Shown: one piece after another, positions 1 through 64,000 of the stretch
Numbering within the stretch: position 1 is the stretch's first letter
Layout of the letters: the number at the start of each line of letters is the position of its first letter
Source: Octopus sinensis
Lineage: Eukaryota
Assembly (NCBI RefSeq): GCF_006345805.1
Contig: NC_043010.1
Location: 56,482,001 to 56,546,000, forward strand
Direction of reading: 5' to 3'
DNA length: 64,000 bases
Notes under the pieces: model-generated
Told to the model about the DNA's origin: nothing
Database searches by the model: none
What the model saw: the letters and a program-made list of their open reading frames with translations, nothing else
Made by a program: the position numbers and the translations under genes

Positions 1-45
1 TTGTTGTTGTTGTTCTTCTTCTTCTTGCTATCACCACCACTGCCT

Positions 46-221
<176 letters not shown>

Positions 222-517
222 TGCCACAAGGTTGACATGTAAGGAGACATCACAGGACAAATTACAAGAAAAACATTTGGGGATTTTACAGAAACAAGAT
301 AAAAATCAAGTACGAAACAACAACAACAACAATAATCATGCCAGCTAATAGATTGATGTAATTAGCAACTGTTTAGATAAGTTTCTTTTTGACTTCCAAG
401 ATTCCAAAGACATTGTTTTCTTTAAGAGTTCTTGTTTTCTGTTGACGGAGGAATTTTTGACAAAACTTCAAAGTAATCCATCATTATCAATATTACTACT
501 ACTACTACTACTACTAC

Positions 518-548
<31 letters not shown>

Positions 549-1943
549 ACCACATCTGCTGTTGCTGCTGCTATTATAACAAATGGTGTGGTGTTGTGTG
601 TGTAACCCAGTTTAAATCCCTTGTAAGAACTTCTGGGGAAGAGGATGTTACACAGTAACAATCAACCAACTTTGTTCATTTGCTACAGCATGGCCAGTAC
701 TGAGGGGATTCAATATGTCTCCACCACCTTAAATACTTCCCTCTCCCCTAACATATTTATTATGAAGTTAGTTAAAATGCCTTGTGGTAGTTGTGTCACC
801 TCTTTACATTCACATTTCAAATCCCTCTCAGGCCAGCTTTATCATTCATCCCTTCAGTGATGAAAGGTAAAATAAAGTACCAGTCATATACTGAGGACCA
901 TTACAATCAACCCCACCAAAAAAAAAACACATCCAACTTCTAACATTCTACCTAATTTAGAAACAATATTGTTGTTGTTGTTATTATTATTATTATCATT
1001 ATTGGTGGTGGTGGTGGTGGTGGTAGCTGTAGCCTTCTCTCAGCTCTGATGGTGTAGACTATGTCCAACAGGATTCCAATTGTGACCATCCTGTCTTTTT
1101 GCATATTTAAGACCACATTATTTAATGTCTTTCCCTTTTCATAATGGTACTGTGTAATTGGCGGGGGGGGGGGGTATTTCTAGCAATGCTAGTAACCACA
1201 TAAATGCCTCTGGAGGTGATGGTGGGGTGTAGTAGAAAGGGTGGAGTATGAGGTAGGGGAGGCCATTATCTGTTGAGATGTCACTATGATATGCTACTAC
1301 AGGTGTAGCAACAGCTGTTATTAAGCAAGTCTCTCCACTCATCCATGCTCTTCATCCTTCATCACATACGTAAAAAAAAAATATGCTACTACCATGTGCA
1401 AGTATTTGCTAAGCATTTGTACCAAGCAGCCAGCTCGTTACTGTAATTAAAGAAGCTGAGTGGTGGTGGTGGTGGTGGGGGTGGGGGCAGGATTGTTTGT
1501 TTTCTGCTTGGTTACCCTGGTTACCCAGTAAATGGTTGTAGGATCCGTCTGATCATGGCTCAGCTTCTCGCAAACATCTGCTTCCAAAAACACACAACTC
1601 TGAGGAAATGTCAAGTACCTCAGTCGGAAGTAGCAAGGTCAGGGTTGGGCTTTCATCTCCGACCTTGCTCACCCTGTTGTTGGTGAACGGGGTGGATATG
1701 GGGTGCAGGGGTGGGGGCCTTTGTCTTTATCTTCACCTTCTGTTCAGTCTCTGTCTTGTCATACATACATGTATGTGTGTGAGTATGTGTGTGAGTTTAT
1801 GTGTATGAGTGTGTGTGTTTATAAACACCCCTATACTTCTTATATAGTTTGCTGAGAAGTAAGCATCTTCAAGGGTAGTACTCAATACATGATCACATAG
1901 AACAAATACAGAATTAAGAAACACACTACACATGTACACATAT

Positions 1944-1982
<39 letters not shown>

Positions 1983-2040
1983 GAGCTTCGACATAGTTTC
2001 ACTCACAAGGCATTTGTTGGCCAACGGCTCATATGGAAGA

Positions 2041-2761
2041 CATATTATATACTAAAACAAGCTTATAGGCTGTGTAATAATGCTTTTACACAAGCATCGT
2101 GGTTGTTGCAGGGGCAAATGCAGACACAAAGACACACGCACACACACACACACACACAATATATATGTAACAATCATGCCAAACCTAACCTTGCCTCTGC
2201 TAGTGTTATGTAAAAAGTATTGAATCCACTCTGCAGAGTGGTTGGTGACAGGAAGGGCATCCAGCTGTAAAATCCTTGCCAAAACAGACACAGTAGCCTA
2301 GGATAATTTTCCACCTGGCTGGCTCCTGTCAACTGTCTTACCCTTGCATGGAAGGTCGATGTTAAACAATGATATATATAAATATATGATGGGCGTCTTT
2401 GAGTTTTTGTCTATCAAATCCACTCACAAGGATTTGGTTGGCCTGAGGCTTTAGTAGAAGGCACTTGCTCAAGGTGCCATCCAGTGAGACTGAACACAGA
2501 ACCATTTGGTTGAGAAGCAAACGTCTTACCATACAGCCATACCAGCACTGATATATAAATATTACGATATATCATATTCATTAAAACTGTGTCTGTTTTG
2601 GCAAGGATTTTACAGCTGGATGCCCTTCCTGTCACCAACCACTCTGCAGAGTGGATTCAATACTTTTTACATAACACTAGCAGAGGCAAGGTTAGGTTTG
2701 GCATGATTGTTACATATATATTGTGTGTGTGTGTGTGTGTGCGTGTGTCTTTGTGTCTGCA
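2041..2761. repeat. Composite templated duplication/inversion copied from 6719-7296
   Basis: 2041-2088 equals 6719-6766 (direct). 2100-2586 is the reverse complement of 6762-7296 apart from the CA-tract region. 2586-2761 is the exact reverse complement of 2119-2294. Confidence 0.9.
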
Positions 2762-3150
2762 GCTATGCTTCGTGGCAGTGAAACATGGGCTATGGCTAGA
2801 GAGGACTTGTGAAGGCTTGAGAGAAACGAAGCCAGCCTGCTCCACTGGGCAGGAAATGTCAGTGTGCATGTGCAACAAAGTGTAAATGGCTTTAAGAGAA
2901 AAACTGGGTGTAAGAGGCCCCAGATGCTGTGTGCAAGAGTGCACTGGTTGGGTGAAGACAGCTGCATAAAGAGGTGTCAATGGCCTAATTGTGGAGGGAA
3001 CCTGTGGAAGGGGTAGAGCTAGGAAGATGGGGGACAACATGGTGAGAAAGAATCTTCAGACACTGGGCCCCACTGAGGACATGACAAAAGACCGGAACTT
3101 CTGGCGATTTGTGGTACTTGAGAAGATATGTCAAGCTAAGTAAAATCGTG
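2762..3150 (+). mobile_element. RTE-type LINE 3' fragment, degenerate
   Basis: Translates to M-L-R-G-S-E-T-W-A, matching the GSETW-type C-terminal region also seen in the 22871-23083 and 37299-37721 minus-strand ORFs. Confidence 0.65.
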
Positions 3151-3432
3151 ACCATCCCTACATACAGGCATGTCCTTTATAGCCACACCCCCACCTCCTC
3201 TCCCAGTCAAGAGGTCTTTGTCTTGTAGTCATGTCATTGCTGTATAATGCTGGCTGGAGTGAGTGGGGTGAGATGACATATATGAGAGGGTAGCATTTGG
3301 TTAAGAAGTTTGGTTCCCAACAACAGAGTTTTGGGTTCAGTCCTACTGCATGTCACCTTAGGCAAGGTCTTCTGTTATAGCACTTGTCTCAAAGTAAAAT
3401 AAGATATCCCAATCACCAAACAGGTCTGCATG

Positions 3433-3499
<67 letters not shown>

Positions 3500-5115
3500 A
3501 AGCAGCAGAAGCAGCAGCAGCGGCAGTAGCAGTAGTAGTAGTAGTAACCCAACAAACAGCTTCATGCAGTGATGGAAAGTGGAAAGTCAAGATTTCAGAT
3601 AGTTTCAACAGGTTTGAACTCTTGCTCTCCATACAGTTATTTAGATACTTTATCTACTTCACCATCTCACTATACAGCCCACCTTTACATCTGCTGTGCA
3701 CCACTAAATAGATGGGATGGTCATGACTGGACACAATTGCTCAGTCAAGGCTGGCAACAAGGCTTAAACAACGACATTTATCACGTGTGCACATCACCAC
3801 TAATCAACCTCTGCAAAATAATAGCTTAATCTCCCTCAATTTACAGCTTACTATCTTAAAAAGTGATAGCAACACCTTCACTATAGATGTAGTGGTCATG
3901 GCTGGAGTTTCTTTTGATTACATGGCTCCCAGTGATGGTATACCTGTGGCTAAATAACATCGCTAATAATAGACATCATAGAGCCAACACAAGTTCAAAC
4001 TTCCAGCAAGAAATAGCAGCTAAGTCTCCCTTAAATATAATCCTTAAAAGAAAAACACAAAAAGACAGGATCATGAAACTGGAACAACTTTGCTCATGTC
4101 TTGAGGGCAGACCTGGGGTTAAACAAGAACAGGCAAAGCATTCACTGTGACACTGTTTCCAGTGTATTATGGGTAATGTCTGCGCCAGACTTGGTGGAGT
4201 TTATTTCAGAGCAGTAAACGACTGGATGTAATTGTTAATAATTGAAGTAGCTGAGCAAATCTATGCGGAATGTTGTCATGTAAAAGAGGACAATTAGTGA
4301 ATTATGTGTGGACTATATTGGCAGAGAAAAGGTTATTCTATGAAGTCTAGAATGTTCTGGATGATTAGAGAGAATTTCTGAAAATTCAAAAATTAGTCAG
4401 GACAATTATTTCATAGCAACACCTTTCTACAAACAGTAATTGGAGATACAGTGTGTGTGTGCGCGCACACACACATATATATATACAAACATATCATCGT
4501 TTAACATCCGCCTTCCATGCTAACATGTATATGTATATATATATATATAATATATATATATATAATATATAATATATATATACACACACACACACTAATA
4601 TATATATATATACACACACACACACATATATATATATACACATACATGTGTGAGCATATATATATATACATATAGATATACATGTGTGTGTGTGTGTGTA
4701 GACATGCTTCTCAGGTTAAGAAGTTCACTTTTCAACCACACAGTTTCAGGTTCAATGCAACTGTGAGGCACCTTAGGCAAGAGTCTTCTAATCCCAGGTT
4801 GATTAAAACCTTATGAGTGGACTGAATAGAAATTGAAATAAGCCAATCATATATTTATATATATGTATACATATACATGTGTGTGTGTGTGTGTGTGTGT
4901 GTCTGTATGTCTGTATTTACCCCCAGCATCACTTGACAACCTATGCTGGTGTTTTTATATCCCCCGTAACTTAGCAGTTCAGCAAAAGGGACTGATAGAA
5001 TGTGTATTATACTTTACAAAGAAAATGTCAAGGGGTCAATTTCTTAGGTTAAAAATCCTTTAAAGCAGTGCTCCACATGGCCACAGTCAAATGACTGAAA
5101 TAAGTAAAAGTATAT

Positions 5116-5271
5116 GGAGTGGCTGTGTGGTAAGAAGCTTGCTTCCCAACCACATGGTTCGGGGTTCAGTCCCACTGTGTGGCACCTTGGGTAAGTGTCT
5201 TCTACTGTAGCCTTGGGCTGACCAAAGCTTTGTGAGTGGATTTTGTAGATAGAAACTGAAAGAAGCACGTC
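5116..5271 (+). mobile_element. tRNA-derived SINE (representative; related copies at about 2390-2550 (-), 3290-3400, 4700-4850, 6800-6960, 14700-14850)
   Basis: A-box-like gtggctgtgtggtaag and B-box-like ggttcagtccc, followed by a body repeated at several places in the window. Confidence 0.75.
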
Positions 5272-5305
<34 letters not shown>

Positions 5306-6070
5306 ATGTATGTATTTGTTATTTGTGTCTGTGTTTGTCACCCCACCATCGCTTGACAACCGATGTTGATGTGTTTACATCCCTGTCACGTAGCAGTACA
5401 GCAAAAAGAGACCAATAGAATAAGTCCTGGGATCGATTTGTTCAACTAAAGGTGGTGCTCCAGCATGGCAGTAGTCAAATGACTGAAACAATTAAAAGAA
5501 TAAACGAATGTTCATATATATATATATCGCCATGCCTCCATTTCCAAGCAAGTTTATCTTTATATATATCTAAAATATATCTTATATGAGTGAGTGAACA
5601 GACAAAAGAAAGTGTTGCCCAATCCATTTACTTGGAGTTCCATATATTAATCCGCTCCACATGATTAAAGGTTTCGTGTATGGGTAGAACATGCTCACTT
5701 CATCAGAGGTTTCAAGGCAATTTCTAACCTTGAACATTTCAGGAAATGGATGTGTCTTATGCATCCACAACACTTTAATGTGCAGCTGAGTGGAATTGTT
5801 ATATCTGTGCATGTGTGTGTGTGTATGTATGTATATGTTTGTATGTATGTATATCTATGTATGTGTATATATTTATAAGAAAGAGAGAATGAGTTTGCAT
5901 TTCTCTTGTCTACATGGCTATTTCTTTGCTGGTTGTAAACAATGGCTTCACTAACATCATTTGCTTTCAGTCCACCATGAAAGTATGTATGTATATATAT
6001 GTATCACCATGACTGGTCGGTAGCCACTAAACCTTTTTTTTGTTTTCTCTCTCTGCTTATTTCTGTGTTC

Positions 6071-6106
6071 CTTTCTGTCGAAGAGCATAGGCTCGAAACG
6101 TAAAAG
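6071..6106 (+). ncRNA. Hammerhead-like motif with variant core, Penelope-type
   Basis: cttt-CTGTCGAA-gagc(atag)gctc-GAAA-cg-TA-aaag. Stems I and II pair and stem III is the palindrome ACGT, but the core deviates from CUGANGA. Confidence 0.45.
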
Positions 6107-6718
6107 ACTTTCTCACTTCCCGAGTATTAAACTAATACACCTGCTTGTTGTTTACACACCCGTCTTGGTCTTTTGTTTTGTTTTTCATAAATTCCAATTA
6201 TATATATATATATATATCATCATCATCATCATTTAACGTCCATTTTCCATGCTAGCATATATATATATGCTTTTGTGTGTGTGTGTGTGTGTGTGCACAT
6301 GTGTGTTTACATACACAAACACATTTCCACTAGAAACATGGATCAATGTCCAAAAGAACAATATATAGAATATCAGTGTACACTTTAATGTATTTATTTT
6401 GATTTATTTCCTACATTATTCCTTTTAAGATAGATAGACAGACAGACAGATAAATGACGGACAGACAGACAGACAAACATATAAATATACATGTGTGTGT
6501 ATGTATATACATGCATACATACATACACATACATACAAACATACACATACATTCATGCATACATACATACACACGTACACACATACATACTTGTATAATC
6601 TAAAGAAGCCATAATCGAATGTGTCTGGGATGTAGAGTAAATTCTATTTATTAAACCTAATACAATCTCCAGACTAGTTTCACTGCTTTCTTGTTAATGA
6701 GAAATATTTCTGATGAGT

Positions 6719-7296
6719 CATATTATATACTAAAACAAGCTTATAGGCTGTGTAATAATGCTTTTAATGAATATGATATATCGTAATATTTATATATCAG
6801 TGCTGGTATGGCTGTATGGTAAGACGTTTGCTTCTCAACCAAATGGTTCTGTGTTCAGTCTCACTGGATGGCACCTTGAGCAAGTGCCTTCTACTAAAGC
6901 CTCAGGCCAACCAAATCCTTGTGAGTGGATTTGATAGACAAAAACTCAAAGACGCCCATCATATATTTATATATATCATTGTTTAACATCGACCTTCCAT
7001 GCAAGGGTAAGACAGTTGACAGGAGCCAGCCAGGTGGAAAATTATCCTAGGCTACTGTGTCTGTTTTGGCAAGGATTTTACAGCTGGATGCCCTTCCTGT
7101 CACCAACCACTCTGCAGAGTGGATTCAATACTTTTTACATAACACTAGCAGAGGCAAGGTTAGGTTTGGCATGATTGTTACATATATATTGTGTGTGTGT
7201 GTGTGTGTGTGTGCGTGCGCGTGTGTGTGTGTGTGCATGCGTGTGTGTGCATGCGTGCGTGTGTCTGTGTGTCTGCATTTGCCCCTGCAACAACCA
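6719..7296. repeat. Donor locus of the 2041-2761 rearrangement (SINE mosaic)
   Basis: Direct and inverted identity to 2041-2761 as detailed in that feature. Confidence 0.85.
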
Positions 7297-7765
7297 TTTG
7301 GCAACTGGTGCTGGTGTGTTTATGTCTGTGCAACAGACAGAGTGGACTGGGTGCTTTTTACATGGCACCAGAACAGATGCGCTAATGTAGCACCAGCAGG
7401 AGTGCATCATATTTGACACCAGCACAAGTGCAATTTATGTGGCATCTGCAAGACAAAGACCTCTCAGCTGGAAGAGGGAGTGAGAGGGGCACAGCCATAA
7501 AGGACAATCCTGTATGTATGGATGGCCATAATTTTCCTTAGCTTGACATGCCTTCTCAAGTACAGCAAAATCACCACTAGTCTCAGTCCCTTGTCATCTC
7601 CTCAGCAAGGCCCAGCTTCTGAAGATCCTTTTTCACCACTTTGTCCTTCATCTTCCTGTGTCTATCTCTCCCACATTTTCCCTCCACAATTAGAAATCAA
7701 CACTTCATTATGCAGCGGTCCTCATACATACACATATATATATATATCCATAACACACACACACA

Positions 7766-7832
<67 letters not shown>

Positions 7833-8890
7833 ATAAATATGATAGTGCTGAAACATAATGAACAAACTATACATCAGAACATTTCATGGCAAGTCAAAGC
7901 CCAGATTCTGCTATAAAATAGCAAGTTGCTTCATTATATGGTAGCAGACAATAGATGTGATTTGTAGACTTCACTTATTATAAATACTACCATGACCACA
8001 TACATGCTATTGTCTGCTACAATATAATATAAACAACTTGATAACACTGTGTAATACGATTTTTGTCCTTGTGTAGCAACAGTTATTTCCTCTTTGCTTT
8101 TGTTACATTTATTCAAACCCCAAAGAATCCCTCTCAATACATGGTCATGATGCTCACCCGCTACTCCTGATCATGATCAGAGATGCACATATTGTCAGCC
8201 ACTGAGGGACATGCTCAAGTGGTTATGGCCTAGCAACTGACAAGCAAATCTGTGCTGTTAAACAGAATATTTGCTATAACGAATCTATCTGAAATGTATG
8301 AGAAAACAGGTCAGTTTCAAAACATTGAACAAAATACTTGTCAGTTCCTTTGATTTCTCGATAGAAGCAAATAGGAAATAACACTGACTGACCAAAGTCT
8401 AACGAATTTTGTTACACTGTAATTGATAGCAAAATCTGGTGTTTGACTTGCCATGAAATGTTCTGATGTGTAATCTGTTCATTATATTATGGTACAGTTA
8501 TATTTATAGGTATGTATCATCATCATCATGATCATCACCATCATCATCCTTTAACACCCGTTTTCTATGTTGGTACAGAAAACAGACATTAAATGATGGT
8601 GATATATATTTATATGGTGGATGATGTAGTCTTTCTTATGTAACTGACACAGATTATGAAACAGCTGTCAACAAATGGAATTAACTTCTGTTCTCTCACA
8701 TCCCTTATCTGGCCAATTTATGTACATATTCTCCACCACTGTGATTCCTGAATTTTCAAAACAACAGTGAGATTATATCCTTTCTTTGACTACTGTTTTT
8801 CCTGAAAGTCAGGCACCAAACACAGAGCTTACAGCAAGCTTTGTTTGATTCTTTGAATCCATATTCTTTTATTTATATATATATATATTT

Positions 8891-9223
8891 TCTGACCCCC
8901 TTCGGTCATGAATGACCATGGGATTGCACCTAGAAAGTTACCCTCCTAGACACATGTCCGGGCAAGGTTGTTTATGGAAGATCAGCAGTCGCCCATGCAT
9001 ACCAGCCTCCCCTCTCCACGCCACCAGTGTTATCCAAGGGAAAGACAAAGGTCGATACAGCTTGGCACCAGAGACGTCGCAACTCATTTCTACAGCTGAG
9101 TGAACTGGAGCAACGTGAAATAAAGTGTTTTGCTCAAGAACACAACACGCAGCCCGGTCCGGGATTCGAGCTCACAACCTCACGATCGTAAGCTCGATGC
9201 TCTAACCACTGAGCCATGTGCCT
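8891..9223 (-). mobile_element. Near full-length tRNA-derived SINE
   Basis: Minus strand begins aggcacatggctcagtggttagagc (A box) ... gagctcgaatccc (B box). Related partial copies at about 10200-10320, 16210-16310 and 44250-44390. Confidence 0.75.
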
Positions 9224-9485
9224 ATATATATATATATAGCAATTAAGGACAACTTCTTAATAAGGAAAACTTAACAAGAAATTATCGGGTAGATAGCGTG
9301 AAAAACCTCATAAAAGAAAAAATTTCGAAAATAATTCTTTCTTATTGAACATATTAATTTATATATAGAGGGCATTATTATACATACATGCCACACGCTA
9401 AGAGGGACAAAATTAGTCATTTCTACCAAAAATTTTACTAATCCCACCGAATGCAATTTTTCAAAGTAAGACATTTAAAAATATG

Positions 9486-9532
9486 GACTTGTATCACCTG
9501 TGATTTCATACCTCTGTATTCATCAGCAAGTC
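9486..9532 (-). ncRNA. Type I hammerhead ribozyme (antisense copy in the left arm)
   Basis: Exact reverse complement of 9839-9885. Confidence 0.85.
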
Positions 9533-9838
9533 TGGACGTATCATAAATAAACGAACCCAACTCGTCTAAGCCGAGCAACTATCTGATCAACTTCAACGAA
9601 GCACATGGGTGGGTTTACATATATTACATCCGGTAAATGGCAGACTTTTACGAATTGCATTTCGGGAAAGGAAAAGTTTTTTCGGAATAAAAAACTTTTC
9701 CTTTCCCGAAATGCAATTCGTAAAAGTCTGCCATTTACCGGATGTAATATATGTAAACCCACCCATGTGCTTCGTTGAAGTTGATCAGATAGTTGCTCGG
9801 CTTAGACGAGTTGGGTTCGTTTATTTATGATACGTCCA

Positions 9839-9885
9839 GACTTGCTGATGAATACAGAGGTATGAAATCACAGGTGATACAAGTC
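9839..9885 (+). ncRNA. Type I hammerhead ribozyme
   Basis: gacttg-CTGATGA-atac(agag)gtat-GAAA-tca(cagg)tga-TA-caagtc. The core is canonical and all three stems pair. Predicted cleavage is after A9879 (AUA triplet). Confidence 0.85.
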
Positions 9886-11098
9886 CATATTTTTAAATGT
9901 CTTACTTTGAAAAATTGCATTCGGTGGGATTAGTAAAATTTTTGGTAGAAATGACTAATTTTGTCCCTCTTAGCGTGTGGCATGTATGTATAATAATGCC
10001 CTCTATATATAAATATATATATATGCACATACATACATATATAAACAAACACATACACACATGTACATGTATATAAATATCACATGATCAACCAAACTAT
10101 CACATTTCTGGTCATAATGCGCTCTGCACAATTTTCACTTTCTAACGATGCCACCCTGCTCGTTGGGTGAGCAAGCCCTCCCAATCAGAAGGTTGGTCCA
10201 TCACAGAGTGACCCATTTACAGCTGTGTGGACTGGAGCAATGCTGAAATGAAATGTTTTTTGCTCAAGAACACAACACACATCTTGGTCCTGGAATTGAA
10301 CCTATGATTTAGCAATCATGAGCACAACAGCTTTATCACTGGGCCCTGTATCAGTTCGTGTGTGTAAAAGGTTCTTGTTTGAATTTGTGTCGACGGCAGG
10401 GACATTGACATTGGTCACATGTTCCGTTGCTGATTGTTGTGGGGTGGGGTGGGGTGGAGATAGGGCAGTCGCCACCCGTTACTCTCTCAGCTGTCATGTT
10501 AGAAGGAGATGGGCTGGACTGGACTGGCCTCTACAGCTGACCAGCCAGGAGGGGGCAGACATGAACAGCACTTACTTTGACAAGAATTGAACCTTTGCCC
10601 TCAACATCCATCTCCATAACACTGCATTAATACCTTATCTAAATGGATTAATGTAATCTGTCGGAGTAATATTTCTCTGGCTGTCCTGGTTGTTGTTGTT
10701 GTTGTGTTAATGTCCTGTGTTTTCCATCAAATCAACAGAATTCCACTGACGCCCCACCACCTCCATCATCTTCCCCATTCTAAATTATATAACACACACA
10801 CACACATGCACAGATGTGTGTGTGTGTGATGCATGATGAATAGTTTGTAGTGAGTTAGTTTCGATTTATGCTCAACACCCATCATCTCCTCTACTTCACA
10901 CACACACACACACTCACACATACTTGTACCTATTTTGTATACAATGTGTGTGTGTGTGCATTAGTTATATACATGAATTTACATAACTACACATCAAGAA
11001 AACTACTCACACATCTCACTGCTTGTGTGTGTATGTGTGTACACACATACATGCATATATATATGTTCATATATATATGTATATATATATATATGTAT

Positions 11099-11136
<38 letters not shown>

Positions 11137-12802
11137 CTTTTAGTTTCTGCCCAGAGGCTGTGGCCATGCTGGAGCACCGCCATACACATACATACATATA
11201 TACATATGCACTAATATATATTATATACACAATACATAGTTAACCACAGAACAAATAGTGTGTGTGTGTATACATAAATATATACATACATACATACATA
11301 CATACATACACACATACATACATACACATATATGTATGTATACGTGTATACATGTGTGTATATGTGTACTCAGATATATTAAATAAACACATAAAATAAA
11401 CACACCACAAGTAATATATATATACCTATATTCTCAGTGATAAGACTGTGAGTACACACACATGCACACACACACACACACACACATATCCAGAGATCTA
11501 AGTGTGTAAATAAATGGGTGAATGGATGTATACATTAGACAAGTAAATAAACCCATTGAGTTCTAATGTTGTTTAGAGATGAGGGGGAGGGGGAAAGGGG
11601 ACACACACACACACTCATGCATATATATATGTGTGTGTGTGTGTGTGTATATATATATAGAGAGAGAGAGGGGGAGACTGAGTGTACACCACCACTATCT
11701 ATACACTCTACCACCACCACCACCACCACTTCCAGCTCATCAGCACGATACCACTGGTCTGCACCAATACACACACTCACTCCATTAATACATTAACTCC
11801 TGTCACACACTGAAATCCCAGCATGCCACTTCACACACACACACACACACACACGTTTACAACATGTACATACATTCATGTTATATACACATTCTATGCC
11901 TCATACACTCAAGCATATATTACATACATACACATAAATACATTTATACATATGCACGCATGTAATCACATTCTACATACATATACAATCATAGAGCACA
12001 TACATATATACACCAATCTATAGCCATATACAATTACACACACACACACTCACACACATACACACACAAATACACACACCTATGACTTTATACTTTCCAA
12101 CAAATGCATATTGACATTCAGATACATATATACATCTAGACACATATATACACATTATTTTATATACTCACACACACACACACCCATATGCACTATCTTG
12201 CCCCTTTCCTTCACTTCATTATTTTGATGTTATTCACTCTCTTCCTAGATGTGTTTAGAGGTGTGTGTGTGTGTGTGTGTGTGTGCGTGTGTGTATGTAT
12301 ATCTATTGTTATATGCATGCACAATGTGGATATATATATAAGTACAGATGGGTATATGCAGAAATATAGAATTATATGTATACTTGTGCATATGTGTGTG
12401 TGTGTGTGTGTGTGTTAAAAAGTTTATTTTCCTTTGACAAGGCCCTGGGTTCCAGCCCAGCACGGGGTATCTGCTGCATCCAAGGTTTTTTACAGTGGCC
12501 GTAGTTAGATCCATACTTGGGCAATGATGGAAACTGTAAGGAAGCCCATCAGATGGACATTAGCCCTGTCATACTGAGTCTAACTGAGAATTACATTAAG
12601 GATAGGTATATGCCTAAGATATACTCAGCCAGTTACATATCTCTTCATTGAGTTTGCTCATTCAGTTGAATAAACAACTGTGTGTCATTGAAACCAACAG
12701 GCACCCATTTTACATAATAATAATAATAATAATATATATATATATGTATGTATGTATATTATATAAATATATATGTGTGTGTATATTATATATATGTTAT
12801 GG

Positions 12803-12842
<40 letters not shown>

Positions 12843-13296
12843 TATATACATACATATTTGTTCAATTCTTTCTTTTTACATGCATTTTTCTATGCTCCCA
12901 TGGATTAGCTAGAAACTTCTTTCAGCTGGTATTTCACAGCCAGATGCCCTTCCTGAGCCAATCCTGAACTGCTTTTCCAGGGATCTTTATTAATTTATTA
13001 TTCTTTGAAAGTACAGAGCTGCAGGGCATCGTTTGTAAGGAAGAATGTTAACATGTCATCACAGTTTTGCTCAGGTGTGAGGCGCAATGTAAACATTCAT
13101 TTATACACACACACACACACACATGCATGCATGTGTGTGTGTGTGCCACTGTGTGGTACTGCTGGTACCACACAGAATGCAGGAATATGCCCTCTCACTC
13201 TTTCTTTCTCTCTCTATCTGTGTGTGTGTGTGTGTGTGTGTGTGTATACTCTTTAACTTGTTTCAGCTTGAGAACTACAGCCAAGATGAGACACCT

Positions 13297-13327
<31 letters not shown>

Positions 13328-13552
13328 TGTGTGCACACGTGTATGTGCACTAGGCTTCCTTGGTGCTCCCATCAACCAATTATGATTCCAAAGCTATGGA
13401 ATACGAAACTTGCCTAAGGTGTCACATTGTTGGATGGAAACCAATTTCGTGTGGTTGGAAAGCAAACTGAATGTGTGTGTGTGCTTGTGTGCATTTACAT
13501 TACTGTGTATGTGTGTGTGTGTGTGTGGTGTGTGTATATATATATGTATATA

Positions 13553-13623
<71 letters not shown>

Positions 13624-16600
13624 TATGTGTGTGTGTGTGTGTGTGTGTTAGAAATAATACAGTTTTACATGTGCACCAAAAAGCATCTATGTACATACAT
13701 ATTCACGTGTGTGTCTGTGTTGTATACAAGAAGGTCGGTGTTAGAAGTTAGAAAAGGCCAATTTATGGATTCAAATACCAGATGATAATTCTAAGGGGAT
13801 TCTAATTCACTGTTTAAATTAGAATATTACCTCTCTGGTTATACATATACATACAGTTGTATATATGTATATACACACACACACATGCATTTGTATGAGT
13901 TTATGTTTGAGATGGAGGGGGGTGAGGGAGAGAGTGCTGCTGCTATTGGCCTGCTGTGACAAATTTATTCGTCATCCAGACAAAGGCAGTTCTCCAGCAA
14001 CAACAACAATAATAATGTTGAGGACAGGGCACTTAAGAAAATGGTGGAGAGAAATCTTTGGATGAGAAATGGGATCTGCTTAATAAACAAACAAAAAGAG
14101 AAAGAAAAAAAAGAGTTCTTGACAAGGGCAGATAATTCATGGTAGTTTCTGTCATTGTTAATAGCCATAAATGTTGATTGAACTCACATCCCTTAGGGTT
14201 AGGGAAAGTCTAAGGATCCCACTTCTTCTTCCCCGCTCTCTCTCTTTCTCCACCCCACTCCCTAATACTGGCCCACACTCCTCTCCATGACAGTCTTAAA
14301 GTCACACACACACACACGTGTTCTGGTTTATGTATGCAGGTGTGCACACATGTTTTGCTGTTAATATATATATATATACACACATGCTGGTATATACACA
14401 TGCATATATATATATATATATATATTACATTACACACACACACACACATATACAGAAACACCTCAAACACACAACTTGCTGTCGTGGGGGGGGGAGTCTT
14501 GTGGAGTTTGATGGTGGGAGGTAAAGGGTTGAGAGAGATGAGTCAGGTGTTGGTGGTGATGGTGTGAGGAGAGGTGATTGATGCCAAGTGACAGTTGGTG
14601 ACAATCAACTTGACACAAGCAGCCTACATCTCCATTACTACCACCACCACCACCACCACTGCTACTACTTCTACCAACACCAATTCTGCCACTGCTGTGC
14701 ATGGTTGTGTGGTTAAGAGGTTTGCTTCACCACCACAGTCGTTCTCAGTTCAATCTTAGTGCAGGGCACCTTAGACTAGAATGCTTTACTCTAGCTCCAG
14801 GCCGACCAAAGCTGTGTTAGTGGATTTGTTAAATGGAAACTGAAAGAAGCCCACACTGAGTGTGTTATATTATAGAGGACTATACCCAAGAGCAGAGGAT
14901 GAACAGCTGACTTCTGACAGACACCTACCTGCATTCTAATTTATTTACTGAGCTCAATGTTGAATCTCACCTTGCAGATACCATTTCTTTATATAGCTTA
15001 CACCATACAGATATCAACTTCACCTGATAGTCCCTCTGTTGGGTCTAATTATAGACATATCTCAGTCAGCAAACTCTCATAGTAACATTTCCACCCCCCC
15101 CCCCTTCTTGTCATCAACCAAAGCAGGTGTCATTTTGTACACCTTTTCCAAACGGCATCTGGATTCATACTCCTGAACTACAATCTGAAATCTGCCCTAC
15201 CTCTCATCATCTTCTCATTGCACAAGATTGACAGACTTCAACTTGCACTTTCCTTCTTTGCTCTCTAAAACTGATCTCTAACTTTTCTTCTAGCTTTCTC
15301 ACTTACAATTCCTTTCCTGTCTTTTTAGCGTAAACTCCTACCTGTACCATTCCCCCATCATCTCACCTTTCTTCTAGGTCTCTATTCTCCTCCATCCACA
15401 CAGTAGATTGTCTCATATAAACTCTCAGTCTCCTCTCTCTCTACCTCTCTTTGTCTCCCTGTCTCTCTCCTCCTCCATATTGCATTATGTCTGTGTGTCC
15501 AAACACCTCCTTCCTTCAACTCACCACCTATGCTGTTGTGGTGGTGGTGGTGGTGGTGGTGGTGGTGGTGGTGGTGGTGGTGGTGAGAGGTAGCGAGTAC
15601 AGTGTTCACCACTGAAACACTGTCTTCACAACTATTTGTCCATTTGTTATTCCTGGTCAGAATCATCTGTAACTGGTTCCTGTACTCCCTGATTGGTGGG
15701 AGATGGGATTGGGGGGGGGCGTCAGGTGGTTGGTCTGTTTCCTCAAATTGATGTTGATAAGGGTGAGCTCATTTACATCACAGAATTCCAGGAGACTTAA
15801 TCCCTCTTTCATCTCATCTGCCGCAGCTGTAGCCTCCATCTACACCAGAGATGCTCTCCTGATATTGACTAAAATCTCACCAACTGCGATAATGGATGTC
15901 CTTGAGATCAAGACAATCATTGAGATTGTCTTGAGGAGGAGGAGGGGGTGATAATAGTAGTAGTAGTAGCAGCAGCAGCAGCAGTTGTACAAGGGCATGC
16001 ATTGTAACAGTGCATCCAGCATCCACCATTTGTTGTTGATTCCCTACGACTCTGGTAATCCATGGGTCTGTCTGGGTGGTCGTTGCTGGAGAGGGTTTTA
16101 CGAGATCAGAGTGCAAACCCTACCTCAACCTCTTGTAGTCACTTTTGACAACATGCAAAAGAAACATTGGCTCTATTCTTTGAAATGCCAGTCCCCATAC
16201 AACTTTTCATAAACATGAAGTGTTTTGCTCAAGAACACAACACATTGCCCAGTCCAGGAATTGAACCCACAATCTGGCACTCATGGGTGCAACTCCCTAG
16301 CCATAAGGCCACGCAACTTCTTTGAGTAGGATTTCATAAAACAAGTCCTTCTTTTTGGGTCTCTCCCTCCTAAATGCTATCTTGTTTTGACCATGACTCA
16401 CCGCATCCTCATTATCCTATCACATACCCTGGCTTCCTTGGTGACCTTAGCCATTTCTCTGCCAAAAGTATCCCTACTCCACTCAGCCATTGCTGTTAGC
16501 CACCCAGAAGAATGTGTATCTTTTGTTCTGGTGCCTCTGAAAAATCTAATTCAGACTCCCCCCCTCCCTCCTCCTGCTTTTCCTCTGCCATCCTCACCAT

Positions 16601-16752
16601 CTCCCTTCACCTTCATCATATTCTCATCCATGGTGGCAGCCCTCAAGTTTTTTTTACCCTAACAGGAAGAGGCAGGGTTCCGGAGGTAGGTGGGATGTCT
16701 CGTGTTTCCCCCTTCCCCCGCTCTCTCCCTCTTTCTCATATACACATACGTG

Positions 16753-17259
16753 CACACACACACACACACACACACACTTACATTCATATATACTTATATC
16801 TGCCAGTATAGGAGATGAGGCTAAACAATAACAACGATGATATATATATACATACATACACAAACACATACATACACGCACAAACATATACGTGTCACGG
16901 GTTTTCAAGTAAAACTGTGTTTGTGTTTCACAACACCAACAACAACAAAAGCTCCACCCCCACCATGACCACCACCACCCAGGGTGGCCAACCTAATATT
17001 AATGTGAGATCTAGAATAATATTACTTTTTTCTTAACTGACAAAGTTGAGGGGGAGTGGGGATGATGTAACCTCCACTCACTATTTGCCCACACACCCTC
17101 ACTCTGAGTAGAGGTTGATAGAGTATAACCTCCACTCCGTATGTACCCCTCCACCTTCACTCTCAGTTAAGGCCAGTGTTTATGTAACCTCCACCCTGTT
17201 AATACCCAGCCACCCCTACACTACTACATGGAGAGGTCGGGTGTATGTATACCCATCCA

Positions 17260-17293
<34 letters not shown>

Positions 17294-17774
17294 ACATTCA
17301 TATATACTTATATCTGCCAGTATAGGAGATGAGGCTAAACAATAACAACGATGATATATATATACATACATACACAAACACATACATACACGCACAAACA
17401 TATACGTGTCACGGGTTTTCAAGTAAAACTGTGTTTGTGTTTCACAACACCAACAACAACAAAAGCTCCACCCCCACCATGACCACCACCACCCAGGGTG
17501 GCCAACCTAATATTAATGTGAGATCTAGAATAATATTACTTTTTTCTTAACTGACAAAGTTGAGGGGGAGTGGGGATGATGTAACCTCCACTCACTATTT
17601 GCCCACACACCCTCACTCTGAGTAGAGGTTGATAGAGTATAACCTCCACTCCGTATGTACCCCTCCACCTTCACTCTCAGTTAAGGCCAGTGTTTATGTA
17701 ACCTCCACCCTGTTAATACCCAGCCACCCCTACACTACTACATGGAGAGGTCGGGTGTATGTATACCCATCCAC

Positions 17775-17794
<20 letters not shown>
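16753..17794. repeat. Head-to-tail tandem duplication, period 514 bp, with junctions in (CA)n tracts
   Basis: Unique sequence starting at 16778 recurs at 17292. The ORF track shows identical peptides offset by 514. CA tracts lie at 16753-16777, 17259-17291 and 17775-17794. Confidence 0.9.
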
Positions 17795-17807
<13 letters not shown>

Positions 17808-18296
17808 GTATGTATGTATATATATACTCATCCACCCCTTATATATACCCATCCACCCTCACTAATCAAATATTTTCTTCACGAAATGTCAAAATTTTTT
17901 TTTACCATTTTCTTCATGTTCTTCTGAAAATGCTAGAAACGTCCTCCTCCTCCCCTCTCTTTTCTCCCTACTCCTCCTCTTTCTTTTCCTCCTCTTTACT
18001 TTCTTTACAGAATTTTAGATTGTGAAGTCTTTCTGCCTTATTTGTCTGTGAATGTGTGTGTGTGTGTGTACATATGCATGCATGTGTATGTGAGAGAGAG
18101 AGAGAGAGAGAGAGAGATGTTGTTTAGCTCCAAGACATCAATACTGAAACTAACTTGTGCTGAAGGAAACTCCAACCATGGACATCACAATTTTTTCATA
18201 TCTTTGACATTAGTATCCGAAGAGGCCTTCATTGGCTTGGCTGCTATTTCTGGCACAGCCAATAATTATACAAATGTTTAGTTGATGTGTGTGTGC

Positions 18297-18334
<38 letters not shown>

Positions 18335-20396
18335 AAGAGAGACTGTGTGTGTGTGCGTGTGTGTGTGTTGTTATTGTGAAATGTCTTTTGGATGTTTTCT
18401 CAAAATGTTGCAAAAGAGAAAAAAAGACAAAAGAGCAAAGTGTTTGTTGTTGTTGTTGTTGTTGTATTTGGCAGTGAATAGGAAAAGGGGGGAGGTTGTG
18501 GTGAGGGTAGGAGAGGGGGGTGGGGGATGAGAAAGCTTTTTTAGAAAGGAAATAACAAACTTTGACAGCATTTAATGTAAATTGGAGAAAGGTTTAGTTT
18601 ACGGTGGTGGTGGCCATGGTGGCGGTGGTGGCAGCAGCAGTGGTGGCGGGGGGGGGTGAAGTATGGTGGTCATGGCAAGGGTGTGTGTGAGTGTAGTGGA
18701 GAGGTGGGGATTTGAGGTAGTGGTGGTCATGATGAGATTACCTTTTCTTTTATTGTAAATGGTGTGGTTTGCTTAAAGTAGGAGAGTGGTTGCTGTTAGA
18801 CGGGTATCTGGAGTACCTAGGGTACATCTGGTACCATTCCATGAAACTTGCTCTTAACTGATGTACATATTTACATTATATGTGTGTGTGTGTGTGTATA
18901 TGTATACTATATACATTTATACACAAACATAACTACATATCTGTGTGTGTGTGTGTATGCACAGAGAGAAAGAGAGTTGAGGTCATAGCTCTGTAGTGGT
19001 CCTGTGAGTGGGGCTGTAGTTGTGAGTATCTGCCTCTGTGTCTGTTGTGTGTATTTTGGACAGACATGTGTTGATCTGTCCAAACAAGTGACTATGCAGT
19101 TAGCACAATGCTAAGCCAGGCCAGGCAATAGTGGCAAATAATTGAAAACTAATCCATAACTGCCATCAACTGTTGATTCATGATTACTTTACTGTTCATT
19201 GTGAAATATAACGAGTTCTTAAATAAAGACCAAACTGGCAGCTTTTACATATTAAAATCATATAATTTGACCGCATCGTGCTGAAATATAACAGCTCCAG
19301 ACACCAGAGTGATGGATGGATGGAGTTTCTGTTAGCAATGGACAACAAATAGTTAATCTATATTTGATCTGTGAACATTCAGGACAGGATGTGGTCTGCA
19401 TTTATATATATGTAGGATTGGTATGCATACATATTGATATATATTTATATATATGTACACACACGTACACACACACACACACACATATATATATAATATA
19501 AATAATATATAGATATATGCATATATACATACATATAAATGTATATAGGTACACATATATAAGTACAGGACATGGCTCTTTCTATCTGTTTTGTTTTCTC
19601 TCTCATCCGTTCTCTAATTCTTTTTTCTCCTTTTCACCATTTTCTATCTGTCTCTCTCCCTCTTCCCTCTTTACTCTTTCTCGTTGCTCACACGTGACCT
19701 TCATCCATCTTTCCTTTCCTCACGTGATCATCTTTCTTTTTCTTCAGTCCGTCACACAGTCCAGACGCATTCTTATCTGTCTCCTCTCTTATCAAAAAAT
19801 CTTCTTCCAGCATTCGCTACCTTACCTTGTCTTGGCCTAACAGCCCTCCCTGTTTGTCTTTGTTTTGGTTGGTTTATTGTATGTCCTGTTTTTGTTACCA
19901 ACTTTGACCCTCCGCAAATTCCAAATTTTATTTTGGTTCGCAGGAACAACTGCCTTCAAAGTCTTATATTGTCATTCATTGCTCAAAATAAGGAGTAGAA
20001 GGGCAGCCGACAACTGATGAAGGGTCGTTTTTTATATTGCTTGTCTTGCTTTCCATTCGTTTCTCTTGTTCTTTGCATACCCAACTTTATTTTCGTATTT
20101 CATGTTGTTTACATTTTATGTTGTCCTGTACCCATATATGCATACCTATATACTTATATAAGTATGTATCTATGTACATAGATCTATGTATATATGCATA
20201 TATATAATTATTATTTATATTAGTATTTGATTATTATTTGATTGAATGCCACACATCCATCTCCAAGTAAGTTTATCTTATATATATATATATATATATA
20301 TATACGTGAACATAATCAAAAAGGGTAATAACATAGATTATTATTACCAGTGGCCTAGCACAAAAGACGAATTAGTCATTAGACAAAATATTATTC

Positions 20397-20544
20397 ATAT
20401 AGAAATATAATAAAGGGCTCCCAAATAAGGAAGCCTAGTGCTAGAGACACAAAAAGGGATAAATTTCACTCTCGATGAATTTATCCTTTTTGTGTCTCTA
20501 GCACTAGGCTTCCTTATTTGGGAGCCCTTATTATATTTCTATAT
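20397..20544. repeat. Near-perfect foldback (about 70-bp arms) between (TA)n tracts
   Basis: atatagaaatataataaagggctccc...ataaatt pairs with aatttatcc...gggagcccttattatatttctatat, with single-base indels. Confidence 0.85.
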
Positions 20545-20559
20545 CTATCTATCTATCTA

Positions 20560-20635
<76 letters not shown>

Positions 20636-22218
20636 TACACATGTGTGTGTGTGTGTGTGGTTTGTATATATGTATAGTTGAATGTAAGTTTGTGTCTTCG
20701 TGTTATTTAATGTGTGTGGTCTGTACATGTGTGTGTGTGTGTGTGTATTATGTATTATACGAGTATGTGTGTAAATTGATACTCTACATTGGCTGAAGTA
20801 AACACACACACACACCCATGTACATGTGTGTGTATAATATATACATCTATGTAAGTGTGTATGTATAAGTATATATATGTACACACATGTGTGTGTATAC
20901 TTCACTAACATGGTGCGTGGATTTGCACATGTACATTTGTGTACGGGTGTGTGTGTGTGTGTGATATAATATTACAATTCAATACACACCTAAAACTGGT
21001 GGGAGGGGGTATTAGATGAAAAATTGCTGTTGTTGTTGTTGTTGGTGTTGTGTTGATCAGTTAACTCTATTTCAATGAACAATGGGAATTTCAAAACCTG
21101 AGATTGAACTCACAAAACACAATCACCTCCGCCCCCCCACCACCACCACCACATCTCCCTCTATGTATGAGACTGTGGCCCATTCTTTACTACAGCTGTA
21201 ATCCTCTTCCCCCCTCCCACCTCCTCTCTTGTTTTCTTCCACCCCACCCCCACACCTCTCTACAGATAGTTCCAGCTAGCCATATCAATCACTAACCAGT
21301 CTGGCCATTATGACCCCTAGAGGTCATGGCTACAATCACATCTCCTCTTCCTCTTCCTCCCCTTTGTCATTTTATTTAATTAAAACGATGTGAAGGTTCA
21401 GACCTGATACACACACACACACATGCATACAGACCGCCCACTTTTCCATGCTTGAAGCAGATTTTCTCTGGTTAGATGTTGTTCCAGTCATCAATGTAAT
21501 ACTTCCCCATGACCAGACATGTTTTTGCAGGAGATTGGAAACAGGGGACATCACTTGCATGACAGCGACACTATTATCACAGGATGTCAAGGCAAAAAGA
21601 CAGTAACACATTCACATGCATACACACACATATACATACATACATACATACATGCATGCATACATGCATGCATAAATACATACATGGTGGCTGCCCCCTC
21701 GTTATCGAGTATGGCCATTGCATGAAGCTTAATCAATGTTGTTATCATGCAATGCCTGTGCAAAAAGATTTTTTTTAAAGTAAGGAAAGGCTGTGCACTG
21801 AGTCAATCCCACTCACTAAGCAACAGCAGCCATAATCCGAAAAGAAGAACAAGTCAACATCATCGGTAACCACTGAGCCGCAGGTTTTATCCCAATTACC
21901 TGAGTTACCTTCTCCTAGAAGGATGCCCTAACAAAGGCTAGGAGTCCTTCACTCTGAATGGTTTAACCGCGCGAACGGGTATTCAGTCCGATTATTTCTA
22001 TGTCCCCGTGCATGATACAGCCTTAAGACATTTATTGGATGGCCGTTGACTCTCAAGAGTTCCTCCACCCTTTGACGGGTTTTGTTTTTCATCCCGCAGG
22101 GTGTCCAATAAACACCCTCCTCACCAAGCAAGCTTGGTGGGGTTGCCGGTTTAGTTGCCGACGACCCAACCATGCAACAGGTTGTTACCAGTAGCACTCG
22201 AAAATGACCTGACATAAG

Positions 22219-22251
<33 letters not shown>

Positions 22252-22405
22252 TTAGACACAGTGGGCTTCTTTCAGTTTCCATCTACCAAATCCAGTACCC
22301 AACTAACACACTCACTGAGGCCCGTCCTTGGCTTAAACAGCCACCTCACTATGATGATGCTACACAGTAACCATGACAACTGTCTCTCTCTCTCTTTCTT
22401 TGCAG

Positions 22406-22684
22406 GTCCTCCCTTTATTAACCAGACTGCTGTCTCTCATAAACGTCTCATTGCCTACATTGGAAAGAACTTTAGAATCCGCTGCCCCATCACTGCCATA
22501 CCTCCACCCTACATGCAGTGGAGTAAAGATGGACACACTATCAACATTGCATGGGAGAGGTTTCGAATCCAGGAGATGGGACTCCGCATTAAAGATGTTG
22601 AAATTGAAGACAGTGGATTGTACACATGTAAAGCAACCAACGGTTTTGGCAGTGTTCAGCTCAACTTCACCCTTACAGTTATAC
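22406..22684 (+). CDS. FGFRL1: FGFRL1 exon: Ig domain 1
   Basis: Acceptor ttgcag (ag 22404-05), donor gtgagt at 22685, 279 bp, phase 1-1. Encodes GPPF...RIRCP...QWSKDG...EDSGLYTCKATNGFGS...LTVI, closely resembling vertebrate FGFRL1 Ig1. Confidence 0.93.
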
Positions 22685-22769
22685 GTGAGTATTTGATGAG
22701 TCTTCTCAAGCATGGCATATCTCCAAAGGTATTGGTTGCTTGTCATTGCCTTTGTGAGGCCTAACATTC

Positions 22770-23830
22770 AAAGATCACGCTTCACCACCTCATCCCATGT
22801 CTTCCTAAGTCTACCTCTTCCACAGGTTCCCTCCACCATTAGAGTGTGACACTTCTTCACACGGCTGTCTTCATCCATACACATTACATGACCATACCAA
22901 CGCAGTCATCTCTCTTGCACACCACATCTGATGCTTCTTATGGCCAACTTTTCTCTCAGGATGCTTACACTCAGTCATGCATACACAGACATTACACATC
23001 CAGCAGAGCATACTAGCTTCATTGCTTACAAGCCTATGCTTGTCCCCAGCAGCCACAGCCCATGTTTCACTGCCTTGTAACATGGCTGTTCACACACAGG
23101 CATTATACAGTCTACTTTTCACTCTTTGCTACTAGCAGAGGTAGGAGCTCTCTGAACTTTGCCCGGCCTATTCTTATTCTAGCACTAATGCTCTCAGTGT
23201 ATCTAGCCCTGCTACTGAGTTGGTCACCTAAGTAACAGAAGCTATCATCTACTTCTACTTTTCCCCTCTGGCATCTGATGAAATCTATTTTCTGTATGTT
23301 TGTTGTGTTTGTTGTACCTGTGCACCTTCCACACACAAAAACTATTTTCCCTGTTAACCTTCCTCTGATATTGTGTCACCTCTTATGAGTCCATAGCTCA
23401 CACCAAGTACATCTTATGGAGTTTCTACCTATGCCTTTTCTACAGATTGAGCTGGGCCATCTACCCGAAGGGATTTGTGATTTGTCTGCCTTCCTACCTA
23501 CTAAGACTCTAGTTTTTGCTAGGTTAACTCTAAAGCCCGTTGATTCTAGACCTTGCTTCCACACCCGAAACTCCTCTAGTTCCGGTAGTGATTCAGCTAT
23601 AAGAAGAAGGTCGTCAGCATAGAGGAGCTCCCAGGGGCAGCCTGTCTTGAATTCCTCTGCTATCGCCTGGAGGACTATGATCAACAAGAGGGGGCTGAGG
23701 ACTGATCCTCGGTGAACCCTTACTTGTACCCTGAATTCTCCACTAGACTTGTTGCTAACCCTCACCTTACCAATAGCATGGCTTGTACAGCTCTCACTAA
23801 CCACTCATCTATCGCTAGTTTCTGCATTGA
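22770..23830 (-). mobile_element. RTE-type LINE fragment (RT domain and 3' region), frameshifted
   Basis: ORF 23376-23804 has GSVLSPLL and ELLYADD RT motifs. ORF 22871-23083 has the GSETW motif. Confidence 0.85.
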
Positions 23831-23867
23831 CCACTAGAGACATTGACCAACTAATAATATATATATA

Positions 23868-23977
23868 TATAATCAAAATAAGCAACAAGGATATCCAGAG
23901 CTAATGCAGTACGATCGTTTCATGCAACGATCGTACTGCATTACCTCTGGATATCCTTGTTGCTTATTTTGATTATA
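23868..23977. repeat. Foldback (52-bp arms, 1 mismatch, 6-nt loop) truncated within a hammerhead motif; PLE remnant in (TA)n
   Basis: Arms at 23868-23919 and 23926-23977. The minus strand of 23905-23925 reads gcat-GAAA-CGATCG-TA-ctgca, the 3' half of a hammerhead. Confidence 0.75.
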
Positions 23978-24072
23978 ATCACCTTATTTTAATTACATGG
24001 ATAATACCATACTAAATTCTGGTGCCTTTAACTGAAGTACCATATTCAACTGAATCTAAATTTTACTGAACT

Positions 24073-24113
<41 letters not shown>

Positions 24114-24349
24114 TTGTGTCTAGGGAGGGTCATTATGCCAATATTATTAAACACATGCACTGGTTCAATTCCACTCCTTTATTATTAGTCAATTGGTCAA
24201 ATATCCAACCAACTAATCAATTGCTTGTTTAACTTGGATACACAGTAAGTCGTTTGTTTTGTTTTGTTTGTTTTTTTATCAAAGCTCTTTCATTATTATT
24301 TGTAACCTTTTCAATGACTTCTTTCTTAGTCCATTACGGATACATGCAC

Positions 24350-25800
24350 ACACACAACAAGGTCTCTGACAGACAAACGCAGCCTCCACTGGAACATCAG
24401 AACCATGATAGACAAGACTGACAGCAGCAGGCCAGAACAGCATTTTGCAGATTGAACCTTGATATTGCTCTCTTTAGTCAAGTGTGCTTGACAGATGAAG
24501 AAGGCCTTCTTCAACAACATGGCACAGGTTACATTCTCTGTGGGTCCAGCAAGCCACAGGCTGAAAGACGTCTCTCCAGTGTCAGCTTCATGGTCAGAAA
24601 CTACATTTCCCCTTTAGAAAACTCCATTAGAAAACCTTCCAACTGGTCATTCAGATTGCATCATCTCAATGCACCTTCCCTGGTGTCTACACCCCAACCC
24701 TCCAAACAACAATGTCTTTGATGAGTTCAATGTAAGAGTAGGCCAAGATTCAGAAGCATGCTGTTATGAATTGCAACAACAGGCAGCTTCTGTTGGAGTT
24801 TTGCACAGAGAGGCAATTACCCATTACCAACAGCCTCTTCCAGTAGAAAGACAGTTTGCATACCCCTGGGTGCATAAGAGAGACCAGAGTGATGTCTTTC
24901 ACACTTGAATGAGGCCTAATGCAGAATGCTATTCAGATCATCATCTTGTCCACTACAAGCTCAGCTTCCATTTCAAACCTAAGGCCTAGAGAGGTAGAGG
25001 TCAAGGAAGGAAGCTCCAGGTCAGTATCCTACAGTCAGCTGAAGTGAAAGCTAACTTCCAGACAAACCTAGAGTTAAAGCTCCAAGATCCCAGTTGCTCC
25101 TCAGAGACCCCTCTCCTGAAGTGCTTTGGAAACATCTGAAAAAATAAAAAAAAACTATCCTGCAAACCTCTGAAGAGCTACAAAGCTTCTCCACAAAGAC
25201 TAGTTTGATGAAATAACCAAGAGATGCAGAGACTATCTGATGAGATCATCCCACTAGGCTCACCCTGCAAAGCTATATTGCTCTGGGAACAAAGCAGATC
25301 CAACATAAATGGTGGATAAGCCTCACCAAAAGAACTCAGCTTAATGCAGACATTGACAGCTGCAAGGGATTCTATGAAACCCTGAAAAGCTTTGTCTGGT
25401 CCAATGCACTCCATCCAGAGTCCATTGCAAAGTGCAGATTGAAAGAAAGATGCTTTCCACAGATAAGGCCATTATCTTGAATTGGTGGTCAGAGCACTTT
25501 CAAACCCTCTTTGGTGCCAACTGTTCAGTCTATGACACAGCAGTGCTTTATATCCCACAGCAGCCTTCGAAGGCAGAGCTGGAGGGGGATTCCCTCCCTC
25601 ACAGAGGCAGCCAAAGCAATAGAGAAGCTGACAAGTGGGAAGGGAATAGGGGTGGATGGGATCACGCCTGAAACATGGGAAGCAGCCAAGTAAGTATAGC
25701 ACTGCACTCTAAACTCCACAAGCTTTTCATCTGCTGTTGAGGCAGAACACATCACAAGGATGGAAGATCATCATCTTCCCAAGATCACACTGCATGGCAA
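24350..25800 (+). mobile_element. Degenerate RTE-type LINE, endonuclease and linker region
   Basis: ORF 24452-24721 (LDIALFSQVCLTDEEG..HGTGYILCGS..VSFMVRN) resembles the RTE APE N-terminus. Downstream pieces include WWSEHFQTL and GKGIGVDGITPE. Many stops and frameshifts. Confidence 0.7.
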
Positions 25801-27263
25801 ACTCTGCTCTACTCCCCATAATAGAGGAGCAGCAAAGAAGGTCTCCCTCAGCACCAACCACTTTGATCACCACCTTTCATCTGTTCTTGCCACTGACTCA
25901 GAAGGTTGACATCTCACTGTCATCTGGGCAATGGTCTCCTTAGACAATACCTAAAAAAGAAGAAAAACAAGGATTGCTACAGCCACCCCTCACCAGCCTA
26001 TCTTTCCATGTAGCCTCCATGGTTGTACCTGTTTTTCTTGAATCAGACTCATTGGGCATCAATAAGCTTGTAACAGATTTGGACATCCCCCATCTCATCC
26101 CCTGTAAATTGTCACTCACAAAGCCAAGTCAAGAAGAAGAATTGACTGAGTGATGGTGGGGGGAGGGGTCATGTTCCGGAAAGAAAGGATGGGGTGGGGG
26201 TGGGGTCTGGTGTAAGAGAGGTTCTCATGAACAGTGACCACTGTAGTAGAGGTAGAATAGGCAGGGAGAGGATCACAGCTGGGAGTGCATTGATGACTCT
26301 GGGTTAGTCAGGGTGGCCATTCTTTGCATCTATATATGTAGGAGGTGTGTGTGGTGTCAGTAGACCTTATATATATAGCATGTATATAATACATGGTGTG
26401 TATATGTATAGTGTAGACTGTATATGTGCTAAATGGTGTATAGACACTTTATACACTGTGTATATAGTTCATACAGTGTTCAAACATGGTTTATGTTGTG
26501 TATATATATATACATGTATATGTGTGTGTGTGTATATATATATAGTATGTGCTATCCAGACACTGTGTACACTGTGTTATGTAGTGTAGTTATATATAGG
26601 ATTACCATTGGTTTCAGATGTTTTCAGGCGACCCTCACCTTTGATATAGATTTCAAAACTATTACTTGTTAGCTGAACTGTAATTGATTAGTTGAGAGTG
26701 GCTTTCTCTGATTGGCTGAACTCAAATGATAAACTCTTTTATAAGCAACTAAAGATATAGCAGTCTTTATCAATTATATCCAAGTTCTCTTTAAACCTAC
26801 CCAAACATAGCTGTGTGTATGTGTGTGTGAGAGAGAGCAAGAGAGAAGGGGTGCGCCTAAGGGCCTCAGTAAGGAATAAAAGTCCTTGACTTGACTGACT
26901 GCTGAGAGACAAGTTGCATCTACTTGACTCCCATCTTTTTATAGAAATAGGGAATCCCTTAATAACTTACAGCTTTCAGCTCCCTTTATCACTACCTACT
27001 TAATTAAGCTACTGCTAACGAGCCTCTGCTTATACACAAATACCTGTGGTGTATGAGGGGAAGGTGTGAAGAACATGTGTATATATCCTTTATACATACA
27101 CACCCATGCTAGCACGGAACACGGACGTTAAACGATGATGATGATGATGATAACCCACACACACACATACACTCAGGACTATGTGTTTTTCGATGGGCCA
27201 AGATGTATACACATGCATATGTATGTCTGTGTATTTCTTCCACCCCATCCCTTCTTGTATATA

Positions 27264-27331
<68 letters not shown>

Positions 27332-28271
27332 TAAATATATATATATATTACCAAAACAGGAAATTAGGAAGTTGGAAGAACTTTTTTGATATTTATCATC
27401 ATTACACATGTTTCATTTCCTTATAGGAGTTAGACTTTTGTACATGTAAAAGAAACGTGTAAAACATCTATAATAAGATTTGAATAATATTTTTCATCAT
27501 TCTTTGAAATCCACTTTTCCATGCTTGCATGGGTCAGACAGAATTTATTGAGGCAGATTTTTCCATGGCCAGATGCCCTTCCTGTTCTCCTCACCTGTCA
27601 CCATGCAAGCTAATATTTCCCCATGGCCAAGCAGAATTTTGCAAGATATTAAAAAAGACACACATGAGGAGGGTGATGAAAGGTTCCTGGCTTTGGGTTA
27701 AAGAAAATACAGGAGGATCAGTTGATTATGAATTAGAACTCCTTCGTGTGTGTGTGGAGTGCAACCTGCAGAGGAAGGGGACCTCTGTGTGTTTGCTCTA
27801 CTTGCTAGAAATAGCAGACAAACGTTCCTCATATTCATCCTACCATCTTAGATGAGAAAACACATTAGGTAATGTAATCCTAGATAGATTAACTCAAAAT
27901 AAAAGGCAGGATGGTCACAACTGGTACACTTTTGATCCTGGGTCTGCTGGGTGAGGGCAGACCTGGGGTTAAATCACAACAAATACGTCTACACCACCAC
28001 CAAAACTACAACACACACACCACCACTCCTACCACCAATAACAACAACATTCCATCACTAACCCACACCACCCACCACCACCTCCACCACAGCAATCTAT
28101 CACAACAGAAGTCTTTGAATTTTAATAGTTTTCTTGATTTGTTTAATGACTGTAAAAATGTGTCAACTCATCTCTACACCTCTCCTCCACCATACACACA
28201 CACACACACACACACACATTAATGTTTGTTTTCCATGCTGGCATGGCTTGGACATGTGTGTGTGTGTGTGC

Positions 28272-28322
<51 letters not shown>

Positions 28323-29865
28323 CACACATATGCATATGCACACACACACACACACACTTATATATATACAAAGAGAGAGAGAGAAATACCCCCTCCCTCC
28401 ATCCCTGCTGTGTCTGTCTGTTTCATAAACAAATTGTGTAAAAAAACAAAAAAACAGCTGCCAGACTCTTCTCTCACATCAATTAATGTTGTAGTCCATC
28501 CTTACACACACTGTAGGACTAGGAAGGGGCCAGGGCCTAACTCCCACACACACCTTTAAACGCCCTCTACCAGTGCTGCCCTCTTATAGACAGTAAGGAA
28601 CAGATGTATCTCCCTTCCCGTTCTTTATCCCTTGGTCAATGCTAGAATCAATGAGATTCCAGCCAGGCCCATCCTGTTTGATTGACACCCTATACCTTTG
28701 ACTATGTGCTTACGAGTGGGGCTGTACATGGTGACACAACCTGCTGAAAATAACAACTAATGTCCCTTTAAACTGCAGAGTAATGACTTCAAAAAAAGGA
28801 ACAACACATTACATAATGTAATCCTAGATACACATTGACTTAAAATATATGGAATAGTCATGGCAGGAACACCTTTGATTACAGGTCTTCTTAATCAAGG
28901 CTCTGTTTTGTCTAATATGTCCTTCCTTTTTTAAGGCAGAGCCCACTAGGGGCCAGGTGTCCCATTTGAGAATAGCTGCCATTCCCAACTGACAGAGATT
29001 CTGAAAGGGATTGGTAACTCCACCCTCACCATTACCACCTGTCATAGAGAGCCCTTGAAAGGGGTCAGTGACCCTTTCCCTACTGTCTTCTCTACTCCAC
29101 CATCAGTCATTGAGAAGCCCTGAAGGGGTAAATCATTCCACTGTTGTTCTTCTCACTACACCATTTATGAAAATAAGGTCCTGGGTTCAGATCACTGTGA
29201 CAGCACTGTTGCAGTGTGGTTGTGGGCCAGTAATGACTGAGTCTACATTGATTCAGTTTATTAAACTGAAGAGGTGACTGTTAGCTTATCCAGGGGTCCA
29301 TTGCCGCCACCACCACCATCGCCACCACCACCACCACCACAATATGCTAAAGCATAAAATATTGCATCTTAAAGCAGGTCTTAATGTAAAATACAATAAG
29401 AGATGGGGGGGGGTGATCTAAAATGTGTCCACGGTGCCCCTGTTGCTGTCTCCCTAATTAACTGCCACACCCACCTTATCCCCTAGTGCTCTGGGATAAG
29501 CCCTATAAATTAGATCCCTAAAGCAGCTTGCTTGTAACAATGTCCCCTAAACAAAACTGGGTTTGGAGTGGGGAGGCTTGTTTATAATAGCTGCTTCACA
29601 GAATGTCTCAGTGAAGGGGCAGGGGAAGGGCAGCTACTTCACAAGCTCTCTCTCTCTCTCTCCCTCTCTCTCTCTCTCCCTCTCTCTCTATCTATCTCTT
29701 ACAACCATAGTTTGGCAGAGAGAGAGAGAGAGAGTTCATAAATATCCAGATAGATAGATATAGACAGACAGATAGAACAGAACGGGTGCAGATAGATAGC
29801 CGGAACAAGTAATCATATAATCTCTATTTTGGTTATCAACATATGTGCTCTTTCTAAATAATAGT

Positions 29866-29932
<67 letters not shown>

Positions 29933-31107
29933 ATAGGCATAAAAAGCAAACATAAACACATGTATGCACAGAGACATACACTCACCATGTATACATACAT
30001 CCATACACCTCTGCACACACACATTCCCTCCCCATTACTCTGTCCTAATGTCCTAAAATTACTGACAGAGTCCATTTGTGCCCCCCACCCGCCAATAAAC
30101 ATGTCTGAACATTTCAGTCTTCCATTTACATCTGAAACTGAGGGCAGTGGGGGAGGGGCTGGGGTGACACTGGGCGGCGGTGGTGGTGGTGTAAGCAATG
30201 AGGGAGGGGTGGGTCTCCATGTAAAAACATTGTTAATATTGTGTCCCCCCCCTCTACAGACCGGCTTGTTAACATTCCTCTCTTACATTGAGGACATCAC
30301 CTCCACCAACCACCATTAGCACCAGCTCCATCATTATCATTTCCATTTCCAGCATCTTACCATTGTCTGTATGGCTGAGACAGGCACACAGCCGGGGAAG
30401 ATGAGTGTGTGTGTGTGTTCATGCTCACTGGCACTATTCCCCACCTCTTACATGATACTGTTGTTGTTGTTATTGTTGGTGGTGCTGGTGGTGGGGTCAG
30501 ATGGCTGTAATGGTAAAGTGTTGTGCTTTGTCAGGGATTTCACTGAACTGTTGTGAGTTCAAAGCAAACCAGAGTTGATTTGGTTATTCATCTCTCCTTG
30601 GCCAATAATTACTAATTAACTACTGGAGTAGATTTAATCAATTAACTGTAATACCACCACCACCACAGCAACCATTGCAGTGGACATGGTGGTGTTTGTT
30701 GTTGTGTGTTAAATGACTGACCACCACCACCACCACCACCATTACTAGAATTCCATCTTTTGTCTTTTCTTTTCTTAATGTTTATGTGTCAGTCTATCTG
30801 TCTGTCAGTCTATCTGTCTGTCAGTGTCTTTATTTCTACCTTGGTGGGGGGGGGCATGATATCAAATCCTGATATGACATCATCTCACTTTGTTACAAAA
30901 GAATGTTTTCTTTATTAATGTTTAACATTATCCTACATTTCACATCTCACCCCCATTAGATTTCTTACAGCATGCCTGAGCTTTGTAATTTGTACCAGTA
31001 ATACACCAGGACATGTTCCTCTTGTTGCCTTGTCAAAAACAAACGCCCACCACCACCACCACTGTTGCTGCCAGTCTTAGTATAATTGTTGTTGTTGTTG
31101 TTTGCAG

Positions 31108-31173
31108 CTGAGAAGAAAGAAAGTAGCCAACAGAACAATCTCTACCCTCACCAACTGGACCCTACAGGAGCAA
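31108..31173 (+). CDS. FGFRL1: FGFRL1 exon: Ig1-Ig2 linker
   Basis: Acceptor tttgcag, donor gtaagt at 31174, 66 bp, phase 1-1, open frame (P)EKKESSQQNNLYPHQLDPTGA. Phases join the flanking exons. Not present in the ORF track because it is short. Confidence 0.75.
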
Positions 31174-32200
31174 GTAAGTTATTTAGGAGCTGTCATGTCT
31201 TCTCTCTATTCTTCAGAGATTTTCTAGTTTCATTCACTCCCTTTAAAATGACATTCCAGCTATGACCATCCTATCTTACAGTGAAGACTTCTTTATCCCA
31301 AGGAAAATGTGAAGGACATTTAGCTGAAGTTTCTATCATGTCAGATAACATTGTAAAGGTTGTATCCCCCCTCCCCTCTAAATAACATTGATCCAAACCA
31401 CTACGCTACAGCCTATACCATTCTAATAACCATCAACATTGGCAATGGACTCCACACTCGCCTTAACAAAATAATGACCACCACCTCCAACTACCTGTCA
31501 GGTTGCTAAGACTAAGTAATATAGAGGAACAACACTCCAGAATTTACTATTGGAATACAACAGGGATTCATTCTCTCTCCCATTTTTAAACCTGTCTTCA
31601 CAACCTCACACATTACACTGCTTTGGAAAAAATTTGGTTCCACAAAGACAGATTGAAAGTAACACCTACCGAATCTATTGTCTACAACAACAACAGCAGA
31701 CATCAAATACAAGCAACTACATAACAGTCAACAACATAAACACACACACAGAAGAGTCATATTATATATCATCATCATCATCATTATCATTTAATGTCCA
31801 TTTTCCATGCTGGCATGGCTTGGACGGATTGTCAGGAGCTGGCAAGCCAGGGGACTACAACAAGTTCCAGTTGTCAGTTTTATGGCTGGATGCTCTTCCT
31901 GACACCAACCTGGGCATCCAGCCCTACAAACCATGCCAAACCAGACAACTGGAGCTTGGTGTGGCCCTCCTGGAGCAATCCCTGAGCATCAGAAAGAAAC
32001 AACAAAAATGTCAACAATACATTAAGACCCCCCCCCTCACCCGCCATTCATGGATTCAGCTAATCCTTCTTTATGGTGTGGGGTGCATAGGGAGCAGTTC
32101 TACTCAAGATCTTCACAATCTTTCTTCCCCCCCCCTCACCCAGTAGCATTAATACAATTAGTTGTACGTGTATAGATGTGTGTTGAGCTGAACAGTGGCC

Positions 32201-32714
32201 TTAAAGTAAAGGGTCCTTTCTTTGTTTTGAAGCTGTCTGTCTGTCCCCTTAAAGTAAAGGGTCCTTTCTTTGTTTTGAAGCTGTCTGTCTGTCCCCTTAA
32301 AGTAAAGGGTCCTTTCTTTGTTTTGAAGCTGTCTGTCTGTCCCCTTAAAATAAAGGGTCCTTTCTTTGTTTTGAAGCTGTCTGTCTGTCCCCTTAAAGTA
32401 AAGGGTCCTTTCTTTGTTTTGAAGCTGTCTGTCTGTCCCCTTAAAGTAAAGGGTCCTTTCTTTGTTTTGAAGCTGTCTGTCTGTCCCCTTAAAGTAAAGG
32501 GTCCTTTCTTTGTTTTGAAGCTGTCTGTCTGTCCCCTTAAAATAAAGGGTCCTTTCTTTGTTTTGAAGCTGTCTGTCTGTCCCCTTAAAGTAAAGGGTCC
32601 TTTCTTTGTTTTGACGCTGTCTGTCTGTCCCCTTAAAGTAAAGGGTCCTTTCTTTGTTTTGAAGCTGTCTGTCTGTCCCCTTAAAATAAAGGGTCCTTTC
32701 TTTGTTTTGAAGCT
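32201..32714. repeat. 48-bp minisatellite, 10 full units plus 1 partial, overlapping the Ig2 splice acceptor
   Basis: Unit ttaaagtaaagggtcctttctttgttttgaagctgtctgtctgtcccc starts at 32201+48n. Units 4, 8 and 11 carry aaaata; unit 9 carries gacg. Confidence 0.97.
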
Positions 32715-33003
32715 GAGCCCCGTTTCCTGCACCTGAGTAAGATGAAAAAAAAGTCAATCCCGCGCCCGGTTGGAAGTTCCATAAGGTTCCGATGTCGAGC
32801 AAGTGGTAACCCACGGCCGGAGATACAATGGCTGAAGGATGGTCAGATGTGGACATCTGATAACATGGGCAACTATCAGGACAGTAGACTCCGTTGGACG
32901 TTAAAGATTGATGATTTACGACAAGAGGACAGTGGCCAGTACACTTGTGTGGTCACTAACATCCATGGTACCATCAATTATACATATTCTCTGGAAGTTG
33001 TCG
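32713..33003 (+). CDS. FGFRL1: FGFRL1 exon: Ig domain 2
   Basis: Acceptor ttttgaag (ag 32711-12), donor gtaagt at 33004, 291 bp, phase 1-1. Encodes EPRFLHLSKMKKKSIPRPVGSSIRFRCRASGNPRPEIQWLKDG...DSGQYTCVVTNIHGTINYTYSLEVV, with the basic patch typical of FGFRL1 Ig2. Confidence 0.93.
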
Positions 33004-33291
33004 GTAAGTGACAACATCTTTCTTCAAATGCACCTTTTTTTTCTCTGTGTGTCATTACATCTGTCATTACATCTGTTTAACTCTTTGTCTCCAGTCTTAG
33101 ACATCTTTTCTCCTTTATTACATCTTTATCTGTCCCCCATCACTATCAACATCAACAACATTATAACCATCACTATCATCATCATCATTACCTCCACCAT
33201 CATCATCAACATCACCAACATCATCATTACTGAAACTCGTATTAAAACTATTATTATTTCCTCTCTTCACAATCCTATTTGTGTTTTTCAG

Positions 33292-33410
33292 AAAAAGTTC
33301 AAAGAAAGCCGCAGCTGCTGCCGCCACACCCCCTCAACCAAACGGCTCAAAGGGGGGAGCAGGCGTCATTCCAGTGTCATGTCAAAAGTGAAGTCCAACC
33401 TCACATAAAA
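33292..33410 (+). CDS. FGFRL1: FGFRL1 exon: first half of Ig domain 3
   Basis: Acceptor ttttcag, donor gtaaga at 33411, 119 bp, phase 1-0. Encodes KVQRKPQLLPPHPLNQTAQRGEQASFQCHVKSEVQPHIK. Confidence 0.92.
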
Positions 33411-33779
33411 GTAAGATGGTGCAACCTGCCAACCCCCATCCTCCACAATGTGTCATCTCACTGTAAGACTCTGCTTCTTGTTTTGTTCCAGAGTGGCTCT
33501 AATCAAGACATTCCAGCTGTGACCATCCTATCTTTGTTTTATGGTGTATATGTGTCTAGAATGCATTATCTACACAAGTTGAGCAAAATAACAGAGACTC
33601 TTTGTTAAATGGAAGTTTTTATTGAGTAAGATGGAGTTGGTCCAACTTTGGCATTAATCACAGTTTTCATGCATCAAAGAATTCACTCATACAAGTTCTG
33701 GACGGTTCCAGCCATTCTTTTAGAAAAGCCTGCTTTAGTTCTTTCTGCAACAATAATAGGGGAGTGAAACAGCCCTTCA

Positions 33780-34440
33780 TTTGCCGCTCCTAAATGTACC
33801 CTAAATGTTTGATTCTATTGAGATCCAGGGATTGTTGGGGGCCAATCCCAATCCGAGTGATTCATTTCGTCTTTGTGCTCTTCCCATAAATTCCGAATAA
33901 CATTGGCCACGTGAATCAGTGCATTGTCATCCTGGAAGCTTGTTTGACCATCAGGGAATAAGGACCATGTCCAGAGGATGGACATGGTCAGCCAAAATAC
34001 TCAGATAATCCTTGGCATTGACTCTGCCGTGTAGAACAACGAAACAGCCAAGAGAATTCCATGATACGTCTGCCCAAATCTTCACAGAGTCAGCTCTATG
34101 ATTCATGGTAGGGACCAAAGAGTCAGGGCTGAAGCCTTCTTTGGACTGTCTCCAAAGTGGGGAAAAGGGGTGAATGATGATTCATCAAAGAAGATAACAT
34201 TGTTCCATTGAGCCATTGACCACTTCTGATGGTCTGGACACTCCTTTGCGGTTTATCAATGTTGATGCAGACCAAAAGAGATTTAGCACTTGCAGCCGTC
34301 CCATGGTATTTAGTTCTAGGGAGCTCATAAATGGTTTGCGTTGACACAGGGTCAGCAAAGGCGGAGTTTTTAGCTCCTTTCTCATTTGTACTGTCATAGT
34401 TCAATGGCTTTTAGACATAATATATACTTCTTTATTCTTC
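33780..34440 (-). mobile_element. Tc1-like transposase relic in an FGFRL1 intron
   Basis: Minus-strand frames give FDESSFT, FQDDNALIH and (frameshifted) PQSLDLNRIKHL. Stops are present and TIRs were not resolved. Confidence 0.75.
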
Positions 34441-35024
34441 AGTCCATTTCTGTGAAGTCCTTGTTGCAATAACAGACTGCATCTTTATGCAAATAGAAAT
34501 GTTGTGGACCACCACATCATTTTCACTTACCCTGGAGACATCAGGCTGTCTGGGTGCCCTGTTTAGGGCAGTAACAGTGTGAGTAGCTCTGTCAGTGGAG
34601 CTGAAGGGCTATTTAGTGGATAGCAGGAACCTAGTCCCTTAAACCATCTGACTGTGATCCTTTGTGATTGTAGCATGCAGGTGTGTACCCTAATGTAAGG
34701 GAAGGGCAGGTAGGACCCTGTAGATGTAAGGTGCATCTGTAATCACTAGAGTGGGAGGAACCTGGGTGGTTGTGATGTTGGTTCTGTGTTGGACACAATT
34801 AATTTGTAAAGGTGAGAGTTTGACTGAGTTTTGTGATGAGGCAGAAGAGGAGAAAGCTAACAGATTGTTTTCATGTGAAGGAGTTGCTATAGTAACGGGA
34901 TGAGGGTGGGATGGGAGTAAACATATGAAGTGGGTGGATTAATGTGTTATAGGTCAAGGGGTCAAAGTTTAGTGTGTATAGACAGTGGTCAGTATACAGT
35001 GTAGTATGTATATATAAACTGTGC

Positions 35025-35058
<34 letters not shown>

Positions 35059-35119
35059 AACTGTGCATGTGTAGTGGTCAGTGATGTGTATGCTCTATGT
35101 TAATATACACCAGACTATT

Positions 35120-35150
<31 letters not shown>

Positions 35151-35802
35151 TTGACTTGTTTAACCCTTTTGTTACTGTATTTATTTTGAGATGCTCTGTG
35201 TTTCTTTCAATTACATTAAATATAACAAAGAATTTAGTAAAATAACTTAGTTATCATTCAGCTAGTGTTAGCAACATAAATTGTGACTAAGGTTTGGTGG
35301 AAGATTTTGATTCAAAACTTACAAAAACAAGACATTTGTACTACAGAGCCAGAGCCGGTTTCAGCCGGGTTGGTAACGAAAGGGTTAATGTCAACTTCTC
35401 AGATACATCCTCCCTCTCATTATCTACACCCAACAATCTCCTTTATTATATTCACTCAGCGTTTCTACCACCATCACTACTACTGTCAAGTCTGTGTCAC
35501 TGATGAGTTCTAATACAGTCAAACATGTTTGCAGTTATCTCCCTTATTTCATGAATTCCTTGGAGTATGATAAATCATTGACTAATACTGTATTTTCCTC
35601 TTTATATAATAATATTTAATTAAGTATCTACTGCTCTCTCTCACGTAATTATCTTAGCACTAATTATATCTCATTATCTAACAACTATTGTATATCTGTG
35701 TGTGTTGGTTAAACTCTCACTTTCTCTCTTTTTACCTAAACATTCAACTATTTGCATATGTGTTTATGTACATCTATCTGTCTATCCACCAATGAATCTA
35801 TA

Positions 35803-35851
<49 letters not shown>

Positions 35852-35965
35852 CACATACACACATATATATATTAGACATTAAACTGACCGATCACCTGTG
35901 TCCATTTTTAGTCTTCTGCCTCATTCCAAGAAATGTAACCTCGTTTCTCCCTTCTCCGTTTCCAG

Positions 35966-36203
35966 TGGCTGAAATGGGTCGATGACCCCTCCACCCTTTC
36001 CAATGTCAACCACACCATTGAAGTGAAAGGCCGGAAATTTGTTGTACTAAAATCTGGTGAAAACTGGAAACGACCGGATGGTTCTTACGTGAATAAATTG
36101 ACACTAAAAAGGATCACATCAGAAGATTCAGGATTATACATATGTTTAGGGGCCACAAGTCTCGGGATCAGCAGCCGACAGGCTTTCCTGAAAGTGCATC
36201 CAG
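35966..36203 (+). CDS. FGFRL1: FGFRL1 exon: second half of Ig domain 3
   Basis: Acceptor ttccag, donor gtattc at 36204, 238 bp, phase 0-1. Encodes WLKWVDD...IEVKGRKFVVLKSGENWKRPDGSYVNKL...DSGLYICLGATSLG..RQAFLKVHP. The KFVVL...W.RPDGSY.NKL stretch is diagnostic of FGFRL1. Confidence 0.95.
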
Positions 36204-37049
36204 GTATTCTTAACTTTTATTTTTGTTGTGGTTTTTTGTTATGTTTTTTTTTTGTTTTTTTAATTCCTTTATGATTAGAAGAACAGTTCTTACTTTACCC
36301 CAACTCCTCTGCAGACCTGATGAGATGATGGGAGGAAATTATCCTCCAACTGGAAACCTGGTCCTTATACTTGCAACAGATTGTACCACACTAAAAGCAG
36401 CCAACAGTAAATGAACCCTTCAAAACCAGGAAGCAGCCCCATTCTCCAAGGGTTTCCTCAACTAATGCTTCATTCAATGTTGAAATTATGAAAGAAGACC
36501 CTCAACCATGGTGCCACACTGTGGGATTGAACCTAAAACCATGTGCCTGACATGTGAGCTTCTTAACCACACAGTCATCCCTGTGCCCAGTCATTAGAGG
36601 GATTGTGGCCACACTGGAGTACTGCCCTCAAGGGTTTCAGTCAATCCCAGAACTGGTGAACACATTGCTCTCATACCAACTGGTCACTCAGACATTGCTA
36701 CAGTCAATGAAATGCTGCTGCCCATTATCAAGTTGTTCATACAATGTCACTAGGGGGCGTTCAGTATATATCATCATCATCATCATCATCATTGTTTAAC
36801 ACCTGTTTTCCATGCTGGCATGGGTTGGATGGTTTGACATGGAGCTCGCCAGACACCAGTTGTCTGTTTTGGCAGGTTTTCTGCAGCTGGGTGCCCTTCC
36901 ATATGCCAATCACTTTGGAAAGTCTGCTGGGTGCTTTTAATGTGCCACTGGCACAGGTGCCTCTATGCAGCACTAGCACGAGTGCATTTTATGTTGCACC
37001 AGCACCTGTAAAGGACAAGCCTGTATGTGTGGAAGAGCCCAGCAAGCAA

Positions 37050-37400
37050 AGATCCTTTCTCACCACTTTATCCCATGTCTTCCTGGGTCTACCCCTTCCA
37101 CAAGTTCCCTCCACAATTAGAGCTCAGCACATCTTTACGCAGCTCTCCTCATCCATATGCATGACATGACCAAACCAACAGAGTCTTCTCTCTTGCTTCG
37201 TATACCGGTTTCCTTCTTTAATCATTTCCACTCTGTCATATGTGCACCCTGACATTACCCATCCAGCAGAGCATGCTAGTTTCAGTTCTTTCAAGCCTTC
37301 ACAAGTCCTCTGTTGTCAAAGCCCATGTTTCACTGCCATGTAACATAACTGTATGTACACCGGCCTCATACAATCTGTCATTCACTCTGAGGACAAGGCC
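37050..37400 (-). mobile_element. RTE-type LINE 3' fragment
   Basis: RLYEAGVHTVMLHGSETWAL in the 37299-37721 minus-strand ORF. Similar to 22780-23110. Confidence 0.65.
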
Positions 37401-37502
37401 CTTATATGCACACATATGCACAAACACACACATGCATTCATTTACCCACATAGCAGAGTAAAAAAGATGTAACTTATGCATACATACATGCACACATGCA
37501 GG

Positions 37503-37533
<31 letters not shown>

Positions 37534-37590
37534 GCACAAATACACCTAAAACTGTTTTGTAACCCTTTTCTTTCTTCTTTTACTTCACAG

Positions 37591-37925
37591 ATCCAAAGCT
37601 TTATCGACCAAACCAAAAAATTCCTCCGTCCACCTCCGGAATCCCTCTCCTCGCCATCTGTATTCCTGTTGTTATGCTTGCCATTATTATTGGAGCTGTA
37701 TTCCTTGGTATCCGATGCCATGGTTGCTGTTCACAGACTTCACACAGCTCCAACCACCAACATGTCCAGCACCTTCCTGTACCGACTAGCCACCATGAGT
37801 ACCCAGTCAACTACCCACAGATGTCCGCCTACCACACCCCAAACATCCATGCTGGCTCCAGCAGTATGTCCGGCAGCTCCAGCTGCCGCGTCGCATCGTC
37901 CTCCATTCCTCCACTCCGTCACTAA
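37591..37925 (+). CDS. FGFRL1: FGFRL1 last coding exon: juxtamembrane, TM helix, 70-aa cytoplasmic tail, stop
   Basis: Acceptor cttcacag, phase 1. Encodes (D)PKLYRP...IPLLAICIPVVMLAIIIGAVFLGI-RCHGCC...PPLRH, with TAA at 37923-25. No kinase domain follows. Confidence 0.9.
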
Positions 37926-38289
37926 TGCCAACACAACTAGAGACAAACTCTTTTACAGTGGCTGAGTAGAGGCACGTAGATATGGCAGGGTGCCACCTGT
38001 GACACACAGACAAACTCTATTCTTTAAGTAAAACTGCTGAAGACAACCAAAAATATGGGGGGATGGGGGAACAGCTTTTCTGGAATCTTCTCTTGCCAAA
38101 CTCCTGACCTTGAGGAGGCACGCAACGATGGCGTGAAGAAGGAACTGACCAAGGAAAATTGATTTCTTGAATCTTTTAAGACACAAAAGAAAGAAAGGAA
38201 AAAAAGCACACAAACTATGGAATTATACACATACCTGCATTCATATATACACACACTGCTCAAGTTGTATATACAAGAACATATTTTAA

Positions 38290-39405
<1,116 letters not shown>

Positions 39406-39645
39406 CATGACAATGGAAACTATTTTCAGGCATCGAACTTTCCCTTTCCCAATTGTACAAATATTTTATTTTACAACATTTTCTGTTTTTTTGATAAAAA
39501 TTCCTCCCTGCTGTCACACAGACAAACACACACACACTCATAATCAGAAGGCAATAGGTATGTTCCTCAACTGACATCCATATGCATACCCATACATATA
39601 TGTGTGTGTGTTCGTGTGTGTATATATATATATATAGATACACAT

Positions 39646-39680
<35 letters not shown>

Positions 39681-40122
39681 CATAGACACATGCATATACA
39701 TACACAATACATATATACACATGTGTGTGTGTTCACAAGACACCAAACTTAATAGCAATGCGTAATAACAGAGAGAAGGCAGTGAGTTGCCGGGCGAAAT
39801 GCTTCGTGATATTTTATTGGTCTTTACATTCTGAGTTCAAATTCCATTGAGGTTGACTTCACCTTTCGTCCTTTTGGGGTCAATACAATAAGTACCAGTT
39901 GAGCCTTGGAGGGTCAATATAATTGACTGACCACCCCCCTCACCTGGCCTTGTGCCAAAATTTGAAACCGAAATATAAGAGAGAACACCTCATCAATTAA
40001 ATGGTGTTATATATTGATTTAGTAGCCACAATATATAAAATGTATATAAATGCAGATATATATATATATATATATATACATACACACATGCACACACATA
40101 TATATATGTCTTTTTTCTAGAC

Positions 40123-40128
40123 AATAAA
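40123..40128 (+). promoter_or_regulatory. Candidate FGFRL1 polyadenylation signal
   Basis: First canonical AATAAA I noticed downstream of the stop codon. No transcript evidence. Confidence 0.3.
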
Positions 40129-40204
40129 ACTTTGTTTCAACACAAATTCACTGAGAATCTTGCAAACTACATACATAAATGAAGCGTGTGTGTATATATA
40201 TGTA

Positions 40205-41030
40205 CAGGGTGAGGTGAATATATTGACTAAATTACACAAAATTGAAAATACCACTGACATCTCATTTTAACAGATATATTTACCAAAATTACATAAAAAT
40301 ATCTTGAAATACTAAAGAGTAAATTTATGCAATAAAATCGCCATTGATTTCAACCACAGTCTCCAGACGACTTTGGAATCTCTTGCAACTCTTCTGGACG
40401 GTCTCCTTGTTTAAGTTGGTAAATGCTTCCATAATCCTTGCCTTCAGTTCATCTTTGGTGTTACAAAGAGTTTTGTTGGTCTCTCACTCAACTGTGCCCC
40501 ACACATAATAACCAAAGGGGTTGCAGTCTGGGAAGTTAGGAGGCCAGTTGTTAGGAGTGGTGTGATTGCAGAAATTACTTAACAGCCATGACAGGGTTCT
40601 CCTGCTTGTGTAATAAGGTGCAGAGTCCTGTTGCCAGACATAGGGTCTTCCAGCAGCCACTCTCTTGACTCAGGGTAGCATTACCTGCTCCATGCACTTG
40701 ATGAATGGAAGCATAATGTTGCCATGATGCTGACTGAATGTTTGATCTTTAATACTCTCGGTACATGTTTTGGGGACACAGCAAGCCAGCGATTATTCAG
40801 TATGTTCACCATCTGTTCGTATTGGAGCTTCTGGTACCAATGCCAAGTAGTACAGCATGTCATTTCCAAATTTCTGGCTGAGTGAATAGTATCATGGTGC
40901 TGTTTTTCTCACAGATGGTGCCCAACTGACCCTACTATACTGTGTAGTCAACAAAATCAAAAACAAACAATGCACATGTGTGAAATAAAAAATATAAAAT
41001 AGTGACAATTTACCCATCACACCCTCTGTG
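40205..41030 (-). mobile_element. Internally deleted maT-like (DD37D) Tc1/mariner element
   Basis: TA-flanked imperfect TIRs (cagggtgaggtgaatatattgact / agtgacaatttacccatcacaccctctgtg). The minus strand encodes WQQDSAP...WPPNFPDCNPF(G)YYVWG, with 37 residues between the second Asp and the mutated third-Asp position. Confidence 0.8.
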
Positions 41031-41685
41031 TATATATATAAATATATACGTATATGATGCCAACAGGGAAACATGAGTATATTCCCATTTTTAAATAATA
41101 ATTAGTGAAGTTACAGAGTGACTCAAGAACCAAGATTTTTCTGCATTAACCCTTCAAACACACACACACACACACACACCTATACATTACTAGTGTGTTA
41201 ACTGTTTCCTTGCTGTTATCTCCTCTGCAGGATATCCTTATGGTTTTTGACCAACATTGGATTTTACACCTTGCATCCATCAGAACATAGTGATGGGGAA
41301 GAATTTTATAGATGTTTTTTGTGGTACACACACACACACTTATATTTATATGGATGTGTGCTTATGAATGCATCTGTATATATACATATAAAGACATTTA
41401 TATTATGTGTTTATAAAGACATTTATCTTATGCACACACAAGTCTATTGTGTGTGTGTGTAGAAAAATAGACTGACCTAAAATCTCAACTGTAAATAGTG
41501 TGTGTATGTGTGTATGTTAATGCATGCGGGTATGTTTCCCTGGTGCATGTGTGTTCTCTCTGTGACACAGTTCCCTTACAGCTGTAGCTGGCCACGTCAC
41601 ACCCTGTGCGTATGCAGCTGTGCTTATTTGCCAAACAAGTGTAGTCCTAGTAGTGACAGTGCAGTGTCTGGGATTCTATCTACAC

Positions 41686-41721
<36 letters not shown>

Positions 41722-43905
41722 CATATATGTGCCAACATGAATGAAGTCCACAACACAACATGACAATGTCAACCTTGCATGGACAGTCTTGAGTCCTGTA
41801 CACTACACCGTTGTAACCTGTAGCAGACAACCTCCAATCCAACTTTAGCACAGTGTTTCAGGTGTATACATACACACACGCATACACACACATACATATA
41901 TATATACACACACACACATGCATGTGTGTGTGTGTGTGGGTGTTTACTTTTACAAAAACAGTGATGACAGTGACCTCGGAGTTTCACACTGCTAGCCTTC
42001 CTCACAATAATCCTTCACTTAAATTCCTTCGATTATAATTTGACATAAAAACAATTTCTTTTTCCTCCATGGATCTCTTTGAACTACTCACCCACCCCGC
42101 TCTCCCTCTCATTGCACCTCATTATATACACCCATTCCCTCTCGGCTTTGTTATACTCCATCATTTATACACCCAGCGGAGCTTGTTCGCTTTCATGTCT
42201 TTCCAATCTTTGCACATTCTCTGCATTCAGTGCCCATGTTTTGCTGCCATGCAGCATCGCACTTTGTGCACATGCATCGTACAATCTTCCCTTCGCTGGG
42301 AGCAAGAATCCATCTGTTGCCAGTTGAGATTATGGCTCCCTCAATATCCTCATCCTTACTTTTATTCTGCCTAATGTATATATGTACATATATAAATACA
42401 CACACACACACACACACACACATACACAGATATATATATATATGTATATATGTATGTATTTATCTGTTAATCTGTGTGTGTGTGTTTCTTACTCACCACC
42501 ACCATCACCACCCACATATTTCCCAGCGTGCAATACCACCACCACCACCACCACCGCTGCCACAACTCTATCACTGCCTCAAATAAACTAATATATCCGT
42601 CCCCTGGTCCGCCCCCTGGTGCTTTTCTTCTTCACTTGTCTTTAGCTGAAGATTTTACTTTTGCCCACGTCTTCCCAGCTTGCTCCAGACCCCTAAATTC
42701 CCTTCATGGGGTCACAGTAGTGGTTCAGGTGGAGCCTACAATAATATATCCTTCTCCCCTTGGCTGGGGCCACACTAGTGTTGTACAGTTTATATTAATT
42801 TCTACTTGGGACTTTCTGCTTTATTACCCAGAAGGCTTTGGACACTTTCCTTAACATCATCATCTTGAGGGGGTGGGGAAACCTGCCATCCTTCCTGATA
42901 CATCTGGGATTTGAAATGACCTTTCACTGTGTAGCACTCAACTAATTTGTTGTGTCCCCTCACTGACAAGTCGTCATTACGGGTTTTCAGGGGTCACTTT
43001 TCAACAAACACAAAGATCTCCCTAAGATAACCTTTCACTTCATCCAAAACTCATCTGCTTGCTCCTTTTATCACATACTCATTACCCCCATCCTCAAGTA
43101 GCTTGAACAATCTTTTTTATTAACAGCTTTGTGCCACTGAATACTGGGTCTTTGGATTTCTTTCCACCATATTGTAACAATAACATAGGGCAATTTTCTT
43201 CCAGGAACCTTGTTTCACAGTTTATTTTGCACCAAAATATAAAGAGACAACAAGTCAGAGCTGGGGACTGATCGAACATAAACAGGTTAATAATTTTTAA
43301 TTATTATGAATTCTACAGCTTGATAAACAAGAGGTGACCTTTGACCTTTGAAGAGAATCAACAATTTCTAAGATGATGATGACGATGACTCTGTGTGTAA
43401 TTGAACTTGTGTCTTCATATTTGTGTGTCCTTGCCTCTGCCATCAGTGGTCCTTATTAATATTAATAAGGAAGAGTTAGTGCAATTAACTGCTAATTATT
43501 CTATAAACATGGCTTCACCAGTGATGAAGTCCAGTTTCCACAGTACCTACGACTGTTATATGTATATATATATTTATCTATACACATGCATATATATATA
43601 TATATATGCACACACATGCATATTATATATTTAATATATATATATTATATATATATATATATATACTATGGAATTAATTAATCTTCAGTGAATGCAGTTT
43701 CTTGCAAAAATCCAATGTTAATGCAAGGGAGATAACAAAGATATTTTTATAAGTTACCTCCTCCCATGATAAGTGTATTTATTTCAAAATCCTTTCGAGT
43801 TTTATGTAATCTAATGGAACCAACACTTCCATGTTGCACTCTTGAACAATTGTATAAATATTTTAACATGAAACCCTTGGTAGCCTTGTTAACCCACAAA
43901 CACAG

Positions 43906-43960
<55 letters not shown>

Positions 43961-44811
43961 GCATACACACCTTAGTATCTTAAGAATCACATTTAACTAC
44001 ACTACAACACACATACACTACATGAACACACCATCACACATTGCATATATATATATACATGCAAGACATGCTCAAATGTATGTGTGTGTGTGTATTATGG
44101 TATTGACCAGACTATTGGATGTTATACATCACTGGTCACAATGTGCTTCACATTATTTTAGCTTTTGAATGACACCAGTCTACTGTCTCGGCAAGCAGGG
44201 CCAACATTGCCCCTGATCGGAAGGCCAGTCTACTGCAGGGGTGGACCCATTTACAGCTGAGTGGACTGAAGCAACATGAACTGAAGTGTTTTGCTCAAGA
44301 ACACCCATGTGCGGACAGTCTGGGAATTGAACCCACAATCTAGTGATCATGAGTGCAACACCCTAACCAACAGGTCACATGCCTTCACTATGAATATATA
44401 TACAAGTATATATATATTCATACACACACACCTGCATATATATAAACATTATTGAATGCACAACAGTGAATTTGCTGCAGAATAGTGTCTGGGAAAAAGC
44501 TTTCCAAAGGATACTGAATAATAGCTGAGACGACTCACCTTGGATTTAATCCAAGACTGCTAATTACAGGTGTTTCGCCATCATCATAAGACACACACGC
44601 ACCCGTAAACATAGACACACAATGCTCAGCCCTCTCATCAGTATACATGCGCCTTTCTGTGCTGGCATGTCTTGAATCAATCTGTTTCAACGCTGCTCCT
44701 TTTGTCTCCCTTCCAACGTGAGGGGCAGCTTCTCAAAGTTCTTGAAACAGATTCTTTCCATTAACATCGTTTCATACCTCTTCATTAATCTCTCACTCTC
44801 CAAACCAACGT

Positions 44812-44858
<47 letters not shown>

Positions 44859-45657
44859 CTTCTGCCTTCCCATATCCTGTCCATTCAAGCCCCCTCCCCA
44901 CTGCCTATATATCTCCCTATAACATTGCCCTAAGGACCCACCATCTGCCAATTACTCAAGGGCTTAGAAACCCCTCAGGGCCAACAGAGATGAGAAAACC
45001 CTCAACATTTCCTCCTTCCCCCATTTTGATCCCTCCACCACTACAGCTACCTCCACTGAACAGCAAATGCACATTATGAAGGACAAACATCAGTGTAGAC
45101 AGAAGCATACAATCACACAGGGATTGAGAGGAACTGGTAGCAGTATGCAAGAGATAGAGGGTTCAAATCCGTGTGGTGTCTTCAATGTACTTGGCCAGTA
45201 TTTTGTTGTTTACAGACTCATAAATTTTTCATATATTTTATAATAAACTCTTACTTGATATGTGTGTGTGTGTACAGATATAAATATATATTTTTACCTC
45301 TGTGTGTGTTTGTGTGTGTGTGTGTGTATATATACATATGTATATATTTATATGTGTCTGTGTGTAATGTATATTTGTCATCATCATCATCATCATCATC
45401 AACATTTTCACGTCTGCAGTTCTATGCTTCTGTGGCTCAAGCAAAACTTACTGAGGCAGATTTTCTCTTTAGCCGGATGCCCTTCCTGCTGCCAACCCTC
45501 ACTGGTTTCCACTCAGATAATATTTCTCCTTGTCCTTCAAACAACGAACAGCTCAGTGGCCAGACATGTTTCTACAGGGGATTTTAGACAGATGACACTG
45601 TTTGTTTGATGGAGACCTTGTTTAGAATTAATGCATAGATTAAGATGAAAGGATACG

Positions 45658-45701
<44 letters not shown>

Positions 45702-46100
45702 TTCTTGTGTGTATATCTAGGTGTGTAGCAATGGTAACATATATTATTCAGCAAATAACTGAAATACTATTTGAAGAATTTCAAATGTACTCCCACGCCC
45801 CACCCCCCACTTCAAGGCCCCTCTCCGTCCCACCTCCGTCCCACCTTGTGATGGCTGCTTCGTTTAATGGCTAACATCATTCAGGTATGCTTCTATGTCT
45901 CACCATTTCATCTCCAGTAACAATGAGAAACATGGAAGGAAAAAAACATCTCTCTCTCTCTCTCTCTCTCCTTGTATATACAGATATGTGTGTATATATA
46001 TATGTATGTATTTATATGGGTATATACATATATATATATGGTTCAAATGTACAGAAACAAAAGACAGACAGGTGAGGGAACAACAAGCAGGTATGTGTAT

Positions 46101-46155
<55 letters not shown>

Positions 46156-46551
46156 CACGTGTGTGTGTGTGTATGTATATACACCTGTATGTAGACACAC
46201 AAAAATTTGCATGCATATTTATATACAACCATGCCTAGGCTCCAATGCATGTAATACACACACATATATATAGACACATACACACATATAGAGAGAGAGA
46301 GAGACATCTATACACATACATATATATACATATCGATATATATGCATGCACACATACACAAACAAACACCCTTACAGATATATATATGTATATATATATA
46401 TATGTATGTATGATCCTTGAAAGATATATTTAAAAAGAGAAAAATCCTTTCCTATAAAATTATTGTTGATTTACAGCTTTTTTCAGGTGGAAAAATTTAT
46501 GTAAAAAAGTATGTTTTTATGTGATTATTTTATATATATATATATATATAC

Positions 46552-46621
<70 letters not shown>

Positions 46622-48559
46622 GTACATATATATATATGTACATATATATTTATATGTGTGTGTGTATATATGTATGTATGTATATATATATGGATGTATA
46701 TATATATATTTACATATATATGTGTGTATATATATATATATAAATGTATATAATGTGTGTGTGTTTGTGTATATATACGTGTGTGTGCATGTACATATAT
46801 ACACACACACATGTATATGTAATACATAAAATAAGTCCGTGTTTACACCTTTATTTATCAATTTTGAAACTGTTTTTCCTTTATATTATTTTAACTAAAG
46901 GTTTTTAAATGAAACTTTTGTGTTTGTTTTTATTGATATAACTTGTTTTTGTTGTTGTTGTTTAGCCTTGGGTTACCTTGGTTACCCTGCTGTGCACAAT
47001 GTCACAGCTGCACCGTTCCACAATTTTACATGTAAACTTCACCTCACACCTAATCAGTGAGGTGGTAGTGGGCAAGACAGGCATGGAGGTGGATGTGGTG
47101 ATGTTAATTTAGAATGTGATTGTGTATATCACTTGAGTAATAATTCAAATTTCTTTCTTAATTACATCGCATGTGTCTGTGTGTCTCTTTACTTCTCTCT
47201 GTGTTTGTTTTGTTCTCTCCTCCCACCCCTCTTGTAGAAATAAATTATTTAAAAGGAAATAAATGTTCAGTCTGTCTGTAAGTCACCACCTCCCTGCTCC
47301 ATTTCTGTCTCTGAATACTTCTTCTTCCAGTCCCTCCTTCTAAACATTTCCAGCCTTGTTTAATCACATTCGCTTTCACCAATGATTCACTCTTCACTTC
47401 CTTAACCAATCAAATCATTCAGCTTCTCATTAGCAGCTAATTACATATCAATTGCTAAATTAATCAACTCACCCCCTTCCTACTCTCAAACTCCAGATGA
47501 AAACATTCTCACAAATTAACAAATAGCTAATTACATTAATTTGCTTTAATTACTTCAATTGTTTTGTTAACTAATCAAATCACACGACCAGTATGGATGC
47601 CTGCATCTTGCCTCCAACAAACATCTCAAACCAATCGGCAACAACCAACCATTCCAAATCCGTCCAAGGCCGAAACTTGATGTAGAAAAAAAAACCTCTC
47701 CAAACACGTCCAGATTTCACTTTTGTCTGACGAAAAGAAAGAAGAAACTGTGACTTGTTACTTTGTTGTGACAACACTACAGTTGTGTGGAATTGTTGTA
47801 TGGGGGTTGTTTATCTTGTCATGGTGAGTTCAGGTCCCCTTGAGCGTCTGAAGAAATTGTTTCAGCATCTGTCCAGATCATCCTCAGTTGTCTGAGCTTT
47901 ACAGTTCTGATAAAAAGCTCTGTGTAATGGCTGAGATGTTTCATCGACAAAAACCCATTCTACATTAAACTCAGATGTCAACCTCAAAGGAAACAGTTTC
48001 ATTTAAGATGTGTCTTACCTCATTTATTACTCCTTTTTCAGTGGGTGGGGAAGTGTTTCACTCATGACCTTCACAGGGCCTCTGAGGTTGATGAAGGAGA
48101 AGGAAGAGAAACCAAAACGTCTTCGATGCCATCTACTTTATGGGTTTCCCTGCAGTTTCCATTTATTTACTTATTAGCGAGGGAAGCAGCATTAGTTCAA
48201 ATCAGCAATTTGCATACCATACTTAATGCATAATAATTTAGAAAGCCACAAAACAGTGGAAGAAAAGTCTTGAGCAGCAGCGAGGGAATTGCTAAATCTA
48301 TATTTCTGCTTCCTTCAGCGCCATCTGTAGTAAATATCCACAAGCAACTGCATGTTTAGACAATAAAGACAGAAATTGTGCAATCTGAACTGTTCTTTGT
48401 GCAAGTTAAGCACTTGAAACGTTTACTATACGAATGCTGATGCAAGGGAAGTAACAATTAAAGACGCCTTGACATGAGTTGTCTCCTCTTATGTATTCCC
48501 TACACGAAACATTTCAAGTCGTTCGCCTCACTTGCCGTAGTCTTATCGACAATGGAGTC

Positions 48560-49921
48560 GCAAGAACTGGTTCCAAGCCAATAAGGTGGGTTTCTTTAAT
48601 AGCCCACCAGGACGTCTGGACCACACTTTTTCAAGCCACAATTTCATTCCTCCCTCATCCTTCCAACCATTTGGGTGGACATGAACATAAATGCCATTGG
48701 CTATCCTTTCTTTAGGCAATGTCTTTCTTTTAAAAATTAAAAAAGAAAGCAGTTTTGTGTCAGTGCAGCATGCTAATACCATTCTAGTGTGTTTTTCCAT
48801 GGCCACATGTTTTAACAGTCACAATTTTAGCACCCATCGATTCTACCGTCTTGCTTGATGTCAAAGAGATTTCGTCCATATTTCCAATCTGGGAAAATTC
48901 AAAATGAACTTCTTTTCTTTCACTAATGACATACCTGTGAAATTTAAGTATTTGATCTTCATATTCAGGGGCCATATTTTGTACTGTTCTTGTCCTAGCC
49001 CTCATACAGAGGTTATTTCTCCTCATAAATCTGAAACACCACGCTGTTGACCCTTTAAAATCATTGATACCTCTGTCCATATTACTACAGCTCTTCAATG
49101 GTCCGTGATCGTTTTAGTGGTGACTGAAAGCCCGATCTTCTTTGCTCTAAAATCTGTTTTCAATTCTTCTCCTAGTCCAGGTCACTTTACAACTTTACAA
49201 CTACGTCAGCAGGGTTTGCCATGTTTGGCAGCTTTCAGCTGCTCTTCTTGTTTCCTCCACGTTCTTACCATTTTCTCGGTTAGTGGTAGATCAAAATACC
49301 AAACAACTATTACCATGGTCTTTTGTGTATGTTACGACATCTAGTTTAAATTTGGTGTTATAACGGTGCCTTTTTTGTTTTTTAGCCATGGGTTTGAACT
49401 CTGTACGAAATTTACCCAAAATAAACTTACCGTTATGTTATGGGAAACCTTATTCCAGCTCTTGCCTCCTCTCAGATCAGCTCTGGGAGCAGTTTTCATT
49501 TAGATAATGAACAAATGTTTCTCAAAGGTAACCCAGTCGTTAAATAATGCAATATATATATATTAAGTATGGGTTACGTATGCTGGGGAAGGAGGTAAGT
49601 GAGACGATGTGAGCTTCCCCATAACTGCCGACGTCTCGTAAGCAATTTTTCGTAAGTTTGTGATAACAGACTGTGGTAATTCGGATTGTTTTCAATATCT
49701 TATTATTAGTAACAAAATTTACAGTAATAATTTAATTTGTTTGTACTATTTTATTATTAGCAACAATTTTTGTGCCTAGGGAACTTACCCTCTATGCTCG
49801 TCCGGCTCCCTACCCTACGGCGCTCGGTCTCCCATCTGCAATACGGCTGCATTAGACCCAGGGTAATTTTTTGATACATTTAAAAGTAAGAAGAGCGCAT
49901 CCACTCTTCCGGCAAATACGG
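48560..49921 (-). mobile_element. pogo/POGK-like DNA transposon, 3'-truncated and frameshifted
   Basis: ORFs 48784-49098 (FKGSTAWCFRFMRR, GNMDE) and 48543-48806 (VLACC..K..FLIFKRK..NGW) resemble CENP-B HTH and DDE_1 domains. The terminus TA-CCGTATTTGCCGG lies on the minus strand at 49921-49923. Confidence 0.8.
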
Positions 49922-49985
49922 TAATCTTAAATAAATTGTATCTATTATAAAAGAAAAAAAGTGGGGTGACCACGGCTAGAATGTC

Positions 49986-50279
49986 TCGGTACTAGTATCG
50001 TAGAGTGGTCCCGGTTTGCGCACACGCGCAGACGCGCGTCCGTGCTAGCCAGACGTAGGCAGTCGATCCTACGAGCTGACTGGCGCATGCACGATATATA
50101 CGATATATACTTGTTTACGATATATACTTGTATATATCGTAAACACGTATATATCGATGCAAGTATATATCGTATATATCGTGCATGCGCCAGTCAGCTC
50201 GTAGGATCGACTGCCTACGTCTGGCTAGCACGGACGCGCGTCTGCACAAACCGGGACCACTCTACGTTACTAGTACCGA
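49986..50279. repeat. CpG-rich nested inverted repeat (cruciform-forming)
   Basis: Outer arms about 49986-50113 and 50160-50279, with 8 extra bases in the left arm. Inner perfect 16-bp arms at 50112-50127 and 50130-50145. A CGATATATA motif is reiterated on both strands. Confidence 0.9.
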
Positions 50280-51010
50280 ACGTCTCTTTTTCATAGGTCA
50301 ACCTTATCTTCATAAATCTGAATTAAGACGACAATATTTGGTTATGGTTCCGTTAAATACAATATTCCAAACTGAATAGAAGGCGTAGATAATTATTCAA
50401 GGGAGATCACTCTAAAAACCTTTTCTGTAGTTAACTCCCTTGTGATTTTATTTCTCCTATTTAATCAATAATTAGTATTTTAAATAAATATCCCTGTGAA
50501 ATTAGATTATTAAACTTTAAGATGAGGAGTAATTTTTTTTTAATACCAGGAATTGTTGATTAACAGAACAGTTGATAAACCGTGAAAAGTATTGTTTGAG
50601 TGCCTGGGTTAAGTTGCGAATGTTAACATTTTGGCTTGAAATCCCGCCCAGACAGACTGACATTTTTTTGCTAAAATTTAAGAGCCGTGGCCCGGTGGCC
50701 GTAGCCCGATGCTAAAGTTAGGAGGGAACTTTTTCGTTATCTCACCCCCATTAAAAAATTGGGTTATCTCTCCCCGTTTTATGAGAAATATCGGTACTTT
50801 TGGTTATATACCTCAACTGAAAAAAAATGTGCTACGGATAGAAAACACTTTGATTAACGGAACTGTTAAACCCTGTTTACTCCGCTCACGCTATTATAAA
50901 CCTATGGCTAATCCACTGGTAATCCGTAGTGACTCGGCGATGTCAAGTACTACCAAAATCAACAGCCTCGTGGCAGACTTAGAGACTCACATGCATACAT
51001 AAGTACATAC

Positions 51011-52851
51011 GTAAGTGAAATACTGAATGAGCAATTCAAGAGTGTTTTCACTCCACCCCTTGGGCATCTCCAAATCACCAATCCAACTGACTTCTTTACC
51101 ACTGCAGATATAAAATCAGAGGCGGCGACGATAGATTACATCGATATAAAGGAAGACGATGTAACCAAGGCTATAGATGAAATGAAAACAGACTCAGCTA
51201 CTGGCCCCGATGGATTCCTGGCAATCCTCCTAAAAGCATGTAAGAGAGTCCTAGCAAGACCACTGCAGTTCCTCTTTCAGAGCTTCCTTGCAGCTGGCAA
51301 ACTTCCAGGAAAACTGAAGGAAGGTAAAATATGCCCCATTCATAAAGGAGGTAGCAGAGCGGAAGCCAAGAACTATAGACCTATCTCTCTGACCTCACAC
51401 ATCAGCAAGGTCACGGAACGAATAGTCAGAAGGAAGCTGATCACCTTCCTTGAAGAGAATGACTTGCTGCCCGACACCCAACATGGTTTCCGACCAGGGA
51501 GAAGCTGTTTAACTCAGCTCCTACAACACTATGACTGGGTGCTGAAACGGCTACTCAACCACTCAAATGTGGAAGTGATATATCTCGACTTTGCAAAGGC
51601 CTTTGATAAAGTCGATCATGGAATGATATGTCACAAACTGCGTGATCTCAACATAGTTGGAAAACTGGGAGAATGGCTTCATGACTTTCTGAAGGATAGA
51701 AGTCAGGTGGTAGTAGCCAATGGGGCCACCTCCATTAACACACAAATAGTGAGCGGTGTTCCGCAGGGCACTGTTCTGGGACCACTACTGTTCATAATGG
51801 CCCTCTCAGACATGCCCTCAGCCACGCAGAGAGCCACGATCACAAGTTATGCAGATGATACAAAAGTTTCACAGGCAATACAGAACCCTGAGGACACTAA
51901 ACACCTGCAATGTGAGCTGGACGAAATATACAAGTGGGCTGAAAAGAATAGCATGCAGTTCAATGCTGGAAAGTTTCAAGCTTTATACTATCAGCATGCA
52001 AAACTGAATGCAATACCCAATGAATACACTGGACCCGGAGGGATTGCAATCCCAGAGGCACAATCAGTGCGTGACCTGGGTATTCACATGAGTGATGACG
52101 CGACCTTTCATGTACATGTTGCTAAACTGACAATGAAATGTAGACGGCTGGCTGGATGGATTCTTAGAACCTTTAGAACAAGAGAACAAGAAACCATGAT
52201 GGTCCTCTGGAAGACACTTGTCCTAAGCCACTTTGACTATTGCTCTCAGCTATGGTCACCATCCAGTGTCAAGTTGATCACAGAACTTGAGGCGATCCAA
52301 CGAAGCTACACGAAGAAGATAGCCTCTATGCAGAATGTAAGCTACTGGGAAAGACTCAAGAGATTAAAATTATATTCCCTGGAGCGTAGGCGGGAAAGAT
52401 ATGCCATAATATACATCTGGAAGATCCTGGAGGGAAGTGTCCTGAACTTTGGCATCGAGAGTTACGCAAATGCTAGAACTGGGCGCCACTGCGTGGTGCC
52501 TAGGACTCCAAACCTGCCATCAAGATGTAGGACAAGATTCTGTGATAGCCTGGGCTTCCGAGGCCCACAGCTCTTCAATATCCTCCCGAAGAACCTGAGA
52601 GACCTGCATGGGGTGGATACAGTTGTCTTTAAAATGAAGCTGGATCTCTTCCTGTCAGGTGTCCCAGATGAACCAACTTCACGGCAGGAGGGGCAGATGA
52701 GGGCAGCTGCATCGAACTCTCTCATGCACCAAATGGCAGTTGCTAGAAAGCCTCCATGAAGTGAAACCAAGTAGCAACACCAAATGGCGGTGCCCCAGCA
52801 TGGCCACAGCTCATAAGCTGAAACTAGAATCAATCAATCAATCAATCAATC
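51011..52851 (+). mobile_element. Young 5'-truncated CR1-clade LINE with an intact RT ORF
   Basis: 525-aa ORF 51182-52759 with YRPISL, DFAKAFD, GVPQGTVLGP and YADD motifs. (CAAT)n tail at about 52829-52851. Putative 8-bp TSD gtacatac at 51003-51010 and 52852-52859. One frameshift near 51063. Confidence 0.93.
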
Positions 52852-53071
52852 GTACATACATACATACATACATATATATATACATACATATATATATACA
52901 TACATGCATGCATGCATACATAAGTACATACATACATATATATACATACATGCATGCATACATACATACATACATACATACATACATACATACATACATA
53001 CATACATACATGCATGCATGCATGCAGGCAGGTATACATACATACATACATACATACACACACACGCGCGT

Positions 53072-53127
<56 letters not shown>

Positions 53128-53814
53128 ACATATATATATCATGAACTAACTGTTACTTTCTCAGGTGCAGCACGGAATTTTGTCAGTGAACGGGTCGTGA
53201 TCTCAAAGCGACGAAAACATTTTGGTAAATATTTAATTTAAATGTTGAAGGGAATCTGACGGGGTGTTTTTTTTGTGTGTTTTTAAGTGGTTTATAAACA
53301 CCTTCCACGTTGCAATTGCTTTCGTTCCAACGCACGATCTCAGATCAGGTCGCTTGCTATGCAAGTACATCTCCGTAATAAAAAATTTTTAGCCCTCAAT
53401 AAAAGAAGAAGAAAAATGAAAACCTTAATAAACATGAAAAGTGAAAAGATGAAACATCGTATTGAATGTCATAATATTTTTATAACAAATCATACAAAAC
53501 TAAAAAAAATTAATAAACATGAAACCTGATCCAATCTCTTGTCGCCCCATTAACTCAATTTGTAAATCATTTAAAAATTCTTTTATGTATGTATTTTGTA
53601 TTTCAAAAGGAATAAAAGGGGAAGTTACAGTTTTGAAGAAAATCCCTGATTATAATGCGTATTTAAAATGAAAACAGAATAAAATTTAGGTTTACAGTAA
53701 AGTTAGGAATCAATATCAGATTTAATATCAATACAGCAATTAAAAATGAATGTTTTTAATAATTTTACCTTTTATAAGGTAAAATAATTTTACCTTTTTC
53801 TGCAATATACACAA

Positions 53815-56400
53815 GACCATGTCAACACTTCTACTTGGAGTTGTTTACCGCCCGCCAAATTATCGTCAAGACACACAACTTTTTGATATCCTCAGAGCTG
53901 CTGCCATGTAAACAGCCACTTATGTTTATATTGCAGGGGACTTCAATTTCCCTGAGATTGACTGGGAGGCCTTCCGTTGGCCGCAAAGTGCAGACGATTT
54001 CCTTGAACTGGTGCTGAATTCAAATTGGTCCCAAGTCGTTACCTCCCCCACAAGGGGTAACAACACTTTGGATCTGCTACTTACCGCTTCTCCTGAAACA
54101 ATTATCAGTGTCACTACTGAAGAACTTTTAGGTGACTCTGATCATTCCATGATCATGGTCGACTTGTCTCTGACTGGTTGTAACAAAAACCACAACCCTC
54201 TTCAGACTGCCCGCTTTGACTGGAATAAAGCAGACTGGAGCTCTTATTGTACTGAGCTGCAACGCCCAAACTGTCTCGAATTTTATGCCTCTGGAGATGT
54301 GGACACTATACTCCAGAACATTCTGAATTCAATTTGGGCGCCATGTGCAGCATCAGTACCACGCAAGCACAAAAAAACACACAATAGTGCAATTTGGGAG
54401 ACTGCAGCAGTCCGACTTGCCAGGAAAGGAATACACATTGCACAATTCAGAGATCAACAGGAAAAAGCGCAATAGATCAGCCAACCACCTCAAGCAGGTG
54501 ACAAAAAAGGCAGTGCTTGAATTCGAACAGCGCATAGCAACCAACCCTGACAGCAAAGTGTTCTGGAAGTATGTACACTCAAAGCAGAGACCTCACTCTC
54601 CAGTTGGTTCCCTTCGCAATCCCCACACAGGACAGATTACTGGCAATCCCAAAGAATGTGCAGAAATCATTGCTGGATGCTATGCAGGCATCTTTACTGT
54701 CGAAGATCGAAATATTCCATCTCCATCACCTCTGACACCGGACTCTATAACTACTATGAAACTTACACCAGCAATGCTACAACCTTAAGAATAAACGTAA
54801 CTATGCCTCTCCTGGTCTCGATGGTGTTGCAAAACTACTTCTCAAACGCAGTGGGTACTTTCTTCTAAACCAACTTTCACTATTCTTTCAATTCTGTCTT
54901 GACAATGGTGTTACTCCAGAGCAGTGGAAAACTGCAAGTGTTATCCCTCTGTTCAAAAAAGGTGACCGCACATCGCCTGTCAACTATCGCCCCGTTAGTC
55001 TTACTAGCTGCCTCGCCAAACTGAGGGAAACCCTCTGGAACTTCTGGAAGTCTCACAGCCTCATCCAGCCGTCACAATTTGGTTTTATTCCAAACTCCAG
55101 CTACTGTAATCAACTCATCGAGTTTCTTGAGGACATTACCCAAATCACTGATCGCAGATCCTGGGTGGATGTTGTTTACCTGGACTTTGTTAAGGCTTTT
55201 AATTCTGTGCCACACAAAAGACTTATGGTGAAACTTTCTGCAATGGGTGTAAGAGACGAACTCTATAACTGGTTAAAGTCCTTTATTATCGGCCGAAAAG
55301 AGGTTGTCGCAGTTCTAGGACAGCACTCTTCACCCTATGAGATGACATCTGGTGTACCACAGGGATCTGTTCTTGGCTCCCTTTTATTTGTTGCATATGT
55401 TAATGACATAGATGTCAACTTAAAGAATGCCACAGTGCTGAAATATGCAGATGACATCAAGCTGTACCTCGAAATAAAGAGGTCAGATCCTGTACACTAT
55501 AGATCTCTATTGCAAGCAGACATGGACACAATGCAGCAGTGGATCATGGACTGGCAACTCAAGCTGGCTGTGGACAAATGTACCACCATGCATTTTGGGA
55601 GGAGAAACCCAGCGTCCACCTACTCCCTCCACAACACTAGTCTCAAAAAGTCTTCATGTGAACGTGACCTGGGCGTTATTGTCGACTGCGATTTGCGTTG
55701 GACAAAACACATCACTAAAATTGCCAAGAAGGCTGAGGGTATCTTAGCACCACTCACCAAGACCTTTGGGAGCAGCTCTCCGGCTATCTATATGCGGCTT
55801 TATATAGTTATGGTACGGCCTCACCTGGAATTTGCATCACCGGTCTGGAACCCCTATCTTGTTCAGGATATTAATCGTCTGGAAGCCGTTCAGCGACGTG
55901 CAACCAAGAGAATACCCTCCATCAGGCATTTGCCATATTCTGAACGCCTTACTTCCATGGGCATGGACACATTGAAACTCCGACGTCTGGCAGCTGACTT
56001 GGCAGACACCCATAAAATTATCAACCATCTTACAAACAATAACTCTGAGCACCTTTTCAAACTCCACCCGTCTAACACCCATGGACATGTTTACAAAGTC
56101 AGAAAACGGCACAGCTCCCATGACTTTCGGAAACATTTTTTCACGCTAAGAGTTGCTGAAGCATGGAACAAACTGCTGGCATCAGTTGTTAGTTGTCGGA
56201 GCACTGCATCCTTCAAAACGTCCATGCTTCCCGAGATTCGCCAACACTACACCTGATTTTCTCCCCTCCATACACACGCAAGCATGTATCTGACTCATAC
56301 ACAGTTCACTTTCCAGACATTTGTACATTACTGCATGTGCTTTATGTGCACTTTTGACAAGTTGTGGTGCACCTGAGCACATTATTTAACTCTAAATGAA
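53815..56400 (+). mobile_element. CR1-clade LINE ORF2 (APE plus RT) with stops and frameshifts
   Basis: APE motifs GVVYRPP, AGDFNFP, TLDLLLT and GDSDH at 53835-54150. RT ORF 55165-56256 has DFVKAF, GVPQGSVLG and YADD. Confidence 0.92.
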
Positions 56401-57986
56401 ATCACGTAGTATAGCATATATATGTGTATGAGGTGTATTAAATAATACACCGTATTACTTTATTGTTACCGGACAAAATGCTTAGCGACATTTCTTTCAA
56501 CTTTATGTTCTGAATTCGAATTCCGCCAGGGTCGACTTTGCCCTTTATCCTTTTGTGGTTGATTGAATAAATACTGGTCGAGTTCTGGAGCAGATTAAAT
56601 CGATTTGCCTTCTTGAAATTTCTTGTGCCAAATATTGAAATCCGTTTGATATATATATATATATGTGGTGGGGGTAGATGGATGGATGGGTGGTCGGTCG
56701 GTCTTTGATCGGCTGCCATAGATGCCCTGAGTATGTCCACCCTACACGGTCCTCCCAAGCCTGACCAAGATTTTCTGTACAAGACCCTCACTTGATCCTT
56801 ATACTTCTCCCCTATTTCTGCAGTGCAAACCTCCCTATCATCGCAGACATTACCAGCTGAATGCCCTGTCCTCACCCTTCAGTCCAGTAGAAATCTGCAG
56901 CCCTTATTAACGACATTTCTGAAATCTGTGAACAATTGACAAAGAAATCTCCTGAGAAAATTTTTCACGTTTAATGGATATTTTTTCTTTCCATTATTAA
57001 TCAAAATGTATAAAAGAAGGAACGAAATAATTTATGAACAAACTCTCCCGTCTTCTTTTGCCTCTCTCCCTTTACCTCTCTCTCTCTCTCTCTCATTTCT
57101 GTCTCTCTGTCTTTATCTCTCTCTCTTTCTCCCTTTTTCTCTCTATCTCCCTCTTTCTCTCTTTATCTCCCTCATTTCGCTCTTTTTCTCTGTATCTCTC
57201 TCTCTCTCATCTCCCCCCCTCTCTCTCTCTGTTCTCTATTTGATATTTCCAACAATGGAAGCCAAGCAGAGCAAAGTCGATCCAAGCGACTTCTCTCCTC
57301 CGTTTTCCTTTCCAAGATGCTGGATCGAAGCTCAAATTGAACCAGTCTTAACTTTTCTACTTTTGCCTATTTTCAGTAATCCTTTGTGAATGTGTGTTCT
57401 ACTCACTGAACCTCGTACGATTACCCAAATAAAAAAATCCTTTCCATCCGAATTATCCCCCTGTCCCCCATGCTCGGACTAGACTTCACCTGTATCGATC
57501 ACACAGTATCGATCACACAGGTATTGGAGAGCGTGAGGTCATTGCTTAGGATTTTTTCACAGTGATTTTTAAAAGTATGTAAAAGATAATTCATTTCAAT
57601 CATCTGCTCTTCTGTTGATAAATGTTTTTCCTTACAAATCCACGCTCACAGTCGCTTGGTGCAATTGTGAAGGCCGAGAGAAAGTATTTATAAAAACTTC
57701 TTTTTTTTGCTTAAATCCCAGCAATGGACCGGCCTTGGGTGCATCGTCATTCCATTTGATGTCTTTATGGAGAGAAAAATATTGAAAAACATTAATACAT
57801 GTCAAAGTGACCAAAAACCGAGGAAGGTATCAGGTGGTCGTGGGGGTGGTAAAAACAACAGCTCAATCTTCCTTAAATCTCACACCTTTTAGTTTGGAAA
57901 ATTATTTTGAAATTATAAACAGAAGTAAATGGCAAATTCGAGCAGTCCGTATTTTAAAACAATGATTATAAAAGACATTTCCATCA

Positions 57987-58216
57987 AGGAGTTTCATAAC
58001 AACATGCAACTAACTCGCCTCACCGTATATATCTCAGCTGCCTAACACAGGTAGAATGTCAATTAATAAAGGTGTAAACCAATGTCCAACACATGACGTG
58101 GGGGAGGACGGCTCTCGTTCAATTTAAGGGTCATTGCTGATTTTATTTATTTAAAGGTTCCCTGCCTCCCTGCCCCCTAATTACACCCATAAAAGGGATT
58201 AGATTGTATTTCTTCT
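57987..58216 (+). repeat. About 230-bp diverged direct repeat, copy 1 (copy 2 at 59575-59811)
   Basis: cataacaacatgcaactaactcgcc...ggtgtaaaccaatgtccaacacatg...ggctctcgttcaattta...gatt.tatttcttct occurs twice with scattered substitutions. Confidence 0.85.
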
Positions 58217-58513
58217 GTTAATGAGGCCCACTTTTAGAGGGAGAGAGAGAGAGAGAGAATGAAAGATAGAGAAAGAAGGAGGGAGAGAGAGAGAGAACGC
58301 GCGTGTGTGTGTGTGTGTGTGTGAGTTAGTGGTTGTATTCTCAGGTGTTGATGTGTGACGACAGTTATGTACCTGAACAGGTGTATCCCTTCACATGTCA
58401 TCGATACCCAATGGTAGGATTTGGCTTCTGCTGTTACCATGACAACCCATTACATGTTGGTACAAGTCGATTGTCGATTAAATCGAACTCCGTACTTGAC
58501 TGGTACTTTATTT

Positions 58514-58930
58514 GATCAAACTAAAGTGTTTGATCCGAGCAAAAAAAGACATGTAGTAAACGAATATGGAAAAAACAATGCGCGCTGGCGAACGGGGGGG
58601 GGGGATCGGAAAATTCGCACCGGGAATGTTCCGAGTCCTCTCATCATTTCCCCATCCGTCCATGAAATTCTTTTTTCTTCATATTCGTTTACTACACATT
58701 ATTTTACACCTAGTACACTATTTTTTTTTTAATTAGTGACGGGTGTTAACGTTGAGTTTTCGGATCCTGGGAATTTTCCGAGTCCTCTACCTCGCCCCCC
58801 CCCCCCGTTCGCCAGCGCGCATTGTTTTTCTTCATATTCGTTTACTACCTGTTGTTTTACACCTATTACACTTCTTTTTTTCTGCTCAGCCCAAACACCT
58901 TACTTTCGGGTCAAACACTTTCGTTTGACC
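58514..58930. mobile_element. 417-bp non-autonomous DNA transposon (MITE) with 8-bp TSD
   Basis: TSD ctttattt at 58506-13 and 58931-38. 25-bp TIRs with 3 mismatches. Internal inverted repeat at 58553-58604 and 58795-58848. Interrupts a SINE-like sequence. Confidence 0.8.
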
Positions 58931-59149
58931 CTTTATTTTATGAACCCTCGTGGAATAAAATGTGAAGCTGACCTCCGCAGGATTTGAAATCAAAGCTTTT
59001 AGCAGTCACAAAAAAATACGGAGAGATGTTATATTCACTCGGCGCCGTATTTATTTAACAATTTAACTGTAATAAATTGGAATTTCTGTGTCTTTAGAGG
59101 GAAAATGAATGAACAGGTGAAGATTACCATTCAGGGGAGACAAGTGTTA

Positions 59150-59177
59150 GTCATGTGACGTTTGACGTCACTTCCGT
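59150..59177 (+). promoter_or_regulatory. Compact promoter motif cluster: GTCATGTGAC (USF/MITF-TFE-type E-box), TGACGTCA (CRE), CACTTCCGT (ETS-like)
   Basis: Motifs at 59150-59159, 59163-59170 and 59169-59177, in a locally CpG-rich stretch immediately before an ATG exon with a strong donor. Confidence 0.65.
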
Positions 59178-59188
59178 CTCTCCCCATC

Positions 59189-59292
59189 ATGTCGTCCTAC
59201 TTGTTGTCCAGGGTTTCTCTCAATTGTCGTCGTCTCCCGCGATATTTCTTCAACTCGACCAAACTAAATCCACCCGGATTCACACTTATTAG
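59189..59292 (+). CDS. Probable first coding exon of a nuclear-encoded mitochondrial protein
   Basis: catcATG context and consensus donor AG|GTAAGT at 59293. Peptide MSSYLLSRVSLNCRRLPRYFFNSTKLNPPGFTLI is Arg/Ser/Leu-rich with no acidic residue. Downstream exons were not identified. Confidence 0.6.
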
Positions 59293-59574
59293 GTAAGTCC
59301 ACAAACCTTCGATTCACATTTCATTGCCGACATCATACCAAGCCGATCGACCTGCTAGAAATAGCAACCAAATCACATCCTATTGTCTTTAAAGAAAACA
59401 AGGAGAACATTAAATAATGTATTCCTTGGTGTACTGTGTCTGAAGAGACTTGATCGTCATGGTTGGAACGCCATTGATCATATGTCTGGTCAATCGGGGC
59501 TGACCTGGTTAAACAAAGAAGGACATCGATGGAAAACGGGATGGTCATTGTTGGAACGCTTACTCTGACTGGTC

Positions 59575-59811
59575 AGGAGTTACATAACAACATGCAACTA
59601 ACTCGCCCCACCGTATCTATCTCAGGTGTCTAACACAGGTAGAATGTTAATTAATGCAGGTGTAAACCAATGTCCAACACATGGCGTGGGGGAGGGGGGA
59701 GGCTCTCGTTCAATTTAAAGGTCATTGCTGATTTTATTTATTTAAAGGTTCCCTCCCTCCCTCCCTGTCCCCTAATTACACCTATAAAAAGGGTTTAGAT
59801 TATATTTCTTC
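59575..59811 (+). repeat. About 230-bp diverged direct repeat, copy 2
   Basis: Aligns by eye with 57987-58216. Confidence 0.85.
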
Positions 59812-62800
59812 TTTGACCCCTTATTTCCAACCTTTCTTTTCTCAGCGTGTTTAGATTTGTTTACGTAATACTATCTCCCCCCCTCCTCTTTGTGTGTGTT
59901 CATACACACACACACACACACACACCCTGTATTATACACAGTGACTTGTGCCCTTGAGAAAGGGTGTGAACGTCCCAAGTACCTGCCCCTCCCCCCACCC
60001 GTCCTATCGTTGACCTCAGTGAATGATGAAATCAGGATGTTTCTTCTTCAATGCCTCTCACTCCGCTCCAGGAGTTCCTAATTAATTTAATGCCCACCAC
60101 GTGTATTTCTCGAATTATCCATGTCTGACTAATTCCAGAAAAAATATCTCAAACCTATTTTATGTTGTTGTAGATTTATTTCATTAATATCGTTCTTTTA
60201 AAAGTGGTTTTATTTCCATTCCTTGGTGTTTCTATAAATCGTGTCGTCATTGTTGGTTACAACTCCTCTATTTATATTTTAATTAATTGTCTCATTCTGT
60301 GGCCGTATTTCCCCGTTCACCGCCGCAACCCTAACACCCACCCACTTCGGCCCCAAACCAAATTATTATCTCGCTGTCGGCATAGACCCCACAATGGCCA
60401 GTTTGGGATGGGTTTCGAACCGAGACACTTCGTTGTTTTTTTCCCTTAATGTCCGATTATCAACTTGATCTCATTCTGTAAATCGTGACCAGGCGCTAAG
60501 GGTCACTCAGCCATTTCTACGCCTTTCAGTTTTTTTTATTTGAAATTCTCTGAAAATCATTTTCAAACATATCTGATTCATTTTCACGTAGTCGCAGATG
60601 CTCGAATGCGTGAAAATGTGTCCTTTTAAGCGTTTCAACCGTGACCATCCCGACTTTTCAGAGCGTTCCAGTTGTGGTCATCTCGTCTTTTAAAACCTAT
60701 CCAGCCATAACCTTCTCGTCGTTTTTAAGCCCTAATCTTCCTTACGTTACATCCTACCATGGTTTCAGTTAAAAGATATCATGAATAATGTAGTGTGGGG
60801 CACATCACTCTTGGTAATTAGATGGGATAGTCATGAATGGATTGCGGTACTGGATCAAAGTTGACCAATGGCTAAACAACAACAGCTGTTTTCTTTAGGT
60901 GGAGATTTATGTCTATTTCTAGCAAACCATATGACCACCTAGAGGATTCCTCATTAACTGAGATGAGTTGTTATTTAACCCCAGGTCAGCTCTCATCCAG
61001 CAGCTCCATGATCAAACATACTCTACCCATGTCCATTCCCCTCTTATATTTTTCAGGTAATCATTTAAAATAATGGTTGTTCATTATTTCTTTTGATTCC
61101 TACCATTTTGAGGGTCCTCTCCCTCCCCTCGCAACTCATTCAATCACAGGCTTCTTTCTTTCACATATCATTCCTCTTTTTTATTCTCTCAACTCATTCC
61201 TCCTCTCTCATTCCTCCTCTCTCATTCCTCCTCTCTCATTCACTGAAGCAGATTTCCTGCATTTCTTTTCTGCCAAATCTTCCACATTTAAGGCCATGAC
61301 CTGCTAAAATGCAATATCGAACCATCGTCGTACCGTTTGTCTTTTACAGTGAGGCACAGGCCCCTTATTACTTCCTGCACACCCACAACTGCTGTGCGGT
61401 CATTTAATACCAGTTTTCTGTTTTGGTTCAGAAACTAAAAGAATAGTTCTGCCGTCGATCCTCAGATTACAACAGCTTCTCACCAATATCTTGGGTGATG
61501 AACTTGTGTCTTGACTAACGAACAAACAAGCTGGCTGTATCAGCAAGAGAGCATCAGTTGTTGCCTGGCTTCCACTCAGTACACCAGACCCTGCTCGGAT
61601 TTGTTAGGTTTTCACTTGAATTTCCTTTAGGGAAAATAGTTTCAGTTTACAAACATTTTAGGTGACACATCAGGAATGTATTAACTGAATGATGACGAAG
61701 GTGGTGAAGAGGAGGAGGAGGAGAAGGAGTCACGTCTTGATGTTCGCCAACTGCCCAACCTCTCCATTCTGACTACAAGAAACAGCACAATGTCATCAAC
61801 CATTCACAAACAAAAAACCACAACTGTTTTACTGATCTCTCTACACCTGTCTCCTCCTTAATATTGAACATCTTCAGGGATTTATCAATGGGACATCATT
61901 GCCACAAACCCTCAGATTCCCCTCCCCCCAAATAAGAGATACTCTGGTTTCGAAACTGATGGGAGTACATACTTTCTAAAGGGTGATGCCATACTTAACA
62001 ACCAGAGCAACATCTTAACGGAATTTACACCTGTCTCTCTTGATGTTGCTGTCTTTGGTAAAATTCTTGTGAAGCAACAATGACCTGACTGTATTTCAGC
62101 CACTACAAGAATGGACAATATTTCTTCTTCAAACATCCAGGAATTTAAAACAGAGAATAATTCAGTGAAACTTGAACCAAAAAGATTAAAATCCTTGTTA
62201 ATTACCAATTAATTAGCAATACTGAACAACCACAGTAATTACCAGGCTCGTTTGGTTACTCAACTCTAAAAACGGTTTTTTTCCCTCAACTTTCTCTTTT
62301 GCCAGACTTACCTGAAACCCTTCTTCTCATCTAAACTGAGGCTTCTGCAATGACACTTTCAGGTGTCTTCTTCTCTCGACCAAAAAACTTTGGTCGGCCA
62401 CCACCCCTACCAAACAGACTGTTAGCAAATGGGGAACCTTTTGACTTTTTGGCCATGTCCCACACTGATCGACAAGCAGGATGGAGGAGGGCAGCTGTGG
62501 AAGGAACCTATGGAAAAGGTAAACCGAGGAAGACATGGGATGAGGTGATGAAGCATGCTCTTTGAATGTGGGGCCTCATGGAGGTGATGACAAGTGACCA
62601 TGATCTCTGGTGATGTGCTATGTGTGAGAAGACTCACCAGGCCAAGTGAAATCGTAGTTGTGGCCATGCTGGTGCCATGTAAACGGGACCTGTCCATCGT
62701 AGTTGTGGTCATTGCCGGTGCCATGTGAATGCCACCCATGACTTTTAGTAAGAGTAGTTTTCTCCTCATCGGCCACAGACAACACTGCGAGCTGAATGAA

Positions 62801-64000
62801 GAGATTACCTCTCTTCTGCTTTTCCAGTCACCGTACAGTGACTGGCAGCTCACCGTCAGTAAATTACAGAGCAGGGAGCACTAAGCAGTGAGGAGTGTCT
62901 CATATGTTTGGAATTAAAACCAGGATTCTCCCCTCTTTCTTAAACCAAACTTATCAAGTCCCCACAGCTATTTCTATGTCTCTGTATCAACTTCAAAACT
63001 CATCCACCCTCATCTGATGACTTCTTCTACTTGTCTATGTTTTAAGGATAAAGAGTGAATGTTTCCTATCACGTCCACAGTATGATGTCTCCAACGGACT
63101 TTCGAGGACAATAATTTTGCTTAATCCTTCCGCATTCACTTTATTCTGTCAAATGAAAATGCTTATTTAGTCACATTGTTTTGAATTAATTGTGCGTTAT
63201 CTCAAAGCTTTGAGATTTTGATGATGTGAATGTTTACTTTTAGAATGACATTGTAGGATAGGTGTGAGAAACCAGATCTGGCCAGTTTGAAAGAAAAACA
63301 ATATTTTGACTGCACATGACCAGGAAGAACCTGTCAATGGAACTCTCATCTTCATCCATTTCCCTCGCTGGCTGGACAGCTGCACCAGGTTCCAGTGTCT
63401 GCTTTGGAATAGTTTCTACAGCCGGATGCTCTTCCTGACACCAACCACCCCACAGATTATGCTAGTTGCTTTTTATATGGCACCAACACCAACAGGGTCA
63501 CCGAGTAACTTGCAATGCAAAGACCTTTCAGCTGGAACGGAAGAGAAGTAGCTCTGTGCCAGTTGAGAGCTTAAAGTATGAAAGGGGGATAGATAAGGGT
63601 GTCTTATAGAAGAGATCCTTGGCTCCCCCAGTAAGAAACGAAGCAAGGGGAAGGAAAGTTTGAGTTTGAAAGATAGCTAGAGAGAGTGTGGAAGGGGTCC
63701 AGCTCTGTGGACATAAATAATGCTTGCCCTTCATTGTAGAAATGGAATCGGTCATCAACAGGACATTCTTTGCCTGGGTGGTTGTCTCAGTTTGAAGATG
63801 TTTTACTTGGGGAGTTTAGACCCTAATAATGAATAGAAACCAAAAGTGGATCCAGGTTAAATTAATTAACATTCCTCATCACCTGTCAAATACCCAAATT
63901 GAGACAGTTCTAATGAAAGACATAACACCCTCTGGACGACTGACCTCTACTTTGCTGACCTCTGACCTCTCTGTTAATCACATGAGAGACAAAGTCATTG

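What the first reader, a model, noticed from the sequence alone, without database searches (positions are those of the whole stretch)
32201..32714. Minisatellite has multiplied the FGFRL1 Ig2 splice acceptor 11 times, each upstream copy followed by a stop
Seen: every 48-bp unit contains the pyrimidine tract and AG (ctttctttgttttgaag|ct) that serve as the phase-correct acceptor of the Ig2 exon in unit 11. Use of any upstream AG reads ct-gtc-tgt-ctg-tcc-cct-TAA, an in-frame stop. Most units also contain a donor-like aa|gtaaag, defining potential 21-nt stop-containing micro-exons. That GT is lost in units 4, 8 and 11, the last being the one adjoining the true exon, and the AG is lost in unit 9. 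Inference: a copy-number-variable array of decoy or poison acceptors. It could set the ratio of full-length receptor to NMD-targeted or secreted Ig1-only product, acting as a heritable splicing rheostat.
Basis: partly seen in the sequence, partly recalled or inferred. Interest (0 to 1): 0.75.

Follow-up and report, generated by a model that had tools for sequence, protein, structure and literature searches.

The report
Splice-acceptor minisatellite in octopus FGFRL1
In the Octopus sinensis FGFRL1 gene, a young 48-base tandem repeat has copied the splice acceptor of the Ig2 exon eleven times. This is a known kind of repeat (a "mirage") that has so far been found harmless to splicing, and nothing here shows that it regulates the gene.

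Summary
Window 32199-32716 holds ten 48-bp units plus a 38-bp partial unit. Each unit equals positions -45 to +3 of the intron/Ig2-exon junction of Octopus sinensis FGFRL1. My exon model matches XP_029645257.1 at 100%. Ten of the eleven copies keep the AG. Any upstream AG gives an in-frame TAA after six codons.

The array is a local, lineage-specific duplication:
- One copy in an FGFRL1 paralogue, in an unidentified octopod and in Argonauta.
- Three copies in O. bimaculoides, where both upstream copies have lost the AG.
- Eleven copies in O. sinensis.

The A variant is ancestral, so the donor-like GT was gained, not lost. That GT lacks both -1G and +5G, so it is weak.

The annotated mRNA uses the last AG. 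No octopus transcript data could be reached.

Tandem repeats that span exon/intron boundaries are already described. Amphioxus "mirages" do not disturb splicing. The human F7 intron-7 VNTR has identical pseudo-donors that stay silent.

The "splicing rheostat" reading is therefore untested. It is not favoured by the lack of conservation, by the repeated loss of the AG, or by precedent.

One lead remains: both O. vulgaris ortholog models skip the linker and Ig2 exons.

The parts
32199..32716 (+). 48-bp minisatellite: 10 full units plus a 38-bp partial unit. Each unit equals -45..+3 of the intron/Ig2-exon junction.
   Evidence: TRF; pattern search; unit table and 47/48 identity to the single-copy paralogue junction. 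Copies 192 bp apart are 100% identical over 240 nt, which fits a four-unit higher-order duplication.
32711..32712 (+). Authentic acceptor AG of the Ig2 exon, in unit 11 (an A-variant unit).
   Evidence: The exon model is 100% identical to XP_029645257.1. The exon start CTGA(G/A)CCCC is conserved in O. bimaculoides, the paralogue, an unidentified octopod and Argonauta.
32231..32664 (+). Span holding the nine intact upstream pseudo-acceptor AGs. The G of each AG lies at 32232+48n, n=0..7 and 9. Each is followed in frame by TAA; the first TAA is at 32250-32252.
   Evidence: Frame derived from the verified exon phases.
32615..32616 (+). Unit 9: AG changed to CG, so this pseudo-acceptor is disarmed.
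32206..32207 (+). Donor-like GT (AAA|GTAAAG), first of eight, in units 1-3, 5-7, 9 and 10 at 32206+48n. This is a derived A-to-G change; units 4, 8 and 11 keep the ancestral A at 32350, 32542 and 32686.
   Evidence: Ancestral state from O. bimaculoides, the paralogue and the unidentified octopod.
31108..31173 (+). Linker ('acid-box' position) exon, 66 nt. Its donor (GT at 31174) is the one that must choose among the eleven acceptors.
32713..33003 (+). Ig2 exon, 291 nt, phase 1/1.
22406..22684 (+). Ig1 exon (context).
33292..33410 (+). Ig3 first-half exon (context).
35966..36203 (+). Ig3 second-half exon (context).
37591..37925 (+). Last coding exon: transmembrane helix, a tail of about 80 aa with many histidines and no kinase domain, stop codon at 37923-37925.

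Best explanation
This is a 'mirage'-type minisatellite: a tandem duplication of the 48 bases that straddle the intron/Ig2-exon junction of FGFRL1. The unit runs from -45 to +3 and holds the likely branch-point A-run, the pyrimidine tract, the AG and the first three exon bases.

History. The duplication arose by slippage or unequal exchange in the common ancestor of O. sinensis and O. bimaculoides. It then grew to eleven acceptor copies in O. sinensis, at least partly through a 192-bp (four-unit) step.

Behaviour (inferred, not shown). The upstream copies have the same intrinsic strength as the real site. Productive splicing nevertheless uses the copy next to the exon body, which gives the shortest exon (291 nt) for exon definition. 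This mirrors the F7 intron-7 VNTR, where only the donor next to the exon is used. Any leak to an upstream AG gives a stop 21 nt into the exon, with three exon junctions downstream, so nonsense-mediated decay should remove it.

Overall, the array is a neutral to mildly harmful by-product of repeat instability, not a selected regulator.
For: Shown:
1. The unit equals the contiguous ancestral junction. A-variant units match the single-copy paralogue junction at 47 of 48 positions.
2. Copy number by lineage: one in the paralogue of O. sinensis and O. vulgaris; one in four Logan samples of an unidentified octopod; one in Argonauta hians; three in O. bimaculoides with the same left flank; eleven in the window.
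3. RefSeq XP_029645257.1 uses 32713. The protein is 98% identical between the two Octopus species, so the productive isoform is under constraint.
4. Both upstream copies in O. bimaculoides read AAC, and unit 9 in O. sinensis reads ACG. Two of the four substitutions seen among units hit the AG (binomial P about 0.01, post hoc). A selected decoy function would not predict this.
5. The decoy donor AAA|GTAAAG lacks both -1G and +5G. All five real donors of the gene have at least one.

From the literature:
- The F7 intron-7 pseudo-sites are functional but silent (PMC1557585).
Against: - No transcript evidence for O. sinensis could be reached. Three protein searches found no octopus RNA-derived contigs.
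- The enrichment of AG-destroying changes suggests that selection does see the decoys, so some use is likely.
- Classical experiments with duplicated splice sites disagreed on which copy wins (discussion in PMC1557585).
- Both flanking introns are short (1539 and 288 nt), so intron definition could favour the first AG.
- Both O. vulgaris ortholog models omit the linker and Ig2 exons, which could mean the exon is poorly recognised.
- The real site is AAG, a weaker acceptor than the CAG of the gene's other five exons.
Confidence: 0.6

Rival explanations
1. Leaky decoys with no adaptive value. A sizeable, constitutive share of transcripts is spliced at upstream AGs and destroyed by nonsense-mediated decay. 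The array then simply lowers FGFRL1 output in O. sinensis.
For: - The pseudo-sites match the real acceptor from -29 to +3, apart from the -27 A/G variant and unit 9, and each unit carries its own A-run and pyrimidine tract.
- The upstream intron is only about 1.5 kb.
- Independent AG-destroying changes in O. bimaculoides and in unit 9 fit selection against a real cost.
Against: - Nine intact decoys persist and have spread in O. sinensis.
- Published mirages and the F7 VNTR are silent (PMC3087553, PMC3902484, PMC1557585).
- In ABCA7, use of the second repeat-borne donor was only about 2% and did not depend on length (PMC5954066).
- No transcript data here.
Confidence: 0.2
2. The array is a selected, copy-number-variable set of poison acceptors or micro-exons. 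It sets the ratio of full-length receptor to decay-targeted or secreted Ig1-only product.
For: Anatomy only: in-frame TAA after every decoy AG, and copy number that differs between species.
Against: - Not conserved: one copy in the paralogue and outgroups, and the AG is lost in all upstream O. bimaculoides copies.
- Units are 98-100% identical, so the array is young.
- The micro-exon donor is weak and recently derived.
- No regulated isoform is annotated.
- Within-species polymorphism is unknown.
Confidence: 0.07
3. The array weakens recognition of the Ig2 exon as a whole and so promotes exon skipping (Ig1 or linker joined to Ig3) rather than decoy use. The ABCA7 VNTR raises skipping of the neighbouring exon in a comparable way.
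For: - Both O. vulgaris ortholog models (CAI9733590.1 and CAI9733589.1) read ...TLTVI|QKVQRK..., so they lack the linker and Ig2 exons.
- That annotation used Iso-Seq, RNA-seq and PASA (PMC10700109).
- All the exons involved are phase 1/1, so skipping stays in frame.
- ABCA7 exon-19 skipping rises with VNTR length (PMC5954066).
Against: - The O. vulgaris ortholog DNA could not be retrieved. It is unknown whether it carries the array, or whether an assembly or annotation problem explains the models.
- The skip also removes the linker exon, which the array does not obviously explain.
- The O. sinensis and O. bimaculoides RefSeq models include Ig2.
Confidence: 0.1
4. The copy number is an assembly artefact: the array is real, but eleven copies is wrong.
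For: - Tandem repeats are error-prone in assemblies.
- One amphioxus mirage was mis-assembled in its genome draft (PMC3087553).
- O. bimaculoides may itself be collapsed if its assembly is short-read based (my recollection, not checked here).
Against: - The O. sinensis assembly is PacBio plus Hi-C (Li et al. 2020, cited in PMC11202624), and 518 bp is well within read length.
- The units carry an ordered variant pattern, GGGA GGGA G'GA.
- An orthologous array exists in an independently assembled species.
Confidence: 0.05

Closest known systems
[quoted passage not shown] Sources: PMC3087553, PMC3902484; the original Canestro et al. 2002 paper was not held.
   Same: - Tandem units span an exon/intron junction and so multiply the AG or GT signal.
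- BflGb6 duplicates the 3' end of an intron plus the start of the exon, which is the acceptor side, as here.
- Unit lengths are 10-160 bp.
- Copy number differs between haplotypes.
- Units inside the cluster are homogenised.
- Normal splicing is reported.
   Different: - Described only in cephalochordates; this one is in a cephalopod mollusc.
- Only 3 exon bases are included here, so the array is almost wholly intronic.
- The copies here are near-perfect.
- Eleven copies with a dated comparative series (1, 3, 11).
- Splicing has not been examined here.
Human F7 intron-7 37-bp VNTR (PMC1557585)
   Same: - One end unit of a polymorphic minisatellite spans the exon/intron junction.
- Five to nine splice sites of identical sequence compete for one partner.
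- Only the site next to the exon is used.
- The pseudo-sites work if the authentic one is destroyed.
   Different: - Donor side, not acceptor side.
- Vertebrate gene.
- Tested with 50 constructs, whereas nothing has been tested here.
Human ABCA7 intron-18 25-bp VNTR (PMC5954066)
   Same: - A repeat that starts at a splice site.
- Use of the next repeat-borne site retains one unit and gives a premature stop.
- Repeat length correlates with skipping of the adjacent exon and with lower expression.
   Different: - Donor side.
- Arrays of hundreds of bases to kilobases.
- The length effect is on exon skipping, not on use of the repeated site.
Poison exons and regulated unproductive splicing coupled to nonsense-mediated decay (general knowledge)
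   Same: An alternative splice choice would insert an in-frame stop upstream of further exon junctions.
   Different: - Known poison cassettes are usually conserved and regulated.
- This element is young and lineage-specific.
- Its micro-exon donor is weak.
- No use is documented.
NAGNAG and other tandem acceptors (general knowledge)
   Same: Several AGs compete at one exon start.
   Different: - Spacing is 48 nt, not 3.
- Each copy has its own branch region and pyrimidine tract.
- The products are truncated, not changed by one residue.

Membership tests
Minisatellite / VNTR | Head-to-tail repeats with a unit of about 10-100 bp | tested here: met
   Period 48, 10.8 copies, 98% matches.
Minisatellite / VNTR | Copy number varies among individuals | not testable with these tools
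   Only one O. sinensis assembly was reachable. Copy number does vary between species: 1, 3 and 11.
'Mirage' (boundary-spanning tandem duplication) | The repeat unit contains an authentic exon/intron junction, and one end unit is the junction in use | tested here: met
   Unit = -45..+3 of the Ig2 junction. Unit 11 is the annotated acceptor.
'Mirage' (boundary-spanning tandem duplication) | Generated locally from the gene's own sequence, not by insertion of a foreign repeat | tested here: met
   47/48 identity to the single-copy junction of the paralogue. The flanks are shared with O. bimaculoides. No other copy occurs in the 64-kb window.
'Mirage' (boundary-spanning tandem duplication) | Regular splicing is kept despite the duplicated signals | not testable with these tools
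   Only indirect evidence: the RefSeq model uses the last AG, and the protein is conserved.
F7-type array of pseudo splice sites | [quoted passage not shown] | tested here: met
   Identical from -26 to +3 in units 1-8 and 10. Units 4 and 8 are identical to unit 11 from -45 to +3.
F7-type array of pseudo splice sites | Pseudo-sites silent in vivo but usable when the authentic site is inactivated | not testable with these tools
   Needs RNA data or minigenes.
Poison exon / regulated unproductive splicing | The alternative event introduces a premature stop upstream of an exon junction | tested here: met
   In silico only: A|CT GTC TGT CTG TCC CCT TAA, with three junctions downstream.
Poison exon / regulated unproductive splicing | The element is conserved across related species | tested here: not met
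   One copy in the paralogue, the unidentified octopod and Argonauta. The upstream AGs are destroyed in O. bimaculoides.
Poison exon / regulated unproductive splicing | The event is seen in transcripts and is regulated | not testable with these tools
   No octopus transcript contigs were found.
FGFRL1 (the host gene) | Three Ig domains, a transmembrane helix and a short tail without a kinase domain | tested here: met
   - Pfam finds three Ig stretches and no kinase.
- Transmembrane segment plus a tail of about 80 aa with many histidines, then a stop.
- 100% identity to XP_029645257.1, and the closest matches are FGFRL1 proteins of many animal groups.
- The best solved structures are FGFR ectodomains.

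The most novel reading that the evidence does not exclude
In O. sinensis and O. vulgaris the eleven-copy array is not silent. A share of FGFRL1 pre-mRNA that depends on copy number is lost, either to upstream AGs (stop, then decay) or to skipping of the Ig2 exon, as in the O. vulgaris models. Array length would then be a heritable modifier of FGFRL1 dosage or isoform ratio. That would be the first documented case on the acceptor side, and the first in a mollusc.
Probability: 0.12. Interest if true: 0.6.

Novelty: new member of a known kind. Interest (0 to 1): 0.3.

Why it matters
The locus offers a natural experiment on how a spliceosome chooses among identical, fully equipped 3' splice sites. 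It is the acceptor-side mirror of the F7 donor array. A ready comparative series exists within octopods: 1 copy, 3 copies with two disarmed, and 11 copies with one disarmed.

It also extends 'mirage' repeats from amphioxus to a cephalopod. It warns annotators that such arrays can mislead gene models.

If the array proved leaky or length-dependent, it would be a simple heritable modifier of an FGF decoy receptor. Nothing here shows that.

Tried and rejected
1. RNA structure masking the decoys. The array folds better than shuffles (z = -4.8). However, the ancestral A-variant unit, which includes the real site, forms the stronger hairpin (-9.2 against -6.4 kcal/mol). Predicted pairing of the pyrimidine tracts is similar in all units, 0.65-0.79. 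There is no support for selective masking.

2. Transcript evidence from the protein collection. Three searches returned no RNA-derived octopus FGFRL1 fragments. Retrieval is clearly incomplete, because one search missed P0003 and one search missed P0001. Absence therefore means little.

3. O. vulgaris ortholog DNA. P0006 is not on record, the gene range of P0011 is too long, and the 89-aa genomic ORF is not on record.

4. Species of the Logan samples SRR11869384/85/90/91. The literature search gave only an unrelated paper.

5. A foreign or dispersed repeat as the origin. Rejected: the unit is the gene's own junction and occurs nowhere else in the window.

6. The bacterial promoter and terminator scan is irrelevant to a eukaryotic intron. 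Its hits only echo the repeat.

7. The original 'mirage' paper (PMC117041) is not held.

Full report
**What is there**

Tandem Repeats Finder gives a single strong array at 32199-32715: period 48, 10.8 copies, 98% matches, no indels, score 1006. The 48-mer is found ten times with at most one mismatch, only here in the window, against zero in 100 shuffles.

Laid out in register, there are ten full units and a 38-bp partial unit that runs into the exon.
- Units 1-8, 10 and 11 carry TCCTTTCTTTGTTTTGAAG|CTG.
- Unit 9 reads GACG.
- Units 4, 8 and 11 read TTAAAATAAAG. The others read TTAAAGTAAAG.
- Copies 192 bp apart are 100% identical over 240 nt. The variant order is GGGA GGGA G'GA. The array therefore grew at least once by a four-unit step.

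**The host gene**

I identified six exons on the + strand from open frames, splice signals and conservation against a more distant cephalopod contig:

| Exon | Coordinates |
|---|---|
| Ig1 | 22406-22684 |
| Linker | 31108-31173 |
| Ig2 | 32713-33003 |
| Ig3a | 33292-33410 |
| Ig3b | 35966-36203 |
| Transmembrane + tail | 37591-37925 |

- Joined, they give a 441-aa open frame. It is 100% identical over its full length to XP_029645257.1, 'fibroblast growth factor receptor-like 1 [Octopus sinensis]'.
- The window is an exact piece of chromosome CM016872.1 of GCA_006345805.1. That assembly is PacBio plus Hi-C (Li et al. 2020, as cited in PMC11202624).
- Pfam sees three Ig stretches and no kinase. 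The best solved structures are FGFR ectodomains.
- The signal-peptide exon lies about 27 kb upstream of the window.

The linker exon ends with one spare base, A. Ig2 begins with CT GAG CCC. Joining 31173 to an upstream AG reads A|CT GTC TGT CTG TCC CCT TAA. The interval from a decoy AG to the next GT is 21 nt.

**Origin**

The 48-bp unit is the gene's own junction, positions -45 to +3.
- A paralogous FGFRL1 copy has a single junction...tatgtctgtcccc TTAAAATAAAGGGTCCTTTCTTTGTTTTGAAG|ctgagcccc. It was read in O. sinensis (L005) and O. vulgaris (L006). It matches the A-variant units at 47 of 48 positions.
- An unidentified octopod has a single copy in four Logan samples. Its Ig2 exon is 94% identical in DNA to the window's, and its introns about 70-74%.
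- Argonauta hians has a single, different acceptor...cttgtattgcag|ctgaacccc.
- The O. bimaculoides ortholog shares the window's left flank (gaacagtggcc|ttaaa) and has a 47-bp x 2.8 array.

The duplication therefore arose in the common ancestor of O. sinensis and O. bimaculoides and expanded afterwards. From memory, that O. bimaculoides assembly is built on short reads, so three copies may be an underestimate. I did not check this.

1. Every single-copy relative and every O. bimaculoides unit has A at the variable position. The GT of AAA|GTAAAG is therefore a gain that spread in O. sinensis, not a loss in units 4, 8 and 11. This GT has neither -1G nor +5G. All five real donors of the gene have one or both. 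A 21-nt exon bounded by such a donor is an unlikely substrate. This last step is inference from general splicing knowledge.

2. Both upstream units of O. bimaculoides read GAAC|CTG, so they have no AG. Unit 9 of O. sinensis reads GACG. Two of the four substitutions that distinguish units hit the two AG positions out of 48 (binomial P about 0.01; post hoc and small numbers). This pattern fits mild selection against decoy AGs, not selection for them.

**How it most likely works**

Shown:
- Nine upstream sites are identical to the real acceptor from -26 to +3.
- Each has its own A-run 22-29 nt upstream and its own pyrimidine tract.
- The annotated mRNA uses the last one.
- The protein is 98% identical between the two Octopus species.

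Inferred:
- The copy next to the exon wins because it alone is backed by the exon body and the 33004 donor, giving a 291-nt exon. Upstream AGs would give exons of 339 to 771 nt.
- Any leak would be removed by nonsense-mediated decay.

The published parallels point the same way.
- In the human F7 gene, a 37-bp VNTR spans the exon-7 donor. Five to nine identical donors are present and all are functional, yet only the one next to the exon is used (PMC1557585).
- Amphioxus 'mirages' are minisatellite-like duplications of intron/exon boundaries, including the acceptor side in globin BflGb6. [quoted passage not shown] A second paper says they 'do not generate aberrant mRNAs' (PMC3902484).
- In ABCA7, the next repeat-borne donor is used in about 2% of transcripts whatever the repeat length, while skipping of the neighbouring exon rises with length (PMC5954066).

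**What keeps the question open**

- I could reach no octopus RNA data.
- The flanking introns are short (1539 and 288 nt).
- The real site is AAG, whereas the other five acceptors of the gene are CAG.
- The early duplicated-site experiments disagreed (PMC1557585 discussion).
- Both O. vulgaris ortholog models, CAI9733590.1 and CAI9733589.1, join Ig1 directly to Ig3a (TLTVI|QKVQRK) and so omit the linker and Ig2 exons. That annotation combined Iso-Seq, RNA-seq, protein alignments and PASA (PMC10700109). The skip may be real, but I could not fetch the DNA to see whether the array or an assembly problem lies behind it.

**Structure idea tested and dropped**

The array RNA is predicted to fold better than shuffles (z = -4.8), because the A-run pairs with the U-tract. 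However, the A-variant unit, which includes the real site, makes the stronger hairpin. Pairing probabilities are alike across units.

**Verdict**

- The element is a real, young, lineage-specific boundary minisatellite. It is a new member, in a cephalopod, of the 'mirage' kind and the acceptor-side counterpart of the F7 VNTR.
- The rheostat interpretation is untested and disfavoured. I put a silent or nearly silent by-product at about 0.6, non-adaptive leak at 0.2, exon-skipping effects at 0.1, and an adaptive rheostat at under 0.1.
- Interest is modest (0.3). Its value is as a natural test of 3' splice-site choice, and junction counts from public RNA data would settle it.

Noticed in passing
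window 22684 -> 33292 (junction implied by O. vulgaris proteins P0006 and P0011): Both O. vulgaris ortholog models (CAI9733590.1 and CAI9733589.1) join Ig1 directly to Ig3a, skipping the linker and Ig2 exons. The O. sinensis and O. bimaculoides RefSeq models include these exons.
   Followed up: partly
window 46962-47057 (+): An alternative last coding exon (...ALGYLGYPAVHNVTAAPFHNFTCKLHLTPNQ) used by O. vulgaris model CAI9733589.1 maps here at 100% identity. It would cut the protein inside the transmembrane segment.
   Followed up: partly
L005 (O. sinensis VCDQ01003452.1) and L006 (O. vulgaris OX597833.1): There are FGFRL1 paralogues about 87% identical in protein (XP_036355932.1, XP_036366879.1, CAI9737501.1). 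They keep a single-copy Ig2 acceptor. One O. vulgaris model (P0010) looks like a fusion of several partial tandem copies.
   Followed up: partly
window 33050-33076; L004 46690-46740: A 12-bp repeat, TGTCATTACATC, lies just downstream of the Ig2 donor. It also varies in copy number: 2.2 in O. sinensis, 4.2 in O. bimaculoides, and visibly more in the unidentified octopod L001.
   Followed up: no
window 32711-32712 compared with the other acceptors: The Ig2 acceptor is AAG in Octopus and in the unidentified octopod. The gene's five other acceptors are CAG. Argonauta has CAG and the decapodiform contig has TAG at this exon.
   Followed up: partly
window 50933-52756, 53912-54472, 54760-56253 (+): Pieces of non-LTR retrotransposons lie downstream of the gene: two reverse-transcriptase ORFs and one endonuclease ORF.
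   Followed up: yes
window 38463-39405: A 943-bp (AT)n tract starts about 540 bp after the FGFRL1 stop codon, probably in or near the 3' UTR.
   Followed up: no
window 16812-17033 and 17326-17547; 2055-2703 versus 6734-7171; about 9544-9827: Three repeat structures lie in the large first intron. They are probably transposon remnants.
- A 514-bp tandem duplication with identical translations.
- A pair of inverted copies about 4 kb apart.
- A near-perfect palindrome.
   Followed up: no
protein search tool: Retrieval is incomplete. The Ig2-only query missed the full-length O. sinensis protein that contains it, and the full-length query missed P0001. Negative results from these searches carry little weight.
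   Followed up: no
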